Source: Anaerolineae bacterium
GTDB taxonomy: Bacteria; Chloroflexota; Anaerolineae; Epilineales; JAHCIE01
Length of the DNA: 64,000 bases
Direction of reading: 5' to 3'
Assembly (NCBI GenBank): GCA_034431435.1
Contig: DAOUDG010000084.1
Span: 78,591 to 142,590 of the forward strand
This document shows, one piece after another, positions 1-64,000 of the stretch. The position numbers were made by a program, and so were the translations under genes. Below the pieces are notes generated by a model. It saw only the letters and a program-made list of their open reading frames with translations, searched no databases and was not told the DNA's origin. Within the stretch, counting starts at the first letter, position 1; each line of letters opens with the position of its first letter.

Positions 1-1
1 A

Positions 2-930
2 GCGTGGGACGCCGCCGGCCTGTATCAGGTGGGGAGCTTCATCGGGGATGCCTGGAAGGAGTGGAATGGCCGCTTCCGGGACGACACCCGCGACTTCTTC
101 CGTGCGGCGCACGGCTCGGTCGGCCGGTTCGCCGACCGGCTGGTCGGCAGCCCCAGCATCTATGGCCACGAGCATCGCGAAGTAGAGCAAAGCATCAACT
201 TCGTGGCCTGTCACGATGGGTTCACGCTCAACGATGTGGTGTCATACGAGCACAAGCACAACGAGGCGAACGGCGAAGACAACCGCGACGGCGGCGATGA
301 CAATCGTACCTGGAACTGCGGTGTCGAGGGGCCGACCGACGATCCGGCGATAGAGGAACTGCGTAACAGGCAAGTGAAGAACTTCCTGGCCGTGACGCTC
401 CTGGCGCTGGGCGTGCCCATGATCCTGATGGGCGACGAGGTGAGGCGCACCCAGTTGGGCAACAACAACGCCTACTGTCACGACGACGAGTCGACGTGGT
501 TCGACTGGTCGCTGCTGGACAAGCACCCGGATATCCAACGCTTCGTGAGCCTGCTCACGAAGCGGCGACTGCTGCGGGACGTGGCGCATGAAGAGCAGCG
601 GGTGAGCCTGAGCCGGTTGATTCAGCAGGCGCGCCAGGCCTGGCACGGGGTGCGGCTCGACCAGCCTGACTGGGGCGACGACTCCCACAGTATTGCCTTC
701 ACCGTGGTGATGGAGCGGGAGGGGCTGACCGTCCACTTCATCCTGAATGCGTACTGGGAGGCGCTCGACTTCGAACTGCCCGCCACGGGCGGTCAACCCT
801 GGCGGCGCTGGATCGACACGTCCCGCCCGCCGCCCGAAGACATCGTTGAGTGGCAGACGGCTACGCCGATTCCCAATGACAACTACCGGGCTGGCCCCCG
901 GTCCGTAGTCGTGCTGTATGCGGCCGTCGA

Positions 931-934
<4 letters not shown>
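2..934 (+). CDS. glgX: Glycogen debranching enzyme GlgX/TreX, C-terminal part (5' end lies outside the window)
   Basis: Translation (FVACHDGFTLNDVVSYEHKHNEANGEDNRDGGDDNRTWNCGVEG...ILMGDEVRRTQLGNNNAYCHDDE) matches the conserved C-terminal catalytic/C-domain of GH13 debranching enzymes. The ORF runs in from the window edge. Confidence 0.8.
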
Positions 935-3723
<2,789 letters not shown>

Positions 3724-3740
3724 CGGCCTGCAATGGCGCC

Positions 3741-6374
3741 ATGTCTGCACCCATTCTAGCCACCAAGCTCTACATTCCCACACCCCCGGCCAGGGTGGTG
3801 CGCCGCCCGCGGCTGGTCGCGCGGCTGAACGAGGGCGTGCGCCACAAGCTGACCCTGGTCTCAGCCCCGGCCGGCTTCGGCAAGACGACCCTAGTCAGCG
3901 AGTGGGTTGCCGAGGCCGAGCGGCCGGTCGCCTGGCTGTCGCTAGACGGCGGGGACAACGACCCCGCCCGCTTCCTGGCTTACCTCGTAGCGGCCCTGCA
4001 AACCGTCACCCCGAAGGTGGGCGACAGGGTATTGCCCGTCCTCGAGTCCCCTCAGCCGCCACCGACCGAGTGGATGCTGACCACGTTGCTCAACGAAGTC
4101 GCCGCTCTCGCCGTTGAACTCGTCCTGGTCCTCGATGACTACCACGTCATCGAGGCGAAACCGGTGGACGAGGCCCTCCGTTTCCTGGTGACTCACCTGC
4201 CACCCCAGATGCGCCTGGTCATCGCCACCCGGGAGGATCCGCCGCTACCCCTGGCGCGGCTACGCGCCAGGGGCGAATTGACCGAAGTACGCGCCGCCGA
4301 CTTACGCTTTACCCCCGCCGAGGCCGCCCACTTCCTCAATGGGGCGATGGGTCTCGACCTCACGGCGGAGGACATCGCCGCGCTGGAGACTCGCACCGAG
4401 GGCTGGATCGCTGGCCTGCAACTGGCCGCGCTTTCGATGCAGGGTCACGACGACCCGGCCCGCTTCATCGAGTCCTTCACGGGCAGCCACCACTTCATCC
4501 AGGACTATCTCATCGAGGAGGTCTTGCAGCAGCAGCCCGACAACGTGCAGACGTTTCTGCTGCGCACCTCGATTCTCGACCGCCTGTGCGGCCCGCTGTG
4601 CGCCGCCGTCCTGAGTAGCGCCGCGACCGCCGCCCAGGACACCCTGGAATCCCTCGACCAGGCCAACCTCTTCGTCATCCCCCTGGACGACGAGCGTCGC
4701 TGGTACCGCTATCATCACCTGTTCCGGGAACTGCTGCGCCAGCGCCTCGGCCAGACCGGGGCAGACGTGGTAGAGTTGCACACCCACGCCAGCCAGTGGT
4801 ACGAGGACAATGGCCTGGCGATTGAGGCCTTCCACCACGCGGCGGCCGCCAATGATGTCGAGCGCGCGGAGCGGCTCATCAGCGGCGACGGGATTCCCCG
4901 CCACCTTCGCGGCGCGGTGACAGCCATCCTATCCTGGCTGTCATCGTTGCCCAAGAGCGTGTTGGACGCTCGGCCGGGGCTGTGGTGGCGCTATGCCTCG
5001 CTGCTGCTGGTCAGCGGTCAGACGACGGGGGTGGAAGAGAAACTCCAGGCGGCATTGGCTGCCCTGGGAAACGCGGCGGAGGACGCCGAGACCCGCGCCC
5101 TGGTCGGCCGCATCGCCACCGCACGGGGCGTGCTGGCTCTCACGCGCTACGATGTCGACGCCATGCTGACCCAGTCGCGCCTCGCCCTGGCGCACCTGCC
5201 CCCCGAAGACCTGACACAGCGAGCAAACGCGACCTGGATGCAGGGGCAGGCCTACCTGTGGCGAGGGGATCGAGGGGCGGCCCGCCAGGCCCTGACGGAT
5301 GCCGTATCCCTCGGCCAGGCGGCTGGCAGTGTCTTTGTCACCATGCTGGCAACCATCGTCCTGGGACACGTCCAGGAACTGGAAAACGACCTGCATCGAG
5401 CCGCCGACACGTACCAGCGCGCCTTGCAGATGGCCGGCGATCAGCCGCTGCAAATTGTCAACGAGGCGCATCTGGGCCTGGCCCGCATCCTCTACGAGTG
5501 GAACGACCTGGCGGCCGCCGAGGAACACGGGCGGCAAAGCCTGGACCTGGCGCGGCAGTACGACGCGGTTATCGACCGCTTCATCGTCTGCCAGGTGTTC
5601 CTGGCTCGGGTGCGCCTGGCCCAGGGCGATGTCGCGGGGGCCGCCGCGATGTTGGCCCAGGCCGCCCACGAGGCGCGCCAACGCAACTTCGTGCACCGTA
5701 TCCCCGATGTGGCCGCCGCCCAGGTGGCGGTCTTGCTGCGCCAGGGCGAACTGGCGGCAGCGGCGCGGCTTGTCGAGGCCCACGACCTCCCCATGAGCCG
5801 CGCCAGGGTGTCCCTGGCCCAGGGCGACCCGTCGGCCGCCCTCACGACCCTGGAACCGCTGCGCCGCCACGCCGAGAGCATGGGCTGGGCGGATGAGCGG
5901 CTCCAGGTCGCGGTCCTCCAGGCCGTTGCTCTGGATGCGCAGGGCGACCGGGACGCGGCGGTACGGACCCTCGATGACGCGCTGGCGCTGGCCGAGGCGG
6001 GCGGTTTCATCCGCATCTTTGTCGACGAAGGCCCCCCGATGGCCCAACTTCTGTTCGCGGCGGCGGCGCGGGGCAGCGCGCCGGAGTACGTTGGCCGACT
6101 TCGGGCCGCCTTCGCGACCGGCCAGCGAGCGACTGAACCGCCTGCCCCTCGTCTCCCCGCCTCCCCCGCCCACCCCCTGGCGGAGCCGTTGAGCGAACGC
6201 GAGCTAGAGGTACTCCGCCTCGTCGCCGAGGGCCTCTCCAATCGCGAGATTGGCGAGCGGTTGTTCCTCGCCTTGAATACGGTCAAGGGCTACAACCGGG
6301 TTATCTTCGAGAAGTTGCAGGTCGCAAGGCGGACCGAAGCGGTAGCCCGGGCACGCGAACTCGGCCTGCTATGA
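3741..6374 (+). CDS. LuxR-family large ATP-binding (LAL/MalT-like) transcriptional regulator
   Basis: N-terminal 'KLYIPTPP...LVSAPAGFGKTTL' P-loop NTPase typical of MalT/LAL regulators. TPR-like middle region. C-terminal LuxR HTH (LSERELEVLRLVAEGLSNREIGERLFLALNTVKGY). Confidence 0.85.
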   Translation: MSAPILATKLYIPTPPARVVRRPRLVARLNEGVRHKLTLVSAPAGFGKTTLVSEWVAEAERPVAWLSLDGGDNDPARFLAYLVAALQTVTPKVGDRVLPVLESPQPPPTEWMLTTLLNEVAALAVELVLVLDDYHVIEAKPVDEALRFLVTHLPPQMRLVIATREDPPLPLARLRARGELTEVRAADLRFTPAEAAHFLNGAMGLDLTAEDIAALETRTEGWIAGLQLAALSMQGHDDPARFIESFTGSHHFIQDYLIEEVLQQQPDNVQTFLLRTSILDRLCGPLCAAVLSSAATAAQDTLESLDQANLFVIPLDDERRWYRYHHLFRELLRQRLGQTGADVVELHTHASQWYEDNGLAIEAFHHAAAANDVERAERLISGDGIPRHLRGAVTAILSWLSSLPKSVLDARPGLWWRYASLLLVSGQTTGVEEKLQAALAALGNAAEDAETRALVGRIATARGVLALTRYDVDAMLTQSRLALAHLPPEDLTQRANATWMQGQAYLWRGDRGAARQALTDAVSLGQAAGSVFVTMLATIVLGHVQELENDLHRAADTYQRALQMAGDQPLQIVNEAHLGLARILYEWNDLAAAEEHGRQSLDLARQYDAVIDRFIVCQVFLARVRLAQGDVAGAAAMLAQAAHEARQRNFVHRIPDVAAAQVAVLLRQGELAAAARLVEAHDLPMSRARVSLAQGDPSAALTTLEPLRRHAESMGWADERLQVAVLQAVALDAQGDRDAAVRTLDDALALAEAGGFIRIFVDEGPPMAQLLFAAAARGSAPEYVGRLRAAFATGQRATEPPAPRLPASPAHPLAEPLSERELEVLRLVAEGLSNREIGERLFLALNTVKGYNRVIFEKLQVARRTEAVARARELGLL

Positions 6375-6499
6375 CAATCGCTCGCTAAAGCCCCCACAAC
6401 AACACCCTCAATTGATACTTTGGTGTCTTCACGGGCACACCTTTCCGGCGATACGATGTCCGCGGACTTCGGTACAATCGCTGGGAGGAGCAATGACCG

Positions 6500-6658
6500 A
6501 TGAAGCCAAGACGGCTCGGTGGCCTGTCAGCCCTGATCCTCGCCGCGGCCTACGTGGCGGGCGCGGCGAGGATTCCTTGGCGACGGCCCAAGCACGGCGC
6601 GGATTCGCGGCAAGTCCCAGCCCATGATGAGAGAGTAGAGATAAGGAGTGTCAGATGA
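6500..6658 (+). CDS. Small ORF (52 aa), hydrophobic N-terminus, hypothetical small membrane/secreted peptide
   Basis: ATG at 6500 preceded by GGGAGGAG 9 nt upstream. Product is MKPRRLGGLSALILAAAYVAGAARIPWRRPKHGADSRQVPAHDERVEIRSVR. Its TGA overlaps the ATG of the next gene (AGATGAAC). Below the 60-aa cutoff of the ORF track. Confidence 0.3.
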   Translation: MKPRRLGGLSALILAAAYVAGAARIPWRRPKHGADSRQVPAHDERVEIRSVR

Positions 6659-7152
6659 ACACCAGGCACACGAGTGCAGGCTTCGAGCGCCGACGAATGG
6701 TGCTCTCAACGCTGTGGATCTTCGCGGTCCTCAACTACATCTACGCGGACATCTACACACTGTTCTTCAATCCGGTCTTGCAGCCGGAGGTGACCAAGAG
6801 GTTCGCCGAGGGCTACGTGGGGGACATTCAGATTACGCAAGGGTTCGTTCTGGTGACGGCGATCCTGATGGAGACGGCCATTGCCATGGTACTGCTGTCC
6901 CGCGTGTTACCCTATCGCGCCAACCGCTGGGCGAACATCCTGTCGGGCGGGCTACATACCTTGTTCGTCGCGTGGTCGCTGCTCGGCGACACGCCGACTG
7001 CCTTCTATGCAATGTTCGCAGCGATCGAGATCGCCTGCACCCTGTTCATCGTGTGGTATGCCTGGAGGTGGCCCGTCGTTGCTGACCAGCCGGAGGGATT
7101 TCACGCCATCCAGGACAACCCGCAGGGCAGCGCTTCGGTGTCTGGCGATTAG
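6655..7152 (+). CDS. Hypothetical integral membrane protein (DUF6326-like, 4 TM)
   Basis: AAGGAG RBS 6 nt upstream of the ATG. 165 aa with four hydrophobic helices (LSTLWIFAVLNYIYADIYTLF...). Confidence 0.6.
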   Translation: MNTRHTSAGFERRRMVLSTLWIFAVLNYIYADIYTLFFNPVLQPEVTKRFAEGYVGDIQITQGFVLVTAILMETAIAMVLLSRVLPYRANRWANILSGGLHTLFVAWSLLGDTPTAFYAMFAAIEIACTLFIVWYAWRWPVVADQPEGFHAIQDNPQGSASVSGD

Positions 7153-7230
7153 CGCCGACCTGCCGATATGCTACTCGTGGTTGAGCAGGCGACGACAGCC
7201 ATGATCGCCTGACGCCGCTGGGACAGGCAT

Positions 7231-7503
7231 ATGCTGAACGAACTCTCTCCCAAACGCGACTCAGATGGGCCGATGGTCTATCAGATCCGCCTCGAGGGCC
7301 ATCTGGGGCCGCAATGGGCCGACTGGTTCGAGGGCCTGATCATCACCGGCGACGATGGCGACACGCTGCTGACCGGCCCCGTCGTCGATCAGGCTGCGCT
7401 GCACGGGCTGCTGCGAAAAGTGCGCGATCTGGGGCTGGCCCTGGTGTCGATCCATCGCATCCCATCAGCGGAACAGCCCCGCCACAAGGAGGCGGACCAA
7501 TGA
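7231..7503 (+). CDS. Hypothetical small protein (90 aa)
   Basis: ORF with plausible codon usage (MVYQIRLEGHLGPQWADWFEGL...DQAALHGLLRKVRDLGLALVSI). No recognised function. Confidence 0.45.
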   Translation: MLNELSPKRDSDGPMVYQIRLEGHLGPQWADWFEGLIITGDDGDTLLTGPVVDQAALHGLLRKVRDLGLALVSIHRIPSAEQPRHKEADQ

Positions 7504-7583
7504 CTGCCACAGAATCAAACTCGATATCGTCGTTGGGGACCATTCGAGCCTTTCTGCGTGAAGGGACCTGATCAGAAGCCATC

Positions 7584-8348
7584 ATGAGCGTCGTTGACGC
7601 TGCCTTCGAGCGCCCGTTGAAGACCGAGGAGGAAGCCGCCACGCCCCTGGCGGGCGGTCTCCTGGGAAACGGGTACCAGTGCGGCATGCTGTGGGGGGCT
7701 ACCCTGGCGGCGGGGGCGGAGACCTACCGCCGACTTGGTCCCGGTCCGCAGGCCGAGGCCACGGCGGTTATGACAGCTCAACGCCTCGTCGACGCCTTCC
7801 GTGCCCGTGCCCGGCATGTCGACTGCTCCGATATCACCGAAGTCGAATGGAAGACGGCAACGAAGGGCCAGATGGTCAGGTTCGTTGCCAGGGGCGGGCC
7901 GATTGGCTGCTTCCGGCTGGCTGCCGACTATGCCCCACTGGCATTCAACGCGGCCAATGCCGCCCTCGCCGAGCCTCCCAGCGCGGCGCCCGTCCCCCCC
8001 GTGAGCTGCGCCGCGCAGCTCGCGCAAGCAATGGGCGCGTCCGATTTGCATACGGTCATGGCGGCGGGGCTGGCAGGCGGCATTGGCCTGTGCGGCGCGG
8101 CGTGCGGCGCGCTGGGCGCGGCGATCTGGCTGACGGGGATGGCCCGGCCGGAGGCGGGCGGCACGCTCGACTACAGCAACCCGGCCTATACCCGGCTCGT
8201 CGAGCGGTTTCTCGAAGCCTCGGACTACGAGTTCGAATGCGCCGCCATCGTCGGCCGCCAGTTTGAGAACGTCGCGGACCACGCGGCGTATCTGCGCCAG
8301 GGGGGCTGCTCAAGAATCATAGCCGCCTTGGCTCGTCAGGAAGGATAG
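7584..8348 (+). CDS. C_GCAxxG_C_C family putative redox-active protein
   Basis: Two motif blocks typical of the family: GNGYQCGMLWGATLAAG and GGIGLCGAACGALGAAIWL. 254 aa. Confidence 0.7.
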   Translation: MSVVDAAFERPLKTEEEAATPLAGGLLGNGYQCGMLWGATLAAGAETYRRLGPGPQAEATAVMTAQRLVDAFRARARHVDCSDITEVEWKTATKGQMVRFVARGGPIGCFRLAADYAPLAFNAANAALAEPPSAAPVPPVSCAAQLAQAMGASDLHTVMAAGLAGGIGLCGAACGALGAAIWLTGMARPEAGGTLDYSNPAYTRLVERFLEASDYEFECAAIVGRQFENVADHAAYLRQGGCSRIIAALARQEG

Positions 8349-8351
8349 ACC

Positions 8352-9086
8352 ATGAACGCGCATCGCCGAACGGCGATTCTCGTCGGAGTGTTGTACATCA
8401 TCGGGACCGTTGCCGGCGTCCTGAGTATTGTTGTTGCCGGGCCTATGGTAGGCGGCCCGTCTCACGCGGAGCCAGACTACCTGGCTAAGATCGCTGGTCA
8501 AGAGACCCAGCTCATCATGGGCGCCCTGTTCCTGCTGACGATGGGTCTGGCCCTGGCGATGATTCCGGCCGTCGCGTTTCCCCTCCTGAAGGGAGCGAAC
8601 GAGGTTCTCGCGCTGGGCTATGTGGTCTTCCGGGGCGCGTTGGAGACGAGCATCACCATTGGCACGGCTGTCTGCTGGCTCCTGCTCCTGCCTGTCGCAC
8701 AGGGGCTTGCTGGCGGAGGAGTGACGAGCGTGTCCTACTATCACTCCACCGGCGCCCTCGTGCTGGAAGCATCCAGCATGCTGGGTGCAATGCTGGCGAT
8801 CGTTTTTCCCCTGGGAGCGCTGATGTTCTACGCGCTACTGTATCAGTCGAGGCTGGTCCCTCGCTGGCTGTCTGGGTGGGGTCTCGTGGCAGCCATTCCG
8901 TACCTCGGAGCCGGCCTTCTCAGCCTGTTCGGCATCGTCACGTCCAGTTCTGCCAGCTATAGCATCCTGGTCGTTCCCATGCTGGTCCAGGAGATGGTTC
9001 TCGCAGCATGGTTGATTGTCAAGGGCTTTAGCCCCCTGGCCCTGGCCTCCCGGCCACCACTTCAGGTCGAGCTTGTAGCGAGCTAG
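8352..9086 (+). CDS. DUF4386-like integral membrane protein
   Basis: 244 aa with about six TM helices. N-terminus RRTAILVGVLYIIGTVAGVL is typical of DUF4386. Confidence 0.6.
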   Translation: MNAHRRTAILVGVLYIIGTVAGVLSIVVAGPMVGGPSHAEPDYLAKIAGQETQLIMGALFLLTMGLALAMIPAVAFPLLKGANEVLALGYVVFRGALETSITIGTAVCWLLLLPVAQGLAGGGVTSVSYYHSTGALVLEASSMLGAMLAIVFPLGALMFYALLYQSRLVPRWLSGWGLVAAIPYLGAGLLSLFGIVTSSSASYSILVVPMLVQEMVLAAWLIVKGFSPLALASRPPLQVELVAS

Positions 9087-9111
9087 TGGCTCGCCCCAGA
9101 AAAGGACACCC

Positions 9112-10083
9112 ATGAAAGCAATCGTGATCTCCGGATACGGCCCGCCCGAGCGACTCCAGTTGCGGGACGTGAACAAGCCCACGCCGGGGGACGGTGAAGT
9201 CGTGCTCAAGGTCCACGCGGCGTCGCTCAATGCGGCCGACGTTCATCTTCTCACGGCCGACATCGTCCTGGTCCGCCTGTACGCCGGGCTGCTGAAGCCG
9301 AAGTTTAGCATCTGCGGCGCGGATGTCGCAGGGCGCGTCGAGGCCGTCGGCAACGGCGTGACGCGCTTCCAGCCAGGTGACGAGGTGGTCGGCGACATAT
9401 CGGGGTCGGGCTTCGGTGGCCTGGCGGAGTACGCCCGCGCCCGCGACGATGTGTTGGTCCCCAAGCCGGCTAACCTGTCCTTCGCGATGGCCGCCGCCAT
9501 CCCCCTGGCGGCGACGACGGCCCTGCAAGGCCTGCGTGACCAGGGCGGGCTTCAGGCGGGGCAGAAGGTGCTCATCAGCGGCGCGTCAGGCGGCGTGGGC
9601 ACGTTCGCCGTGCAGATTGCGAAGGCTCTCGGCGCGGACGTCACGGCCGTGTGCAGCACGCGCAACCTGGACATGGTGCGCGAGTTGGGCGCTGACCACG
9701 TCATCGACTACACCCGCGAGGACTTTACCCAGAATGGGCAGCAGTATGACCTGATTCTCGCCGTCAACGGCTACCATTCCCTGTCCGACTACCAGCGCGC
9801 CCTCACGCCCAACGGGGTCTATGTCATGGCCGGTGGCACGGGACGGCAGATACTGGAAGCGATGACCCTGGGCCGGCTGCGTTCCAGGAGCGCGGGCGCC
9901 AGGTTCGTGGTCCTGACGGCCAGGCCAAGCCAGAAGGACCTGGCGTTCATCCTGGACCTGGTAGAGGCGGGCAAGGTCACACCGGTCATCGACCGCAGCT
10001 ACCCTCTCGACCAGACGGCCGATGCCTTCCGCTACCTGATTGAGGAGCACGCCAGAGGCAAGGTTGTCATTACACTAGACTAA
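9112..10083 (+). CDS. NADPH:quinone oxidoreductase / zinc-binding alcohol dehydrogenase family (MDR superfamily)
   Basis: MKAIVISGYGPPERLQL...GEVVLKVHAASLNAAD...ISGASGGVGTFAVQIAKALGA: MDR Rossmann GxGxxG and QOR-like N-terminus. Confidence 0.85.
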   Translation: MKAIVISGYGPPERLQLRDVNKPTPGDGEVVLKVHAASLNAADVHLLTADIVLVRLYAGLLKPKFSICGADVAGRVEAVGNGVTRFQPGDEVVGDISGSGFGGLAEYARARDDVLVPKPANLSFAMAAAIPLAATTALQGLRDQGGLQAGQKVLISGASGGVGTFAVQIAKALGADVTAVCSTRNLDMVRELGADHVIDYTREDFTQNGQQYDLILAVNGYHSLSDYQRALTPNGVYVMAGGTGRQILEAMTLGRLRSRSAGARFVVLTARPSQKDLAFILDLVEAGKVTPVIDRSYPLDQTADAFRYLIEEHARGKVVITLD

Positions 10084-10119
10084 GGCGGCTTGGGAGAGAC
10101 CCGAGCCTGGGGAGGCGAA

Positions 10120-11115
10120 ATGAACGCAACGGTGTATACACAGTACGGACCACCCGAGGTGCTTCACTGCCAGGCAGTAGCCACGCCCCTGCCCACGGAC
10201 AACGAGATACAGGTGCGGGTCAGCGCCGCGTCCGTCAACTACGGGGACATCCTCGCCCGTGACTTCGGGAACCTCTCCCCGCGTGAGTTCAACATGCCCA
10301 TGCTGCTGTGGCTGCCGGCGCGGCTGAGCTTCGGGGTCCGCACGCCCCGCAAGCCCATCCTGGGCAACGAGTTTGCGGGGACCGTCGCGGCCGTGGGGGC
10401 CAGCGTCAGCCGCTTCAGGGTGGGCGATCGCGTGTTTGGCTATCTAGGCCCGCGCATGGGCGCGTACGCCGAGTACCTCTGTCTGCCCGAAGACGGAGCG
10501 GTCGCCCTGACGCCGCGCACCATGACCGACGCGGAAGCGGCGACCGTGCCCTACGGGGCATTGATGGCGTTGGGGCTACTGCGCAAAGTGGGCATCCAGC
10601 CAGGCCAGCGGGTGCTAGTCAATGGGGCCAGTGGTGGGATCGGGTCAGCCGCCGTCCAGCTCGCCAAGTACTGGGGCGCGGAGGTCACCGGCGTATGCAG
10701 CGCGCCCCGGCTGGCGATGGTGAAAGCCCTGGGGGCGGACAGAGTCATCGACTACACCCGCCAGGACTTCACGCAGCAGAACGAGACCTACGATCTCATC
10801 TTTGATGTGCTGGGGCGGAGTTCGTTTGCCCGCTGCAAGCGCGTGCTGACGGCGAACGGCGTCTATCTGCTGGCCAGCTTCAAGTCGAGGCAGCTCGGCG
10901 AGATGCTCTGGACCTCCGTCGCGGACTCTCAGAAAGTCGTGTGTGTGCTGGCCAGCGAGAAGGCCGACGATCTGGACTTCATCAGGCAACTCATCGAGGC
11001 CGGGAAGTACAGGGCCATCGTCGATCGCTGTTTTCCCCTGGCACAGGCCGCCGAGGCTCACAGGTACGTGGAGGATGGACATAAGCAGGGAGCCGTCGTC
11101 ATCACGATGGGCTGA
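10120..11115 (+). CDS. NADPH:quinone oxidoreductase / MDR family paralog
   Basis: MNATVYTQYGPPEVLH...VNGASGGIGSAAVQLAKYWGA. Paralog of the preceding gene. ORF opens at 10090 but the ATG at 10120 gives the canonical N-terminus. Confidence 0.8.
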   Translation: MNATVYTQYGPPEVLHCQAVATPLPTDNEIQVRVSAASVNYGDILARDFGNLSPREFNMPMLLWLPARLSFGVRTPRKPILGNEFAGTVAAVGASVSRFRVGDRVFGYLGPRMGAYAEYLCLPEDGAVALTPRTMTDAEAATVPYGALMALGLLRKVGIQPGQRVLVNGASGGIGSAAVQLAKYWGAEVTGVCSAPRLAMVKALGADRVIDYTRQDFTQQNETYDLIFDVLGRSSFARCKRVLTANGVYLLASFKSRQLGEMLWTSVADSQKVVCVLASEKADDLDFIRQLIEAGKYRAIVDRCFPLAQAAEAHRYVEDGHKQGAVVITMG

Positions 11116-11116
11116 C

Positions 11117-11143
11117 GCCCCCCGTGCGCGAAACGGGGGCTTG
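11117..11143 (+). terminator. GC-rich hairpin directly after the oxidoreductase stop (putative terminator)
   Basis: gccccccg-tgcgcgaaa-cgggggc immediately 3' of the TGA at 11113-11115. Only a weak T-tract (ttgtcg). Confidence 0.3.
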
Positions 11144-11288
11144 TCGCGCCCCGATGATGAAACCGCGCGGACGCAACCAGGCTTGGCGCAGCCGTCGGCG
11201 TCCCCCTATGACCATGATACCCCTCTAGGCGGGGTGTCCAATGGAGAACCGTTCACCCAACGGGAAGCTTAGGGGCGTGATGGCTGAC

Positions 11289-12077
11289 TCACCGGAAGTA
11301 GACGCGGCGACCCGTCAGGCGGCTGATCACCTGATGCAAGACGTAGATGACCACGCCGATTACCAGATCGATGACCAGGGTGAGGGTGAACGCAAACAGT
11401 AGCGTGTCGAGGGTGCGGCGAACCGCAGCCAGTAGCTCCGGCGGCGGCTGGCGGACGCCCGTCAGGATGACGACGATGGTAGCCAGGGCGATGAGGTAGA
11501 GGGCGGCCGCCCACCAGTCGCGCCGGTCGGACGCGCTCGGCATCAGGCTGTTGCTGATGCTAAACGTCAGGTACAGCCACAGCCAGGCGTCAGCCACGCG
11601 GAACAGGTCCGCCAGGTGGGTGACGACGGCGGTGATGATGCTCGTCGGCGGCAGATCGACCGCGAGCGCCTGGCGAAAGCCATAGTTGCCGATGAGGACA
11701 ATCGCGGCGGTGCCGAAGATAAACGGGGCGACACCAATCAGGCTGGCGCGAATCGGGTCGGTCTTGCCAATCATCACGTAACCCATCGTCACCTGCACCT
11801 GCTGGCCGCGAGTGACATGGCGCGACGGCCCCAGCGAGAACTGACCCGTGGGGACGAACAGCAGCTTGGCGGTCAACCAGTGGCTAAACTCGTGGAGGAA
11901 GATGCCCGGCGCGAGCACGAGGAAACGCAGCCAGATGGCGCGGTAGTCGCTGCCCAGGGTGATGACGCCCAGCGCGTGCAGGTGAATCATCACCCAGCGC
12001 TTGAGCAACGTGACAGGGACCATGAGCAGCCCCAGCCATAGCAGGCTGGTCCAAAGATCGGGCATGGCGGGCGTCAT
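11289..12077 (-). CDS. Integral membrane protein with intramembrane HExxH motif (putative membrane-embedded zinc metalloprotease-like, DUF3267-like)
   Basis: 262 aa, multiple TM helices, HEFSHWLTAKLL (HExxH) inside a hydrophobic segment. Confidence 0.55.
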   Translation of the reverse strand: MTPAMPDLWTSLLWLGLLMVPVTLLKRWVMIHLHALGVITLGSDYRAIWLRFLVLAPGIFLHEFSHWLTAKLLFVPTGQFSLGPSRHVTRGQQVQVTMGYVMIGKTDPIRASLIGVAPFIFGTAAIVLIGNYGFRQALAVDLPPTSIITAVVTHLADLFRVADAWLWLYLTFSISNSLMPSASDRRDWWAAALYLIALATIVVILTGVRQPPPELLAAVRRTLDTLLFAFTLTLVIDLVIGVVIYVLHQVISRLTGRRVYFR

Positions 12078-12093
12078 CAGCCAGTGGTGCTCA

Positions 12094-12163
12094 TTGGTAC
12101 GGCGGGACCAGGGACGGAGGACGAAGGACCACTAGCGACCAGCCCTTTGGTCCTTCGTCCCTG
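12094..12163. repeat. Long imperfect inverted repeat / hairpin (GGACCAGGGAC...GAAGGACCA : TGGTCCTTCGTCCCTGGTCC), member of a short intergenic repeat family
   Basis: About 24-bp stem with a 16-nt loop between the tpiA stop (12177, minus) and the start of 11289..12077. A degenerate copy sits at 60576-60645 after pcrA. Confidence 0.55.
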
Positions 12164-12176
12164 GTCCCTGGTCATC

Positions 12177-12941
12177 CTAGCCCTTCGCCTGGGCGGCGGC
12201 CTGGATGATGGCCGTGAAGTCCGCGCTCTTGAGGGCGGCGCCGCCGATCAGCCCGCCGTCGATGTCAGGCTCGCTCAGCAACTCCAGCGCGTTCGCCGCG
12301 TTCATCGAGCCACCGTACTGGATGCGGATGGCGTCGGCGACAGCGTGGTCGTACCGCTGGGCCAGGACGGCGCGAATCTCGCGGTGAACCGCGTTCGCGC
12401 CCTCCGGCGTCGCGGCGCGGCCCGTGCCGATGGCCCACACTGGCTCGTAGGCGACCACTGTGCCCTGCGCCTGCTCCGCGCTCAGCCCCTCGTAGGCGGC
12501 CCGCACCTGGCGCGCCACGACCGCACTGGTGTGGCCTGCCTCGTTCTCCTCCAGCGTCTCCCCGACGGCGATGATGGGGATGAGGTTGTGAGCCAGGGCC
12601 GCATGGACCTTCTTGTTCACTGTCTCATCGGTCTCGCCGAACATCTTGCGCCGCTCCGAGTGGCCGAGGATGACGTAGTCCACCAGACCTTGCAGCATGA
12701 CCGGCGTCACCTCGCCTGTATAGGCCCCCGACTTCTCCCAGTACATGTTCTGCGCGCCGACCTTGAGGAATGTCCCCTTCAGGCGCTCGGCGACAGGGTA
12801 GAGGGCCGTGAAGGGCGGACAGACGACCATGTCGACGCCCTGGACGCCCTCCAGGCTGATCAGCAACTCGTTGACCAGGGTCAACGCCTCCGCTGCGGTC
12901 TTATTGGCTTTCCAGTTTCCGGCAATGATAGGTTTGCGCAT
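12177..12941 (-). CDS. tpiA: Triosephosphate isomerase
   Basis: MRKPIIAGNWKANKT...IAYEPVWAIGTGRAATPEG...QYGGSMN: canonical TIM motifs. Confidence 0.95.
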   Translation of the reverse strand: MRKPIIAGNWKANKTAAEALTLVNELLISLEGVQGVDMVVCPPFTALYPVAERLKGTFLKVGAQNMYWEKSGAYTGEVTPVMLQGLVDYVILGHSERRKMFGETDETVNKKVHAALAHNLIPIIAVGETLEENEAGHTSAVVARQVRAAYEGLSAEQAQGTVVAYEPVWAIGTGRAATPEGANAVHREIRAVLAQRYDHAVADAIRIQYGGSMNAANALELLSEPDIDGGLIGGAALKSADFTAIIQAAAQAKG

Positions 12942-12950
12942 AGGGCCTCC

Positions 12951-15434
12951 TTAAGGCTCACGGGTTTCGATGTCGGCGAGGTCGCGTTTGATGACGACCA
13001 GCGCATAATCATCAAATTGAGGGGCATCCTCAGTGAAGGTTGTGACAGCGGCGATGATGGCCTCGATGATGTCGGCGGCGTTCTGGTTGTGATACGTATG
13101 GACCGTCTCAGCGAGACGCGCGTCGCCGAAGTCGGCCTCCTGTGGGTCGATGGCCTCAGTCACGCCGTCGGTATAGAGCACGAGCACATCGCCCAGGTTG
13201 AGAATCGTCTGGCACTCCTGCAACTGGATAGTATCCACCGCGCCGAGGACGATGCCTCGGCTCTCCAGGTATTCGGTAGTACCGGTGGCGGCGCGATAGA
13301 CCAGCGGCGGCGTGTGGCCGGCGTTGACGTAGGTGAGAGCGCCCGTCGCTGGCTCCAAGATACAGTAGCACAGGGTCACGAACATGTCGGCGCGCGTGTC
13401 GTTGAGCAGCAGCGCGTTGGCGCGGACCAGCGCCTCGGCGGGTGGGCGGCGGCCCAGCACCGAGGCGCGAATGGAACTCCGCGCCACGGCCATAAAAATG
13501 GCGGCCGGGATCCCCTTGTCCGACACATCGGCGATGACGAACCCCCAGCGCCCCTCTGTCAGGGCCAGGAAGTCATAGAAGTCGCCCGCCATTTCCAGGG
13601 CGGGCCGCCAGAAGGCCGCCGCCTCCCAGCCTTCGATCTGGGGCGGACTTTCGGGCATCAGCGACGACTGAATCTCGGCCGCCAGCGCCAGTTCCTGCTC
13701 AAGCCGCTGCCGCGCCAGCGTCTCCTCGTAGAGGCGCGCCTCCTCGATGGCGATGGCGATCTGGTCGGCCAGCGTCTGCAACACGAACAGGTCGTCGCGG
13801 TCAAAGGCGTTGAGGCGGCTGCTCTGCACGTCCAGCACACCCACCACCCGCGACTCTACCTTCAGGGGCACGGCCAGTTCAGACCTGGTGCCGCGCAGCA
13901 CGGCCTCTGGGTCGCGCACGTAGCGCGGCTCGGCGGCCACGTCGTTCGCCATCAGCGGCTCGGCCTGGTTGGCGACCCAACCAATGATACCCCGATCGGT
14001 AGGCACGATGTATCCCCGCGCGCGCCGCGCCTCATTCAGGTAGCCCGTGCTGGCGCGGAAGACGGCCTCGCCGCGGTCGTTGACGGTCAGAATCTGCACG
14101 AAATCATAGCCGAAGCTGGCCTGCACCAGCTGCACCACCCGGCTGAACAGGTCTTCCAGGTTGATGATCGCCGCCACCTGACGACTCACCTCGCTAATGG
14201 CGCTCAACTGGATAGCGCGCTTCCACTCACGCTCGTACAGGCGCGCATTCTCGACGCCCACGGCCAACTGGCTCGCCAGAGTGGTCATCATGCGCGCCTG
14301 GTTGTAGCTGAACGCCCCCGGCGCCGGACTCTGCACCAGGATGCCGCCGATGACATCGCGCCCTGACTGGAGGGGCACAGCCAGCACCGAGCGCGTGTCA
14401 GACGCGAGGGTCAGGCCGGGCAAGGCATCGGCGGCGGCGGTGGCGCGCAGCGCCTGCGCTTCGGGCGCCTCCCGCAGCCACTCGGTGACGCCAGCCAGCG
14501 GCATCTGGTCCAGGGGCTGCCGCTCACCGTTCTGCACCCACAGCGCCGGCCGTAGCGCGTTCTTCTCGCTGTCCAGCAACACCAGCCGGAAGTCGGAGCC
14601 GCTGACGATACGCGTCGTGTACTGGTAGGCCAGATCCGCCAGGCGCTTGACGTCCATCTGCGCGCCGACGATGGCCTGCCCCAGCTCCTCGAAGGTCGTC
14701 AGTTCCGTCACTCGCTCGCCCAGGGCCTGCCGTGTGCGGCCCAGGCTCTGGATGAGCAGGCTCACGGCCAGCAGCATCAGGGCCAGAATGCTGAACTCAG
14801 CTGGTCCCAGCACCGCATACACGGCCGCCATGAGCGGCGCGAAGGGCAGGGGAATCAGCTCCACCGCGATTGCGGTGGGTCCGATGCGCCGCAGCGTGCC
14901 CCACGCCGCCCGCCAGCCGTCGACGAGGGCCACGCGCAGGAACCAACCCACTGTGCCAATCATGAACCATGTCAGGAACAGCCCCAGCATGGGTAGGGTC
15001 TGGGGGATCTGGATGTGGCTGGGTGGGATGCGCCCCCCCAACGCCAGGTATACCCAGCCCCCCGCCAGAGCCATGATGGCGCTCAGGCCAGCCTCGAACA
15101 GGGGCGCTGCCACGTGAGTCCAGGCGTTGAACGGGTAACGGCGGAAGGTATGGGCCGTGAGATAGATGGTCTCGCTGCTGGCCGCGACCAGCGCGCCAGT
15201 GATGGGGCCGAACAGGAGCAGCGCCGCGATATCGACAATCCCCACCAGGCTGTGGGTCGCGTCGGGGACAATCCGAAACCCCGCCCGCTTGACCATCGTC
15301 GACAGGAGAATGAAGACGACCACCGCCAGTGGCGGCCCGGCGATGCCGTCGCGCAGAATGAGATAGGCCAGCGCGCCAAGCCCGCCGATGGCGACCAGCG
15401 TCTGGTAGATGCGCGCACCGAGAGTAAGTCTCAT
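12951..15434 (-). CDS. Membrane-anchored GAF-GAF-PP2C (SpoIIE/RsbU-like) serine phosphatase
   Basis: 827 aa. About 8 N-terminal TM helices, two GAF domains, C-terminal PP2C/SpoIIE block (AGDFYDFLALTEGRWGFVIADVSDKGIPAAIFMAVARS...LVLYTDGVTEA). Confidence 0.85.
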   Translation of the reverse strand: MRLTLGARIYQTLVAIGGLGALAYLILRDGIAGPPLAVVVFILLSTMVKRAGFRIVPDATHSLVGIVDIAALLLFGPITGALVAASSETIYLTAHTFRRYPFNAWTHVAAPLFEAGLSAIMALAGGWVYLALGGRIPPSHIQIPQTLPMLGLFLTWFMIGTVGWFLRVALVDGWRAAWGTLRRIGPTAIAVELIPLPFAPLMAAVYAVLGPAEFSILALMLLAVSLLIQSLGRTRQALGERVTELTTFEELGQAIVGAQMDVKRLADLAYQYTTRIVSGSDFRLVLLDSEKNALRPALWVQNGERQPLDQMPLAGVTEWLREAPEAQALRATAAADALPGLTLASDTRSVLAVPLQSGRDVIGGILVQSPAPGAFSYNQARMMTTLASQLAVGVENARLYEREWKRAIQLSAISEVSRQVAAIINLEDLFSRVVQLVQASFGYDFVQILTVNDRGEAVFRASTGYLNEARRARGYIVPTDRGIIGWVANQAEPLMANDVAAEPRYVRDPEAVLRGTRSELAVPLKVESRVVGVLDVQSSRLNAFDRDDLFVLQTLADQIAIAIEEARLYEETLARQRLEQELALAAEIQSSLMPESPPQIEGWEAAAFWRPALEMAGDFYDFLALTEGRWGFVIADVSDKGIPAAIFMAVARSSIRASVLGRRPPAEALVRANALLLNDTRADMFVTLCYCILEPATGALTYVNAGHTPPLVYRAATGTTEYLESRGIVLGAVDTIQLQECQTILNLGDVLVLYTDGVTEAIDPQEADFGDARLAETVHTYHNQNAADIIEAIIAAVTTFTEDAPQFDDYALVVIKRDLADIETREP

Positions 15435-15449
15435 GCCACCTTCGAAGGC

Positions 15450-16211
15450 TTAGCCAAAGGCCGCAACGGCCTGCTCTTCCGTGTCGTACATGGGCAGAAT
15501 CATGTCAAAGCCTGCCATGCGGAAAATCTTGCGCACCGCCGGGTTGAGGTTGCACAGCTTCACATCGCCCTGGTTGCGCCTCGCTCGCCGTACCGCCAGC
15601 AGTAGCGTGCGCAGGCCGGTGGAACTGACATAGGTCACCTGCTGGAAGTCAACGACCAGACGATGAAGGTTCTCGTTCGCCAGGTTCTGCAGTTCAGCCT
15701 CCAGATACTGGGAGCCGTTGGCGTCGAGCCGCCCGCGCGGTACGACGATCGTGACCCCGTGGCCGTGGCGCGACGGGTGGCTGGACACGGCCCGCCGCCG
15801 CCGCACCATGATGAGTTCGTTCCATCCCTCCTCATCGAAGCGAAAGTCTACCTGGTCCATCAACCGGCGCATGAAGTATAGCCCCAGGCCGCCTATCTCG
15901 CGCTTCTCCAGCGGGGCAGAGATGTCGGGTTCCGTCACCAGGTTGGGGTCGAAGGGGCGGCCGTGGTCGCGCAGCGTGACGATGAAGTCCTCCCCGCGCC
16001 GCTCGGCAATGACCTCGATCGGGCCTTCCTGCGCCTGGTAGGCGTGCTCGATGATGTTGGTCACGGCCTCATCGACGGCCATCTGGATGTAGTAGGCCTC
16101 GTGCTCCGTCATGCCGAAATTGGCCGTCACGTGGCCGATGAACTCGGCAATGCGCGCCAGGTTTTCGGGTCGGCTGGTGACGTTGAGGACGTAGCGGTCG
16201 TTCATAGTCAT
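15450..16211 (-). CDS. Fusion protein: RsbW-like anti-sigma-factor serine kinase (HATPase_c) + STAS anti-sigma-factor antagonist domain
   Basis: N-terminus (MTMNDRYVLNVTSRPENLARIAEFIGH...DEAVTNIIEHAY...REIGGLGLYFMRRLMD) is RsbW/SpoIIAB-like. C-terminus (VTIVVPRGRLDANGSQYLEAEL...VDFQQVTYVSSTGLRTLLLA...FDMILPMYDTEEQAVAAF) is STAS with the conserved phosphorylatable Ser. Start ATG at 16211 has a GGGAG RBS; the ORF-track start at 16289 is upstream of it. Confidence 0.8.
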   Translation of the reverse strand: MTMNDRYVLNVTSRPENLARIAEFIGHVTANFGMTEHEAYYIQMAVDEAVTNIIEHAYQAQEGPIEVIAERRGEDFIVTLRDHGRPFDPNLVTEPDISAPLEKREIGGLGLYFMRRLMDQVDFRFDEEGWNELIMVRRRRAVSSHPSRHGHGVTIVVPRGRLDANGSQYLEAELQNLANENLHRLVVDFQQVTYVSSTGLRTLLLAVRRARRNQGDVKLCNLNPAVRKIFRMAGFDMILPMYDTEEQAVAAFG

Positions 16212-16292
16212 GGTAGGCTCCCAGAACCACAGAGATGGGGGGCTGGCGACTATCGGCCACGCATTGGCCGCCAGTCGCCAAACACCCATCCG

Positions 16293-18854
16293 TCAGCCGC
16301 TTGCGGCCAGTTTTCTCAGAATGACCAGCGTGATGTCATCAAAGGCCGGCTGACCCGCCGCGAAATCGGCGACAGCGCCGACCACTCTCCCTGCCACGTC
16401 GCAGGCCAGCGCCTGGTGCGCGGCGCGGGCCACGGCGAGCAGACGCTCCTCGCCAAAGGCGCCACCCCGACTGTCGATGGCCTCGGTCACGCCGTCGGTG
16501 TACAGCAGCAGCAGGTCGCCCGCCGCCAGGGATGCCGTAGCCTGCTGCCATTCCATGTCGGGCAGAATGCCCAACGCCGGCCCGTGCGCCTCCTGGCCCA
16601 CCCATTCCATGCGCCCATCGGCGCGCAGCAGGAGGGGCGGGTTATGGCCCGCGTTGACGTAGCACACCGTCCCGTCCGGGGCGAGCGTCATGTAGAAGGC
16701 GGTCACGAACATGCTCGACTCAGCATCGGCGGCGATGAGCCGGTTCGATTGGCCGATGGCCCTGGCCGGCGTCGCGTCAGCCAGGATGCTCGCCCGCAGC
16801 AGACTACGGGACACGGCCATGAAGATGGCGGCCGGCGCGCCCTTGTCCGACACGTCGGCGATGACGACCCCCAACCGTCCATCATCCAGCGGCACGAAGT
16901 CGTAAAAGTCGCCCGTCACCACCCGCGCCGGTTCCCAGTGGGCGCACACATCCCAGCCCTCGACGCCGGGCGCAGCGTCGGGTAGGAAGCTGCGTTGGAT
17001 GTGCCGCGCCAGCTCCAGTTCGCGCGCCAGCCGCTGCGCCTCGATCTCCGCCCGCCGTAGTCGCTCGTTCTCGATGGCGATGGCCGTCTGGTTCGCCATG
17101 CCCGCCGCGATCTCCAGCAGACGCGGCGTAAAGCGCGGGTCCTCCAGAGAGGGATCGAGCACCATAGCTCCCACCAGCAGGCCGTGGGCGACCAGGGGGA
17201 CCAACAGGGCCTGCTCCACCTGGAGGGCATCTAGCAAGGCCACGTCGTCGCCCTGGCTGCGCTGGACGAGGATCGGGCTGCGCTCGGCCAGCAGCCGCTC
17301 GAACGCGCGGGTCTGCTCGCTGGTCAGGGCGCGGAAGCGGGCCTCACGGGTGGCGGAGCCGTCCAGCGCCGTGACCAACTGGCGCGGGGCGAAACGCGCG
17401 GCCTCAGAGTCCCACAGGAAGAAGGCGCATTGGCTGGCCCCCAGAAACATGGGTGCGATGCGTCCGACCCGCTCCAGGATATCCTCGATGGTTTCGGCGT
17501 CCCGCAAGTTCTCGGCCACCTGGAGCAGCGCGTTGCGATGCCACGCCTCTTCGGCCTTCTCCTCGTACTCGCGGGCGTTGCGCACGGCCAGCGCCGCCTG
17601 CGCCGCGATAAGGCCCAACAGGCGCGCATCGTCGTCGTCGAAGTGGCTCGGAACCCTGCTATTCACGGACAGGACACCGATGCACTCGCCGTCGAGTTCC
17701 ACCGGCACGGCAACCGCCGACCGCCAGCCGTGCAGCCGACTCAGGTCGGCCTCCACCGGCTCGACCGCCTGTAGCTCGGCCTCGACCACCGGCGCCCGCG
17801 ACGCGAACACCCTCTCCAGCAGGCCGCCCGGCGCCCGCCGCACTTCGCCGTCGCGCCGGATGTCCTCTCGCCACCCCCACGTCGCCAGCATCGAAAGGTC
17901 GTTGGCCTCGCCGTACAGGAGGATGGCGGCGGCGTCGCCGCGCAGCACACTGGCAGCCTCCTCGACGACCATCTCCGTCACCTGCTGCGGGTCGAGGCTG
18001 GACAGCAGGGCCTGCGACAGCCGCAGCAGCATCGCCTGCTCGCGCAGGTGGCGGCCGCGCGCCACATCCAGCAGCCGGGCGCGCTCAATCGCCATGCCCA
18101 GCTGATCGCCGACAGCTCCCAATACGTTCAGGTCGGCGGCGCTGAAGATCTCGCGCGCGGGGGCGGTGACGTTCAGAATGCCGAGCATACGCTTCCGGGC
18201 GCGGATAGGGATGCTGGCGTGGTAGCGGAGGCCGCGCGTGTCGCCCGGCGCATCGGCCAGGCGACTGCACTGGATGATGTTGACAGCCCGCTTCAGCTGC
18301 CCCGTGCGCAACTGGTACTGGCATTCACACTCGGGCAGGCGTCGCAACTCGCGGGCGTCGTCCTCGGCCAGGGCGGGCGGCAGGCCGATAGCGTCGATGG
18401 GCACAAACGTGCCCGTCTCGTCGAGTAGGAACACCCAGCCGGTACTCAGCTCCAGGAGGTCCGTCACCTCGGCCAGGGCGGCCGCCACGGCCTCTTCGAC
18501 CGAGACGGCCTCGTTCAGCCGTTCCGCCACCGAGCGCAGGGTGTGCAGTTCGCGCAACGCGCGCTCCAGGCCCGCGCGCTCATCCAGCCCGCTCATCGCT
18601 TCAGTCTGTTCCTGCCACGCGACAAAGTCGCGCACCGGCGCCAGGCGCTGGCGCAGCGTCTCGCGATCTGGCCGGGTCGTTGCCGCCAGATGGGCGCGAT
18701 ACTTCACCAGGGCCGTGCGGGAGGCGGCCGCCGTAGCATCCGTGGCGCGCAGCCAGTCGAGAAAGGCTGCGACCTCTTTCAGCGCGGCCGACGCCGCCTC
18801 CGGCGCGATGTGCCTCTCTTGTAGGATGCGCGCGTAGTCTGACAAATGCTCCAT
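16293..18854 (-). CDS. Cytoplasmic multi-GAF PP2C (SpoIIE/RsbU-like) serine phosphatase
   Basis: 853 aa. About 90-aa helical N-terminus, then about three GAF domains, then PP2C (TGDFYDFVPLDDGRLGVVIADVSDKGAPAAIFMAVSRS...LLLYTDGVTEAID). Its stop overlaps the next gene's start (16289/16293). Confidence 0.85.
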   Translation of the reverse strand: MEHLSDYARILQERHIAPEAASAALKEVAAFLDWLRATDATAAASRTALVKYRAHLAATTRPDRETLRQRLAPVRDFVAWQEQTEAMSGLDERAGLERALRELHTLRSVAERLNEAVSVEEAVAAALAEVTDLLELSTGWVFLLDETGTFVPIDAIGLPPALAEDDARELRRLPECECQYQLRTGQLKRAVNIIQCSRLADAPGDTRGLRYHASIPIRARKRMLGILNVTAPAREIFSAADLNVLGAVGDQLGMAIERARLLDVARGRHLREQAMLLRLSQALLSSLDPQQVTEMVVEEAASVLRGDAAAILLYGEANDLSMLATWGWREDIRRDGEVRRAPGGLLERVFASRAPVVEAELQAVEPVEADLSRLHGWRSAVAVPVELDGECIGVLSVNSRVPSHFDDDDARLLGLIAAQAALAVRNAREYEEKAEEAWHRNALLQVAENLRDAETIEDILERVGRIAPMFLGASQCAFFLWDSEAARFAPRQLVTALDGSATREARFRALTSEQTRAFERLLAERSPILVQRSQGDDVALLDALQVEQALLVPLVAHGLLVGAMVLDPSLEDPRFTPRLLEIAAGMANQTAIAIENERLRRAEIEAQRLARELELARHIQRSFLPDAAPGVEGWDVCAHWEPARVVTGDFYDFVPLDDGRLGVVIADVSDKGAPAAIFMAVSRSLLRASILADATPARAIGQSNRLIAADAESSMFVTAFYMTLAPDGTVCYVNAGHNPPLLLRADGRMEWVGQEAHGPALGILPDMEWQQATASLAAGDLLLLYTDGVTEAIDSRGGAFGEERLLAVARAAHQALACDVAGRVVGAVADFAAGQPAFDDITLVILRKLAASG

Positions 18855-18898
18855 GACCAGGCCACTCTTCTACGGCGGCCAGCCAGCCGCCGAATGGG

Positions 18899-19234
18899 CT
18901 AGAAACTGCCCACGGCCTCCACGGAGTCGTCATAGATGTTGAAGATGCGGGTGAAGCCCACGAGTTCGATGGTGTCCTTGACGTAGGGCTGGAGTCCCGA
19001 CAGTCGCAGGTCGCCGCGATTCCAGCGCTTGACCGACTTGCGGACGGCCAACAGGACGCGCAAGCCGGCGGAGCTGATGTACGTGACGGCAGACATGTCG
19101 AGGACAAGCTTGAAGTGGCCGCCGTTGATGAGATCGTCCAGGGTCTTCTGCAGCTGCGGCGCGGTCTGGTGGTCGATGCGGCCCACCGGAGCCACCAACG
19201 TGACGCGCTTGAGGTCTTTGGTGCTGATTTCCAT
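18899..19234 (-). CDS. STAS-domain anti-sigma-factor antagonist (RsbV/SpoIIAA-like)
   Basis: 111 aa: VLDMSAVTYISSAGLRVLLA...FNIYDDSVEAV, a classic SpoIIAA fold signature with a conserved Ser. Confidence 0.85.
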   Translation of the reverse strand: MEISTKDLKRVTLVAPVGRIDHQTAPQLQKTLDDLINGGHFKLVLDMSAVTYISSAGLRVLLAVRKSVKRWNRGDLRLSGLQPYVKDTIELVGFTRIFNIYDDSVEAVGSF

Positions 19235-19339
19235 CCAGGCCTCCTAAGGGGGAAATTAGGCATGTCGGGGTCGCCCCCATTATATCACGGCCTGGAAGCC
19301 AGGCGCAAACAGTTTGGCGGAAAGTACGTTGGAACAAGC

Positions 19340-20506
19340 TCAGTCGGCGCGCTCATGTACCATCAGCGCCAGAATCAGCGCCGATATCAGCGTCAGTCCG
19401 GCGGCCAGCGCCACGTTGCCCCACAGCCCCACCGTTGCGTACAGTGGCGGCCCCACCAGCGCGCCAATCACGCGCCCTGTCTGATTACCGGTGCTGTTGA
19501 TGGACACGGACGTGGCCCGCGCTGTCGGCGCCGACTCGCTGACCAGCGGGATCGTGGACACCAGGGTGAACTCGAAGCCGAGCAGGATGAGGGCCAAGGT
19601 GAACACCGCCCCAACCAGACCGTAGCCCGCCAGGAAGGGCAGCAGCGAGTACGCCACCGTCAGGGCCAGCAGCCCCAGCAGGATACCCCGCTTCTTGCCG
19701 ATGCGATCGAGGAAGGCGCTCGATAGCCCCTCGCCGCCCAACTCGGCCAGGCCCGTGGCGATGGATACCGAGCCGAGGGCGGCTGCTCCCAGGCCGAACT
19801 GCCCTTCCAGCCACGCCCCATAGACGATGAACACGATTTCATTCGCCAGCACCAGGCACAGCATCATCGGCCACATCCAACGCACATTGGGCACGCGCAA
19901 CGCCCGCCCCAGGCTACTGAGGATGTGACCGCCGTCGTGGTGGGGCGCGTGGTCGCCGACGGGGAAGGCCCACACAGCCACGACCAGACTCAGCGCGCCC
20001 AGCGCGGCCAGTCCCCAGTAGGGGGCCTGCCAGCCGTAGCGGGCGATGGTCCAGCCCACCAGGGGGATGCCTACCAGGGCGGCCAGCGCCCAGGGTATCT
20101 CCAGGATGCCCGTCGCCCGCGCGCGCATCGCATAGGGCACGCGGTCGCTTATATAGGCAATCGACGTCGGATCGAGGATGACCTTCGCCAGACCCATGCC
20201 GACGAAGCCGACGGCGAACACGGCGAACTGGCTGAAGCCCGCCGCCAGCAGCGCCGTCACGACGAACAGGCCGAGGGCGACCAGGATCAGGCTGCGGCGG
20301 CGGTGGCGGTCGGCCAGCGGCCCGACGCCCAGGCTGGCGTAGCCCGTCGCCGCCCGTAGCGCCATCAACGAGGCCGCCGTCTCCAGGGGCACGCCCAGGC
20401 CGCGCGCGATGAAGGGCAGGAAGGGGTACGCCATGCGCGTCGCCGTGTTGAGCGTCGTCCGCGCCAACACCATCGCCGCCATCGGTTTGCGGAGGGAGGC
20501 GGTCAC
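19340..20506 (-). CDS. MFS transporter
   Basis: 388 aa, 12 predicted TM helices, MFS-type loop motifs (GPLADRHRRRS). Confidence 0.8.
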   Translation of the reverse strand: MTASLRKPMAAMVLARTTLNTATRMAYPFLPFIARGLGVPLETAASLMALRAATGYASLGVGPLADRHRRRSLILVALGLFVVTALLAAGFSQFAVFAVGFVGMGLAKVILDPTSIAYISDRVPYAMRARATGILEIPWALAALVGIPLVGWTIARYGWQAPYWGLAALGALSLVVAVWAFPVGDHAPHHDGGHILSSLGRALRVPNVRWMWPMMLCLVLANEIVFIVYGAWLEGQFGLGAAALGSVSIATGLAELGGEGLSSAFLDRIGKKRGILLGLLALTVAYSLLPFLAGYGLVGAVFTLALILLGFEFTLVSTIPLVSESAPTARATSVSINSTGNQTGRVIGALVGPPLYATVGLWGNVALAAGLTLISALILALMVHERAD

Positions 20507-20591
20507 GAGGGAGGATACCTGTGAGCAATTTGAATGATACAGGCCCGGCGGACATTGCGCCTGCCGGGCCTTGTCGTTGATGGCGGCGCGG

Positions 20592-21821
20592 CTACTGCAC
20601 CGTCACCTGCACCGAGAAGGTCTCGGCGGGGGGGACGCCGGTTTCCCACGGGCGGCGGTAGACCATCTGTAGGGTGGTAGCGCCCGCGCCCGTCGGCTGG
20701 AAGCGAAAGGTCTGCGTGCCTGACGCGCCGATGGCTGCGCTGGCTGGGGTGTACACCGGGTCGCCCAGTTGGGTGAGCAGCGCGTTGGCCGGATCGACCT
20801 GCCAGGTGTAGCCCGTGGTCGGGTTACCCGCCAGGCTGACGACCAGGGTGTTAGCCTGCTGCATGCTGACGCTGCCGCCATTGTTGGCGTCAGTCACTGT
20901 CACATCCTGCCCCGCGCTGGGTGAGGGCGTCGCGGTGGCAGCGGGCGTAGCAGCGGCGGCGGGCGCATCGGCGATGACCACCCGCACCGAGAACGTCCTG
21001 GCCGGGGCGACGCCGGTCTCCCAGGGGCGAACATACACCATCTCCAGCGTGGTCGAGCCGGCGCCCGTTGGCGTGAAGAGGAACGTCTGAACGCCGCCGA
21101 CGCCGGGTGGAGCGTCGGCGGGGCGGGTGTAGGTGGGGTCGCCCTGCGGCTGCAAGAGTGGGTTGGGCGCGGCCTGCCAGGTGTAGCCCGTCGAGGTATT
21201 CGCGCTCAGGTTCACCCGCAGCGTGTCGGTCGGCCTGAGGCGCACCTCGCCGCCGCTATCCTGCTCAGTGACGGTGACGACCGCGCTGGTCGGGCGGCCT
21301 GGCGTCGCCCCACTGGCGGTGAAGGCCTGCTTGACCTGATCGACGGTCATGAACAGCGACTCGTAGGTCGTGGCGGCCGCGCTGCCGTCAGGGTAGGGGT
21401 TCGACTGGGGCAGAAAGGCGACGAAGACGCTCGTCGCTGTCTCGGCGATGGGGACGCCGGGTAGGGCAATCGGCTGGCTCGCCAGGTTGTCCCAATAGGC
21501 CCTGTCGTAGACGTAGATGCTCAACAGCGGCGCTTCGGTCCCGCCGCCGCTGGGCGTGTACACCCAATCGGTGATGAACTTCGTGCCCGGCCGCCGCTGG
21601 TCGGCCGGCGCGCCCCAGTACTCGTACCACCGAAAGCCGTGGCTCACCCATGTCGCGGGTAGCGCCAGGCTGTAGCCTGCCTGCGGGTTGGTATATACGC
21701 CATTCTGAACGCTACCCTGGGGTGCGCCGCTGGGACGGCTGCCCTGGGCGTGACTCGTACCCGCTGCCACGGCGAGTAGCGCGACCGCGACAATCACCGC
21801 CAGTCTCACGCGCGTTGCCAT
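20592..21821 (-). CDS. Secreted protein with two tandem chagasin-family (MEROPS I42) cysteine-peptidase-inhibitor-like domains
   Basis: Signal peptide (MATRVRLAVIVAVALLAVAAGTSHA). Domain 1 approx. nt 20973-21281 and domain 2 approx. nt 20595-20906 each carry the chagasin loop motifs NxxTGYTWQ (NTSTGYTW / NPTTGYTW), GxGG/GASG and RPWE (VYVRPWETG / VYRRPWETG). About 150-aa N-terminal domain of unknown function. Confidence 0.65.
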   Translation of the reverse strand: MATRVRLAVIVAVALLAVAAGTSHAQGSRPSGAPQGSVQNGVYTNPQAGYSLALPATWVSHGFRWYEYWGAPADQRRPGTKFITDWVYTPSGGGTEAPLLSIYVYDRAYWDNLASQPIALPGVPIAETATSVFVAFLPQSNPYPDGSAAATTYESLFMTVDQVKQAFTASGATPGRPTSAVVTVTEQDSGGEVRLRPTDTLRVNLSANTSTGYTWQAAPNPLLQPQGDPTYTRPADAPPGVGGVQTFLFTPTGAGSTTLEMVYVRPWETGVAPARTFSVRVVIADAPAAAATPAATATPSPSAGQDVTVTDANNGGSVSMQQANTLVVSLAGNPTTGYTWQVDPANALLTQLGDPVYTPASAAIGASGTQTFRFQPTGAGATTLQMVYRRPWETGVPPAETFSVQVTVQ

Positions 21822-22091
21822 CGTGCCTCCTCGTTAGCCGCGCTACCTGGTGGGTTGGGCCTCAGACATCCATCTCGCCCAGCGTCAGGATGCGCCAGTG
21901 CGTGACACGGCGCAACATTGTTCGCCTGGAGTCAGGCGCTCTGCCTGGCGGATTATCGCCGCAAGTTCCCTCGACGCCATGTTTCGCCCCCTGTCCCAAC
22001 GGCTCGTCGCCGCCCAACCTCAATTATACGGCAAGCGCCGGGCGGCGCGAACAGCTGGCTTCGTCGCCTCGACGCGGGCATAGGCCCGCCA

Positions 22092-23612
22092 TCAGCGCGG
22101 CGCAGGCGCGGGCAGCGTAGTGGATGGCCGCGTAGCGAGCGCGGGCGACTCAGCCTCGGCGCGCTGTCGCACGGGCAGAGTCGCCGCCGTCGCCGTCAGC
22201 GACAGGACGAACCAGAACAGGGTGACGGAGGCCGGGAACTTGATGTTGACGAAGTAATGGTCCAGCGCGCCCGCCACCAGCACGCCGAAGATGGCCGCCG
22301 TGCCGCCCAGGATGACCGGCTCCAGGTCCAGGTCGCCGCTACGCAAGCCGTCGCGCGCCGCCCAGAAGAACACCAGCGCGACGGCGGCGAACGCTGCCAG
22401 TCCCACCAGCCCTATGTTCTCCGCGAGCAGCAGATACATGCTCGATACGCCGATGTACAGATCGATGTCGGGCGTCGCCGCGTAGCCGACGCCGAACCAC
22501 GGGTGACGGCCGATAAGGTTGATGGCGTCCTTGTACTCGCCCAGGCGCATCTGTGTCGACAGGTCCTGCCCACGCGCGCCGGCAAAGAAGCTCGCCACGT
22601 ATTCCTGGGTCCAGGGCAGGACGAGCACCAGGGCGACGGCGGCTACCAGCCACAGGGCCAGGCGGCGGTAGCGCAGCAGGGCCAGGAAGGCCGCGGCGGC
22701 CAGCAGGCCGAGCATCGAGCCGCGCGAGCGAGAGGCAAACAGGGCCAGGCCCATGACGCTGACGAGGCCCCACGCCAGCCAGCGCGGCAGGATGGGACGC
22801 CGGGCGAACAGGTTGGGAATGGTCAGCGCGGCGACGACGATGAGCAGCCCGCCGAAAGCGTTGGGGTCCACCGAGGTGCTGGTGGCGCGCTGGGGCAGCG
22901 ACGGGTCGTCGTTGATGTAGCGCAGGATACGGTCGCCGGTCGGGTAATCGAAGATGCGCAGTATGGACAACAGGCGCGTCTCGGTGGCGTCGGGTAGCGC
23001 CCACAGCCCGAGGCCCAGCGCCGCCGCCACGCCGCCGGAGAGGACCAGGGCGCGGGTGGCGTTGATCACGTCCGCGTAGCTGCGCAGGACCGTGGGCAGT
23101 AGCCATACCAGGCTCAGCGTCAGCAGGAACTCGGCGAAGCGGCGCAGCAGGTCGCGGGTCAGCAGGGCATTCTCGCTGCCCAGGAGAAAGGCGAAGACAG
23201 CCAGCGCGCCGTAGACAAGGGTCGGCAGCCATAGCGGGGTGGTGCGCCAGCCGAACTCGCCACGGCCCGCCACCACCATGAGCCAGGCGGCGAGCATCAA
23301 GATGAAGGCCAGATTCAGCAGGGTAGGGTTGAAGCCGATGCCCAGGGGCAACGCGCCGAAGGGCAGCAGGGTCAACACGGCGGCCAGCGCCCACACCGCC
23401 CACTGGAGGTGTTGCAGCAGCGCGACGCCGATGACCCCCGCCACGACCGCCGCGATGGCGATGGCGGGCTTACCCCACGCCACCGCCGCCCCGGCGGCAA
23501 TTCCCAACAGGAGTATCCCAAGCAGGAAGAGGAGACTAGAGACTGGAGATTGGCGATTGCTAGATCCGAATCTCCAATCCCTAATCCCGAATCTCCAATC
23601 TCTAATTCCCAC
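22092..23612 (-). CDS. Polytopic membrane protein, O-antigen ligase/polymerase-like (Wzy_C-type) glycan transferase
   Basis: 506 aa, more than 10 TM helices, Wzy_C-like loop (LFASRSRGSMLGLL). The N-terminal 16 codons (GIRDWRFGIRDWRFG) are encoded by a short tandem DNA repeat, so the true start is probably downstream on a non-ATG codon. Confidence 0.6.
   Translation of the reverse strand: MGIRDWRFGIRDWRFGSSNRQSPVSSLLFLLGILLLGIAAGAAVAWGKPAIAIAAVVAGVIGVALLQHLQWAVWALAAVLTLLPFGALPLGIGFNPTLLNLAFILMLAAWLMVVAGRGEFGWRTTPLWLPTLVYGALAVFAFLLGSENALLTRDLLRRFAEFLLTLSLVWLLPTVLRSYADVINATRALVLSGGVAAALGLGLWALPDATETRLLSILRIFDYPTGDRILRYINDDPSLPQRATSTSVDPNAFGGLLIVVAALTIPNLFARRPILPRWLAWGLVSVMGLALFASRSRGSMLGLLAAAAFLALLRYRRLALWLVAAVALVLVLPWTQEYVASFFAGARGQDLSTQMRLGEYKDAINLIGRHPWFGVGYAATPDIDLYIGVSSMYLLLAENIGLVGLAAFAAVALVFFWAARDGLRSGDLDLEPVILGGTAAIFGVLVAGALDHYFVNIKFPASVTLFWFVLSLTATAATLPVRQRAEAESPALATRPSTTLPAPAPR
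23538..23612. repeat. Short tandem/palindromic repeat (CCGAATCTCCAATCYCTAATYCC x2 plus inverted GGAGATTGG), related copy at 40590-40632
   Basis: Direct inspection: ...ggagattggcgattgctagatccgaatctccaatccctaatcccgaatctccaatctctaattccc. Compare 40596-40625: cccgaatccctagtctccaatcgctcatc. Confidence 0.5.
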
Positions 23613-23615
23613 CCC

Positions 23616-24005
23616 CTAGCTCCGGTACACCATGAACACCCCCGCGATGATAGTCAGCACGCCCGCGATACGCCAGGCCGTGACCGGCTCGTTGAGCAGC
23701 CACGCCGACAGAAACACGACGAGGATGTAGCTCATGCTGAGCATGGGGTAAGCCCAGCTCAGATGGGCCTTGGAGAGAACCGACAGCCAGAAGAGGGAGC
23801 CGCCGAAGATGAGGATGAAGCCGATCAGCACAGCCGGCGTGGTGAAGGCGCGGATGAGCGTCGGGATGGCATGCATCCCCGTCAGGTCCAGGTTGCCCAC
23901 CTGGTTCATACCGACTTTGAGGAGCATCTCGCCGCAGACGGAAAAGCTGATGGCAATGAGCAGAGCGACAATCGGTGACATAGCGAAGCGACCTTTAGCT
24001 TTCAA
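23616..24005 (-). CDS. Small 4-TM EamA/SMR-like protein, ArnE/ArnF-like (lipid-linked aminosugar flippase subunit-like)
   Basis: 129 aa (alternative start MSPIVALL at 23981). Block AYPMLSMSYILVVFLSAWLLNEPVTAWRIAGVLTIIAGV resembles ArnE/ArnF (AYPMLSLNFVWV...). Confidence 0.6.
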   Translation of the reverse strand: MKAKGRFAMSPIVALLIAISFSVCGEMLLKVGMNQVGNLDLTGMHAIPTLIRAFTTPAVLIGFILIFGGSLFWLSVLSKAHLSWAYPMLSMSYILVVFLSAWLLNEPVTAWRIAGVLTIIAGVFMVYRS

Positions 24006-25113
24006 CCGTCGCGCGCTCGCCCAACGACTGCACTTGCAGGGCGACGTAGACGACTTCCTCGTCGGTGAGCTCGGGGTAGATGGGCAGCGACAGGACTTCC
24101 TGCGCCGCCGCCTCTGCCTGGGGAAAGGCGCCGGGGCCGTAGCCTAGCTCGGCGTACGCGCCCTGACGATGGGCAGGCGTCGGGTAGTGGACCATCGTCC
24201 CCACGCCGTGGGCGTGGAGGTGCGCGGCCAGCGCGTCGCGGTCGGGGGTGCGCACGACGTACAGGTGGTAGACCGGCTCCACGTCGGGGGCGACGTAGGG
24301 CACGACGACCGCGCTGCCCGGCAGCAAGGCATCATAGCGCGAAGCGATGGCGCGGCGGCGGGCGTTGTCCTCGTCCAGGTGCGCCAGCTTCACGCCCAGA
24401 ATGGCCGCCTGCATCTCGTCCAGGCGGCTGTTGAGGCCAAGACTATCGTGGGCGTAGCGTGCGCTCTGGCCGCCGTTGCGCAGCCGCTTCACCCGCTCGG
24501 CGATCGCCTCCGAGGCCGTGACAACCATGCCGCCGTCGCCATACGCGCCGAGATTCTTGGTAGGATAGAAGCTGAAAGCCGCCGCGTCGCCCAGCGTGCC
24601 GACCGGCTGGCCGCGATAGCGCGCGCCGTGGGCCTGGGCGCAATCCTCGACCACTCGCAGATCACACTGGTCGGCCAGTTCCAGCAGTGGCCCCATGTCC
24701 GCAGGCTGCCCATAGAGGTGGACGGGCATGATGGCGCGCGTGCGCGGGGTGATGGCTGCCGCGACGCGGTCAGGGTCAAGGTTGTAGGTACGCGGGTCGA
24801 TATCGACGAAGACGGGTGTCGCGCCTGTCGCCGAGATGGCGAACACGCCGAACGCGGCCGTCAGCGGCGAGGTGATGACCTCGTCGCCGGGACCAATCCC
24901 CAGCGCGCGGAAGGCTAGCTCAATAGCGTCGGTCCCCGAATTGCAGCCTACGGCGTGGGGCATGCCCAGGTAGGCGGCGAACTCTTCCTCGAAGCGCTCC
25001 AGCTCCGGCCCCAGGATGAACCAACCTCGGTCGAGCACGCGGCCGAGGGCCGCGTCGATCTCTGGCCGCAGGCGGGCCACCTGACGCTCGAAGGTGTTGA
25101 AGGGAATCCTCAT
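23995..25113 (-). CDS. DegT/DnrJ/EryC1/StrS family PLP-dependent sugar aminotransferase (ArnB-like)
   Basis: MRIPFNTFERQ...GCNSGTDAIELA...FSFYPTKNLGAYGDGGMVVT. Start ATG at 25113 overlaps the upstream gene's stop (ATGA). Confidence 0.9.
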   Translation of the reverse strand: MRIPFNTFERQVARLRPEIDAALGRVLDRGWFILGPELERFEEEFAAYLGMPHAVGCNSGTDAIELAFRALGIGPGDEVITSPLTAAFGVFAISATGATPVFVDIDPRTYNLDPDRVAAAITPRTRAIMPVHLYGQPADMGPLLELADQCDLRVVEDCAQAHGARYRGQPVGTLGDAAAFSFYPTKNLGAYGDGGMVVTASEAIAERVKRLRNGGQSARYAHDSLGLNSRLDEMQAAILGVKLAHLDEDNARRRAIASRYDALLPGSAVVVPYVAPDVEPVYHLYVVRTPDRDALAAHLHAHGVGTMVHYPTPAHRQGAYAELGYGPGAFPQAEAAAQEVLSLPIYPELTDEEVVYVALQVQSLGERATVES

Positions 25114-25883
25114 AATAGTTGCTTCTCTCTCGGCGGCGCGACCGGCGCCGTCGGCCCGGCCGGTGCGGGCTGGCTGCCCTTCAGCAGCACCAGGCTGACC
25201 CACAGCGTGCCAATGTCGCGCACGACGCGCACCAGGCGCGGGAAGTTGAAGAATTGGGAGATGCCGTAGACGCGGTGATAGTGGTGGACCGGCACTTCCT
25301 CGAACACGAAACCCGCGTCGGTAAACTTCTTGACCATCTCCAGCGGCAGCGTGCCATCTTTAGACACCAGCGTCACGGCGTCGAAGCACGAGCGGCGAAT
25401 CAGGCGAAAGTCGCAGTCCACGTCCCGAATCGTGAAGCCGAACAGGAGCTTCATGCCGTGGTGGTAGAGGCGGCCGATAACGATGCGATGCCAGGGATCG
25501 TTGCGGCTGATCTTATAGCCGTTGATGATATCCACCTCCGGCCGCATACGATCGGTGAGCTTGAGAAGCTCCCGCACGTCGTATTGCGCGTCGCCGTCGG
25601 TGTAGAACACCCAATCCTTGCTGGTCTGGGCGAACAACGAGCGCAGGTTGCCACCGTAGCCCAGGTTCTTGGGGTGGTGAAATACACGCAGGCGGGGCAC
25701 GACGCCCGTCAGAATATCCAGAATCTGGCCGGTATAGTCGGCGCTGCCGTCGTTGCCCACCAGAATCTCATAATCGTCGGTGACTTGCTTCAACATGGCG
25801 TCGGCCATGAGAACCATGCTGGCGATGGTGCCGCCGTCGTTGTAGGCGGGGAAGACAGCCGATATGCTGGGTCGGGGCATCCG
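25110..25883 (-). CDS. GT2 family glycosyltransferase, polyprenyl-phosphate sugar transferase type (ArnC/DPM1-like)
   Basis: MPRPSISAVFPAYNDGGTIASMV...VGNDGSADYTG...DGDAQYD. Small GT-A with DxD and a C-terminal amphipathic region. Confidence 0.85.
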   Translation of the reverse strand, partial: RMPRPSISAVFPAYNDGGTIASMVLMADAMLKQVTDDYEILVGNDGSADYTGQILDILTGVVPRLRVFHHPKNLGYGGNLRSLFAQTSKDWVFYTDGDAQYDVRELLKLTDRMRPEVDIINGYKISRNDPWHRIVIGRLYHHGMKLLFGFTIRDVDCDFRLIRRSCFDAVTLVSKDGTLPLEMVKKFTDAGFVFEEVPVHHYHRVYGISQFFNFPRLVRVVRDIGTLWVSLVLLKGSQPAPAGPTAPVAPPREKQLL

Positions 25884-26010
25884 AGACTCCTGGCGAGGCG
25901 AATTGTGGCGAATCTTAGCACGTTCCGCCACGCGCGGCAAAAAGGGCGCTACGTGTTTGTCGCCACGCCCCCCGGACGCTACAATTGGAGTCACTCACAG
26001 CGAGGAAACT

Positions 26011-27825
26011 ATGCCGACGCTTTATCGTAGAGTAATACGCATCCCTGCCCGTTACGCCGCGCGCGGTACGCGCCGCGCCGCACGGCTAACGCTGAGCGTT
26101 GTAGAAGGAACAGTATCCATGCCCGCGAAGATCGCGCCGCCCCAGTCAAGAGTCTCCGATATGCTTGCCAACGCGGTCCGCTGCGTATCCAACCTGCGCC
26201 GCGAGATGCCTAACCAGCCCCTGCCCGACTACGTCCTGCTCGACATCACGGGCGACTTCGTTGAACGCGAGGAGTTGCAGCCCTGGCCGTTGCGCTTCCT
26301 GCCCCAGACACGCCGTCCCTCCGTCGAGAGCCTGCGCCAGGCGATGGAACTGATTGCCGAGGACCCACAGGTCCAGGGCGTCGTGCTGCGCATTCACGCG
26401 CTTAGCAGCGCGCTGGCAACGATCCAGAGCCTCCGCCAGATCATCCTCCGCTTCCGCGACAGCGGCAAGCGTGTCGTCGCCTACCTCGAAGACATCGACC
26501 TGCGTAGCTACTATCTTGCCACGGCCGCCGACGACATCCTCGCGCCGGAGAGCGCCACCTTCCTCGTCCTCGGCCTGGCCGTGCAGAGCGTCTTTCTCAA
26601 GGATGCCCTGGGCCGCATCGGCATCAAGGGCGATTTCCTGGCCGTCTCGCCCTACAAGTCGGCTGCCGACCAGATCACTCGCTCTGACATGTCGCCGGAG
26701 GTCCGTGACCAGTTCAACTGGCTGCTCGACTCCAACTGGCAGACCATCCTGAGTGACATTGGCGATAGCCGTGGTCTCACGCCCGACGTGGTGAGCGATT
26801 TGCTCGACCGCTCGCCCATGTCGGCGTCGAAGGCGGTCGATAGCGGCCTCATCGACCACATCCTGTACGAGGACGACCTGGGCGACTTTCTGGGCGGTGA
26901 GCCGCGCGTCATGCCCTGGCCGGAAGCCGTCAATCACCTGTACCAGCCCTACACCTGGCACGCTGACAAGGCCATCGGCGTCATCAGCGTCGAGGGCGCT
27001 ATCACGCCCGGCGAGAGCCGCCGCAACCCCTTCCCGCTGCCCATGCCCATCGTCCAGGATGGGCGCGCCGGCGCGGAGACGGTGGTGCGCATCTTTCGCC
27101 AGGCCGAGAAGAACGATAGGGTGGCCGCCATCGTGATGCTGGTCAATTCGCCCGGCGGCGATGTCGTGGCTTCGGACCTTATCGCCCGTGAGGTGCAGCG
27201 GGTGCGCGCCAATAAGCCGGTGGTCGTCTACATGGGCGACGTGGCGGCGTCGGGCGGCTACTACGTGTCCACCCACGCCGACCGCATCGTGGCCCAGCCA
27301 GCGACGATTACGGGGTCCATCGGCGTCATCATGGGCAAGCTCGTCACTGGCGGCCTGTTCGACCGCCTGCACGCCAACGTCGAGACCGTCAAGCGCGGCG
27401 CGACGGCCACGATGCTGTCGTCGGACGAGCCGTTCACCGACACCGAGCGCGAGCGCCTGCACGACATCCTGATGGATACGTACGACCTGTTCAAGCGTCA
27501 GGTCGTCGAGGGGCGCGGCCTGTCTCCCGACCGCGTCGAGGAGATGGCGCAGGGCAAGGTGTGGACCGGGCAGCAGGCTCAGGAACTGGGATTGGTCGAC
27601 GACCTGGGCGACTTCGAGGTGGCTGTCAAGAAGGCGGCGCAACTGGCCGGGCTGCCCGACGACCGCAAGGTGTCGGTAGTTGCCCTCAGCGCGCCGCGCA
27701 CCCCCATCCTGCCGCCGCGCCTGGCCGACCCCAAGGCGTGGCTCCAGGAGGCGCGGGAGAGCCTGGGCCTGTTCTTCAACGGCCGCGTCCTGGCCCTCTT
27801 GCCCTACGATATCCAGATCAAGTAG
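26011..27825 (+). CDS. sppA: Signal peptide peptidase SppA (peptidase S49, 67K type, tandem S49 domains)
   Basis: Two ClpP/crotonase-like S49 repeats (GKRVVAYLEDI...; VNSPGGDVVASDLIAREV...GDVAASGGYYVS). Start ambiguous: 26011 or 26122, both with an RBS. ORF opens at 25864. Confidence 0.8.
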   Translation: MPTLYRRVIRIPARYAARGTRRAARLTLSVVEGTVSMPAKIAPPQSRVSDMLANAVRCVSNLRREMPNQPLPDYVLLDITGDFVEREELQPWPLRFLPQTRRPSVESLRQAMELIAEDPQVQGVVLRIHALSSALATIQSLRQIILRFRDSGKRVVAYLEDIDLRSYYLATAADDILAPESATFLVLGLAVQSVFLKDALGRIGIKGDFLAVSPYKSAADQITRSDMSPEVRDQFNWLLDSNWQTILSDIGDSRGLTPDVVSDLLDRSPMSASKAVDSGLIDHILYEDDLGDFLGGEPRVMPWPEAVNHLYQPYTWHADKAIGVISVEGAITPGESRRNPFPLPMPIVQDGRAGAETVVRIFRQAEKNDRVAAIVMLVNSPGGDVVASDLIAREVQRVRANKPVVVYMGDVAASGGYYVSTHADRIVAQPATITGSIGVIMGKLVTGGLFDRLHANVETVKRGATATMLSSDEPFTDTERERLHDILMDTYDLFKRQVVEGRGLSPDRVEEMAQGKVWTGQQAQELGLVDDLGDFEVAVKKAAQLAGLPDDRKVSVVALSAPRTPILPPRLADPKAWLQEARESLGLFFNGRVLALLPYDIQIK

Positions 27826-27829
27826 GCCG

Positions 27830-28594
27830 CTACGACGAGGAAGCGCGGCCAGACTCGGTGAGCGACGCGGGGGCGTGGTGAACGCCGCACGCCCTCACAA
27901 ACGCCTCGAACAGCGCGCGCATCTCCGGCGCGTCGGGCAGCGCCTCTGGATGCCACTGCACAGCCAACCCGAAGGGATGTCCTTCGATCTCCACCGCCTC
28001 GACCACCCCATCTGGCGCCCGCGCCACCACCCGCAGCCCCGCCGCCACGTCGCGCACCGCCTGATGGTGCAGGCTGTTGACGGCCAACGTGGGGCGGTTG
28101 ACAATCTGCGCCAGCAGCGAGTCCGGGGCCAGGCTCACGTCGTGCGGGCGCAGGTCGAAGGGCAGGCCGGGATAGTAGGCGTGGCGCTCGGCGTCGGCGT
28201 GGTCGCCGGTGTCCACGTACAACGAGCCACCCAGCGCCACGTTCAGCACCTGCGAGCCGCGACAGATGCCAAACACTGGCTTGCTGTCGGCCACCACCCA
28301 CCGCGCCAGGTCCAGCTCCACCCGGTCGCGGTCGGCGTCCACACCCCCCACTGATGCGGTCGTCTCGGCGCCATAGCGGTCGGGGGCCACGTCGCCGCCG
28401 CCTGGCAGCAGCACCCCGTCCAGCCGCTCGTAGAGCGCGCGGAGCGTGTCGGAGCCAATCGCCAGCGGGATGAGCACGGGCAGCCCGCCCGCGTCCTCCA
28501 CGCCCTGCACGATAGCCTGCAACAGGTTGTCGAGACTGTCGCGGTCAGGCGCGTCGGCGGGGTTGGCAGTAATTCCGATCAGCGGGCGGGTCAT
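27830..28594 (-). CDS. Class I glutamine amidotransferase-like, gamma-glutamyl-GABA hydrolase (PuuD/peptidase C26) family
   Basis: LIGITAN...VLLPGGGDV...FGICRGSQVLNVALGGSL...LHHQAV: C26 catalytic Cys-His signature. Confidence 0.85.
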   Translation of the reverse strand: MTRPLIGITANPADAPDRDSLDNLLQAIVQGVEDAGGLPVLIPLAIGSDTLRALYERLDGVLLPGGGDVAPDRYGAETTASVGGVDADRDRVELDLARWVVADSKPVFGICRGSQVLNVALGGSLYVDTGDHADAERHAYYPGLPFDLRPHDVSLAPDSLLAQIVNRPTLAVNSLHHQAVRDVAAGLRVVARAPDGVVEAVEIEGHPFGLAVQWHPEALPDAPEMRALFEAFVRACGVHHAPASLTESGRASSS

Positions 28595-28606
28595 ACGAAC
28601 TCCCCC

Positions 28607-29776
28607 CTATTCCATGCTCGTGGTAATGGGCAGGCCGCGCTCGCGGCGGCTACGCTCGCCCCAGATCAGGATGCGCTCGCCCAGGTCGCGGGCGGCGGTG
28701 GGTCTGGCCAGGGCCAGGCAGCGCGTCTGCATGTCGGCCAGCGTGGCGTTGCCGGGGCGCAGCCACTCGCGCAAGGTGTCGACCACGGCCTCCGACGTGA
28801 AGGCCGCTGCCCCTACCTCCTCGTTGACGACATAATCGACGTTGGCCTTCTCCTGGCCGGGCACGTAGCCTGAGAGGAGCATGGGCAAGCCCTCGATGAG
28901 CGCCTCAGCGATGGTGCCGGGGCCGGCCTTGGTGACGATCACGTCCGACGCCGCCATCCACTCCGGCATGTTCCGCACGAAGCCGGTCACGACCGTCGGC
29001 GCGGTCCAGTCGAAGGCGTCCAGCTCCTCCTTGAGGGTAGCGTTGCGGCCGGCGATGACGGCCATCTGCACATCCAGCTCGCTGGCGTCAATGGCGACCG
29101 CCGTGTCGTACACGTTGCCCATGCCCTCGCCGCCGCCGACGATGAGAATGGTGGTCGTGTCGGGGCGTAGTCCGAGGCGACGACGCAGCGCGGCGCGCTC
29201 GCCGCTGAACGGCTGGAAGCGCGGGCTGACGGGCTGCCCTACCACCTCGATGCGCCCCGGTTCCAGGCCCAGGCGTATGCCCTTGTCGCGCGCCGGCTCA
29301 GTCGGCACGTAGGTGAAGTTCACTCGACCATCGTACCACGCCGCGCTGCCGTCTACCAGGTCAGTCACCACTGTCAGGACAGGGATGGGCTGTGGCAAGG
29401 CGCGCGCCGCCACCGCCATCGGTGTCGAGGCCAGGGGATGCACCGACACCACCACATCAGGGTCGTGGGCCTGGATGAGCCGCACGAAGCGGCCCTTCAT
29501 CGTTGGCAGCAGGGCGCGCCAGAGCGGGTCGCGCACCAGGCGGTACTCGCCCAGCTTCCATGACATGTGCCATGTCCAGTCGGCCTTGTTGACCATCGGC
29601 CCATACAGCGCGCCGGTGCGGTTGAGGGGCGGCGGGAACGCTTCCACGTAGAAATCGGCCAGCGATACCTCGGCCCGGCCCGGCCAGTACAGGTCGATGG
29701 CTTCGTGGATAGCCTGCGCCGCGCTGCGGTGGCCGCCGCCAGTGTCGGAGAAAAGGAAGAGGATGCGAGTTGGCAC
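28607..29776 (-). CDS. Monogalactosyldiacylglycerol synthase-like glycosyltransferase (GT28; MGDG/diglucosyl-DAG synthase family)
   Basis: ILFLFSDTGGGHRSAAQAI N-terminal motif diagnostic of MGD1/UgtP-type GT28 enzymes, plus a C-terminal GT-B Rossmann half. Confidence 0.8.
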   Translation of the reverse strand: MPTRILFLFSDTGGGHRSAAQAIHEAIDLYWPGRAEVSLADFYVEAFPPPLNRTGALYGPMVNKADWTWHMSWKLGEYRLVRDPLWRALLPTMKGRFVRLIQAHDPDVVVSVHPLASTPMAVAARALPQPIPVLTVVTDLVDGSAAWYDGRVNFTYVPTEPARDKGIRLGLEPGRIEVVGQPVSPRFQPFSGERAALRRRLGLRPDTTTILIVGGGEGMGNVYDTAVAIDASELDVQMAVIAGRNATLKEELDAFDWTAPTVVTGFVRNMPEWMAASDVIVTKAGPGTIAEALIEGLPMLLSGYVPGQEKANVDYVVNEEVGAAAFTSEAVVDTLREWLRPGNATLADMQTRCLALARPTAARDLGERILIWGERSRRERGLPITTSME

Positions 29777-29782
29777 GCTATC

Positions 29783-29998
29783 TCACTCTGCGGGGGGCGC
29801 GGCCGGTCCGCGCTGCAAGACGACCTTGACGCTCTTCTCGAACTTGGGGCGCGGGATGAGGACGCGATGGCCGCAGGTGCGGCAGGTGACGCCGATGTCA
29901 GCGCCGAGGCGCACCACTTCCCAGTCCGTGCCGCCGCAGGCGTGCGGCTTGCGGAGGCGGACTATGTCACCCAGGTAGAACTGCGGGATGTCAGGCAT
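29783..29998 (-). CDS. DUF951 family small protein
   Basis: 71 aa: [48 protein letters not shown] matches the DUF951 consensus (Firmicute YyzM-like). ATG with an AAGGAG-like context. Confidence 0.7.
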
Positions 29999-30098
29999 CG
30001 TGCCGCGATTATAGCACGGCGGGCCACGGCGGGCGAAGTTTGCCGCTGCCTACCGGACGTGCTATGATTCGGCGTGCGATTGGAGCAAGGAGTACCGT

Positions 30099-30731
30099 TT
30101 GCTGAACCTGACTTTGTCGGCGGTCATCGCCCGCGCCCTGGTCCTGTTGGTGGCCTTCCCGGCCCACGAGGGGGCGCATGCCGTCGTCGCTGACCGGCTG
30201 GGCGACCCTACGCCGCGCCGCATGGGCCGCATGACATGGAATCCCATCAAGCACCTGGACCTCGTTGGCTCGCTGTTGTTCCTGGTTTTTGGCTTTGGCT
30301 GGGCCTCCACGCCAGTCGACCCGTCGCGGCTGGGGCGGCGCAACATGTCTCTCGTGTCCATCGCTGGCCCCGTCGCCAACCTGCTCGTGGCTGTGCTGTT
30401 CGCCCTCCCTGCCCGCTACGTGCTGGCGTCGCCGACGCTACGCAACATGTTTGGCTACGGCGAGATCTTCCCCTCCCTGGGGACGATCATGTTCGATATG
30501 GTATATCTGAACTTGCTGCTCTTCCTGTTCAACCTGCTGCCCTTGCCGCCGCTAGACGGCTTCAGCATCCTGATGGGTATTGTCCCGTATTCGGTGGCGC
30601 AGCCGCTGGCGAAGGTGGGGCAATTCGGGCCGCTGCTGCTCTTTGGTATCATTCTCCTCGTGCCCGGCTTCCTGTCCTCGCTGCTGGGGCCGCTGTTGGA
30701 GTTCATGACACGTCTGTTATTGGGCCTATGA
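30099..30731 (+). CDS. Site-2 protease family (peptidase M50B) membrane zinc metalloprotease
   Basis: HEGAHAVVADRLGD (HExxH in a TM helix), NPIKHLDLVGSL (NPxxxLD), C-terminal LPLPPLDG motif. Confidence 0.75.
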   Translation: MLNLTLSAVIARALVLLVAFPAHEGAHAVVADRLGDPTPRRMGRMTWNPIKHLDLVGSLLFLVFGFGWASTPVDPSRLGRRNMSLVSIAGPVANLLVAVLFALPARYVLASPTLRNMFGYGEIFPSLGTIMFDMVYLNLLLFLFNLLPLPPLDGFSILMGIVPYSVAQPLAKVGQFGPLLLFGIILLVPGFLSSLLGPLLEFMTRLLLGL

Positions 30732-31270
30732 TCGCATCCCTGAGCGCGACGGTAGCCGTGCGCGTCGGTCAGGTGGGCCACGCGCTCGCCGCCCACTGGG
30801 CGCGTCCTGATGACCACCTTGCCGCCGTCCTCTCGCCTCGCGAGCGCGCGCTTTTCGACCGCCTACCGGCCGCCGACCGCGCCCATGCCCTGCGCGTGGC
30901 CGGCCGTCTGTACCGCGCCGGCTACGATGGCCGGCATGAGGAGACGCGCTCCCTGCTGCAAGCCGCGCTCCTGCACGACATCGGCAAAGCCGACCAGGGC
31001 GTGCGCCTGCCGCATCGCGTGGCCCACGTGGCGCTCAAGGCCATCGCGCCCGACTGGCACGCCCGGCTGGTGGCCGATCGGCGCGGCTGGCGGCGTCCCT
31101 TCTTTGCCCTGGCCCGCCACGCCGAGTTGGGCGCGGAGATGCTGACGAGCGTGGGCAGCGACCCACTGACCATCAGCCTGGTGCGCTACCACGACGATAC
31201 CCTGCCCGCTCCGCTGGGGCGCTACGATCACCTGCTGGCCGCGCTACGCCGCGCCGACGACGAAGGCTGA
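30728..31270 (+). CDS. HD-domain phosphohydrolase
   Basis: ATGA overlap with the preceding gene. ALLHDIGK and later RYHDD motifs. The longer six-frame ORF from 30236 overlaps the M50 gene in another frame and is rejected. Confidence 0.65.
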   Translation: MIASLSATVAVRVGQVGHALAAHWARPDDHLAAVLSPRERALFDRLPAADRAHALRVAGRLYRAGYDGRHEETRSLLQAALLHDIGKADQGVRLPHRVAHVALKAIAPDWHARLVADRRGWRRPFFALARHAELGAEMLTSVGSDPLTISLVRYHDDTLPAPLGRYDHLLAALRRADDEG

Positions 31271-31330
31271 GCCGCGCGCGGCGCGACAGCCCTGCATCCA
31301 GTCCGTTCCAACACAGCAACGGAGGCTCAC

Positions 31331-32302
31331 ATGGCAAGCCAACCTCGCATCACCATCATCGGCACTGGCTTCGTCGGCACATCGCTGGGGCTGGGGCTGG
31401 TCAAGGCCCGTAGCCAGGGCAGCACCTACGCGGTCATCGGCCACGACCGAGACGCCAACATCAGCGGCGCAGCCAAGAAACGCGGCGCTGTCGACCGCGT
31501 CGAGTGGAATCTGCCCGCCTCGGTCGAGGGCGCGGACATGGTGTTTCTCGCCACGCCCGTCGAGGCGATGGAGGCTATCTTCGAGATCATCGCGCCCGCG
31601 CTCAAGCCCGGCGTCATCGTGACGGACACCGGCGGTACGAAGGCTGAGGTGATGCAGTGGGCGGCGGCCAGGCTGCCTAACTCCGTCAACTTCATCGGTG
31701 GTGACCCACTGCTTGGCCGCGACGGCTGGCGAACCGACGAGGCCAGCGCCGACGTCTTCCACGACACGCTCTACTGCCTCACCCCCGCCGTCAACGCTGA
31801 CGCCGACGCCATCCGCATCCTGGCCGACTTCGTGTCGAGCCTCGGCGCGCAGCCCTACTTCCTCGACCCGTTGGAGCACGACGGCATCGTGGGCGGCGTG
31901 ACGCATTTGCCGTTCCTCATGTCATGGGCGCTAGTGCGCGCGCTGGCGAACAGCCCCAGCTGGACCGAGGCCCAAAAGTCGGTCGGAGTGAACACGATGA
32001 TGATGGCGTCCCTTGTCGGGGCTTCGCCGTCCTACTGGGTGGGACCGGCCTTGACCAACGCCGCCGCCCTGGGCCACTGGATCGACGCGGCGGTCCGCGA
32101 ATTGCAGGCCCTCAAGGGCGCGCTGGCCGCCGGCGACCCCGACGAGATTCGCGGCGGGTTGGACAAGGCCGGCGCAGACTACCTGAAACTGGTGGCCCGC
32201 GGCCGCGAGGAGCACAACCCGCTTGAGGACATAGGCAGGGACCGGATGCGCCAGATGTTCTTGGGTGGGCTGGGTGCGAAGCGCCGGGACAAGGGCAGTT
32301 GA
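31331..32302 (+). CDS. tyrA: Prephenate/arogenate dehydrogenase
   Basis: ITIIGTGFVGTSLGLGL Rossmann N-terminus. TyrA catalytic blocks (GGDPLLGRDG, HDGIVGGVTHLPF). Confidence 0.85.
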   Translation: MASQPRITIIGTGFVGTSLGLGLVKARSQGSTYAVIGHDRDANISGAAKKRGAVDRVEWNLPASVEGADMVFLATPVEAMEAIFEIIAPALKPGVIVTDTGGTKAEVMQWAAARLPNSVNFIGGDPLLGRDGWRTDEASADVFHDTLYCLTPAVNADADAIRILADFVSSLGAQPYFLDPLEHDGIVGGVTHLPFLMSWALVRALANSPSWTEAQKSVGVNTMMMASLVGASPSYWVGPALTNAAALGHWIDAAVRELQALKGALAAGDPDEIRGGLDKAGADYLKLVARGREEHNPLEDIGRDRMRQMFLGGLGAKRRDKGS

Positions 32303-32547
32303 TGCCCATCGTCTACATGGTCGAGTGCCGCGACGGCTCCCTGTACACGGGCTGGACGACGGACCTGGCGGCGCGCGTGGCGGCTCACAACAACGGTACG
32401 GGTGCGCGCTACACACGCTCGCGGCGTCCCGTGCGCCTGGTCTACTGGGAGGAGGCCCCCAACCGCTCGGCGGCGCTGCGCCGCGAGGCAGTCCTGCGCC
32501 GCCTGCCGCGCGCCACGAAGCTGGCTTTGGTGAAACGTGAGGCGTGA
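32299..32547 (+). CDS. GIY-YIG nuclease-superfamily small protein (UPF0213/YhbQ-like)
   Basis: 82 aa: VYMVECRDGSLYTGWTTDLAARVAAHNNG...RREAVLRRL. ATGA overlap with the tyrA stop. Confidence 0.8.
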   Translation: MMPIVYMVECRDGSLYTGWTTDLAARVAAHNNGTGARYTRSRRPVRLVYWEEAPNRSAALRREAVLRRLPRATKLALVKREA

Positions 32548-32622
32548 GACGTGATGCCCGTAACGTGAGGCGTGAGAACCCTCGATGTACTTCACGCTGC
32601 ATTCATCCCGTCTCACGCCCCA
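32534..32622. repeat. Direct repeat AACGTGAGGCGTGAGA (x2) plus inverted copy TCTCACGCC, forming a hairpin spanning the GIY-YIG stop codon
   Basis: 32534-32549 and 32562-32577 are direct copies; 32611-32619 is the reverse complement. Possible terminator or regulatory stem-loop. Confidence 0.4.
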
Positions 32623-32656
32623 CGCATTACGCCCCGCACGACGATAGTTAGCCTTT

Positions 32657-33964
32657 ATGACTCACTCCACCCCCGCCGAGCATGACTCGGCCCTGCATGT
32701 CCTGATGGTCGCCCCGACGAGCTTCTTTGCCGACTACGGCTGCCATGTTCGCATCCTGGAAGAGGCTCGCGTCCTCCAGGCCCTCGGCCATCGGGTGACC
32801 ATCGTGACCTATGCCCAGGGCCGCGACGTAGCCGACGTGACCCTGCGCCGCACTGCGCCGCTGCCCTGGCACGCCGACTACGAGGTCGGCTCCTCGCGGC
32901 ACAAGTTCGCCTTCGACGCCTACCTCGCGCCCCTTGTCCTCCGCGTCGCCCGCTCATTGCGCCCCCACGTGGTTCACGGCCACCTGCACGAGGGCGCGCT
33001 GCTCGGCTGGCCCGCCGCGCGAATGCTGGGCGTACCCCTCATCTTCGACTACCAGGGGTCCATGACCGGCGAGATGCTCGACCACGGCTTCATCCAGCCC
33101 ACTGGCGCGGCGTATCGGCTGGCGCGCTGGGGCGAGGATCGTATCAACCGCCTGGCCGACGCCGTCATCACCAGCTCGACGCGCGCCGCCGATCAGTACA
33201 TGGCCGCGACGCCCGGGCGCGGGGCGCGGGCCGTGCCCGATGTGGTCAATCCCCACGTCTTCCACCCAGCAACCCTCACAGCCGACGAGCGGCGAGCACA
33301 GCGGGCGACGCTCGGCATCCCGCCAGACGCGGAGGTCGTCGTATACCTGGGTCTGCTTGCCCCGTACCAGGGCACCGACCACCTGCTACGCGCGGCAGCG
33401 CGGGTGTGCGCCACCCGGCCCGCCGCCCACTTCCTCGTCATGGGCTACCCGAATGTGGAACGCTACCGCGACCTGGCCGACCGTCTGGGCCTGGCGGGCC
33501 GCGTCACTTTCACAGGGCGCGTGCCCTACGAGGATGCGCCGCGCCGCCTCGCGCTGGGTGACGTGGCCGTGGCCCCCAAGCTGTCGAGTACCGAGGGCGC
33601 GGGCAAGCTGCTCAACTACATGGCGATGGGTCTGCCGACGGTCGCCTTCGACACCGAGGTGAGCCGTGAATATATGGGCGCTGCCGGGCTGTACGCCGTC
33701 CCCGGCGATGACGATGACCTGGCTGACCGCGTTGCCGCCATCCTGAGCGACCCCGACCGCGCTGTCGTGGGCCGTCGCCTCCGTGCCCACGTCACGCGCG
33801 CCTTCCCGTGGCAGGGGATGGGACAGGCCCTGCTGGATGTCTACGAGGAGGCGCGCGCGCGCCCCACGGGTTACCGCCCCGCGCCTGCGCCCGCTGCGGA
33901 GCTGCGCCCCGCGCGAGAGGAGCCGTCTTCCCCCGCCGTTTCGGCGGCCGGGAAGCGAGGATAG
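32657..33964 (+). CDS. GT4 family (group 1) glycosyltransferase
   Basis: GT-B N-terminus (VLMVAPTSFFADYGCHVR) and C-terminal EX7E-like region (GLPTVAFDTEVSREY). Confidence 0.85.
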   Translation: MTHSTPAEHDSALHVLMVAPTSFFADYGCHVRILEEARVLQALGHRVTIVTYAQGRDVADVTLRRTAPLPWHADYEVGSSRHKFAFDAYLAPLVLRVARSLRPHVVHGHLHEGALLGWPAARMLGVPLIFDYQGSMTGEMLDHGFIQPTGAAYRLARWGEDRINRLADAVITSSTRAADQYMAATPGRGARAVPDVVNPHVFHPATLTADERRAQRATLGIPPDAEVVVYLGLLAPYQGTDHLLRAAARVCATRPAAHFLVMGYPNVERYRDLADRLGLAGRVTFTGRVPYEDAPRRLALGDVAVAPKLSSTEGAGKLLNYMAMGLPTVAFDTEVSREYMGAAGLYAVPGDDDDLADRVAAILSDPDRAVVGRRLRAHVTRAFPWQGMGQALLDVYEEARARPTGYRPAPAPAAELRPAREEPSSPAVSAAGKRG

Positions 33965-33967
33965 AGC

Positions 33968-34807
33968 ATGACGGTCATGGTCAACCGCCGCCAGCAACGC
34001 CTGTCGGCGCGGCTGGCGGAGCTATGGCGCTATCGCGACCTGGTACGCAACCTGGCGTTGCGCGACCTCAAGGCGCGCTACAAAAGCTCGGTGCTGGGCT
34101 TTGTCTGGTCGCTGCTGAACCCGCTGCTGATGACGGTGGTCTTCACCATCGTCTTCACGGTCATGCTGCCTAGCAACATCGAGAAGTACCCGGTATTCAT
34201 CCTGGTGGGTCTGCTGCCGTGGAACTGGTTCTCTAGCTCCCTGTTCGGCTCTGTCCAGAGCATTGTCGGCAATGCCAATCTCGTGAAGAAGGTCTACTTC
34301 CCGCGCGAGGCGTTACCCACCGCCGTGGTCGTCGCCAATGGCGTCAATTTCCTGCTGGCGGGGATTGTCCTGTTCGCCCTGATTCTGATCTATCGTATTC
34401 CCATCACCGCCTGGGTGTTCTTCTTACCCGTCCTGGTTGTCATCCAGTTCGTGCTTACGCTGGGCCTCGGCCTGTTCGTGGCCGCCCTCAACGTGCGCTT
34501 TCGCGACACGGCTGTTATTCTGGAAGTCGTTCTCCAGGCCTGGTTCTTCCTCACCCCGGTTGTCTACGATATGCGGGTGCTGCCCGAGGCCAAGAACATC
34601 ATGGGTATGGACGTGGAAATACGCCGCTGGGCCTATATCCTCAATCCCATTGGGTCGCTCATCGCCAGCTACCGCGACATCCTATACTGGACGACACCAC
34701 CCGGCCTCGATTTCGTTGCCCGCACCGCCGTCGAATCGGCTATCATTCTGGTCGTCGGCTACCTGTTCTTCAACCGGCTGGCCCCCACCTTTGGCGAGGA
34801 TGTCTGA
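33968..34807 (+). CDS. wzm: ABC-2 type polysaccharide/O-antigen export permease (Wzm/KpsM/TagG-like)
   Basis: 279 aa, 6 TM, ABC-2 signature region (YKSSVLGFVWSLLNPLLMTVVF). Confidence 0.9.
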   Translation: MTVMVNRRQQRLSARLAELWRYRDLVRNLALRDLKARYKSSVLGFVWSLLNPLLMTVVFTIVFTVMLPSNIEKYPVFILVGLLPWNWFSSSLFGSVQSIVGNANLVKKVYFPREALPTAVVVANGVNFLLAGIVLFALILIYRIPITAWVFFLPVLVVIQFVLTLGLGLFVAALNVRFRDTAVILEVVLQAWFFLTPVVYDMRVLPEAKNIMGMDVEIRRWAYILNPIGSLIASYRDILYWTTPPGLDFVARTAVESAIILVVGYLFFNRLAPTFGEDV

Positions 34808-36177
34808 TGGCGGACCAGGCGACGCAGAACGGCGCGCTGGAACGGGAGGTCGCGGTCGAGTTCGACCATGTCTCCAAGCGGTTCACCCTGTACCACGACC
34901 GGCCGCGCTCGTTCCAGGAGTGGATGGTCGGCATGTTCCGCCGCGCCGAGCGCCACGAGGAGATGTGGGCGCTGCGCGATGTGAGCTTCCGTATCGGGCG
35001 CGGCGAGGTGGTGGCCTTCATCGGCTCCAACGGCGCGGGCAAGAGCAGCCTGTTGAAGCTGGTCAGCGGCATTCTCGCCCCGACCGAAGGCGCGGTTCGC
35101 GTCAACGGGCGCATCTCTGGCTTGTTGGAGTTGGGCGCGGGCTTTCACCCCGACCTGACGGGGCGTGAGAACGTGTACCTGAACGGCTCCATTCTCGGCC
35201 TCGACCGCCGCGAGGTGGATCGCCTCTTCCCGGCCATCGTTCGCTTCGCCGAGATGGAAGCCTTCATCGACATGCCTGTCAAGCACTACTCGTCGGGCAT
35301 GTACATGCGGCTGGGGTTCGCCGTCGCTATCCACTCCAAGCCGGATATCCTGCTGGTGGACGAGGTGCTGGCGGTAGGCGATGCCGCCTTCCAGGCCAAG
35401 TGTCTCAATCGCATCCTCGACCTCAAGAAGCGCGGCGCGACCATCCTGTTCGTCAGCCACGATCTAGACTCGGTCCGTAAGTTGTGTAACCGCGCCATAT
35501 GGATCGACCGCAGCCGGGTGCGCGCCGAAGGCCCGCCCGCGCAGGTCATCGCCGCCTACCTGGACAAGGTGGCCGCGCAGCAACTTGCTGACCGCGCCGA
35601 GGAGGACGCCGCCGAGGCGGTTGCGGCCGCGCCTGCTGCGGACAACCGGGCGGCGGACACGGTCACCCCCAATCCCCCGTCCCCAACCCCAAGCCCCTCC
35701 TCCGGCGCGCGCTGGGGGACGCGCCAGGTAGAGATCACCGCGGTCGAGTGCCTGGGCGCAGACGGCCAGCCGTCCGATGCCTTCGACACCGACGCGCCGT
35801 TCTGCGTGCGGATTCACTACGACGCCCATCAGCCCATCGAGCATCCCATGTTCGGCATCGCCATCCACCACGAGGAAGGCGCGCACGTGTCGGGGCCGAA
35901 CACCGTCTACGCGGGCTTCGACATCCCGCGCATCCACGGCGTTGGCTACGTCGACTACGCGGTGGACGCCTTGCCCCTGCTGGCGGGCCAGTACACACTG
36001 ACGGCGGCCATCTACGACCACTGGGAGACGGGCGCGTACGATCACCACGACCAGATGTACCGCTTCCGTGTCCGACCCGGCCATGCGGAGCGCTATGGCC
36101 TTGTCACCCTCAACGGGCGCTGGAGCGCGACCGTGGCCGAGGTGTCGACGCTATCCCTGGCCGAGGATGCGCCATGA
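34807..36177 (+). CDS. wzt: Polysaccharide/O-antigen ABC transporter ATP-binding protein with C-terminal glycan-binding domain (Wzt-like)
   Basis: Walker A GSNGAGKSSL, LSGGQ-like YSSGMYMRL, Walker B ILLVDE. About 160-aa beta-rich C-terminal extension (RQVEITAVECLGADGQ...YRFRVRP) like the O-PS terminal-residue-binding domain of E. coli O9a Wzt. Confidence 0.9.
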   Translation: MADQATQNGALEREVAVEFDHVSKRFTLYHDRPRSFQEWMVGMFRRAERHEEMWALRDVSFRIGRGEVVAFIGSNGAGKSSLLKLVSGILAPTEGAVRVNGRISGLLELGAGFHPDLTGRENVYLNGSILGLDRREVDRLFPAIVRFAEMEAFIDMPVKHYSSGMYMRLGFAVAIHSKPDILLVDEVLAVGDAAFQAKCLNRILDLKKRGATILFVSHDLDSVRKLCNRAIWIDRSRVRAEGPPAQVIAAYLDKVAAQQLADRAEEDAAEAVAAAPAADNRAADTVTPNPPSPTPSPSSGARWGTRQVEITAVECLGADGQPSDAFDTDAPFCVRIHYDAHQPIEHPMFGIAIHHEEGAHVSGPNTVYAGFDIPRIHGVGYVDYAVDALPLLAGQYTLTAAIYDHWETGAYDHHDQMYRFRVRPGHAERYGLVTLNGRWSATVAEVSTLSLAEDAP

Positions 36178-36767
36178 GCAGTCGCCCGACCGACGTGATC
36201 GAGATTCGGGACACAGCCGTCGATGTCGAGGCCTTGATGACGCTGATTCGCGACCGCGCCGCCCAACGGCGCGCCGGAGTCGATACCTCCCTGGACCTCG
36301 ACGCCACGACGCGCTCGGTGTTCGCGGCAGCGGGGGTCGCGCCAGCCGCCGACATCGACACCCGCCAGGCAATCCCGCTGCCCGCGACCCCGCCCCCCGG
36401 CCAGGAGACCCTGCCTGCCCTGCGGGACCTCAATGCCCAGTGGATGATTCGCGAGCAGCCCTTCACATCCAACGCCCCCCTGATTGGGCCGCTCATCGTC
36501 AGGGTGCGGGATGCCTGGAATTGGATGTCGACCAAGTGGTACGTGCGGCCCCTGCTCCAACAAATCACAGCCTTCAACCTGTCTGTCGTCCGCGCCTTCC
36601 GCGATGTCGAGGCGGAGCAGGGTCGCGTTGCCGACCGCATCCGCGATCTGGAAGCCCTGACGCGGCAACAGGCCGCCGAGATTGAGGCTCTACGCCACGA
36701 CGTGCAGCGCCTGCGCGCCGAGGGCCGCGCCGACGCGGGGCCAGAGGACCCCTACGCGCGCTCATGA
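36174..36767 (+). CDS. Hypothetical protein with conserved 'WNWMSTKWYVRPLLQQ' motif + C-terminal coiled coil (copy 1 of 3)
   Basis: ATGA overlap with the wzt stop. 197 aa. Motif EQPFTSNAPLIGPLIVRVRDAWNWMSTKWYVRPLLQQITAFN, then a heptad-like region (RIRDLEALTRQQAAEIEALRHDVQRLRAEG). Confidence 0.6.
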   Translation: MSSRPTDVIEIRDTAVDVEALMTLIRDRAAQRRAGVDTSLDLDATTRSVFAAAGVAPAADIDTRQAIPLPATPPPGQETLPALRDLNAQWMIREQPFTSNAPLIGPLIVRVRDAWNWMSTKWYVRPLLQQITAFNLSVVRAFRDVEAEQGRVADRIRDLEALTRQQAAEIEALRHDVQRLRAEGRADAGPEDPYARS

Positions 36768-37852
36768 CGACGGTGCATCAGCTGGCATCGTCGTTTGCGT
36801 ATGGGGACGCCATCACGAACCACATCCTCGCCCTGGATGCCGCGCTCCGCGACTGGGGCTACACGAGCCGCATCTATGCCGAGCGGGTAGAGTCGCGGTT
36901 GCACTCGCTGGCCCAGCCTGACTCGGCCTACCTGCCCGCCATCGAGCGACCCGACGACATCCTCATCTATCACTACTCGGCCTACTCGCCCAACACGCAA
37001 CTCTACCAGCGGTCCCGCAACCGGCGATTGTTGGTCTATCACAACATCACCCCGGCCGAGTACCTCGCCGCCTACGATGCCGACCTGGCGGCGGTCTGCC
37101 GCCTGGGGCGCGACGCATTGCCGCAACTGTGCGACGCCGACCTCGCCGTGGGAGTCTCCGACACCAACCGCCGCGAGCTACTGGCCGCCGGCTTCGACCC
37201 CCGGCGCGTCGCCGTCCTGCCCATCATTCTCAACCTGGCGACCTGGGACGCTACGCCGCCCAATGCGCGCCTCGCCGAGCGGCTATCGGACGGGCGGGTC
37301 AATATTCTCTTTGTGGGTCGTGTCGTGCCCAACAAGGCCTTCGAGGATGTGATCGCGATTTTCGCCGCCTATCGCCGCGCCATCCAGCCCCACGCGCGGC
37401 TGTCCCTGGTGGGAGCGCGCCTCCTGCCACGCTACAGCGCGGTCCTCGACCGGCTGGTAGAACGGCTAGGGCTGAGCGACGCCGTGACCTTCACTGACCG
37501 CGTCTCCCTCGCCGACCTGAGAGCCTACTACGACACGGCCCACGTCTTTCTGTCGGCGAGCCGCCACGAGGGCTTTTGCGTGCCCCTCCTGGAGAGCATG
37601 TACTTCGGTGTGCCCATCCTGGCCTACGCGGCGGCCGCCGTGCCCGAGACCCTGGGCGCGTCGGGGGTCGTGTATCACGCCTTCGACTACCCCGTGCTGG
37701 CCGAGACACTGCATCTCCTGGCGACCGACGGCCCGACGCGGGCCAGGCTCATCGCCGGGCAGCGGGCGCGGCTGGCCGACTTCGCCCCGCCGCTCGTCGC
37801 AGGCCAATGGCGTGTCGCGCTTGAGCAGGTGGCCGCCCCTGGCGCGCACTAG
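36764..37852 (+). CDS. GT4 family glycosyltransferase
   Basis: ATGA overlap with the previous stop. GT-B fold blocks (NILFVGRVVPNKAFEDVI; EGFCVPLLESMYFGVPILAYAAAAVPETLG). Confidence 0.85.
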   Translation: MTTVHQLASSFAYGDAITNHILALDAALRDWGYTSRIYAERVESRLHSLAQPDSAYLPAIERPDDILIYHYSAYSPNTQLYQRSRNRRLLVYHNITPAEYLAAYDADLAAVCRLGRDALPQLCDADLAVGVSDTNRRELLAAGFDPRRVAVLPIILNLATWDATPPNARLAERLSDGRVNILFVGRVVPNKAFEDVIAIFAAYRRAIQPHARLSLVGARLLPRYSAVLDRLVERLGLSDAVTFTDRVSLADLRAYYDTAHVFLSASRHEGFCVPLLESMYFGVPILAYAAAAVPETLGASGVVYHAFDYPVLAETLHLLATDGPTRARLIAGQRARLADFAPPLVAGQWRVALEQVAAPGAH

Positions 37853-37899
37853 CCATGCTTTTGCTTGGCGAACGGCGAACCTCGCGGTACAATACTCGC

Positions 37900-39078
37900 A
37901 TGCGTGTCTCCATCGTCGTACAGCGATACGGGCCGGACGTCCTGGGGGGAGCCGAGCGCCACGCGCGCCAGGTAGCCGAGCGGCTGGCCGAGCATTATGA
38001 GGTCCAGGCGTTGACGACCTGCGCCCACGACTACGCCACGTGGGCCAACGCCTATCCGCCGGGCGAGAGTGTGATCAACGGGGTGCGGGTGCTGCGCTTC
38101 CCGACCCTCCAGCCCCGCGCCACCAATCTGCCCCAGCTTTGGGACCGCGTTCACCTGCGCGTTCACACGTTGGCCGATGAGATGACGTGGCTGCGCGCCC
38201 AGGGTCCCTACGCGCCGGGGCTGCTGGATTACCTGCGTCAGCAGCGCGACGAGAGCGACGTCTTCATCTTCTTTACCTACCTGTACTACCCGACGGCGAT
38301 GGGCCTGCGCCTCGTCGCCGACAAGTCCATCCTCGTCCCCACCGCCCACGACGAGGACCCCATCTACCTCAACCTCTTCCGCGACGTGTTCCATTCACCG
38401 CGCGCCATCCTCTACAACACCGAGGAGGAGCGGCGCTTCGTCGAGCGCCACTTCGACAACGGCTATGTGCCCAACGCGGTGGTCGGTGTGGGCATCGACC
38501 TGCCGGACGCGCCGCAGCCCGAACGCTTCCGCGCCCGCTTCGGCCTGGACAGGCCCTATTTCCTGTACCTGGGGCGCATCGTGCCCGACAAAGGCTGCGC
38601 TGAGATGCTCGACTATTTCGACGCCTACCGTCGCGCCTTCCCCGACGAGGCGATTCTGACCCTGGTCGGCGCCGGCGAGATGCCGCTACCCAGCGCGCCC
38701 TGGCTGGTCCCGACCGGCTTCATCCACGACGAAGACAAGGTGGACGCCATCGCCGGCGCCGAGGCGGTCATCGTGCCCTCGCGCTACGAGAGCATGTCGC
38801 TAACCACCCTGGAAGCATGGAGCCTGGGGCGGCCTGTCGTCTGCACCGCCCACTCGCCGGTGGTGCGTGGGCTGGTGCGTCGCGCCGGGGGCGGCCTGTA
38901 CTACGGCGACAGCGACGAGTTCGTCGAGGCGTTGCACCTGTTAGTGTCGGACCGGGACACGGCAGATGGGTTGGGCCGCCAGGGCCGTAGCTTCACTCGC
39001 GCCACCTATCGCTGGCCGGAGGTAATCGCCACCTATCAGCAGTTCATTGAGGACATCGCCGCCCAGCCCTGGCGCTGA
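37900..39078 (+). CDS. GT4 family glycosyltransferase
   Basis: N-terminus MRVSIVVQRYGPDVLGGAERHARQ parallels MRILHIIQRYWPAVGGAERHLHE of the 42051 gene. C-terminal E..E GT4 block (YESMSLTTLEAWSLGRPVV). ORF-track start 37855 rejected in favour of the ATG at 37900. Confidence 0.85.
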   Translation: MRVSIVVQRYGPDVLGGAERHARQVAERLAEHYEVQALTTCAHDYATWANAYPPGESVINGVRVLRFPTLQPRATNLPQLWDRVHLRVHTLADEMTWLRAQGPYAPGLLDYLRQQRDESDVFIFFTYLYYPTAMGLRLVADKSILVPTAHDEDPIYLNLFRDVFHSPRAILYNTEEERRFVERHFDNGYVPNAVVGVGIDLPDAPQPERFRARFGLDRPYFLYLGRIVPDKGCAEMLDYFDAYRRAFPDEAILTLVGAGEMPLPSAPWLVPTGFIHDEDKVDAIAGAEAVIVPSRYESMSLTTLEAWSLGRPVVCTAHSPVVRGLVRRAGGGLYYGDSDEFVEALHLLVSDRDTADGLGRQGRSFTRATYRWPEVIATYQQFIEDIAAQPWR

Positions 39079-39094
39079 CGCGACGCACCCACCG

Positions 39095-40615
39095 ATGGCT
39101 GAGCCTACCGTCGCCGTTGGCCTCCTGACCTACAATGGCCGTGCCTTCGTCGAGGCCTGTCTGGCGTCCGTGCTGGCGCAGAGTCCCTCTGCTGACGAGT
39201 TCCTGGTAGTCGACAACGCCTCCACTGACGCAACCCCTGATGTGATCGCCGCTCGCTATCCCCAGGTTCCCCTTGTCCGGAACGACACCAACGTCGGTGT
39301 GGCGCTGGGCCTCAACCAGTTGGTGGCCGCGACGACGGCCCCCGTCGTCGTTCTCCTGAACCAGGATGTCGAACTGCGACTCGGCGCCCTGGCCGCCATC
39401 AGCGACGCCTTCGCCGACCCCCAGGTGGGTGTCGTCGGCATCAAGCTGCTCTACCCGGACGGGCGGACGATGCAACATGCCGGTGGCTGGCTAGAGTGGC
39501 CCCTATACCTGGCTCAACATTACGGCTACGGCCAGCCGGACGATGGTCGCTGGGATACGCCGGCCGAAGTCGATGTGGTCACGGGAGCTGTCTTCGCCGT
39601 CCGCCGCGTGGCATGGGATGCCCTGGGCGGCATGTCCGACCTGTTCTCACCGGCCTACTTCGAGGAGACCGACTTCTGCCTGCGGGCGCGGGGAGCAGGC
39701 TGGAAGGTTGTCTATGCCCCGGCCGCCATCGCGCTGCACCACGAGTCCACTACCCTGGGGCGGGGCAGCCGTCGCTACCTGGACCTCTATCACAACCATC
39801 GGTTGCGCCTGGCGCTCCGCCACGGTTCCATCGACCACCTGCTGACCTATTTCGCCCGCGCCGAGGCGCGCCGCACGGCCCACCTGCGGCAGCTGCCCGA
39901 GGCCGCCGACGAGGTGGCCGCGCTGACGGCTGCCTACGCCGACGCGCGTCGCCAGTGGCCGATCCTGGCGGCCACGCGCGGCGATGCGCCCCTGTCGCCC
40001 GGCGCCATGTGGGCCATCGATGAGATGCTGACCGCGCTGCACGGCCTGGCCGAGACCTGTGGCGACGCCGACGGCTGGAAGCGGCTGGTGTTGCCGTCAA
40101 CGGCTCTGCTGCGCACGCGGGATGCCATCCTCGCCAGTGATCCGACGCACGCGCGGGGGGAACTGCGGCCCAACGCGGCCGCGACGCAGGCGGCGCTGGC
40201 GGCGTTGGCTGCCGCTCAGACCGTCCACGAGCAGCCCTTCCGGTCGGATGCCCCGCTGGTGGGGCCGCAGATTGCCCGGATGCGGGACAGCTGGAACTCG
40301 GTGTCAACCAAGTGGTACGTCCGCCCGCTACTAGAGCAACAGAATCGCTTCAACGCGGCCGTCACCGCCGCGCTTCGCGCGCTGACCGAGGAGGTCGAGG
40401 GCCGCGACGGCCTGGAAATCAGCCTCTCGGCCGCGCTGCGCGAGATGCTGGCAGTCATGGAGGAGATGCGCACGGCCCAGGAGGCGCTGCGCTTCGACCT
40501 CGACGCGCTTCACGCGCGCGAGGATGCCCGCTACGCCGAACTGTCGGCGCGCCTCGATGCCCTTGCCGGGCAGCCACCGACCACCGACGACGACTCGGTC
40601 ATCCCGAATCCCTAG
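39095..40615 (+). CDS. GT2 family glycosyltransferase fused to C-terminal conserved-motif + coiled-coil module (copy 2 of 3)
   Basis: GT-A N-terminus (VAVGLLTYNGRAFVEACLASVLAQ...VVDNASTD...DVELR). C-terminal region repeats EQPFRSDAPLVGPQIARMRDSWNSVSTKWYVRPLLEQQNRFN, followed by a coiled coil. Confidence 0.8.
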   Translation: MAEPTVAVGLLTYNGRAFVEACLASVLAQSPSADEFLVVDNASTDATPDVIAARYPQVPLVRNDTNVGVALGLNQLVAATTAPVVVLLNQDVELRLGALAAISDAFADPQVGVVGIKLLYPDGRTMQHAGGWLEWPLYLAQHYGYGQPDDGRWDTPAEVDVVTGAVFAVRRVAWDALGGMSDLFSPAYFEETDFCLRARGAGWKVVYAPAAIALHHESTTLGRGSRRYLDLYHNHRLRLALRHGSIDHLLTYFARAEARRTAHLRQLPEAADEVAALTAAYADARRQWPILAATRGDAPLSPGAMWAIDEMLTALHGLAETCGDADGWKRLVLPSTALLRTRDAILASDPTHARGELRPNAAATQAALAALAAAQTVHEQPFRSDAPLVGPQIARMRDSWNSVSTKWYVRPLLEQQNRFNAAVTAALRALTEEVEGRDGLEISLSAALREMLAVMEEMRTAQEALRFDLDALHAREDARYAELSARLDALAGQPPTTDDDSVIPNP

Positions 40616-40632
40616 TCTCCAATCGCTCATCA
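40590..40632. repeat. Intergenic copy of the CCGAATC...CTCCAATC repeat family
   Basis: tcatcccgaatccctagtctccaatcgctcatc between the GT2 fusion and the next GT4 gene. Related to the 23538-23612 repeat. Confidence 0.4.
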
Positions 40633-40639
40633 CCTGCCC

Positions 40640-42007
40640 ATGTCCGACCCTTCCTTTCGCCATCGCCTACGCCGCCTGCGCGCCGCCTGGCGCGACACCA
40701 CACCCGCCGCGGAGACCGATGCGCGGGCTACCCAGGCCGACTTGCGCGCAGCCGAGCACGCGCTCCTCGCCGTCCAACGCCAGATCGCCACGCTGACGGC
40801 GCGTGTCGCGGCCCTCGAGGACGGCATCAACGCCCTGCGGCGGACCCACGTGCGGCCGCGCGTGGCGTTCTTCAGCCCCCTCACGCCCCAGGCCAGCGGC
40901 ATCGCTGCCTACAGCGAGGCGCTGCTGCCCGCCCTGGCCGCCCTGGCCGACGTGGACGTCTACGTAAGTGACGTGACGCCCACGTCGCCCGCGCTGACGT
41001 CCCTGCCCGTCTTCGACTATCGCGCCTATCCCGCCCGCCGCCGGGCGCAGGCCTACGACGCGACCTTCTACCAGATGGGCAACGACGTTCGCTATCATCG
41101 CTTTATCTACGCTACCCTGGCCCGCTACCCAGGGGTGGTGGTTCTGCACGAGTTCCTGCTGCACCACTTTATGGCGGGCTATACCCTGGACCACGGGCAG
41201 CGCGTCGACTATCCGTGGGAGGTGGGCTACGCCGCTGGGCAGGACGCTCTGGCCGTCGCTCGCGCCGCTGAACGGGGCGAGCGCGAGCTGCCCTTCTTCG
41301 ACTATCCCCTGGTGGAGCACGTATTGGACCTGAGCCAGGGGGCGTTGTGCCACAGCCACTACGTCCGCGATTCCGTCGCCGCCACCCGCCCTGATCTGCC
41401 CGTCGCGGTCGTGGCTCACCCGACAACCGTCACCGCGGCCGCGCGCCCGCTGGTCGCCGACCATCCCTTCACGGTCATCACCGCTGGCTACCTCACGCCG
41501 GCCAAGGGCCTGCTGCCTGCCCTGGAGGGCTTCGCCGAGTTCGCCCGCGCCGTGCCTGGGGCGCGCTACGTGCTGGTGGGGGCAGTCGAGCCGGAGTTCG
41601 ACCTGGCGGCCTGGATTCGCGACAGTGGCGTCGCCGACCGCGTCGAGCTACGCGGCTACGCGCCGACCCTGGAGGGCTTCGACGCTCAGGTGGCCGAGGC
41701 GGACGTCTGTCTCAACCTGCGCTACCCGACCGGCGGCGAGACATCCGGTAGCCTGCTGCGGGTGCTGGGGGTGGGGGTGCCGGCCGTCGTTACCGATAGC
41801 GGCTGGTTCAGCGAGGTTCCCGATACCGTCGTCGTCAAGATAGCCGCGCCGCCGACGCGGGACGCCGTCGCGGGCGCGCTGCGCGCTCTGGCGAATCCTG
41901 ACCGCCGCGCCGCCATGTCGACCGCCGCCCGGCAGTGGGTGGCGGAGGCTCACAACCCGGCTCGCACCGCCCAGGGCTACCTGGACTTCGTCGCCGCCCT
42001 CACGTAA
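40640..42007 (+). CDS. GT4 family glycosyltransferase with N-terminal coiled-coil segment
   Basis: N-terminal about 60 aa heptad-like (ADLRAAEHALLAVQRQIATLTARVAALEDGINALRR), then a GT-B fold (VAFFSPLTPQASGIAAYSEALL...). Confidence 0.8.
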   Translation: MSDPSFRHRLRRLRAAWRDTTPAAETDARATQADLRAAEHALLAVQRQIATLTARVAALEDGINALRRTHVRPRVAFFSPLTPQASGIAAYSEALLPALAALADVDVYVSDVTPTSPALTSLPVFDYRAYPARRRAQAYDATFYQMGNDVRYHRFIYATLARYPGVVVLHEFLLHHFMAGYTLDHGQRVDYPWEVGYAAGQDALAVARAAERGERELPFFDYPLVEHVLDLSQGALCHSHYVRDSVAATRPDLPVAVVAHPTTVTAAARPLVADHPFTVITAGYLTPAKGLLPALEGFAEFARAVPGARYVLVGAVEPEFDLAAWIRDSGVADRVELRGYAPTLEGFDAQVAEADVCLNLRYPTGGETSGSLLRVLGVGVPAVVTDSGWFSEVPDTVVVKIAAPPTRDAVAGALRALANPDRRAAMSTAARQWVAEAHNPARTAQGYLDFVAALT

Positions 42008-42050
42008 CCTGGCGCGCGGCCCCTTAGCGCGCCGCAGCGGCTGCCACATC

Positions 42051-43355
42051 ATGCGTATCCTGCACATCATCCAGCGTTACTGGCCCGCCGTGGGCGGAGC
42101 CGAGCGCCATCTGCACGAAATCAATCGGCGGCTCGTCGCCGACGGCCACTCCGTCACCGTCTTCACCACCGACGCCGACGACTTCGCGGCCTTCTGGGAT
42201 CCGCGCAAGCCGCGCCTCGCCACCCGCCGCGACCTTCACGACGGCGTGGTTATTCGCCGCTTCCCCCTGCGTCACCTGCCGGCCGCCCCGTTCACCTACC
42301 CCGCCGTCCGCCGCCTCATGGCGACCCTGTCCGACCTGCCTCTGGACACGACCTCGGCCCTGACCGCCATCGGCCGCTTCACACCCTGGGCGCCCGAACT
42401 GGCCGCCGAGCTGGCTGTCGCCGCGCCGGCCTGGGACGTGGCGGGCGGCATGACCGTCACCTACGACAGCCTGTTGTGGCCCGCGGCGCGCTGGGCGGCG
42501 CGCTGGCGCCGCCCCTGGCTCTTCTATCCGCTGACCCATCTCGGCGAGGGGCCAGGCTCGACCATGCGCCGCTACTACACGATGCGCCACCAACTGGAAC
42601 TGAGCCGCCGCGCCGCGACGGTCTTCGCCCAGACCGAGACGGAGAGCCGCTTCCTGGCCGGCCAGGGCGTCGACCCCGACCGCCTCGTCGTCGCCGGGGT
42701 GGGCATCAACCCGGCCGAGTATGTCGGCGGCGACGCCGCGCGGGGCCGCGCCCGGCTGGGACTCGCGCCGGGGACGCCCCTGGCGCTATCCCTCGGCACG
42801 GCCAGCCGCGACAAAGGCAGCCTCACGACCCTGGCCGCGCTGCGGCGGCTGTGGGCGGCGGGCCACCCGGCCCACTGGGTCGTGGCGGGCGCGGCGCAGG
42901 ACGATTTCACCCGCGCCCTCGACCGCCTGCCGCCCGTCTACCGTAGTCGAGTTCACGTCCTGGGCCGGGTGGACGAGGCGGCGAAGCAGGACTGGTTGGC
43001 CGCCGCCGATGTCCTGGCCATGCCCTCGCGCGCCGACTCCTTTGGCATTGCCTACCTGGAGGCCTGGGCCTACGGCCGACCGGTCATCGGCGCGCGCGTC
43101 GGCGGCATCCAGGATGTGATTCAGGCTGGCGACGATGGCCTGCTGGTCGCCTTCGGCGATAGCGGCGCTCTGGCGGTGGCTCTGGCGACGCTGCTCGACG
43201 ACCCGGCCAGGGCGCGGACGATGGGGGCGCGGGGGCGGGCGAAGGTGATGGCTCGCTACACCTGGGACGCCGTGTATGCTCGCGTGCGCCCGGCCTACGC
43301 GGCAGCGGGCCGAGATTGGCCCCCCGCGAGCGGCGGGACTACAATACGCGCATGA
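42051..43355 (+). CDS. GT4 family glycosyltransferase
   Basis: MRILHIIQRYWPAVGGAERHLHEINRRLVADGHSVTVFT...; C-terminus ADSFGIAYLEAWAYGRPVIGARVGGIQDVI. Confidence 0.85.
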   Translation: MRILHIIQRYWPAVGGAERHLHEINRRLVADGHSVTVFTTDADDFAAFWDPRKPRLATRRDLHDGVVIRRFPLRHLPAAPFTYPAVRRLMATLSDLPLDTTSALTAIGRFTPWAPELAAELAVAAPAWDVAGGMTVTYDSLLWPAARWAARWRRPWLFYPLTHLGEGPGSTMRRYYTMRHQLELSRRAATVFAQTETESRFLAGQGVDPDRLVVAGVGINPAEYVGGDAARGRARLGLAPGTPLALSLGTASRDKGSLTTLAALRRLWAAGHPAHWVVAGAAQDDFTRALDRLPPVYRSRVHVLGRVDEAAKQDWLAAADVLAMPSRADSFGIAYLEAWAYGRPVIGARVGGIQDVIQAGDDGLLVAFGDSGALAVALATLLDDPARARTMGARGRAKVMARYTWDAVYARVRPAYAAAGRDWPPASGGTTIRA

Positions 43356-43831
43356 GTGAACGACGTGTGAACGGCGCGGCCGATGCGCGGCCTGCGTCGA
43401 CCGAGCGCCAGGCGCGGGCCGAAGCGGCGCTCCGCGACGCCCTCGCCGCCCGCCGCCGGGCCGTTGCGCCGCCCGGTTGGGACGACGCCGCCTTGAATCG
43501 CGGCGCGGTACGCATGGAAGCCGCAGCCAACGTCAACCCGCATCAGCCGATTGCCTGGCCCACCTGGCCGCCGGGTCTCGTCCCCAAACTGACGGCGGCG
43601 GCGCAGAAGACGCTGCGGCGCGGCCTGCGCTGGTACATCGACCCTATCGTCGCCCAACAGAACGACTTCAACCGCGCCAGCGCCGACACGGCCCAGGAGA
43701 TGCGCGAGTTGCTGCGCGCCCTGGCCGTGGAGAATGCGCGCCTGACGCGGCGGCTCGCCGAGGTCGAGGCGCGCCTGGCCGACCTGGAGAGCGAGGTCGC
43801 GCCACCTGTCCCCCCCCCAACCCCGCTATGA
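43352..43831 (+). CDS. Hypothetical protein with degenerate copy of the conserved motif + coiled coil (copy 3 of 3)
   Basis: ATGA overlap with the preceding stop. PGLVPKLTAAAQKTLRRGLRWYIDPIVAQQNDFN, then a coiled coil (MRELLRALAVENARLTRRLAEVEARLADLESE). Confidence 0.5.
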   Translation: MSERRVNGAADARPASTERQARAEAALRDALAARRRAVAPPGWDDAALNRGAVRMEAAANVNPHQPIAWPTWPPGLVPKLTAAAQKTLRRGLRWYIDPIVAQQNDFNRASADTAQEMRELLRALAVENARLTRRLAEVEARLADLESEVAPPVPPPTPL

Positions 43832-44880
43832 AACACATTATCGTCTGCAACGCCCAGGTTCCGTTCCATCAAGGCGGGGCCGAAATTCATGCCGACGGCC
43901 TGGTGCACGCCCTGCGCGCGCACGGCCACGCTGTGGAGCAGGTCAACCTGCCCTTTGCCGACTACCCACGCGCCGAGATCCTCAAGGGCGCGCTGGCCTG
44001 GCGACTGTTGAGCCTCGAAACCATCATGGGTAGCTCCGACAGGGTAGACGCGGTCATCTGCCTCAAGTACCCGTCCTACGTCGCCCAGCATCCCCACAAG
44101 ATCGTGTGGCTCATCCATCAGTACCGCGCCGCCTACGACCTGCTAGGCACAGCGTACAGCGACCTGCGTGACAGCGCCGAGGATCGCCGCGTCATCCGCA
44201 TGCTGCGCCGGATGGACAACAAAGCCCTCGGCGAGGCGAAGGCGCTGTACACCAACGCGCGCAACACAGCCCAGCGGCTGGCGCGCTACAACGGCCTGCA
44301 CGCCGCGCCCCTGTACCACCCGCCTCAGTACGTGGGCCGCTACCGCTGCGACAGCTACGGTGACTTCATTTTCACCGTATCGCGTCAAGATCCACTCAAG
44401 CGCGTCGATCTGCTCATCCGCGCCGCCGCCCTCACGCCGGCCCACATTCGGGTCGCCATTGCCGGGCGCGGCCCGCTGCTGGAAGAGCACATGGCCCTGG
44501 CGCGGGACCTCGGCATCGCCGACCGCGTCGACTTCCTCGGCTTCGTGGACGAGGAGCAGTTGCTGGACCTCTACGCCCGCTGCGCCGGCGTCTACTACGC
44601 GCCCTACGACGAGGACTACGGCTACGTCACCCTGGAAGCCTTTATGTCCGCCAAGCCCGTGCTGACGGCCACCGACTCGGGCGGGCCGCTGGAATTCGTC
44701 ACCGACGGCGAGTCCGGCGTCGTCTTCGCGCCGGACGATGTGGCCGCCCTGGCGCGCGGCATGCAGCGCCTGATAGACGACCGCCGCGCGGCCCAGCGCA
44801 TGGGCGAGGCGGGCTTCGAGCGCGTCAAGGGCATCACCTGGGACCACGTGGTCGAGACGCTAACGCGGGGCATCCCATGA
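43828..44880 (+). CDS. GT4 family glycosyltransferase
   Basis: ATGA overlap. MKHIIVCNAQVPFHQGGAEIHADGL...; C-terminal GT4 E-x7-E block (DEDYGYVTLEAFMSAKPVLTATDSGGPLEFV). Confidence 0.85.
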   Translation: MKHIIVCNAQVPFHQGGAEIHADGLVHALRAHGHAVEQVNLPFADYPRAEILKGALAWRLLSLETIMGSSDRVDAVICLKYPSYVAQHPHKIVWLIHQYRAAYDLLGTAYSDLRDSAEDRRVIRMLRRMDNKALGEAKALYTNARNTAQRLARYNGLHAAPLYHPPQYVGRYRCDSYGDFIFTVSRQDPLKRVDLLIRAAALTPAHIRVAIAGRGPLLEEHMALARDLGIADRVDFLGFVDEEQLLDLYARCAGVYYAPYDEDYGYVTLEAFMSAKPVLTATDSGGPLEFVTDGESGVVFAPDDVAALARGMQRLIDDRRAAQRMGEAGFERVKGITWDHVVETLTRGIP

Positions 44881-45071
44881 ACGACCCGCTCATTGACGCC
44901 CTGGCCGACCTGCTGGCCGCCCTCGACTTCAGCGAGGACGACGAGCCGGTCATCAGCGCCCTGGCCGCCGCCCTGGTCGATCTCGACCTGGACGCAGACG
45001 AGCCACGCGGTACGCCCGACATCGCCGCGACCGAAGGCGATTCTGCGCTGCCCCGCCCAGCGCAAGACTGA
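44877..45071 (+). CDS. Small acidic hypothetical protein (64 aa), translationally coupled to the last GT4 gene
   Basis: ATGA overlap with the upstream stop. MNDPLIDALADLLAALDFSEDDEPVISALAAALVDLDLDADEP... No known domain. Confidence 0.35.
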   Translation: MNDPLIDALADLLAALDFSEDDEPVISALAAALVDLDLDADEPRGTPDIAATEGDSALPRPAQD

Positions 45072-45120
45072 GTCGGTAATGCGCTCGCGGCGGATGTGGC
45101 CATCCGCCGCGAGCGCAGAC

Positions 45121-45699
45121 CTACCGGCCCGGCGACAGCACGGCCGCGATGCGTTTGCCCGCCGCCGAATCCTCGATGAGGGTCGCCAGCCGCCTCTGGC
45201 GCGTCTCTTCGCGCTTGGCGCTCATCACCCACCAGCTCGCGTTGCGGCGGTAGCCCGGCGGCTGCGCCTGCCAGAAGGCCCACGCCGTTGGGTTCGCCTG
45301 TAATTGCGCCTCGTAAGTCGGGTCGAGACCCTGGCTACGCTGCTCGTAGGAGTACTGCCGCGATTTCACCTCGTCGCGGGCCGCGAAGGCGGCCAGGCCG
45401 GGCGGGGCCATGCGCCCCATCGCCGTCAACTCCTCCACGCGCTGGATGTTCACGCCGCTCCAGATGCTGCCCACCCTGCGCGGCGAGAAGCGGATGGTGT
45501 AGCTCTCAGCGCCCAGACTCTTGCGCACGCCGTCAATCCAGCCGAAGGCCAGCGCCTCGTCTAGCGCCGCAGCGTAGGTGATGCCGCCCCGGCCCGACGC
45601 CTTCTTGTGGAAGCCGAGCAGCAACGCGGTCGCGGCGGCGTGATTGTCGGCGAGCCACGCCCGCCACGCCTCCCCATCGGCAAAGAACACCGGCTCCAT
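45121..45699 (-). CDS. YdeI/OmpD-associated family protein
   Basis: FADGEAWRAWLADNH...LLGFHKKASGRGGITYAAALDEALAFGWIDGVRKS...YTIRFSPRR matches the YdeI family consensus. Confidence 0.7.
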   Translation of the reverse strand: MEPVFFADGEAWRAWLADNHAAATALLLGFHKKASGRGGITYAAALDEALAFGWIDGVRKSLGAESYTIRFSPRRVGSIWSGVNIQRVEELTAMGRMAPPGLAAFAARDEVKSRQYSYEQRSQGLDPTYEAQLQANPTAWAFWQAQPPGYRRNASWWVMSAKREETRQRRLATLIEDSAAGKRIAAVLSPGR

Positions 45700-45900
45700 G
45701 CAAGCTCCAGTCTATGGCAACATCCAAGACCCTGGGACGCAGACGCACGCGGGCGGGCGCTGATAAGAGAACAGAAGGCCTTCTTCCCCCTTCGTACCTT
45801 CGTGTCAGGTGAGACCGGTATGCAACCGTGGGTCACCACCGAAGAGGGCCGGCGCGGGGCCAGGGCAGGCACGGGGGCGGGCAGGCGCGGGAGCCTGCCC

Positions 45901-46686
45901 CTACGTCAGGTCGTCGCGCTCGAAGCGTGGCGAGGGGCTGGTGGCCGTCCAGCCGCCGTCGACGATGAGGGTCTGGCCGTTGACGAAGCCCGCCGCGTCG
46001 GAGGCCAGGAACAGGGCGGCAGCGGCGATATCCTCCGGGTAGCCCGCGCGGCCGACGGGAATGGCCGTCGCCCACTTCTCGGCGTATAGCGGCTCGTCGC
46101 CCAGGTTGCGTTCGTTGACGATGGAGCCGGGGGCGATGGCGTTGATCGTAATGCCGTAGGGACTCAGCTCCAGGACGAGGTTGCGGGCCAGCATCCGCAC
46201 GCCGGCCTTGGTCATGCCGTAGGCTGAGAGATACTGAACGGCCTGCACACCGGTGACCGACGCGGTAAGTACAATCCGCCCGCCACGCCCCTGGCGAATC
46301 ATCTGGCGGGCGGCGGCCTGGGTGAGGAAGTAGGTCCCCTTGAGGTTGACGGCCACCACGCGGTCGAAGCTGGCCTCGCTGGTGTCGAGGAACGCCCCCC
46401 AGGTGGTGATGCCCGCGTTGCAGCAGCAGATGTCGAGGCTACCGAAGGCCTCGACGCAGCGCTCGACCATCGCCTGGCAATTGGCGACGGCCCCCGAGTC
46501 GCCGCCGAAGGCGACCACCCGCGCGCCCGTGTCCCGCAACCCGGCCGCGGCCTGCTCGGCCAGGTCGGCGTCGATGTCGTTGAGGAGCACCGCCGCCCCC
46601 GCCCCCGCGAAGGCGGTCGCCATCGCCAGGCCGATGCTCGCCCCTGCCCCCGTCACGAGGGCGACTTTGCCGGTCAGGTCGGTCAT
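45901..46686 (-). CDS. SDR family oxidoreductase (FabG-like)
   Basis: GKVALVTGAGASIGLA (TGxxxGxG), NAG motif, catalytic YxxxK (LSAYGMTKAG). Confidence 0.9.
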   Translation of the reverse strand: MTDLTGKVALVTGAGASIGLAMATAFAGAGAAVLLNDIDADLAEQAAAGLRDTGARVVAFGGDSGAVANCQAMVERCVEAFGSLDICCCNAGITTWGAFLDTSEASFDRVVAVNLKGTYFLTQAAARQMIRQGRGGRIVLTASVTGVQAVQYLSAYGMTKAGVRMLARNLVLELSPYGITINAIAPGSIVNERNLGDEPLYAEKWATAIPVGRAGYPEDIAAAALFLASDAAGFVNGQTLIVDGGWTATSPSPRFERDDLT

Positions 46687-47543
46687 ACGTTTTCTCTCTC
46701 CCGCGCGTAGAAAAACAGCTCGCCCGGCTGGAGCCAGTGGTACTTCTGGCGTGGGTAGCGACGGTCCATGTCCTCGGCCAGCATGGCCGGGCTGAGGCGG
46801 TTGCCCGCGAACAGGTCGTTGTGCAGCGGCAGGAACACGTCCGCGCCGACGGCCGCCACCAGGTCGGCCGCCTCCTGGGGATACAGGTTGCCGACAATGT
46901 CCTGCTGGTCGCGCCAGTAGTCGCGCCCGTTGACGGGCAGCGCGGCAATGTCCACCCGCCGGCCCTTGAGCGCGTCCAGTAGCTCCGGGACGAGCACCGT
47001 GTCGCCGGAGTGGTACAGGGTCACGCCATTGAGGTCGACCAGATACCCCAGGTAGCGATGCTGGCCCGCCGCGTCGCGCTCGACGGCGTAATGCGCGGCG
47101 GGGATGGGGATGACCGTCAGCGCGCCCAGGGTCAGCGACTGGCCCACCGGCGCGGCGTGGACCCGGTCATCGCCCACGCCCGCCGCCTTGAGAATGGCGC
47201 GGCTCCACGACGAGCCGACGAACACCGCCTGGGGTGAGGCCTTCGCCAGCGGGCCGACCGTCGCGGCGTCGGTGTGGTCCAGGTGATCGTGGGTCAGCAG
47301 CACGACGTTGGCGTTCGTGACGCGGTCGGGCGCGAGGGGCGGCGGGAACATGCGCCTGAAGGGTTCGGGCGGCGCGCCAGCAGGGTTGGCCTCGCCGGTC
47401 AGGTACGGGTCGATGTAGACGACCGTGTCGCCGCCCTTCAGGATCAGGCCCGCCTGGCCGAGGAACCACACGGCCAGGGCGTCGGGCGGGACAGGCAGCC
47501 GGTCAACCTGATGCAGGAGAGCGGGGCCGGTTGGCATGGGCAA
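46683..47543 (-). CDS. MBL-fold metallo-hydrolase
   Basis: LLTHDHLDHTD (HxHxDH) and downstream His/Asp ligands. Stop overlaps the next gene's start. Confidence 0.8.
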   Translation of the reverse strand: MPMPTGPALLHQVDRLPVPPDALAVWFLGQAGLILKGGDTVVYIDPYLTGEANPAGAPPEPFRRMFPPPLAPDRVTNANVVLLTHDHLDHTDAATVGPLAKASPQAVFVGSSWSRAILKAAGVGDDRVHAAPVGQSLTLGALTVIPIPAAHYAVERDAAGQHRYLGYLVDLNGVTLYHSGDTVLVPELLDALKGRRVDIAALPVNGRDYWRDQQDIVGNLYPQEAADLVAAVGADVFLPLHNDLFAGNRLSPAMLAEDMDRRYPRQKYHWLQPGELFFYARERENV

Positions 47544-48557
47544 TCACCTCATCTCCCCCCGCAAGTTCATCTCCATCTGGCGGCGGATCTCGGCGGGCGG
47601 GTAGCTCTTGCTGGACAGGTAGAACAGCTTGGTGAGGGCGGCCTCGGTGGTCATGTCGTGGCCGCTGATGACGCCGGCCCGCGCCAGGGCCGCGCCGGTT
47701 GCGTAGTCGCCCAGATCGACCGTCCCCGACAGGCACTGGCTACAGTCGACGATGACCACGCCGCGCGCCGTCGCCTCGGCCAGGGCGTCCAGGAAAGCGG
47801 CGTCCTGGTCGGGACCGTTGCCGACGCCGTAGGTCTCCAGCACCAGCCCGACCAGGGGCGGGGCCAGGATGTGGCGCACGAAGTCGGCGGCGATGCCGGG
47901 GAACAGGCGCAGCGCGCCGACACGCGGTTCACCCAGCTCCTGCACGCCGAGGGAGGTGTTCGACGCGGCCGGGCGACGCACGCGCGGCCAGTCGATCTCG
48001 ATATCAATCCCCACCCGACCCAGGGGCGGGAAGTCGGGCGAGTCGAAGGCCTGGAAGCCGTCCGCGCTCACTTTCACGGCGCGACAGCCGCGCAGCAGCC
48101 GGCCGCCAAAAAACAGGCACACTTCGGGCACGGGGTAGTGGGCGGCGAGGAGCAGGCTGGTGATGAGGTTCTCGCGGGCGTCGTTGCGTATCTCGCACAG
48201 GGGAATCTGGGAGCCGGTCAGGATGACCGGCTTAGCCAGGTCCTCCAGCATGAAGGCCAGCGCGGACGCCGTATAGGCCATCGTATCCGTGCCGTGGAGC
48301 ACGATGAAGGCATCGTAGTCGGCGTAGTGGGCGGCCAGGTCGCGGGCGATGGCGTGCCAGTGGCGCGGCGTCATGTTGGACGAGTCGAGCAGCGGCTCGT
48401 ATTCGGCCAGCGTGTAGGCGGGCATGCTCTCGGCCTGCAACTCAGGCATGGCCGCCATCTGCGCGGCCAGGAAGCCGGGCGCGGGCGCGTAGCCAGAGGG
48501 TGTGCGCCGCATGCCGATAGTCCCGCCGGTATAGGCGATGTAGACGCGGGGAGGCAC
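47544..48557 (-). CDS. L-asparaginase, type I (AnsA-like)
   Basis: VYIAYTGGTIGM...HGTDTMAYTASALAF...LTGSQIPL: canonical asparaginase catalytic threonine motifs. Start set to GTG at 48557 (M-PPRVYIAYTGGTIGM), as in E. coli AnsA. The 90-aa S/T/R-rich N-terminal extension of the ORF-track call (to 48833) is rejected as a frame artefact. Confidence 0.8.
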   Translation of the reverse strand: MPPRVYIAYTGGTIGMRRTPSGYAPAPGFLAAQMAAMPELQAESMPAYTLAEYEPLLDSSNMTPRHWHAIARDLAAHYADYDAFIVLHGTDTMAYTASALAFMLEDLAKPVILTGSQIPLCEIRNDARENLITSLLLAAHYPVPEVCLFFGGRLLRGCRAVKVSADGFQAFDSPDFPPLGRVGIDIEIDWPRVRRPAASNTSLGVQELGEPRVGALRLFPGIAADFVRHILAPPLVGLVLETYGVGNGPDQDAAFLDALAEATARGVVIVDCSQCLSGTVDLGDYATGAALARAGVISGHDMTTEAALTKLFYLSSKSYPPAEIRRQMEMNLRGEMR

Positions 48558-48564
48558 GCGCAGC

Positions 48565-49584
48565 CTATGCCTGCTTGAAGGCGTCGTCGAAGGCGACGCT
48601 CGACGGCGTGAGGTCGAGGCGGCGCACCAACGCCAGCGACTCGGGCGCGCCCTGGTCGCGGTGCATCCCGTTGTCCTCCCACTCGATAGAGTAAGGACCG
48701 CGATAGTCGATGTCGTTGAGGGCGCGGAAGACGCGCTCGAAGGGCACGCCGCCCCGCCCCGGCGATACGAAATCCCAGCCCCGGCGGTGGTCACCGAAAT
48801 ACAGGTGCGAGCCGAGGATGCCGTTGCGCCCATCCAGGCGATGTACCGACTCCTTGACGTGCATGTGGTAGATGCGGTCAGCGTACTCGTAGACGAAGGC
48901 CACCGGATCTACCATCTGCCAGTATAGATGGCTGGGGTCGAAGTTGATGCCGAAGGCCGGGTGATTGCCGATGGCGTCCAGGGCGCGGCGCGTCGTCCAG
49001 AAGTCGTAGGCAATCTCGCCGGGGTGGACCTCCAGGCCGAACTTGATGCCCTCCTTCTGGTACTCGTCCATGATCGGCCCCCAGGTATCGGCGAACGCCT
49101 GGTAGCCAGCGTCAATCATCGCCGGTGGCACGGGCGGGAACATCGCCACCACATGCCAGATCGGGGAACCGGTGAAACCGTTGACCACGGACACACCCAG
49201 CTTCGCCGCGGCCCGCGCCGTGTCGATCATGCGCTGCGCCGCGCGTTTCCGCACGCCGCCCGGCTCGCCGTCGCCCCAGATATCGGGTGGCAGGATACTC
49301 TGGTGGCGGGCGTCGATGGCAAAGTCGCTGACCGCCTGGCCGACGAGATGGTTGCTGATGGCGAAACACTGGAGATTGTAGCGGTGGAGGGTGTCCCAGA
49401 CAGACCTGACGTAGGCGGCGTCGGACAGGGCGCGCGGCACATCAAACTGCTGATTCCAGCAGGCGAGTTCCAGGCCATCGAAGCCCCATTGGCTGGCCTT
49501 GCGCGCCACCTCGTCGATGGTCAGGTCGGCCCACTGGCCAGTAAAGAGAGTAACAGGTCGCGGCACCATCGCCTCCTTTGACAT
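48565..49584 (-). CDS. Sugar phosphate isomerase/epimerase (xylose-isomerase-like TIM barrel)
   Basis: 339 aa: [12 protein letters not shown]...[12 protein letters not shown]...HMHVKES, metal-binding E/D/H/E pattern of the AP-endonuclease-2/XI-like TIM family. Confidence 0.8.
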
Positions 49585-49695
49585 CGCTATGGCATCGCCC
49601 CGCGCGGGGCAAGAAGTTGCATGCAGCGCAGCCGCCGGGCGTGTCGGCCGCCGGGCGTAGGATAGCCCAATCGGAGCGTTTGGTCAACGCGCGCC

Positions 49696-49724
49696 TTGAC
49701 GCGATCCCGCGTGTTCCCTATCAT
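49696..49724 (+). promoter_or_regulatory. Candidate sigma-70-type promoter (TTGACG-17 nt-TATCAT) upstream of mutY
   Basis: Read directly from the sequence. The -10 ends about 7 nt before an in-frame GTG at 49731, compatible with a leaderless transcript. Confidence 0.3.
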
Positions 49725-49754
49725 CTCCGTGTGAGGCCCAGGGACGATGCTGCC

Positions 49755-50855
49755 GTGACTCTTCCCCTCGACTCTGCCTGGCGTGACGAGTTCGTGGCCC
49801 GCCTGCTGGCCTGGGGCGCGGACCAGCGCAGCCACCTGCCGTGGCGCGCCGCCGACGATGACGGCCGCCGTGACCCGTACCGCGTCTGGGTCGCCGAGAT
49901 CATGCTGCAACAGACCGGCGTGACCACCGTCGGCCCCTACTACGACCGCTTTCTGGCGCGCTTCCCGACCGTCGCCGCGCTGGCCGCCGCGCCCGTGGAC
50001 GACGTGCTCAAGGTATGGCAGGGCTTGGGCTACTATGCCCGCGCCCGCCATCTGCACCGCGCCGCCCAGATCATCGTCGCCGAGCATGGCGGCCGGGTCC
50101 CCAGCGATACCGATGCCCTGGCGCGGCTGCCGGGGATTGGCCGCTACACCCTGGGGGCCATTCTCAGCATCGCCTTCGGCCAGCCCGCGCCCATCCTCGA
50201 CGGCAACGTGCGGCGCGTCCTGGCGCGAGTCTTCGCCATTGCCGACAACGTGCGCGCCCCGGCCATCGAGCGGCGACTGTGGGCCTTGTCCGAGGCGCTC
50301 GTGCCCCTCGCCGCGCCCGGCGCATTCAACGAGGCCCTCATGGACCTGGGGGCGACGATCTGCATTCCGGCGCGGCCGCGCTGCCTGGCCTGCCCGGTTA
50401 TGAGCCTGTGTCAGGGGCGAGCGATGGGCATCCAGGACGAGCTACCGGCGCGGCCGCCACGCCGGCAGACGCCCCACTACGACGTGACGGCGGGGGTCAT
50501 CTGGCGCGGCGACGAGTTCCTGGTTGCCCAGCGCCCGCTGGACAAGATGCTAGGTGGGTTGTGGGAGTTTCCGGGCGGCAAGTGCGACCCTGGTGAGGCG
50601 CTGGCCGACTGCCTGCGCCGCGAGTTGCGGGAAGAACTGGCAATTGAGGTGGAGGTGGGTGACGCGGTGACGGTGGTGCGCCACGCCTATACCCACTTCC
50701 GCATCACCCTGCACGCCTTCCACTGCCGCATCGTCGGCGGCGAGCCGCAGACTCTGGAAGTCGCCGCTATCGCCTGGACGACCCTGGCCGACGTGGACCG
50801 CTTCGCCATGGCCGTCACCGACCAGCGGATTCTGGCCGCGCTGCGGCGCAGCTAG
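49755..50855 (+). CDS. mutY: A/G-specific adenine DNA glycosylase MutY with C-terminal NUDIX domain
   Basis: HhH-GPD core (IMLQQTGVTTVGPYYDRF...LPGIGRYTLGAILSIAFG), 4Fe-4S Cys cluster (C-x6-C-x2-C-x5-C: CIPARPRCLACPVMSLC), NUDIX box (GGKCDPGEALADCLRRELREELAI). No in-frame ATG, so start inferred as GTG at 49755 (alternative GTG at 49731). Confidence 0.8.
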   Translation: MTLPLDSAWRDEFVARLLAWGADQRSHLPWRAADDDGRRDPYRVWVAEIMLQQTGVTTVGPYYDRFLARFPTVAALAAAPVDDVLKVWQGLGYYARARHLHRAAQIIVAEHGGRVPSDTDALARLPGIGRYTLGAILSIAFGQPAPILDGNVRRVLARVFAIADNVRAPAIERRLWALSEALVPLAAPGAFNEALMDLGATICIPARPRCLACPVMSLCQGRAMGIQDELPARPPRRQTPHYDVTAGVIWRGDEFLVAQRPLDKMLGGLWEFPGGKCDPGEALADCLRRELREELAIEVEVGDAVTVVRHAYTHFRITLHAFHCRIVGGEPQTLEVAAIAWTTLADVDRFAMAVTDQRILAALRRS

Positions 50856-50956
50856 GGCGGCCCCCCGTGGCCGGGCGCGCCTGGCGGCGACGTGGTCCCC
50901 GCGAGCGCCCACGAGGCCGGGGCGCGGACCAGGCGGGAGCAGCGGAGGCTAAACCT

Positions 50957-51433
50957 ATGCGGGATGAGATCATGGCCGTCTTGCGGCATCTGGATCGCGA
51001 TCTGGATGGGGTGGTGTGGGTCATCACCGGCAGCGTGGGGTTGGCGTTGCAGGGGATGCCGCTGGAGCCGCGTGACGTGGACCTCCAGACCGACGAGGCG
51101 GGCGCGTATGAGATTCAGCGCCGCCTTGCCACCTACACGACGCGCCCCGCCACCTTCGTGACGCGCGAGCGAACCCGCTCCCATTGGGGGGCATTCAGCA
51201 TCGACGGCGTCGAGGTCGAGGTCATGGGCGACATCCAGCAGCGCGCGCCCGACGGCGACTGGGACCCCGCGCCCGATCTGTCGCAGCTCGCCCGCTGGGT
51301 ACAGGTGGACGGCCTGCGCATGCGCGTCCTGCCCCTGGCCTACGAGGCCGACGCCTACCGCCGCATGGGCCGCGTCGAGAAGGCCGCGCTTATCCAGGCA
51401 TACGCTGACGCGAACGCGACCACCGACCAGTGA
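50957..51433 (+). CDS. Hypothetical protein, minimal nucleotidyltransferase-like fold
   Basis: GGAGGC RBS. ITGSVGLALQGMPLEPRDVDLQTDE fits the GS...[DE]xD minimal-NTase signature. Confidence 0.55.
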   Translation: MRDEIMAVLRHLDRDLDGVVWVITGSVGLALQGMPLEPRDVDLQTDEAGAYEIQRRLATYTTRPATFVTRERTRSHWGAFSIDGVEVEVMGDIQQRAPDGDWDPAPDLSQLARWVQVDGLRMRVLPLAYEADAYRRMGRVEKAALIQAYADANATTDQ

Positions 51434-51484
51434 AGACCGACTACCGACCACGGAAGAGGCGTCGCGGTGGTCAGTGGTCGGTAG

Positions 51485-52651
51485 TCATTCCCCGCACCAG
51501 CGCCGCGCCGTCTCGATGAGGACGCGGGCGCACTGCACCACCGACTCTGCCTCCACCCACTCGTCGATGCTGTGCCAGCCGCCGCCGGTGTTGCCGAACA
51601 GCACCGTCGGGATGCCCGCCGCTTGTAGCAGGGCGGCGTCGGTCCACGCCGTCTGCCCTACCAGCGCGGGGGCGCGGCCCAATACGCTTTCGGTCGCCGC
51701 CGCCACCGCGCGCGCGATGGGCGCATCGGCGTCGATGCCGAACGGCTCGCGGCTGAACACCAGGCGGGCCGTGGCGCGGAAAGCCGGGTCGGCGGCCGCC
51801 AGGCGGGCCAGGATGGCCTCAATCTCGGCCAGCACGGCCTGGGGCGTCTCGCCGCTGACGGTGCGTCGCTCTAGCTGGACCTGGCACACGTCGGGGTACA
51901 TGCTCCACTCGCGCCCACCCGATACCATCGAGGCGTGCGCCGACGGCGGCGTGACCAGGGCGGGATGGGGCCGCGCCTGCAACTCACGCCCGTAGTCCTC
52001 GAACGCCACCAGGAAGCGACCCATATGGGTGATGGCGTCGACACCCTCGTTGGGGCGGCTGCCGTGGGCGGCGCGGCCGATGGTCTCCACCTCCACCCAC
52101 ACGAAGCCCCGGTGCGCCAGGCACAGGCCCAGGTCCGTCGGCTCGGTGACGATGGCTGCGTCGGCGGTGTATGCCCGCGCCAGGGCCTCGGTGCCGATGG
52201 AGGCGTACTCCTCGTCCACAACGCATGCGATGAGTAGATCGCCCTTCAGATGGACGTCCGCCTCGCGCAGGGCGCGCGCCGTCCACAGCATCGCGGCGAT
52301 GCTGCCCTTCATGTCGGACGAGCCGCGCCCCAGGATGTGGCCGTCGCGACGGCGCGGGCTGAACGGCTCGGCCATGCCCTCGACGCCCACCGTATCGACG
52401 TGGCCGTTGAGCATCAGCGAGCGCCCGCCGCCCGCGCCGCGCAGGACGCCGATGACGTTGGGGCGGCCAGGGGCCACCTCCTGGACCTCCACGGCGAGAC
52501 CTGCCTCGCGCAGGAAGTGGGCACAGTAGTCGGCAATGGCGGCCTCGCCGGGCGCATCGGCGGCCAGATCGGGGTTGATGGACGGGATGGCGATCAGGTC
52601 ATCCAGAGTCGCCAGGACAGCCTCAGGGTCGATAGGCACGCTATGACTCAC
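51485..52651 (-). CDS. M20 family metallopeptidase (ArgE/DapE-like deacylase)
   Basis: GHVDTVG...SDMKG...EEYASIG...HRGFVWVE: M20 zinc-binding and catalytic residues. Confidence 0.85.
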   Translation of the reverse strand: MSHSVPIDPEAVLATLDDLIAIPSINPDLAADAPGEAAIADYCAHFLREAGLAVEVQEVAPGRPNVIGVLRGAGGGRSLMLNGHVDTVGVEGMAEPFSPRRRDGHILGRGSSDMKGSIAAMLWTARALREADVHLKGDLLIACVVDEEYASIGTEALARAYTADAAIVTEPTDLGLCLAHRGFVWVEVETIGRAAHGSRPNEGVDAITHMGRFLVAFEDYGRELQARPHPALVTPPSAHASMVSGGREWSMYPDVCQVQLERRTVSGETPQAVLAEIEAILARLAAADPAFRATARLVFSREPFGIDADAPIARAVAAATESVLGRAPALVGQTAWTDAALLQAAGIPTVLFGNTGGGWHSIDEWVEAESVVQCARVLIETARRWCGE

Positions 52652-52812
52652 ACAGCCTCCACAGTGCGCGATTGAGAGATGGCCTGAATTGTGCCGAACA
52701 ACGGAGACGTGTCAAGGCGGCGCGAGGCGTGCGGTGAAACTTTACTATTGCCACTGCGTGCTTACACTTAGCCGCACCGCTCCGCCCGTTGTTCATCGAG
52801 ACCAGTCAGCCC

Positions 52813-54144
52813 ATGCCCACGGTCCCAGCGCCCGCCTCGGACAAACCGCCGCGCTTCGCTGCCTTCAGGTATCATGACTTCCGCCTCATGTGGGCCGGTC
52901 AGTTGATCTCGGGCGCTGGCACCCAGATGCAGTTCGTCGCGCTCAACTATCAAATCTACGATTTGACCGGCAGCCCGATCTACTTGGGGCTGACCGGTCT
53001 TGTGCGTGTTGTGCCTATCATCATTTTCTCGCTGCTGGGTGGTGTCATTGCCGACAACGTGGACCGCCGCAAGCTACTGCTGGTCACCCAGACGCTGATG
53101 ATGCTCGTGGCAGCGACGCTAGGCGCGCTGACCAACGCCCAGCTTATCACCCCCTTGATGATTTACGCCCTGACCGCGGTCGGCGCGGCCGCCGTCGCCT
53201 TCGATAGCCCGGCCCGCCAATCCATCGCCCCCAACCTTGTCCCGCGCGAGGCCTTCAGCAACGCTGTCAGCCTCAATACCATCGCCTGGCAGGGCGCCAA
53301 CATCGCTGGCCCGGTACTGGCAGGCTTCGTCATCCAACGCTTTGGCATCGGCCAGGTGTACTGGGTCAACGCCGCATCCTTCATTGCCTCGCTGGCCGCC
53401 CTGGCCCTCCTGCACACGCGCTTCGCCGTCGCAGCGAAGCGCAACGTCAGCTTTGGCGCGCTGAAGGAAGGCTGGAAGTTCGTCTTCAGCCAGCCCCTCG
53501 TCCGCGTCACGATGCTCCTCGACTTCGTGGCGACCTTCTTCTCGTCGGCCAACCAGTTGTTGCCCGTCTTCGCCAAGGACGTTCTGGACGTGGGTGCACA
53601 AGGCTTCGGCATCCTGTCCGCGGCGTCGGCCGTCGGCGCAGTGAGCGCCAGCGTTGTCATGACCTTCATCCCGCGCCTGCGCCATCAGGGACCATTGCTG
53701 CTGATCGCTGTAGGCCTCTACGGCTTTGGCACGATCATCTTCGGCGCGTCGCACCTGTTCTGGCTGTCCTTCGCCGCCCTGGCCCTCCTCGGCGCTGCCG
53801 ATATCGTCAGCACCGTTATCCGCCAGACGATTCGCCAGCTGGTAACGCCCGACCGTCTACGCGGGCGTATGGTATCGGTCAACATGGTCTTCTTCATGGG
53901 CGGCCCGCAATTGGGCGAGCTGGAGGCGGGCTTGTTAGCGGCCGCCGTCGGCGGGCCGCTGTCTGTCGTCATCGGCGGCGTCGCCACCATCATCATTACC
54001 GCCTGGACTGCCTTTGCTTCGCCCTCGCTACGCACCTATGACGAGCACCCACCGGAACCGCCCACGACACCTACTGTCCTCGACGCGCCGCCAGCCTCCG
54101 CCGCGTCACCGGCCGGTGGGTCGCTGACGCCGGGGGGGCAATAG
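52813..54144 (+). CDS. MFS transporter (EntS/YbdA-like family)
   Basis: 12 TM helices. LGGVIADNVDRRKLL (MFS loop 2-3 motif). Alternative start 52789. Confidence 0.8.
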   Translation: MPTVPAPASDKPPRFAAFRYHDFRLMWAGQLISGAGTQMQFVALNYQIYDLTGSPIYLGLTGLVRVVPIIIFSLLGGVIADNVDRRKLLLVTQTLMMLVAATLGALTNAQLITPLMIYALTAVGAAAVAFDSPARQSIAPNLVPREAFSNAVSLNTIAWQGANIAGPVLAGFVIQRFGIGQVYWVNAASFIASLAALALLHTRFAVAAKRNVSFGALKEGWKFVFSQPLVRVTMLLDFVATFFSSANQLLPVFAKDVLDVGAQGFGILSAASAVGAVSASVVMTFIPRLRHQGPLLLIAVGLYGFGTIIFGASHLFWLSFAALALLGAADIVSTVIRQTIRQLVTPDRLRGRMVSVNMVFFMGGPQLGELEAGLLAAAVGGPLSVVIGGVATIIITAWTAFASPSLRTYDEHPPEPPTTPTVLDAPPASAASPAGGSLTPGGQ

Positions 54145-54187
54145 GACGCTCTCCGCCCCGCCCCTCGCTCTGATCGTCGCCCCATCC

Positions 54188-55903
54188 TCAGCCTGAGTAC
54201 GCCACCCGGTACAGCACACCCGCCTGGTCGTCGGAGACGATCAGGCTGCCGTCGGGGGCGGCGATGACGCCCGCCACTCGCCCCCAGCGCTGCCCGTTGG
54301 GGAATTGCCAGCCGGTGATGAAGTCCTCCGCACCGACGGCCTGGCCGTTCTCGAAGCGGATGCGCAGCAGCTTCGGCTCGGCGGGCGGTTGGCGGTTCCA
54401 TGAACCGTGCTGGGCAACGATCAGGTTGCCCTGGTAGGCGGTGGGGAACTGGCTGCCGGCATAGAAGGTCAACCCCAGCGGGGCAGCGTGTGCGCCGATG
54501 GGCACGGTGGGTGGGGTGACGCCGCTGCAGTCGGCGCCTGGCGTCTGGGGTGTGGCGTTCGGCGGCAGGCAGCGCGGCCAGCCGAAGTCCTGGCCCTGGC
54601 CGACGATGGTCACCAGGTCGGGCGGGATGTCGTTGCCCTGGTTATCGCGCTCGTTGACCGTCGCCCACAGCCCGCCCGTCCCAGGCTGGAAGGCCAGGCC
54701 GACCGCGTTACGCAGGCCCCAGGCGAAACGCTCGTAGCCGCTGCCGTCGGGGTTGTAGCGCAGGATGGCGGCCCGCCGCTCGTCCTGCTCCTGGCAGATG
54801 TTGCACGACGAGCCGACCGACACGTACATCTTGCCGTCGGGACCAAAGACGACGGTGCGCGTGAAGTGGCCCGCGCCGCTCGGCAGGCTAACGACCGTCT
54901 CGCGCCCGCTGGGCAGGCCGTCGGGCGTGTAGCGATAGCGGCTGATGCGGTCCGTCTCCCCCACGTACAGGTACACCCCGTCGGCCGCCTGGTACAGGGC
55001 CAGGCTCGACGGCGTGTTGAGGCCGCTCAGGATGGGGGCGGGTGCGGCCGCGGTCGGCTGGAGCGCGCCGTTGGCGGTCGGGTAGCGGTAGACGCTGCCA
55101 GTCTGGTCCGCCACCAGCAGGTTGCCCGCCGTGTCGAAGGTCATGAAGCGCGGCTGGCGCAGCCCGGCGGCCACCACCGACACGCTGACGCCCTGGGGCG
55201 CGCGCATCGCTCGCGCCGGCATGTTGATACCCGGCGGTACGCTCAGCGTCGTATCCACGAGGCCGGTGGGTGGGGCGCTCGGCGCGCTGACGTCGCCGCC
55301 GCGCGTCACGAACGGCACGTTCCCATAGTCACCGTTGGCGACATAATAGACACGCACCTGGCCGCTGCCCAGGTTCTCGGCGCGCTGCGCCGCGTAGGCC
55401 ACGCCTTCGACGGTCAGATTGAACTCCGGCGAGTTGGGCACGAAGCCATCGGCGAAGATGCGCTTCTGAAGCGCGGCGTTCGGGTTGAACTGGATGACCT
55501 GGCGACCTTCGCCTTCGGCCAGCAGCGTGTTGGGCACACTTCCCCCGCTGCCTGCGCCGCGAGTAACGGATAGGATGTTGCCGTAATCGTTCCCCATGAC
55601 ATAGTAGACACGCACCTGACCGCTGCCCAGGTTTTCGGCGCGCTGCCCTGAGTAGCCCGCGCCGTTGATGATCACCGAGAACTCCGGCGAGTTGGGCACG
55701 AAGCCGTCAGCGAAGATGCGCTTCTGGAGGGCGGCGTTCGGGTTGAACTGGATGACTTGATGCTGCTCGCCCGCCGCCAGCAGGGCGTCGGCGGGCGACG
55801 TGTCGGCATGGGCGGTAGGGCGGCGTGCGGCGGCGAGCAACGTCAACGCGGTGGCGACCAGTAGGGCCAGCGCCAGTGCGCGGCGGGGCATCGATTCACG
55901 CAT
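54188..55903 (-). CDS. Secreted PQQ-dependent soluble sugar (glucose/sorbosone) dehydrogenase-like beta-propeller protein with tandem duplicated N-terminal domain
   Basis: Signal peptide MRESMPRRALALALLVATALTLLAAA. Two nearly identical about 86-aa N-terminal repeats (DNA 55271-55783). C-terminal SGDH/YliI-like propeller (MTFDTAGNLLVADQTGSVYRY...GWPRC...). Confidence 0.8.
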   Translation of the reverse strand: MRESMPRRALALALLVATALTLLAAARRPTAHADTSPADALLAAGEQHQVIQFNPNAALQKRIFADGFVPNSPEFSVIINGAGYSGQRAENLGSGQVRVYYVMGNDYGNILSVTRGAGSGGSVPNTLLAEGEGRQVIQFNPNAALQKRIFADGFVPNSPEFNLTVEGVAYAAQRAENLGSGQVRVYYVANGDYGNVPFVTRGGDVSAPSAPPTGLVDTTLSVPPGINMPARAMRAPQGVSVSVVAAGLRQPRFMTFDTAGNLLVADQTGSVYRYPTANGALQPTAAAPAPILSGLNTPSSLALYQAADGVYLYVGETDRISRYRYTPDGLPSGRETVVSLPSGAGHFTRTVVFGPDGKMYVSVGSSCNICQEQDERRAAILRYNPDGSGYERFAWGLRNAVGLAFQPGTGGLWATVNERDNQGNDIPPDLVTIVGQGQDFGWPRCLPPNATPQTPGADCSGVTPPTVPIGAHAAPLGLTFYAGSQFPTAYQGNLIVAQHGSWNRQPPAEPKLLRIRFENGQAVGAEDFITGWQFPNGQRWGRVAGVIAAPDGSLIVSDDQAGVLYRVAYSG

Positions 55904-56137
55904 GGTGTGTATCTCACTCTCCCAACAGCGTCGCGACGGGAAGATACGTCTTGGGGCGAGTTGGACGTCGTGCCGTGGCGACGACTGCCACATCCGCTGC
56001 CCGAACCCGGTCCGGATTGCGGCGACTATGGATGCCCATTCATAGCCCAATTATAGCCGAACTCAGACCCTCTCGCATTTCGCCCGGCGCGCCGGTCGGC
56101 GGTATAATTCGACGGATATTGGAGCACCGGTTTCCCC

Positions 56138-57202
56138 ATGAGTGACGATCTATACGCCATCCTGGGCGTCGCCGCCAACGCGACGCCCGACCAAATCGAG
56201 GCGGCCTACCGCACCCTCGCCCGCCAGTACCACCCCGACGTCAACCGTGCGCCGGAGGCGGCCGACCGCATGCGGGACATCAACGCCGCCTACCGAGTGT
56301 TGCGCGACCCCCAGCGCCGCGCGGAGTATGACCGCACGCGCCTGCTCACCCAGCGCGCCGCCGCGCCCGAGCGCCGCGCCGAGTGGCAGGATTTCGCGGC
56401 CTTCGAGGCGCGCCGCCCGCCGCCCCCGCCCACTACCCCACCCGCCGCCTCCGCTCCGCGCGTCTCCATGCCCCTCATCGTCGGTGGGGTGTTGGTGCTG
56501 TTGCTGGCCGGTCTGGCCCTGGTCGCTCTCGGTGGCCGTGGCGGCGACAGCGGGCCTGCCTCCGCTACCCTAGTCGCCGGGAGCAACGGCCAGCGCCAGA
56601 CGCCGGGCGCGACGCCGGTGCGCGCCGGCCAGCCGACCGCGACCGGGGCCGCCGTAATTCTGGCGGCGACAGGTCCGACGGCCACCATGCCACCCGCTGT
56701 GACCAGCACCCCGCGCTCCTCGCCGACCCCGAGCATCACGCCGACGCCGACGGAGACGGCCACTGAGACGCCGACGCCGACCGACACACCGACCGCGGCC
56801 CCGGCGCGCCCGGTCGGCCCGCCCCTGGCAGTGACGGCCAGCGAGTTCTACAACGAGCAGGAAACTCGCGCCGGTGGGCGCAAGTTTCAGATCAAGTTGA
56901 ACATCCTGAATCAGGGGCCGCAGACGTTGAATCCGCCCTGGCGGCCGCGCTTCCTGGTATACGCGGGCGAGCGTCCCAAGGGCTGGGTCGAGGCCAACTA
57001 TTATGGGCCGGAGGCGGGCGGTGTGGACATCTCCCAGCAGCAGCCCCTGCCGCCCGGCCAGCAGCAAACCTGGGCCTGGTACACCATCACCGCTGGCCCC
57101 GACGAGTGGGTGCGCCAGATCGAGTTCAGCGCCCTCGGCACACGCTGGACCTGGACCTTCGACCCCGCCTTCCAGAATGCCCAGTTGAGCATCGGCCGCT
57201 GA
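56138..57202 (+). CDS. J-domain (DnaJ-like) membrane protein with Pro/Thr-rich linker
   Basis: DLYAILGV...YRTLARQYHPDVN (J domain with HPD), one TM helix (MPLIVGGVLVLLLAGLALVAL), P/T/A-rich low-complexity linker, about 130-aa C-terminal domain. Confidence 0.8.
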   Translation: MSDDLYAILGVAANATPDQIEAAYRTLARQYHPDVNRAPEAADRMRDINAAYRVLRDPQRRAEYDRTRLLTQRAAAPERRAEWQDFAAFEARRPPPPPTTPPAASAPRVSMPLIVGGVLVLLLAGLALVALGGRGGDSGPASATLVAGSNGQRQTPGATPVRAGQPTATGAAVILAATGPTATMPPAVTSTPRSSPTPSITPTPTETATETPTPTDTPTAAPARPVGPPLAVTASEFYNEQETRAGGRKFQIKLNILNQGPQTLNPPWRPRFLVYAGERPKGWVEANYYGPEAGGVDISQQQPLPPGQQQTWAWYTITAGPDEWVRQIEFSALGTRWTWTFDPAFQNAQLSIGR

Positions 57203-57217
57203 TTGTTCGGAGCCTGC

Positions 57218-60200
57218 ATGGACCTGTCCCATCTCAACGACCGCCAGCGCGAGGCCGTCACCGCCCCCGATGGCCCCACCCTGGTTCTGGCCGGGCCTGG
57301 CTCCGGCAAGACTCGCGTCCTCACCTACCGCGTCGCCCACCTGGTCAAGGACCGCGGCATCTCACCCCGCGCCATCATGGCCGTGACCTTTACCAACAAG
57401 GCGGCGCGGGAGATGAAGGCGCGGCTGGGCAAGGTCATCGGTGAGGCGGCCCTGGCCGAGCTGACCATCGGTACGTTCCACGCCGTGTGCGCCCGCATCC
57501 TGCGGGTCGATGGGCAGTATGTCGGCCTGGAACGCGCCTTCGTCATCTTCGACACTGATGACCAGACCGCCCTGGTCAAGCAGATCGTCCAGGACCTGAA
57601 TCTCAACGATAAGCTGTACCGCCCGGCGGCCCTGCTGGGGGCCATCTCCAACGCCAAGAACGACCTCATCCCACCCGAGGCCTACACCCCACCCACCCAC
57701 TGGCACGAGATCGCCCGCCGCGTCTACGAGCGCTATCAGGCCGCGCTGCTCACCAATAACGCCGTCGACTTCGACGACCTGCTGATGAAGACGGCCGAGT
57801 TGCTGCGCGACAACCCGGCCGTGCTGGACAAGTACCGCCGCCGCTACGCTCACATTCTGGTCGACGAGTTCCAGGATACCAACAGCGCGCAGTACCAGCT
57901 CGTCCGTCTCCTGGCGGGCGACGGCGGCAACCTGTTCGTCGTGGGCGACGAGGATCAATGCCTCCCAGCGGGCACGCCGGTTGCCACGCCTGACGGCCCG
58001 CGCCCCATCGAGACTCTGGCCGTCGGGAACAGGGTGACGGCGGCCCACGGGCGCGGCGTGGCGGGGGCGGCGACCATCGAGCGAGTGCGCGAGAAGGTGT
58101 ACCACGGGCCGTTAGTGAGCATCGTGACGCAGCGCGGCCATCAGCTGCGGGCCACCCCCAACCACATGCTGTTCGCCCGCCTGGGCCTGCCCATCGACCG
58201 CCACTATGTCTATCTCATGTACCGTCGCGACAAGGGCTATCGCGTCGGCCTGGCGCAGGGCGCGCATGGCGACGGCGTTCACCCCGAGTTGGTGTCCGGC
58301 CTGCGGCAGCACGGCAACCAGGAGCACGCCGACAAGCTGTGGCTGCTGCGAGTGTGCGCCTCCCGCGCCGAGGCCCAGTACTACGAAGCCCTGTACGCCG
58401 CCGAGTATGGCCTGCCGACATCCGTCTTCCACACCACAGGCCGCCCCACGGCGCTAGACCAGCCCTGGCTCGACCGCCTGTACGCCGAGATCGACACCGA
58501 GGCGCGGGCGCGGCGGCTGATGGCCGATCTTCACCTGTATGCCGACTACCCGCATCACCGCCCGAAGGGTGTGGCCGGCGAGCGTCTGCCTGACCGGATC
58601 GCGGTCCAGGTGACCATGTTCAGCGCTACGCGCCGCTCCGCTGGCGGGCAGTGGCACGCCCACCGCGCTACCCTAAACACGACGGACGCGGCGTTGCGCG
58701 AGCGCCTGGAGGCGCGGGGCTACGCCACGCGCCCCGGCCGACGCGCCGCGTGGCGCTGGGATGGGCAGCGGCTCGCTTTTGGCGAGGTGGAAGGGCTGGC
58801 GGCGGCGGTCTCTGAGGCGGGGGGTAGGCTGGAGGTGGCGCGGGCGGCCTGCCTGACCGAGACGCGCCGTACGGACGGCACGACCCTCAAGTTCGATTTC
58901 CACCCAGCCAGCCACATTCACCCGACGATGATCGTGCCGGTTCTGGAAGACGGGCGCATCGTCGACGACGATGTCGTGACGGTGGAGTGGCTCGACTACG
59001 AGGGGCGCATCTACGACCTGGACGTGACCGCCGTCCACAACTACGTGGCGGGTGGCCTTGTCGCCCACAACTCCATCTACTCCTGGCGAGGGGCTGACTT
59101 CCGCAACGTGATGCGCTTCCGCGACGACTACCCCGAGGCGCAGGTCATCCTGTTGGAGCAGAACTACCGCTCCTCCAAGAACATCCTCGACGCGGCCCAG
59201 GGCGTCATCCGTGGCAATCGCATGCGCCACCCCAAGGCGCTGTGGACGGAGAAGGCTGAAGGGCTGAAGATTCAGGTCTACGAGGCGTACAACGAGCAGG
59301 AAGAGGCCGATTACGTGGTTGGCGAGATTCAGCGTCTGGTGGCCCGCCAGCAGGCGCGCTATAGCGACGTCGCCGTCATGTATCGTACCAACGCCCAGTC
59401 GCGCTCGCTGGAAGATGCCTTCGTGCGGCGCAGCATCCCCTACAAGCTGGTCGGCTCGACGCGCTTCTACGAGCGGCGTGAGGTCAAGGATATCCTGGCC
59501 TACCTGCGCCTGGCCCACAACCCCTTCGACACCATCAGCCTGCGCCGCGTCATCAACGTGCCGGGGCGCGGCATCGGCGACAAGACCGTCGCCCTGCTGT
59601 GGGCGTGGGCCGAACGCCTGGACGTGCCGCCCTACACCGCCCTCAGCCTGCTGCGCGACGCCCACACCGCCGCTACGCCGCTGCCCATGCCGTCGCCCTT
59701 CGACAAGCGCGCCGAGCGCGCCCTGCTGGACTTCGCCGCCATCCTCGACGACATGGTGGCGGCCAAGCTGGCCCTGGACGCGCAGGCGCTCCTCGACCGT
59801 ATCATCGAGCGCATCGGCTACCAGGACTATCTGCGCGACGGGACGGCCGAGGGTGACAGTCGCTGGGAAAACGTGCTGGAACTACGCACGGTGGCGGGCG
59901 ACTACGCGGCGTTGCCGCTGGACGAGGGCCTGCCGACGCTGCTGGAGGAGGTGTCCCTCGTCGCCGACGTGGACGAACTGGATGAGAAGAAGGACGCCGT
60001 GACGCTGCTGACCCTCCATGCCGCCAAGGGGTTGGAGTATGGCACGGTGTTCCTGGTCGGCCTGGAAGAGGGCATCCTGCCCCACAAGCGCAGCCTGGAG
60101 GACCCATCCCCCGACGCGCTGGAAGAGGAGCGCCGCCTGGCCTACGTGGGCATGACCCGCGCCCAGGAGCGACTCTACCTGGTGTATGCCTTCCGCCGCG

Positions 60201-60568
60201 CCCTGTGGGGGCAGAGCAACCTCACCGAGCCGTCGCGCTTCCTGCGCGACGTGCCCCACCCCCTGGTCGATGCCAGGACCGAGCGCAAAACCGCGCCGCT
60301 GCCACCGCGCCAGGGCATCGCCGCCAGTCGCGGCCTGCCTGGCCCGTCGAGCGCGTCCGCGGCCGGCCGCAACAGCTTCAAGTTCGGCGAGCGCCCCGCC
60401 GCTACCCCGGCCGCCGCCCGCTACCGCCCTGGCGACAAGGTGACGCACCCCGTCTTCGGCGACGGCACGGTCCTGGCGAGCAAGACCAGCGGCGACGACG
60501 AGGAGGTGGACGTCATCTTCAAGGGCGGCGCCAAGAAGCTGCTGGGGAGCTACTTGAAGAAGAAGTAG
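57218..60568 (+). CDS. pcrA: ATP-dependent DNA helicase PcrA/UvrD (SF1) interrupted by an intein
   Basis: Motif I AGPGSGKT, motif Ia, motif II DEFQDTN, motif III split (VVGDEDQ | SIYSWRGA). C-terminal PcrA-type Tudor-like tail (GDKVTHPVFGDGTVL...). 1116 aa from the ATG at 57218, versus about 740 aa for intein-less homologs. Confidence 0.9.
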   Translation: MDLSHLNDRQREAVTAPDGPTLVLAGPGSGKTRVLTYRVAHLVKDRGISPRAIMAVTFTNKAAREMKARLGKVIGEAALAELTIGTFHAVCARILRVDGQYVGLERAFVIFDTDDQTALVKQIVQDLNLNDKLYRPAALLGAISNAKNDLIPPEAYTPPTHWHEIARRVYERYQAALLTNNAVDFDDLLMKTAELLRDNPAVLDKYRRRYAHILVDEFQDTNSAQYQLVRLLAGDGGNLFVVGDEDQCLPAGTPVATPDGPRPIETLAVGNRVTAAHGRGVAGAATIERVREKVYHGPLVSIVTQRGHQLRATPNHMLFARLGLPIDRHYVYLMYRRDKGYRVGLAQGAHGDGVHPELVSGLRQHGNQEHADKLWLLRVCASRAEAQYYEALYAAEYGLPTSVFHTTGRPTALDQPWLDRLYAEIDTEARARRLMADLHLYADYPHHRPKGVAGERLPDRIAVQVTMFSATRRSAGGQWHAHRATLNTTDAALRERLEARGYATRPGRRAAWRWDGQRLAFGEVEGLAAAVSEAGGRLEVARAACLTETRRTDGTTLKFDFHPASHIHPTMIVPVLEDGRIVDDDVVTVEWLDYEGRIYDLDVTAVHNYVAGGLVAHNSIYSWRGADFRNVMRFRDDYPEAQVILLEQNYRSSKNILDAAQGVIRGNRMRHPKALWTEKAEGLKIQVYEAYNEQEEADYVVGEIQRLVARQQARYSDVAVMYRTNAQSRSLEDAFVRRSIPYKLVGSTRFYERREVKDILAYLRLAHNPFDTISLRRVINVPGRGIGDKTVALLWAWAERLDVPPYTALSLLRDAHTAATPLPMPSPFDKRAERALLDFAAILDDMVAAKLALDAQALLDRIIERIGYQDYLRDGTAEGDSRWENVLELRTVAGDYAALPLDEGLPTLLEEVSLVADVDELDEKKDAVTLLTLHAAKGLEYGTVFLVGLEEGILPHKRSLEDPSPDALEEERRLAYVGMTRAQERLYLVYAFRRALWGQSNLTEPSRFLRDVPHPLVDARTERKTAPLPPRQGIAASRGLPGPSSASAAGRNSFKFGERPAATPAAARYRPGDKVTHPVFGDGTVLASKTSGDDEEVDVIFKGGAKKLLGSYLKKK
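57959..59071 (+). mobile_element. Intein (371 aa) inserted in helicase motif III of PcrA/UvrD
   Basis: Begins with Cys (CLPAGTPVATPDG, block A), block B TPNH (LRATPNHMLF), C-terminal blocks F/G (IYDLDVTAVHNYVAGGLVAHN) followed by +1 Ser of the extein (SIYSWRGA). About 220-aa central region, larger than a mini-intein. Confidence 0.85.
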
Positions 60569-60575
60569 GGAGGAC

Positions 60576-60645
60576 GCAGGGCGAAAGACCAACGACCAAC
60601 AGGCCGGTCGCGTGGTCCTTCGTCCTTCGTCCCTGGTCCTTTACC
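60576..60645. repeat. Degenerate second copy of the GGTCCTTCGTCCCTGGTCC hairpin repeat family
   Basis: gcagggcgaaagacca...tggtccttcgtccttcgtccctggtcc between the pcrA stop and the ndk start. Compare 12094-12163. Confidence 0.45.
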
Positions 60646-60681
60646 ACGAGCATCCACACCCACGAAAGGATTACCCCACCC

Positions 60682-61131
60682 ATGGAACGCACCTTTTTCA
60701 TGATCAAGCCCGATGGCGTGCAGCGCGGCCTCGTCAGCGAGATTCTTGGCCGCGTCGAGCGGCGCGGCTTGAAGCTCGTCGCCATGAAGTTCATGCAGGT
60801 CAGCCGCCCGCTGGCCGAGGAGCACTACGCCATCCACCAGGGCAAGGGCTTCTACGACGGCCTCATCGAGTACATCACCTCGGGGCCGGTCGTGGCCTGC
60901 GTCGTCGAGGGGCCAAATGCCATCGCCCTGGTGCGCCAGACCGTCGGCGCCACCCGCCCCCACGAGGCCGCCCCCGGCACCATCCGCGGCGACCTGGCCG
61001 TGATGGTCGGCCGCAATCTGGTCCACGCCTCCGACGGTCCAGAGACCGCCGCCACCGAGACGGCGCTGTGGTTCCAGCCCGACGAGATCGTCGCGTGGGA
61101 GCAGCCCGCGCTGAAGTGGATCGTCGAGTGA
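60682..61131 (+). CDS. ndk: Nucleoside diphosphate kinase
   Basis: MERTFFMIKPDGVQRGLV...NLVHASD. Canonical NDK including the catalytic His in the NxxHxSD motif. Confidence 0.95.
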   Translation: MERTFFMIKPDGVQRGLVSEILGRVERRGLKLVAMKFMQVSRPLAEEHYAIHQGKGFYDGLIEYITSGPVVACVVEGPNAIALVRQTVGATRPHEAAPGTIRGDLAVMVGRNLVHASDGPETAATETALWFQPDEIVAWEQPALKWIVE

Positions 61132-61140
61132 TCGTCCGTA

Positions 61141-61185
61141 GAGCGTGGAGCGTGGAGCGACTCAGAACATCGCTCCACGCTCCAC
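61141..61185. terminator. Bidirectional hairpin terminator between convergent ndk and Fe-ADH genes
   Basis: agcgtggagcgtggagcga-ctcagaaca-tcgctccacgctccac: about 16-bp perfect stem between the two stop codons (61131 and 61189). Confidence 0.55.
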
Positions 61186-61188
61186 GAC

Positions 61189-62349
61189 CTAAAGACTCGC
61201 TGCCAGGATGCGCACCCAGTCCTCGCGGCTCGGTCGGACGGGACTACGGACGATGAAACGCTCCTCGCGCATGATCCAGTCGGCGAGGTCGGGCAGGTCG
61301 GCCGGGCCGACGCCGGCCGCCTCCCCCAGCCCCGGCAACCCCACCCGCTCGTAGAGGGCAGCCACCAACGTCGGCGCGTCGGCGTCGACTACATCCAGAT
61401 ACCGACAGGCGGGGGCCAGGGCGCGCCCCGCCGTCGCCAGTTGCGCCTCTGTCGCCGGCTGGATGAAGTCGAGGGCCGGGCCGAGACTGACGGTGCAGCA
61501 CAGGCCGTGGGGCAGGTGGTAGCGCGTGCCCAGGGCATGGCCCGCCGCGTGCCCCAGGTGCAACAGGCCGCTAGGGAAGGCCAGCCCCGCCAGCAGCGCG
61601 GCCTGGCTCATGCCGCTGCGCGCCTCCAGGTCGCGGCCGTCCTCGACAGCGCGCACCAGGTAGCGGCCCACCAGGTCCAGCGTGCTCGTGGCGAGGGCGT
61701 CGGCCAGGGGGTTGGCGAAAACCGTCGTCATGGTCTCGATGGCGTGGGCCAGAGCGTCCATGCCGGTCGCGGCCGTCAGGCGCGCTGGCATCGAGAGGGT
61801 CAGGGTCGGGTCGACCAGAGCGACGCGGGGCGCGATGGCAGCGTCCGATAGGGATTTCTTGATCCGCATCACGGGGTCAGTGACAACAGCGACCGGCGTC
61901 ACCTCCGAGCCGGTCCCCGACGTGGTGGGCAGACAGATAAGGGGGGCGATCGGCGGGACCGCGCGGGTTGCGTTCGGAATGGCGTAGGCCAGGATGTCGT
62001 CGCTGTCGTCGGCGGCCAGCACGGCAAAGGCCTTTGCGCTATCCATAGCCGAGCCGCCGCCCAGCGCCACCAGACCATCTGCCCCGCTATCGCGCAGCGC
62101 GGCCGCGCCGCGCCGAATGTCGTCGGCGTCTGGGTCCAGGGCGACATCGCTGTAGAGGGTGACGGCCAGACCCGCGTTAGCCAGCGTGCGGCGGATGTCG
62201 TCGGGCATGCCCGTCGCCGTCAGGCCGGAGTCGGTGACCAAGAAGACACGACGCATGCCGAGTCGCCGGGCGTGGTCACCCACCTTCTGGGCCTGGCCGA
62301 CGCCGAAGAAGATGGCCGTAGGCGCATGGAAGCGGAACTCGCGCGTCAT
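61189..62349 (-). CDS. Iron-containing (group III) alcohol dehydrogenase
   Basis: GGGSAMDSAKA (Fe-ADH glycine-rich signature) and a His-rich metal site (HLGHAAGHALG). Confidence 0.85.
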   Translation of the reverse strand: MTREFRFHAPTAIFFGVGQAQKVGDHARRLGMRRVFLVTDSGLTATGMPDDIRRTLANAGLAVTLYSDVALDPDADDIRRGAAALRDSGADGLVALGGGSAMDSAKAFAVLAADDSDDILAYAIPNATRAVPPIAPLICLPTTSGTGSEVTPVAVVTDPVMRIKKSLSDAAIAPRVALVDPTLTLSMPARLTAATGMDALAHAIETMTTVFANPLADALATSTLDLVGRYLVRAVEDGRDLEARSGMSQAALLAGLAFPSGLLHLGHAAGHALGTRYHLPHGLCCTVSLGPALDFIQPATEAQLATAGRALAPACRYLDVVDADAPTLVAALYERVGLPGLGEAAGVGPADLPDLADWIMREERFIVRSPVRPSREDWVRILAASL

Positions 62350-62408
62350 AGCAGACCTCCTGGGGCGAGGCGGCGGGCCGCACGGATGCGGGGATTATAG
62401 CATCGGTG

Positions 62409-62417
62409 TGGTATAAT
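62409..62417 (+). promoter_or_regulatory. Extended -10 promoter element (TGgTATAAT) upstream of the glutamine-synthetase-family gene
   Basis: tgTGgTATAATcg at 62409-62417. AGGAGG RBS at 62430-62435, 8 nt before the ATG at 62444. Confidence 0.3.
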
Positions 62418-62443
62418 CGTCCTCACCAGCCAGGAGGCGACGC

Positions 62444-63799
62444 ATGACACGCGACGAGGTGGTGCAGCGGGCAAGGGAGCACGGCGCGCGCTTTATCCGA
62501 TTCTTGTATTGTGACACAGCGGGGGTGATTCGCGGCAAGGCTGTCCACATCGATATCCTCGGCGACCGGCTGCGTAACGGCGTGGGATTGCCGATCGCGC
62601 TGCAAGGGCTGAACATCCTCGACCAGCTTCAGCCTGTCGAGAACCTCGGCCCGGTCGGCGAAGTGCGCCTCGTCCCCGACACGTCCACCTTCCACGCGCT
62701 ACCCTACGTCCCCCATCAAGCGGCCCTGACATGTGACCTTCTCGATAGCGACGGTGGGCCGTGGGCGCTCGACGCACGCTCGCTGCTGCGCTACCACATC
62801 GACCGCGCGGCGACACGCGGCCTGGGCATGCAGGTGGCCTTCGAGAACGAGTTTACGCTACTGAACCGCACGCCGGAAGGCCAATACCTGCCCTTCGACC
62901 AGTCACCGACATATAGCGCGGTGGGCATGACCAACGCGGCGGGCTTCATCGACGACCTGGGCGCGACCTTCGAGATGCAGGGCCTGACCGTCGAGCATTA
63001 CCACCCGGAGGGGGGGCCGGGTCAGCAGGAGCTGACCATCCGCCATGCCGACACCATGCGCGCCGCCGACAATCAGGTCATCTTCCGCGAGACGGTCCGC
63101 GGTGTCGCCAGCAAGCACGGCATCCTGGCCTCCTTTGCCCCCAAGCCCATCGCTGACCAGCCCGGCAACGGGGCGCACATCCACTTCAGCCTGTGGGACT
63201 CGGGCTTCATTCGCAACCGTCTCTACGACCCCGAGGCGTTGTATGGCCTGACACCCCTGGCCCGCTCGTTTCTGGCGGGCGTACTGGCGCACCTGCCCGC
63301 GCTGACCGCCCTCACCTGCCCCACCTACAACAGCTACCGCCGCCTGCACCAGCCGCGCAGCTGGACGTCGGCCTTCACCGCCTGGGGGCCGGACAATCGC
63401 GAGGCGGCGGTGCGTGTGGCGTCGGGGCTGTGGGGAGCCGACGGTCGCACGGTCAACCTGGAGCTGCGCCCCGTCGACCCCAGTTGCAACCCGTACCTGG
63501 CCCTGGCGGGCCTGATCGCGGCCGGCATCGACGGCGTGGACAAGGAGATGGACCCCGGCGAGCCGGTCCAGGTAGACCCGGCGACCCTGCCCAACGAAGA
63601 CCGCGAGGCGCAGGGCATTCAGCTGCTGCCGACCAGCCAGATGGAGGCGATGCTGGCCTTGCGCGCCGACCCGGTCATGATGAGCGCCCTGGGGCGGGAG
63701 CTGGCCGCCGTCTACCTGGCGGTGCATACGTCGGAGTACGCCGCCTTCCGCCGCGAGACGGCCGGCTTCGAGATTCAGCACCATCTGCTGAAGTTCTAG
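62444..63799 (+). CDS. Glutamine synthetase family protein (type I-like catalytic domain; possibly gamma-glutamyl-amine ligase)
   Basis: 451 aa. GS beta-grasp N-terminus and catalytic-domain blocks (FENEFTL; HYHPEGGPGQQE; GAHIHFSLWD; NSYRRL). Confidence 0.8.
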   Translation: MTRDEVVQRAREHGARFIRFLYCDTAGVIRGKAVHIDILGDRLRNGVGLPIALQGLNILDQLQPVENLGPVGEVRLVPDTSTFHALPYVPHQAALTCDLLDSDGGPWALDARSLLRYHIDRAATRGLGMQVAFENEFTLLNRTPEGQYLPFDQSPTYSAVGMTNAAGFIDDLGATFEMQGLTVEHYHPEGGPGQQELTIRHADTMRAADNQVIFRETVRGVASKHGILASFAPKPIADQPGNGAHIHFSLWDSGFIRNRLYDPEALYGLTPLARSFLAGVLAHLPALTALTCPTYNSYRRLHQPRSWTSAFTAWGPDNREAAVRVASGLWGADGRTVNLELRPVDPSCNPYLALAGLIAAGIDGVDKEMDPGEPVQVDPATLPNEDREAQGIQLLPTSQMEAMLALRADPVMMSALGRELAAVYLAVHTSEYAAFRRETAGFEIQHHLLKF

Positions 63800-64000
63800 C
63801 GGTCTTCAGCCCTGACAGGTCTGCCAAGACCCAGGTTAGAGTTTCCTCATCCCACGCCACCCGGCGTTAGAACCCGTTCCCCCATCACCTCAAAGCATAG
63901 GACCGGCCGCCGGTCGGCGCTGCGTGTTTGCCGCTGCGCTGAATGTGGTCATAATTGGGACTCTGGCTGCTGGGCAGCGTTCTCCAACGAGGTATCTCCA

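Follow-up and report, generated by a model that had tools for sequence, protein, structure and literature searches.

A tandemly duplicated candidate envelope-binding module on an exported PQQ-type sugar dehydrogenase of an Anaerolineae bacterium

We analysed a 64,000-nucleotide stretch of an Anaerolineae contig (the window), which encodes an exported PQQ-type sugar dehydrogenase with two tandem copies of a small domain ahead of the catalytic propeller. Our results suggest that this domain is an envelope-binding module and that the pair holds the AA12/sGDH-like enzyme on the Anaerolineae wall, a reading to which we assign a probability of about 0.55. The duplication itself is ordinary, being old and stable and posing no assembly problem. 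The interest lies in the unit, which has neither a curated model nor a structural neighbour, is common to Anaerolineae and viral contigs, and is found mostly on wall-cutting enzymes.

Anatomy of the gene and its catalytic part

The encoded protein consists of a signal peptide, two tandem modules, a linker and a PQQ-type sugar dehydrogenase propeller, all in one minus-strand ORF (Table 1). The predicted signal peptide, read by eye from the sequence, combines a basic n-region and a hydrophobic core with an A-H-A cleavage motif, and the linker is covered by neither the module HMM nor the GSDH match. An exact-protein look-up found no record of the window protein.

Table 1 Features of the dehydrogenase gene in the window
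Feature	Coordinates	Strand	Basis
Whole gene	54188..55903	-	571 aa + stop codon; ORF list and translation; full-length orthologues L001 (93%) and L002 (68%)
Predicted signal peptide, residues 1-33 (MRESMPRRALALALLVATALTLLAAARRPTAHA, predicted cleavage before D)	55805..55903	-	Read from sequence; segment conserved in L001
Module unit 1, residues 39-120	55544..55789	-	Profile-HMM boundaries; 96% identity to L001 unit 1
Module unit 2, residues 125-206	55286..55531	-	Profile-HMM boundaries; 93% identity to L001 unit 2; AF2 model
Pro/Ser/Thr/Ala-rich linker, residues 207-245	55169..55285	-	Translation; model end pLDDT <50
Predicted AA12/sGDH-like PQQ-dependent sugar dehydrogenase beta-propeller, residues 246-571	54191..55168	-	PF07995 and PF22807 matches

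A repeat search returned a single direct-repeat family with a spacing of 258 nt (55340-55533 against 55598-55791, 83% over 194 nt), which sits wholly within this ORF. With unit 1 as the tblastn query, unit 2 (E=1.5e-36) was the only other match in the window, and the repeat is real and far beyond chance; Tandem Repeats Finder did not call it. A first-pass annotation of the window had described an in-gene tandem duplication of an about 86-aa N-terminal domain in a secreted PQQ-type sugar dehydrogenase. This description is borne out: the repeat is present, the duplicated domain measures ~82-86 aa and follows a signal peptide, and both the repeat peptides that were quoted and the downstream GSDH beta-propeller are correct. 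Ungapped, the DNA of the two units is 69% identical over 258 nt and 87% identical over a 162-nt core, and at the protein level they agree at 53/86 positions, or at 71% of the 82 residues within the profile-HMM match. The accompanying statement that the units are nearly identical at the DNA level holds for the ~81-nt stretch quoted in its support (76/81), which is the best-conserved third. It does not hold for the whole 258-nt unit, and no exact run common to both units exceeds 27 nt.

The PF07995 (GSDH) profile matches residues 251-565 of the protein with 67.7 bits (cut-off 25; E=1.4e-18) over profile positions 4-331 of 332, and PF22807 (TrAA12) scores 31.2 bits (cut-off 30.9). The closest solved chains are 6jt5 (CcPDH AA12, E 2.5e-12) and 6h7t (TrAA12, E 5.8e-10). 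When aligned to 6jt5 by phmmer, the segments HFTRTV, GLRN and HGSWNRQPP of the window protein face identical CcPDH segments. The catalytic and PQQ-binding residues of CcPDH are His363, Arg430, Asn431, His560, Trp563 and Asn564 (PMC6881789), and the three segments hold the catalytic His, the Arg-Asn pair and the PQQ-binding segment, respectively. Judged from its sequence, this part of the protein is an ordinary addition to the sGDH/AA12 family, and it is predicted to form a six-bladed beta-propeller that holds PQQ and Ca2+ and to oxidise sugars.

Coprinopsis cinerea CcPDH (AA8-AA12-CBM1; 6jt5/6jwf; PMC4332668, PMC6881789) is the closest solved kin of the catalytic part, alongside Trichoderma reesei TrAA12 (6h7t; PMC6881810). 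CcPDH, too, is extracellular and carries an appended binding module. The window enzyme differs in being bacterial, in lacking a cytochrome domain and in having a duplicated module at the N-terminus that bears no relation to CBM1. PF07995 and export are common to the window enzyme and the sGDH of A. calcoaceticus (1c9u), YliI/Asd of E. coli (2g8s) and the T. thermophilus protein 2ism.

Homologues from Gemmatimonadota, Acidobacteriota and other phyla show 37-50% identity over residues ~233-570. Outside the Chloroflexota, the match begins at residue ~200-290 of the window protein, and these homologues therefore lack the module. Most of them (L004-L064) are ~370-410 aa long and have only a signal peptide ahead of the propeller, often with a lipobox-like L-x-x-C; a crude regular expression found a lipobox in 33 of 58 homologues, and more are visible by eye. 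This suggests that the non-Chloroflexota homologues are anchored as lipoproteins at the place where the Anaerolineae proteins have the module pair. The soluble glucose/aldose dehydrogenases, like the Gemmatimonadota and Acidobacteriota homologues, are without the pair, which only the Anaerolineae orthologues have, and its occurrence on a PQQ dehydrogenase appears confined to a narrow Anaerolineae lineage.

On the opposite strand, a 388-aa Arg/Ala/Gly-rich ORF (54407-55573, +) runs antisense to the dehydrogenase gene and crosses unit 2. We rejected it as a real gene and treat it as a shadow ORF, for which this composition is typical in 68% GC DNA; nothing supports a gene there. A consensus scan found no terminator and only two promoter-like matches, both within the coding region, which we did not regard as functional.

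Partners of the module and its possible role

A word-indexed protein search with the unit returned 264 proteins, all shorter than 300 aa, a limit that looks like a property of the tool and not of biology. An exhaustive profile search among 1.84e9 proteins recovered 493 representatives at E<=1e-3 and 315 at E<=1e-10, with longer members of up to 962 aa, among them the 579-aa orthologue described below. Among the best 150 of the 493 representatives, a protein carries at most two units.

The Pfam partners in 133 representatives are Amidase_2 (14), SLT (5), Peptidase_M23 (4), GH25 (1), GH46 (1), GH99/GH71/WbsX (3) and Glyco_hydro_cc (2), and CAP, trypsin and PKD also occur. GSDH is a partner only once, in a 579-aa protein (P0125) on a 226,824-base contig of L002, one of the two genomes with a full-length orthologue. 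Of the 133 representatives, 91 carry the module at their extreme C-terminus and 18 at the N-terminus; 15 are fragments or stand-alone module proteins. In 13 of the 18, it follows a hydrophobic signal-like segment, and nearly all of these 13 have it as a pair. The commonest form in the family is a single C-terminal copy on a peptidoglycan hydrolase or on a phage virion or lysis protein; the pair right behind a signal peptide is a second recurrent form, with varied secreted domains after it. Passengers behind such N-terminal pairs include a sunset domain, an HtrA-like protease and the PQQ sugar dehydrogenase of the window.

The module is also encoded on eleven IMG/VR viral contigs, always at the protein C-terminus and once behind an amidase endolysin domain. 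On one of them (L074), the carrier gene is flanked by an endolysin-like amidase gene and by genes matching virion-structural and tail-fibre PHROGs. A tblastn search of 50,697 GenBank phage records found no match in cultured phages. This recurrent fusion to different types of peptidoglycan hydrolase and to phage lysis or virion proteins associates the module with envelope binding, and the partner census is consistent with the earlier guess that the domain binds a carbohydrate or a surface. Since the module is common to four classes of peptidoglycan hydrolase and to phage lysis and virion proteins, the simplest explanation would be a shared substrate-side ligand, presumably peptidoglycan or a wall-associated polymer.

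Such a module would resemble LysM, SH3b, PG_binding_1, SPOR, Cpl-7/CW_7 and SLH (reviewed in PMC6403190) in several respects. It is likewise small and autonomous and occurs in one or two copies. It likewise sits C-terminally on amidases, lytic transglycosylases, M23 peptidases, muramidases and phage lysis or virion proteins, and it is likewise reused to place other secreted enzymes. It differs from them in having no Pfam match and no significant fold match, and its binding is predicted from these associations.

We propose that the N-terminal pair, just after the signal peptide, would keep the dehydrogenase at the wall of the Anaerolineae cell after export, with the two copies adding avidity. 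The pair would then do the job of the apparent lipoprotein-type anchor in the Gemmatimonadota and Acidobacteriota homologues. Diderm bacteria keep such an enzyme in the periplasm. If the proposal is true, the pair would be a route by which a bacterium without an outer membrane retains it. Chloroflexota are described in one preprint as probably monoderm and as increasingly seen to lack an outer membrane (bioRxiv 10.1101/2025.08.19.671072).

An alternative is that the module is a substrate-targeting CBM, which binds an external polysaccharide acted on by the attached enzymes, as CBM1 does in CcPDH, and not the cell's own envelope. The AA12-like propeller fits this idea, the fungal AA12 enzyme CcPDH having a CBM, and so do the glycosidase partners that do not act on peptidoglycan (GH99/GH71, GH46 and Glyco_hydro_cc) and a GH-A-like N-terminal domain with NEP...GE[TC]G motifs in several viral carriers. 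However, peptidoglycan hydrolases of four mechanistic classes dominate among the partners, the phage carriers stand in lysis or virion contexts, and some passengers (HtrA-like protease, sunset domain and CAP) are not glycan-directed. The very high conservation across partners also suggests one invariant ligand. We consider the CBM reading unlikely.

The N-terminal domain just mentioned is large and common to four viral carriers (L067 4600-6228, L072 4702-6228, L073 5044-6249 and L076 1365-2522), where it has no Pfam or PHROG match; its motifs recall those of clan GH-A glycosidases. This resemblance raises the possibility of an undescribed catalytic domain of a phage lysin or depolymerase. A different arrangement is seen in L080 (7090-8306), where the gene for a stand-alone 101-aa module protein without a signal peptide (P0046) begins 15 nt past the end of an unannotated 298-aa ORF. 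The surrounding chromosomal genes include ones with Pfam matches to RNase HII, ribosomal protein L19 and tRNA m1G methyltransferase. The two genes may be a split version of an enzyme-plus-module protein.

Sequence conservation and predicted fold of the module

The family consensus reads LLaege..QViQFNPxAALQkRIFADGFVPNSpEF.....gv.Y.aQRAE.L..GeVRVYyv..gdW.nV. About eleven polar residues (Q14, N19, Q25, N36, S37, E39, Q52, R53, E55, R63 and Y65) vary little or not at all within the family, and several aromatic residues are conserved, while Cys and conserved His are absent. The family is compact, with 60-75% identity across unrelated carrier proteins. The invariant polar residues together with the conserved aromatic ones fit a glycan or peptide binding site, which is suggestive only.

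An AlphaFold2 model of residues 122-210, built from an alignment of 86 sequences, reached a pLDDT of 89.9, with helices at 2-13 and 23-30 followed by four strands. In this model, the unit is an ~80-aa alpha+beta module of two helices and then a four-stranded antiparallel sheet. The model of the tandem pair (pLDDT 92.4, pTM 0.81) is compatible with a fixed mutual arrangement of the units.

The unit matched nothing in Pfam-A at E<=1, and NCBIfam and PHROG gave no credible match covering it. In Pfam scans of 219 members (86 + 133), none of LysM, SH3b, PG_binding, SPOR, SLH, CW_binding, CBM or Ig-like families was listed; in the precomputed Pfam annotation, most members are without a domain and the rest have partner-type families such as Amidase_2, CAP and SLT. 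The predicted fold had no significant match among solved structures, with no known binding-domain fold matched, and a Foldseek search of BFVD returned nothing significant. The first-pass annotation had not recognised the domain, and the unit indeed belongs to no known CBM, Ig-like or wall-binding family by sequence or fold in these comparisons. With phmmer, the pair also matched designed pentatricopeptide repeat proteins, but no stretch passed alone, and we dismissed these matches as reflecting the composition of a short repeated segment. A full-text search with the family motifs FNPNAALQ and FVPNSPEF retrieved no paper, and the literature on Chloroflexota endolysins yielded nothing on the module; one hot-spring endolysin that we checked has LysM. 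The module appears to be an undescribed, strongly conserved small domain family.

The fold search also bears on a second alternative, that the unit is a protein-protein interaction domain of an inhibitory or regulatory (Ivy or PepSY) type, or a dimerisation domain, which controls or oligomerises the attached enzymes without binding the wall. Ivy (inhibitor of vertebrate lysozyme, 1xs0) and YpmB/PepSY (2gu3) came up among the fold-search matches. We rejected both, as neither gave a family HMM match and the Cys-flanked inhibitory loop of Ivy was not found; we read these predicted-structure matches as a generic alpha+beta resemblance. An interaction or dimerisation role is distinctly unlikely in our judgement.

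It is tempting to speculate further that the module represents a new fold and sequence family of envelope-binding domains in Anaerolineae/Chloroflexota and their uncultured phages, with the pair behind a signal peptide as a general wall-anchoring cassette for the exported enzymes of these bacteria, one that here replaces a lipoprotein anchor. We hold this broader proposal tentatively, at somewhat less than even odds. If it is true, the dehydrogenase would oxidise sugars at the wall surface, and the module could serve as a targeting domain for engineered lysins. Envelope binding by the module would in itself extend the known wall-binding modules by a new class and provide a handle on, or a probe for, the little-known Chloroflexota envelope.

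Age of the duplication and neighbouring genes

Two full-length orthologues were found in a scan of one genome per species. One, in the Anaerolineae MAG TGS_CHL1 (L001), encodes a 93% identical protein on a contig syntenic with the window at ~90% nucleotide identity; the other, in another Anaerolineae MAG (L002), is 68% identical in protein. A further sequence (L003) is a fragment running off a contig edge. Both full-length orthologues have exactly two units, and this copy-number comparison among relatives, which the first-pass annotation had suggested as a check, argues against a recent duplication.

Between the window and L001, unit 1 is 96% identical to unit 1 and unit 2 is 93% identical to unit 2, whereas the cross comparisons give 70-71%, equal to the within-genome value. 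By the NG86 method, the two units are separated by a dS of 0.61 in the window and of 0.65 in L001. Orthologous units of the two genomes differ by a dS of only 0.20 with a dN/dS of 0.16 (0.06 for unit 1), and the propellers by a dS of 0.33 with a dN/dS of 0.12. Judged by these substitution rates, the duplication is old relative to the sampled relatives and has been kept under purifying selection.

The first-pass annotation had instead inferred a very recent duplication or ongoing concerted evolution, and had flagged the repeat as a potential assembly-collapse hotspot. Two observations lean that way. First, at the positions where units 1 and 2 have the same amino acid, 43 of 58 codons are identical, against 31.5 expected from genome codon usage (z=3.2) and an empirical baseline of ~61% in cross-species unit pairs. 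Codon sharing between different units of different genomes is the same as that within genomes (43/58 and 40/57), and the modest synonymous-site excess therefore predates the split of the window and L001. Second, the inter-unit dS is below that between window units and L002 units (0.81-0.95), and the window/L001 lineage may thus have undergone partial gene conversion long ago. Neither synonymous near-identity of the units nor a greater likeness of within-genome copies than of orthologous copies was found. With unit-specific states kept between the window and L001, no sign of homogenisation after that split, an inter-unit dS three times that of orthologous units, only 69% identity over 258 nt, a longest exact run of 27 nt and the same two-unit structure in two independent MAG assemblies, recent duplication, concerted evolution and misassembly are all very improbable.

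Comparison with the wider family leads to the same view of the repeat. Unit 2 is closer to units of unrelated proteins (77% identity) than to unit 1 (71%), and the likeness of the two units thus mostly reflects family-wide conservation and GC-rich codon bias. Among 62 two-unit proteins, intra-protein unit identity ranges from 0.25 to 0.87, with the window protein in the upper part of this range at 0.75. When units 1 and 2 were compared as clades across two-unit proteins, positional pairing was better in 1030 pairs and cross pairing in 782.

Two features were seen beside the dehydrogenase gene. Its divergently transcribed neighbour (56138-57202, +) encodes a protein that has a DnaJ domain, a transmembrane-like segment and a Pro/Thr-rich region, in which an 18-nt tandem repeat spans 2.4 copies (56708-56750; TRF score 51). 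The gene at 57203-60568 (+) encodes a UvrD/PcrA-type helicase with a 371-aa intein (residues ~253-623; insertion at about 57960-59071), recognised by an above-threshold Pfam Intein_splicing match of 40 bits together with Hint. The 1113 nt of this intein are missing from the ~90%-identical syntenic contig of L001, so only one of these two close relatives has the intein.
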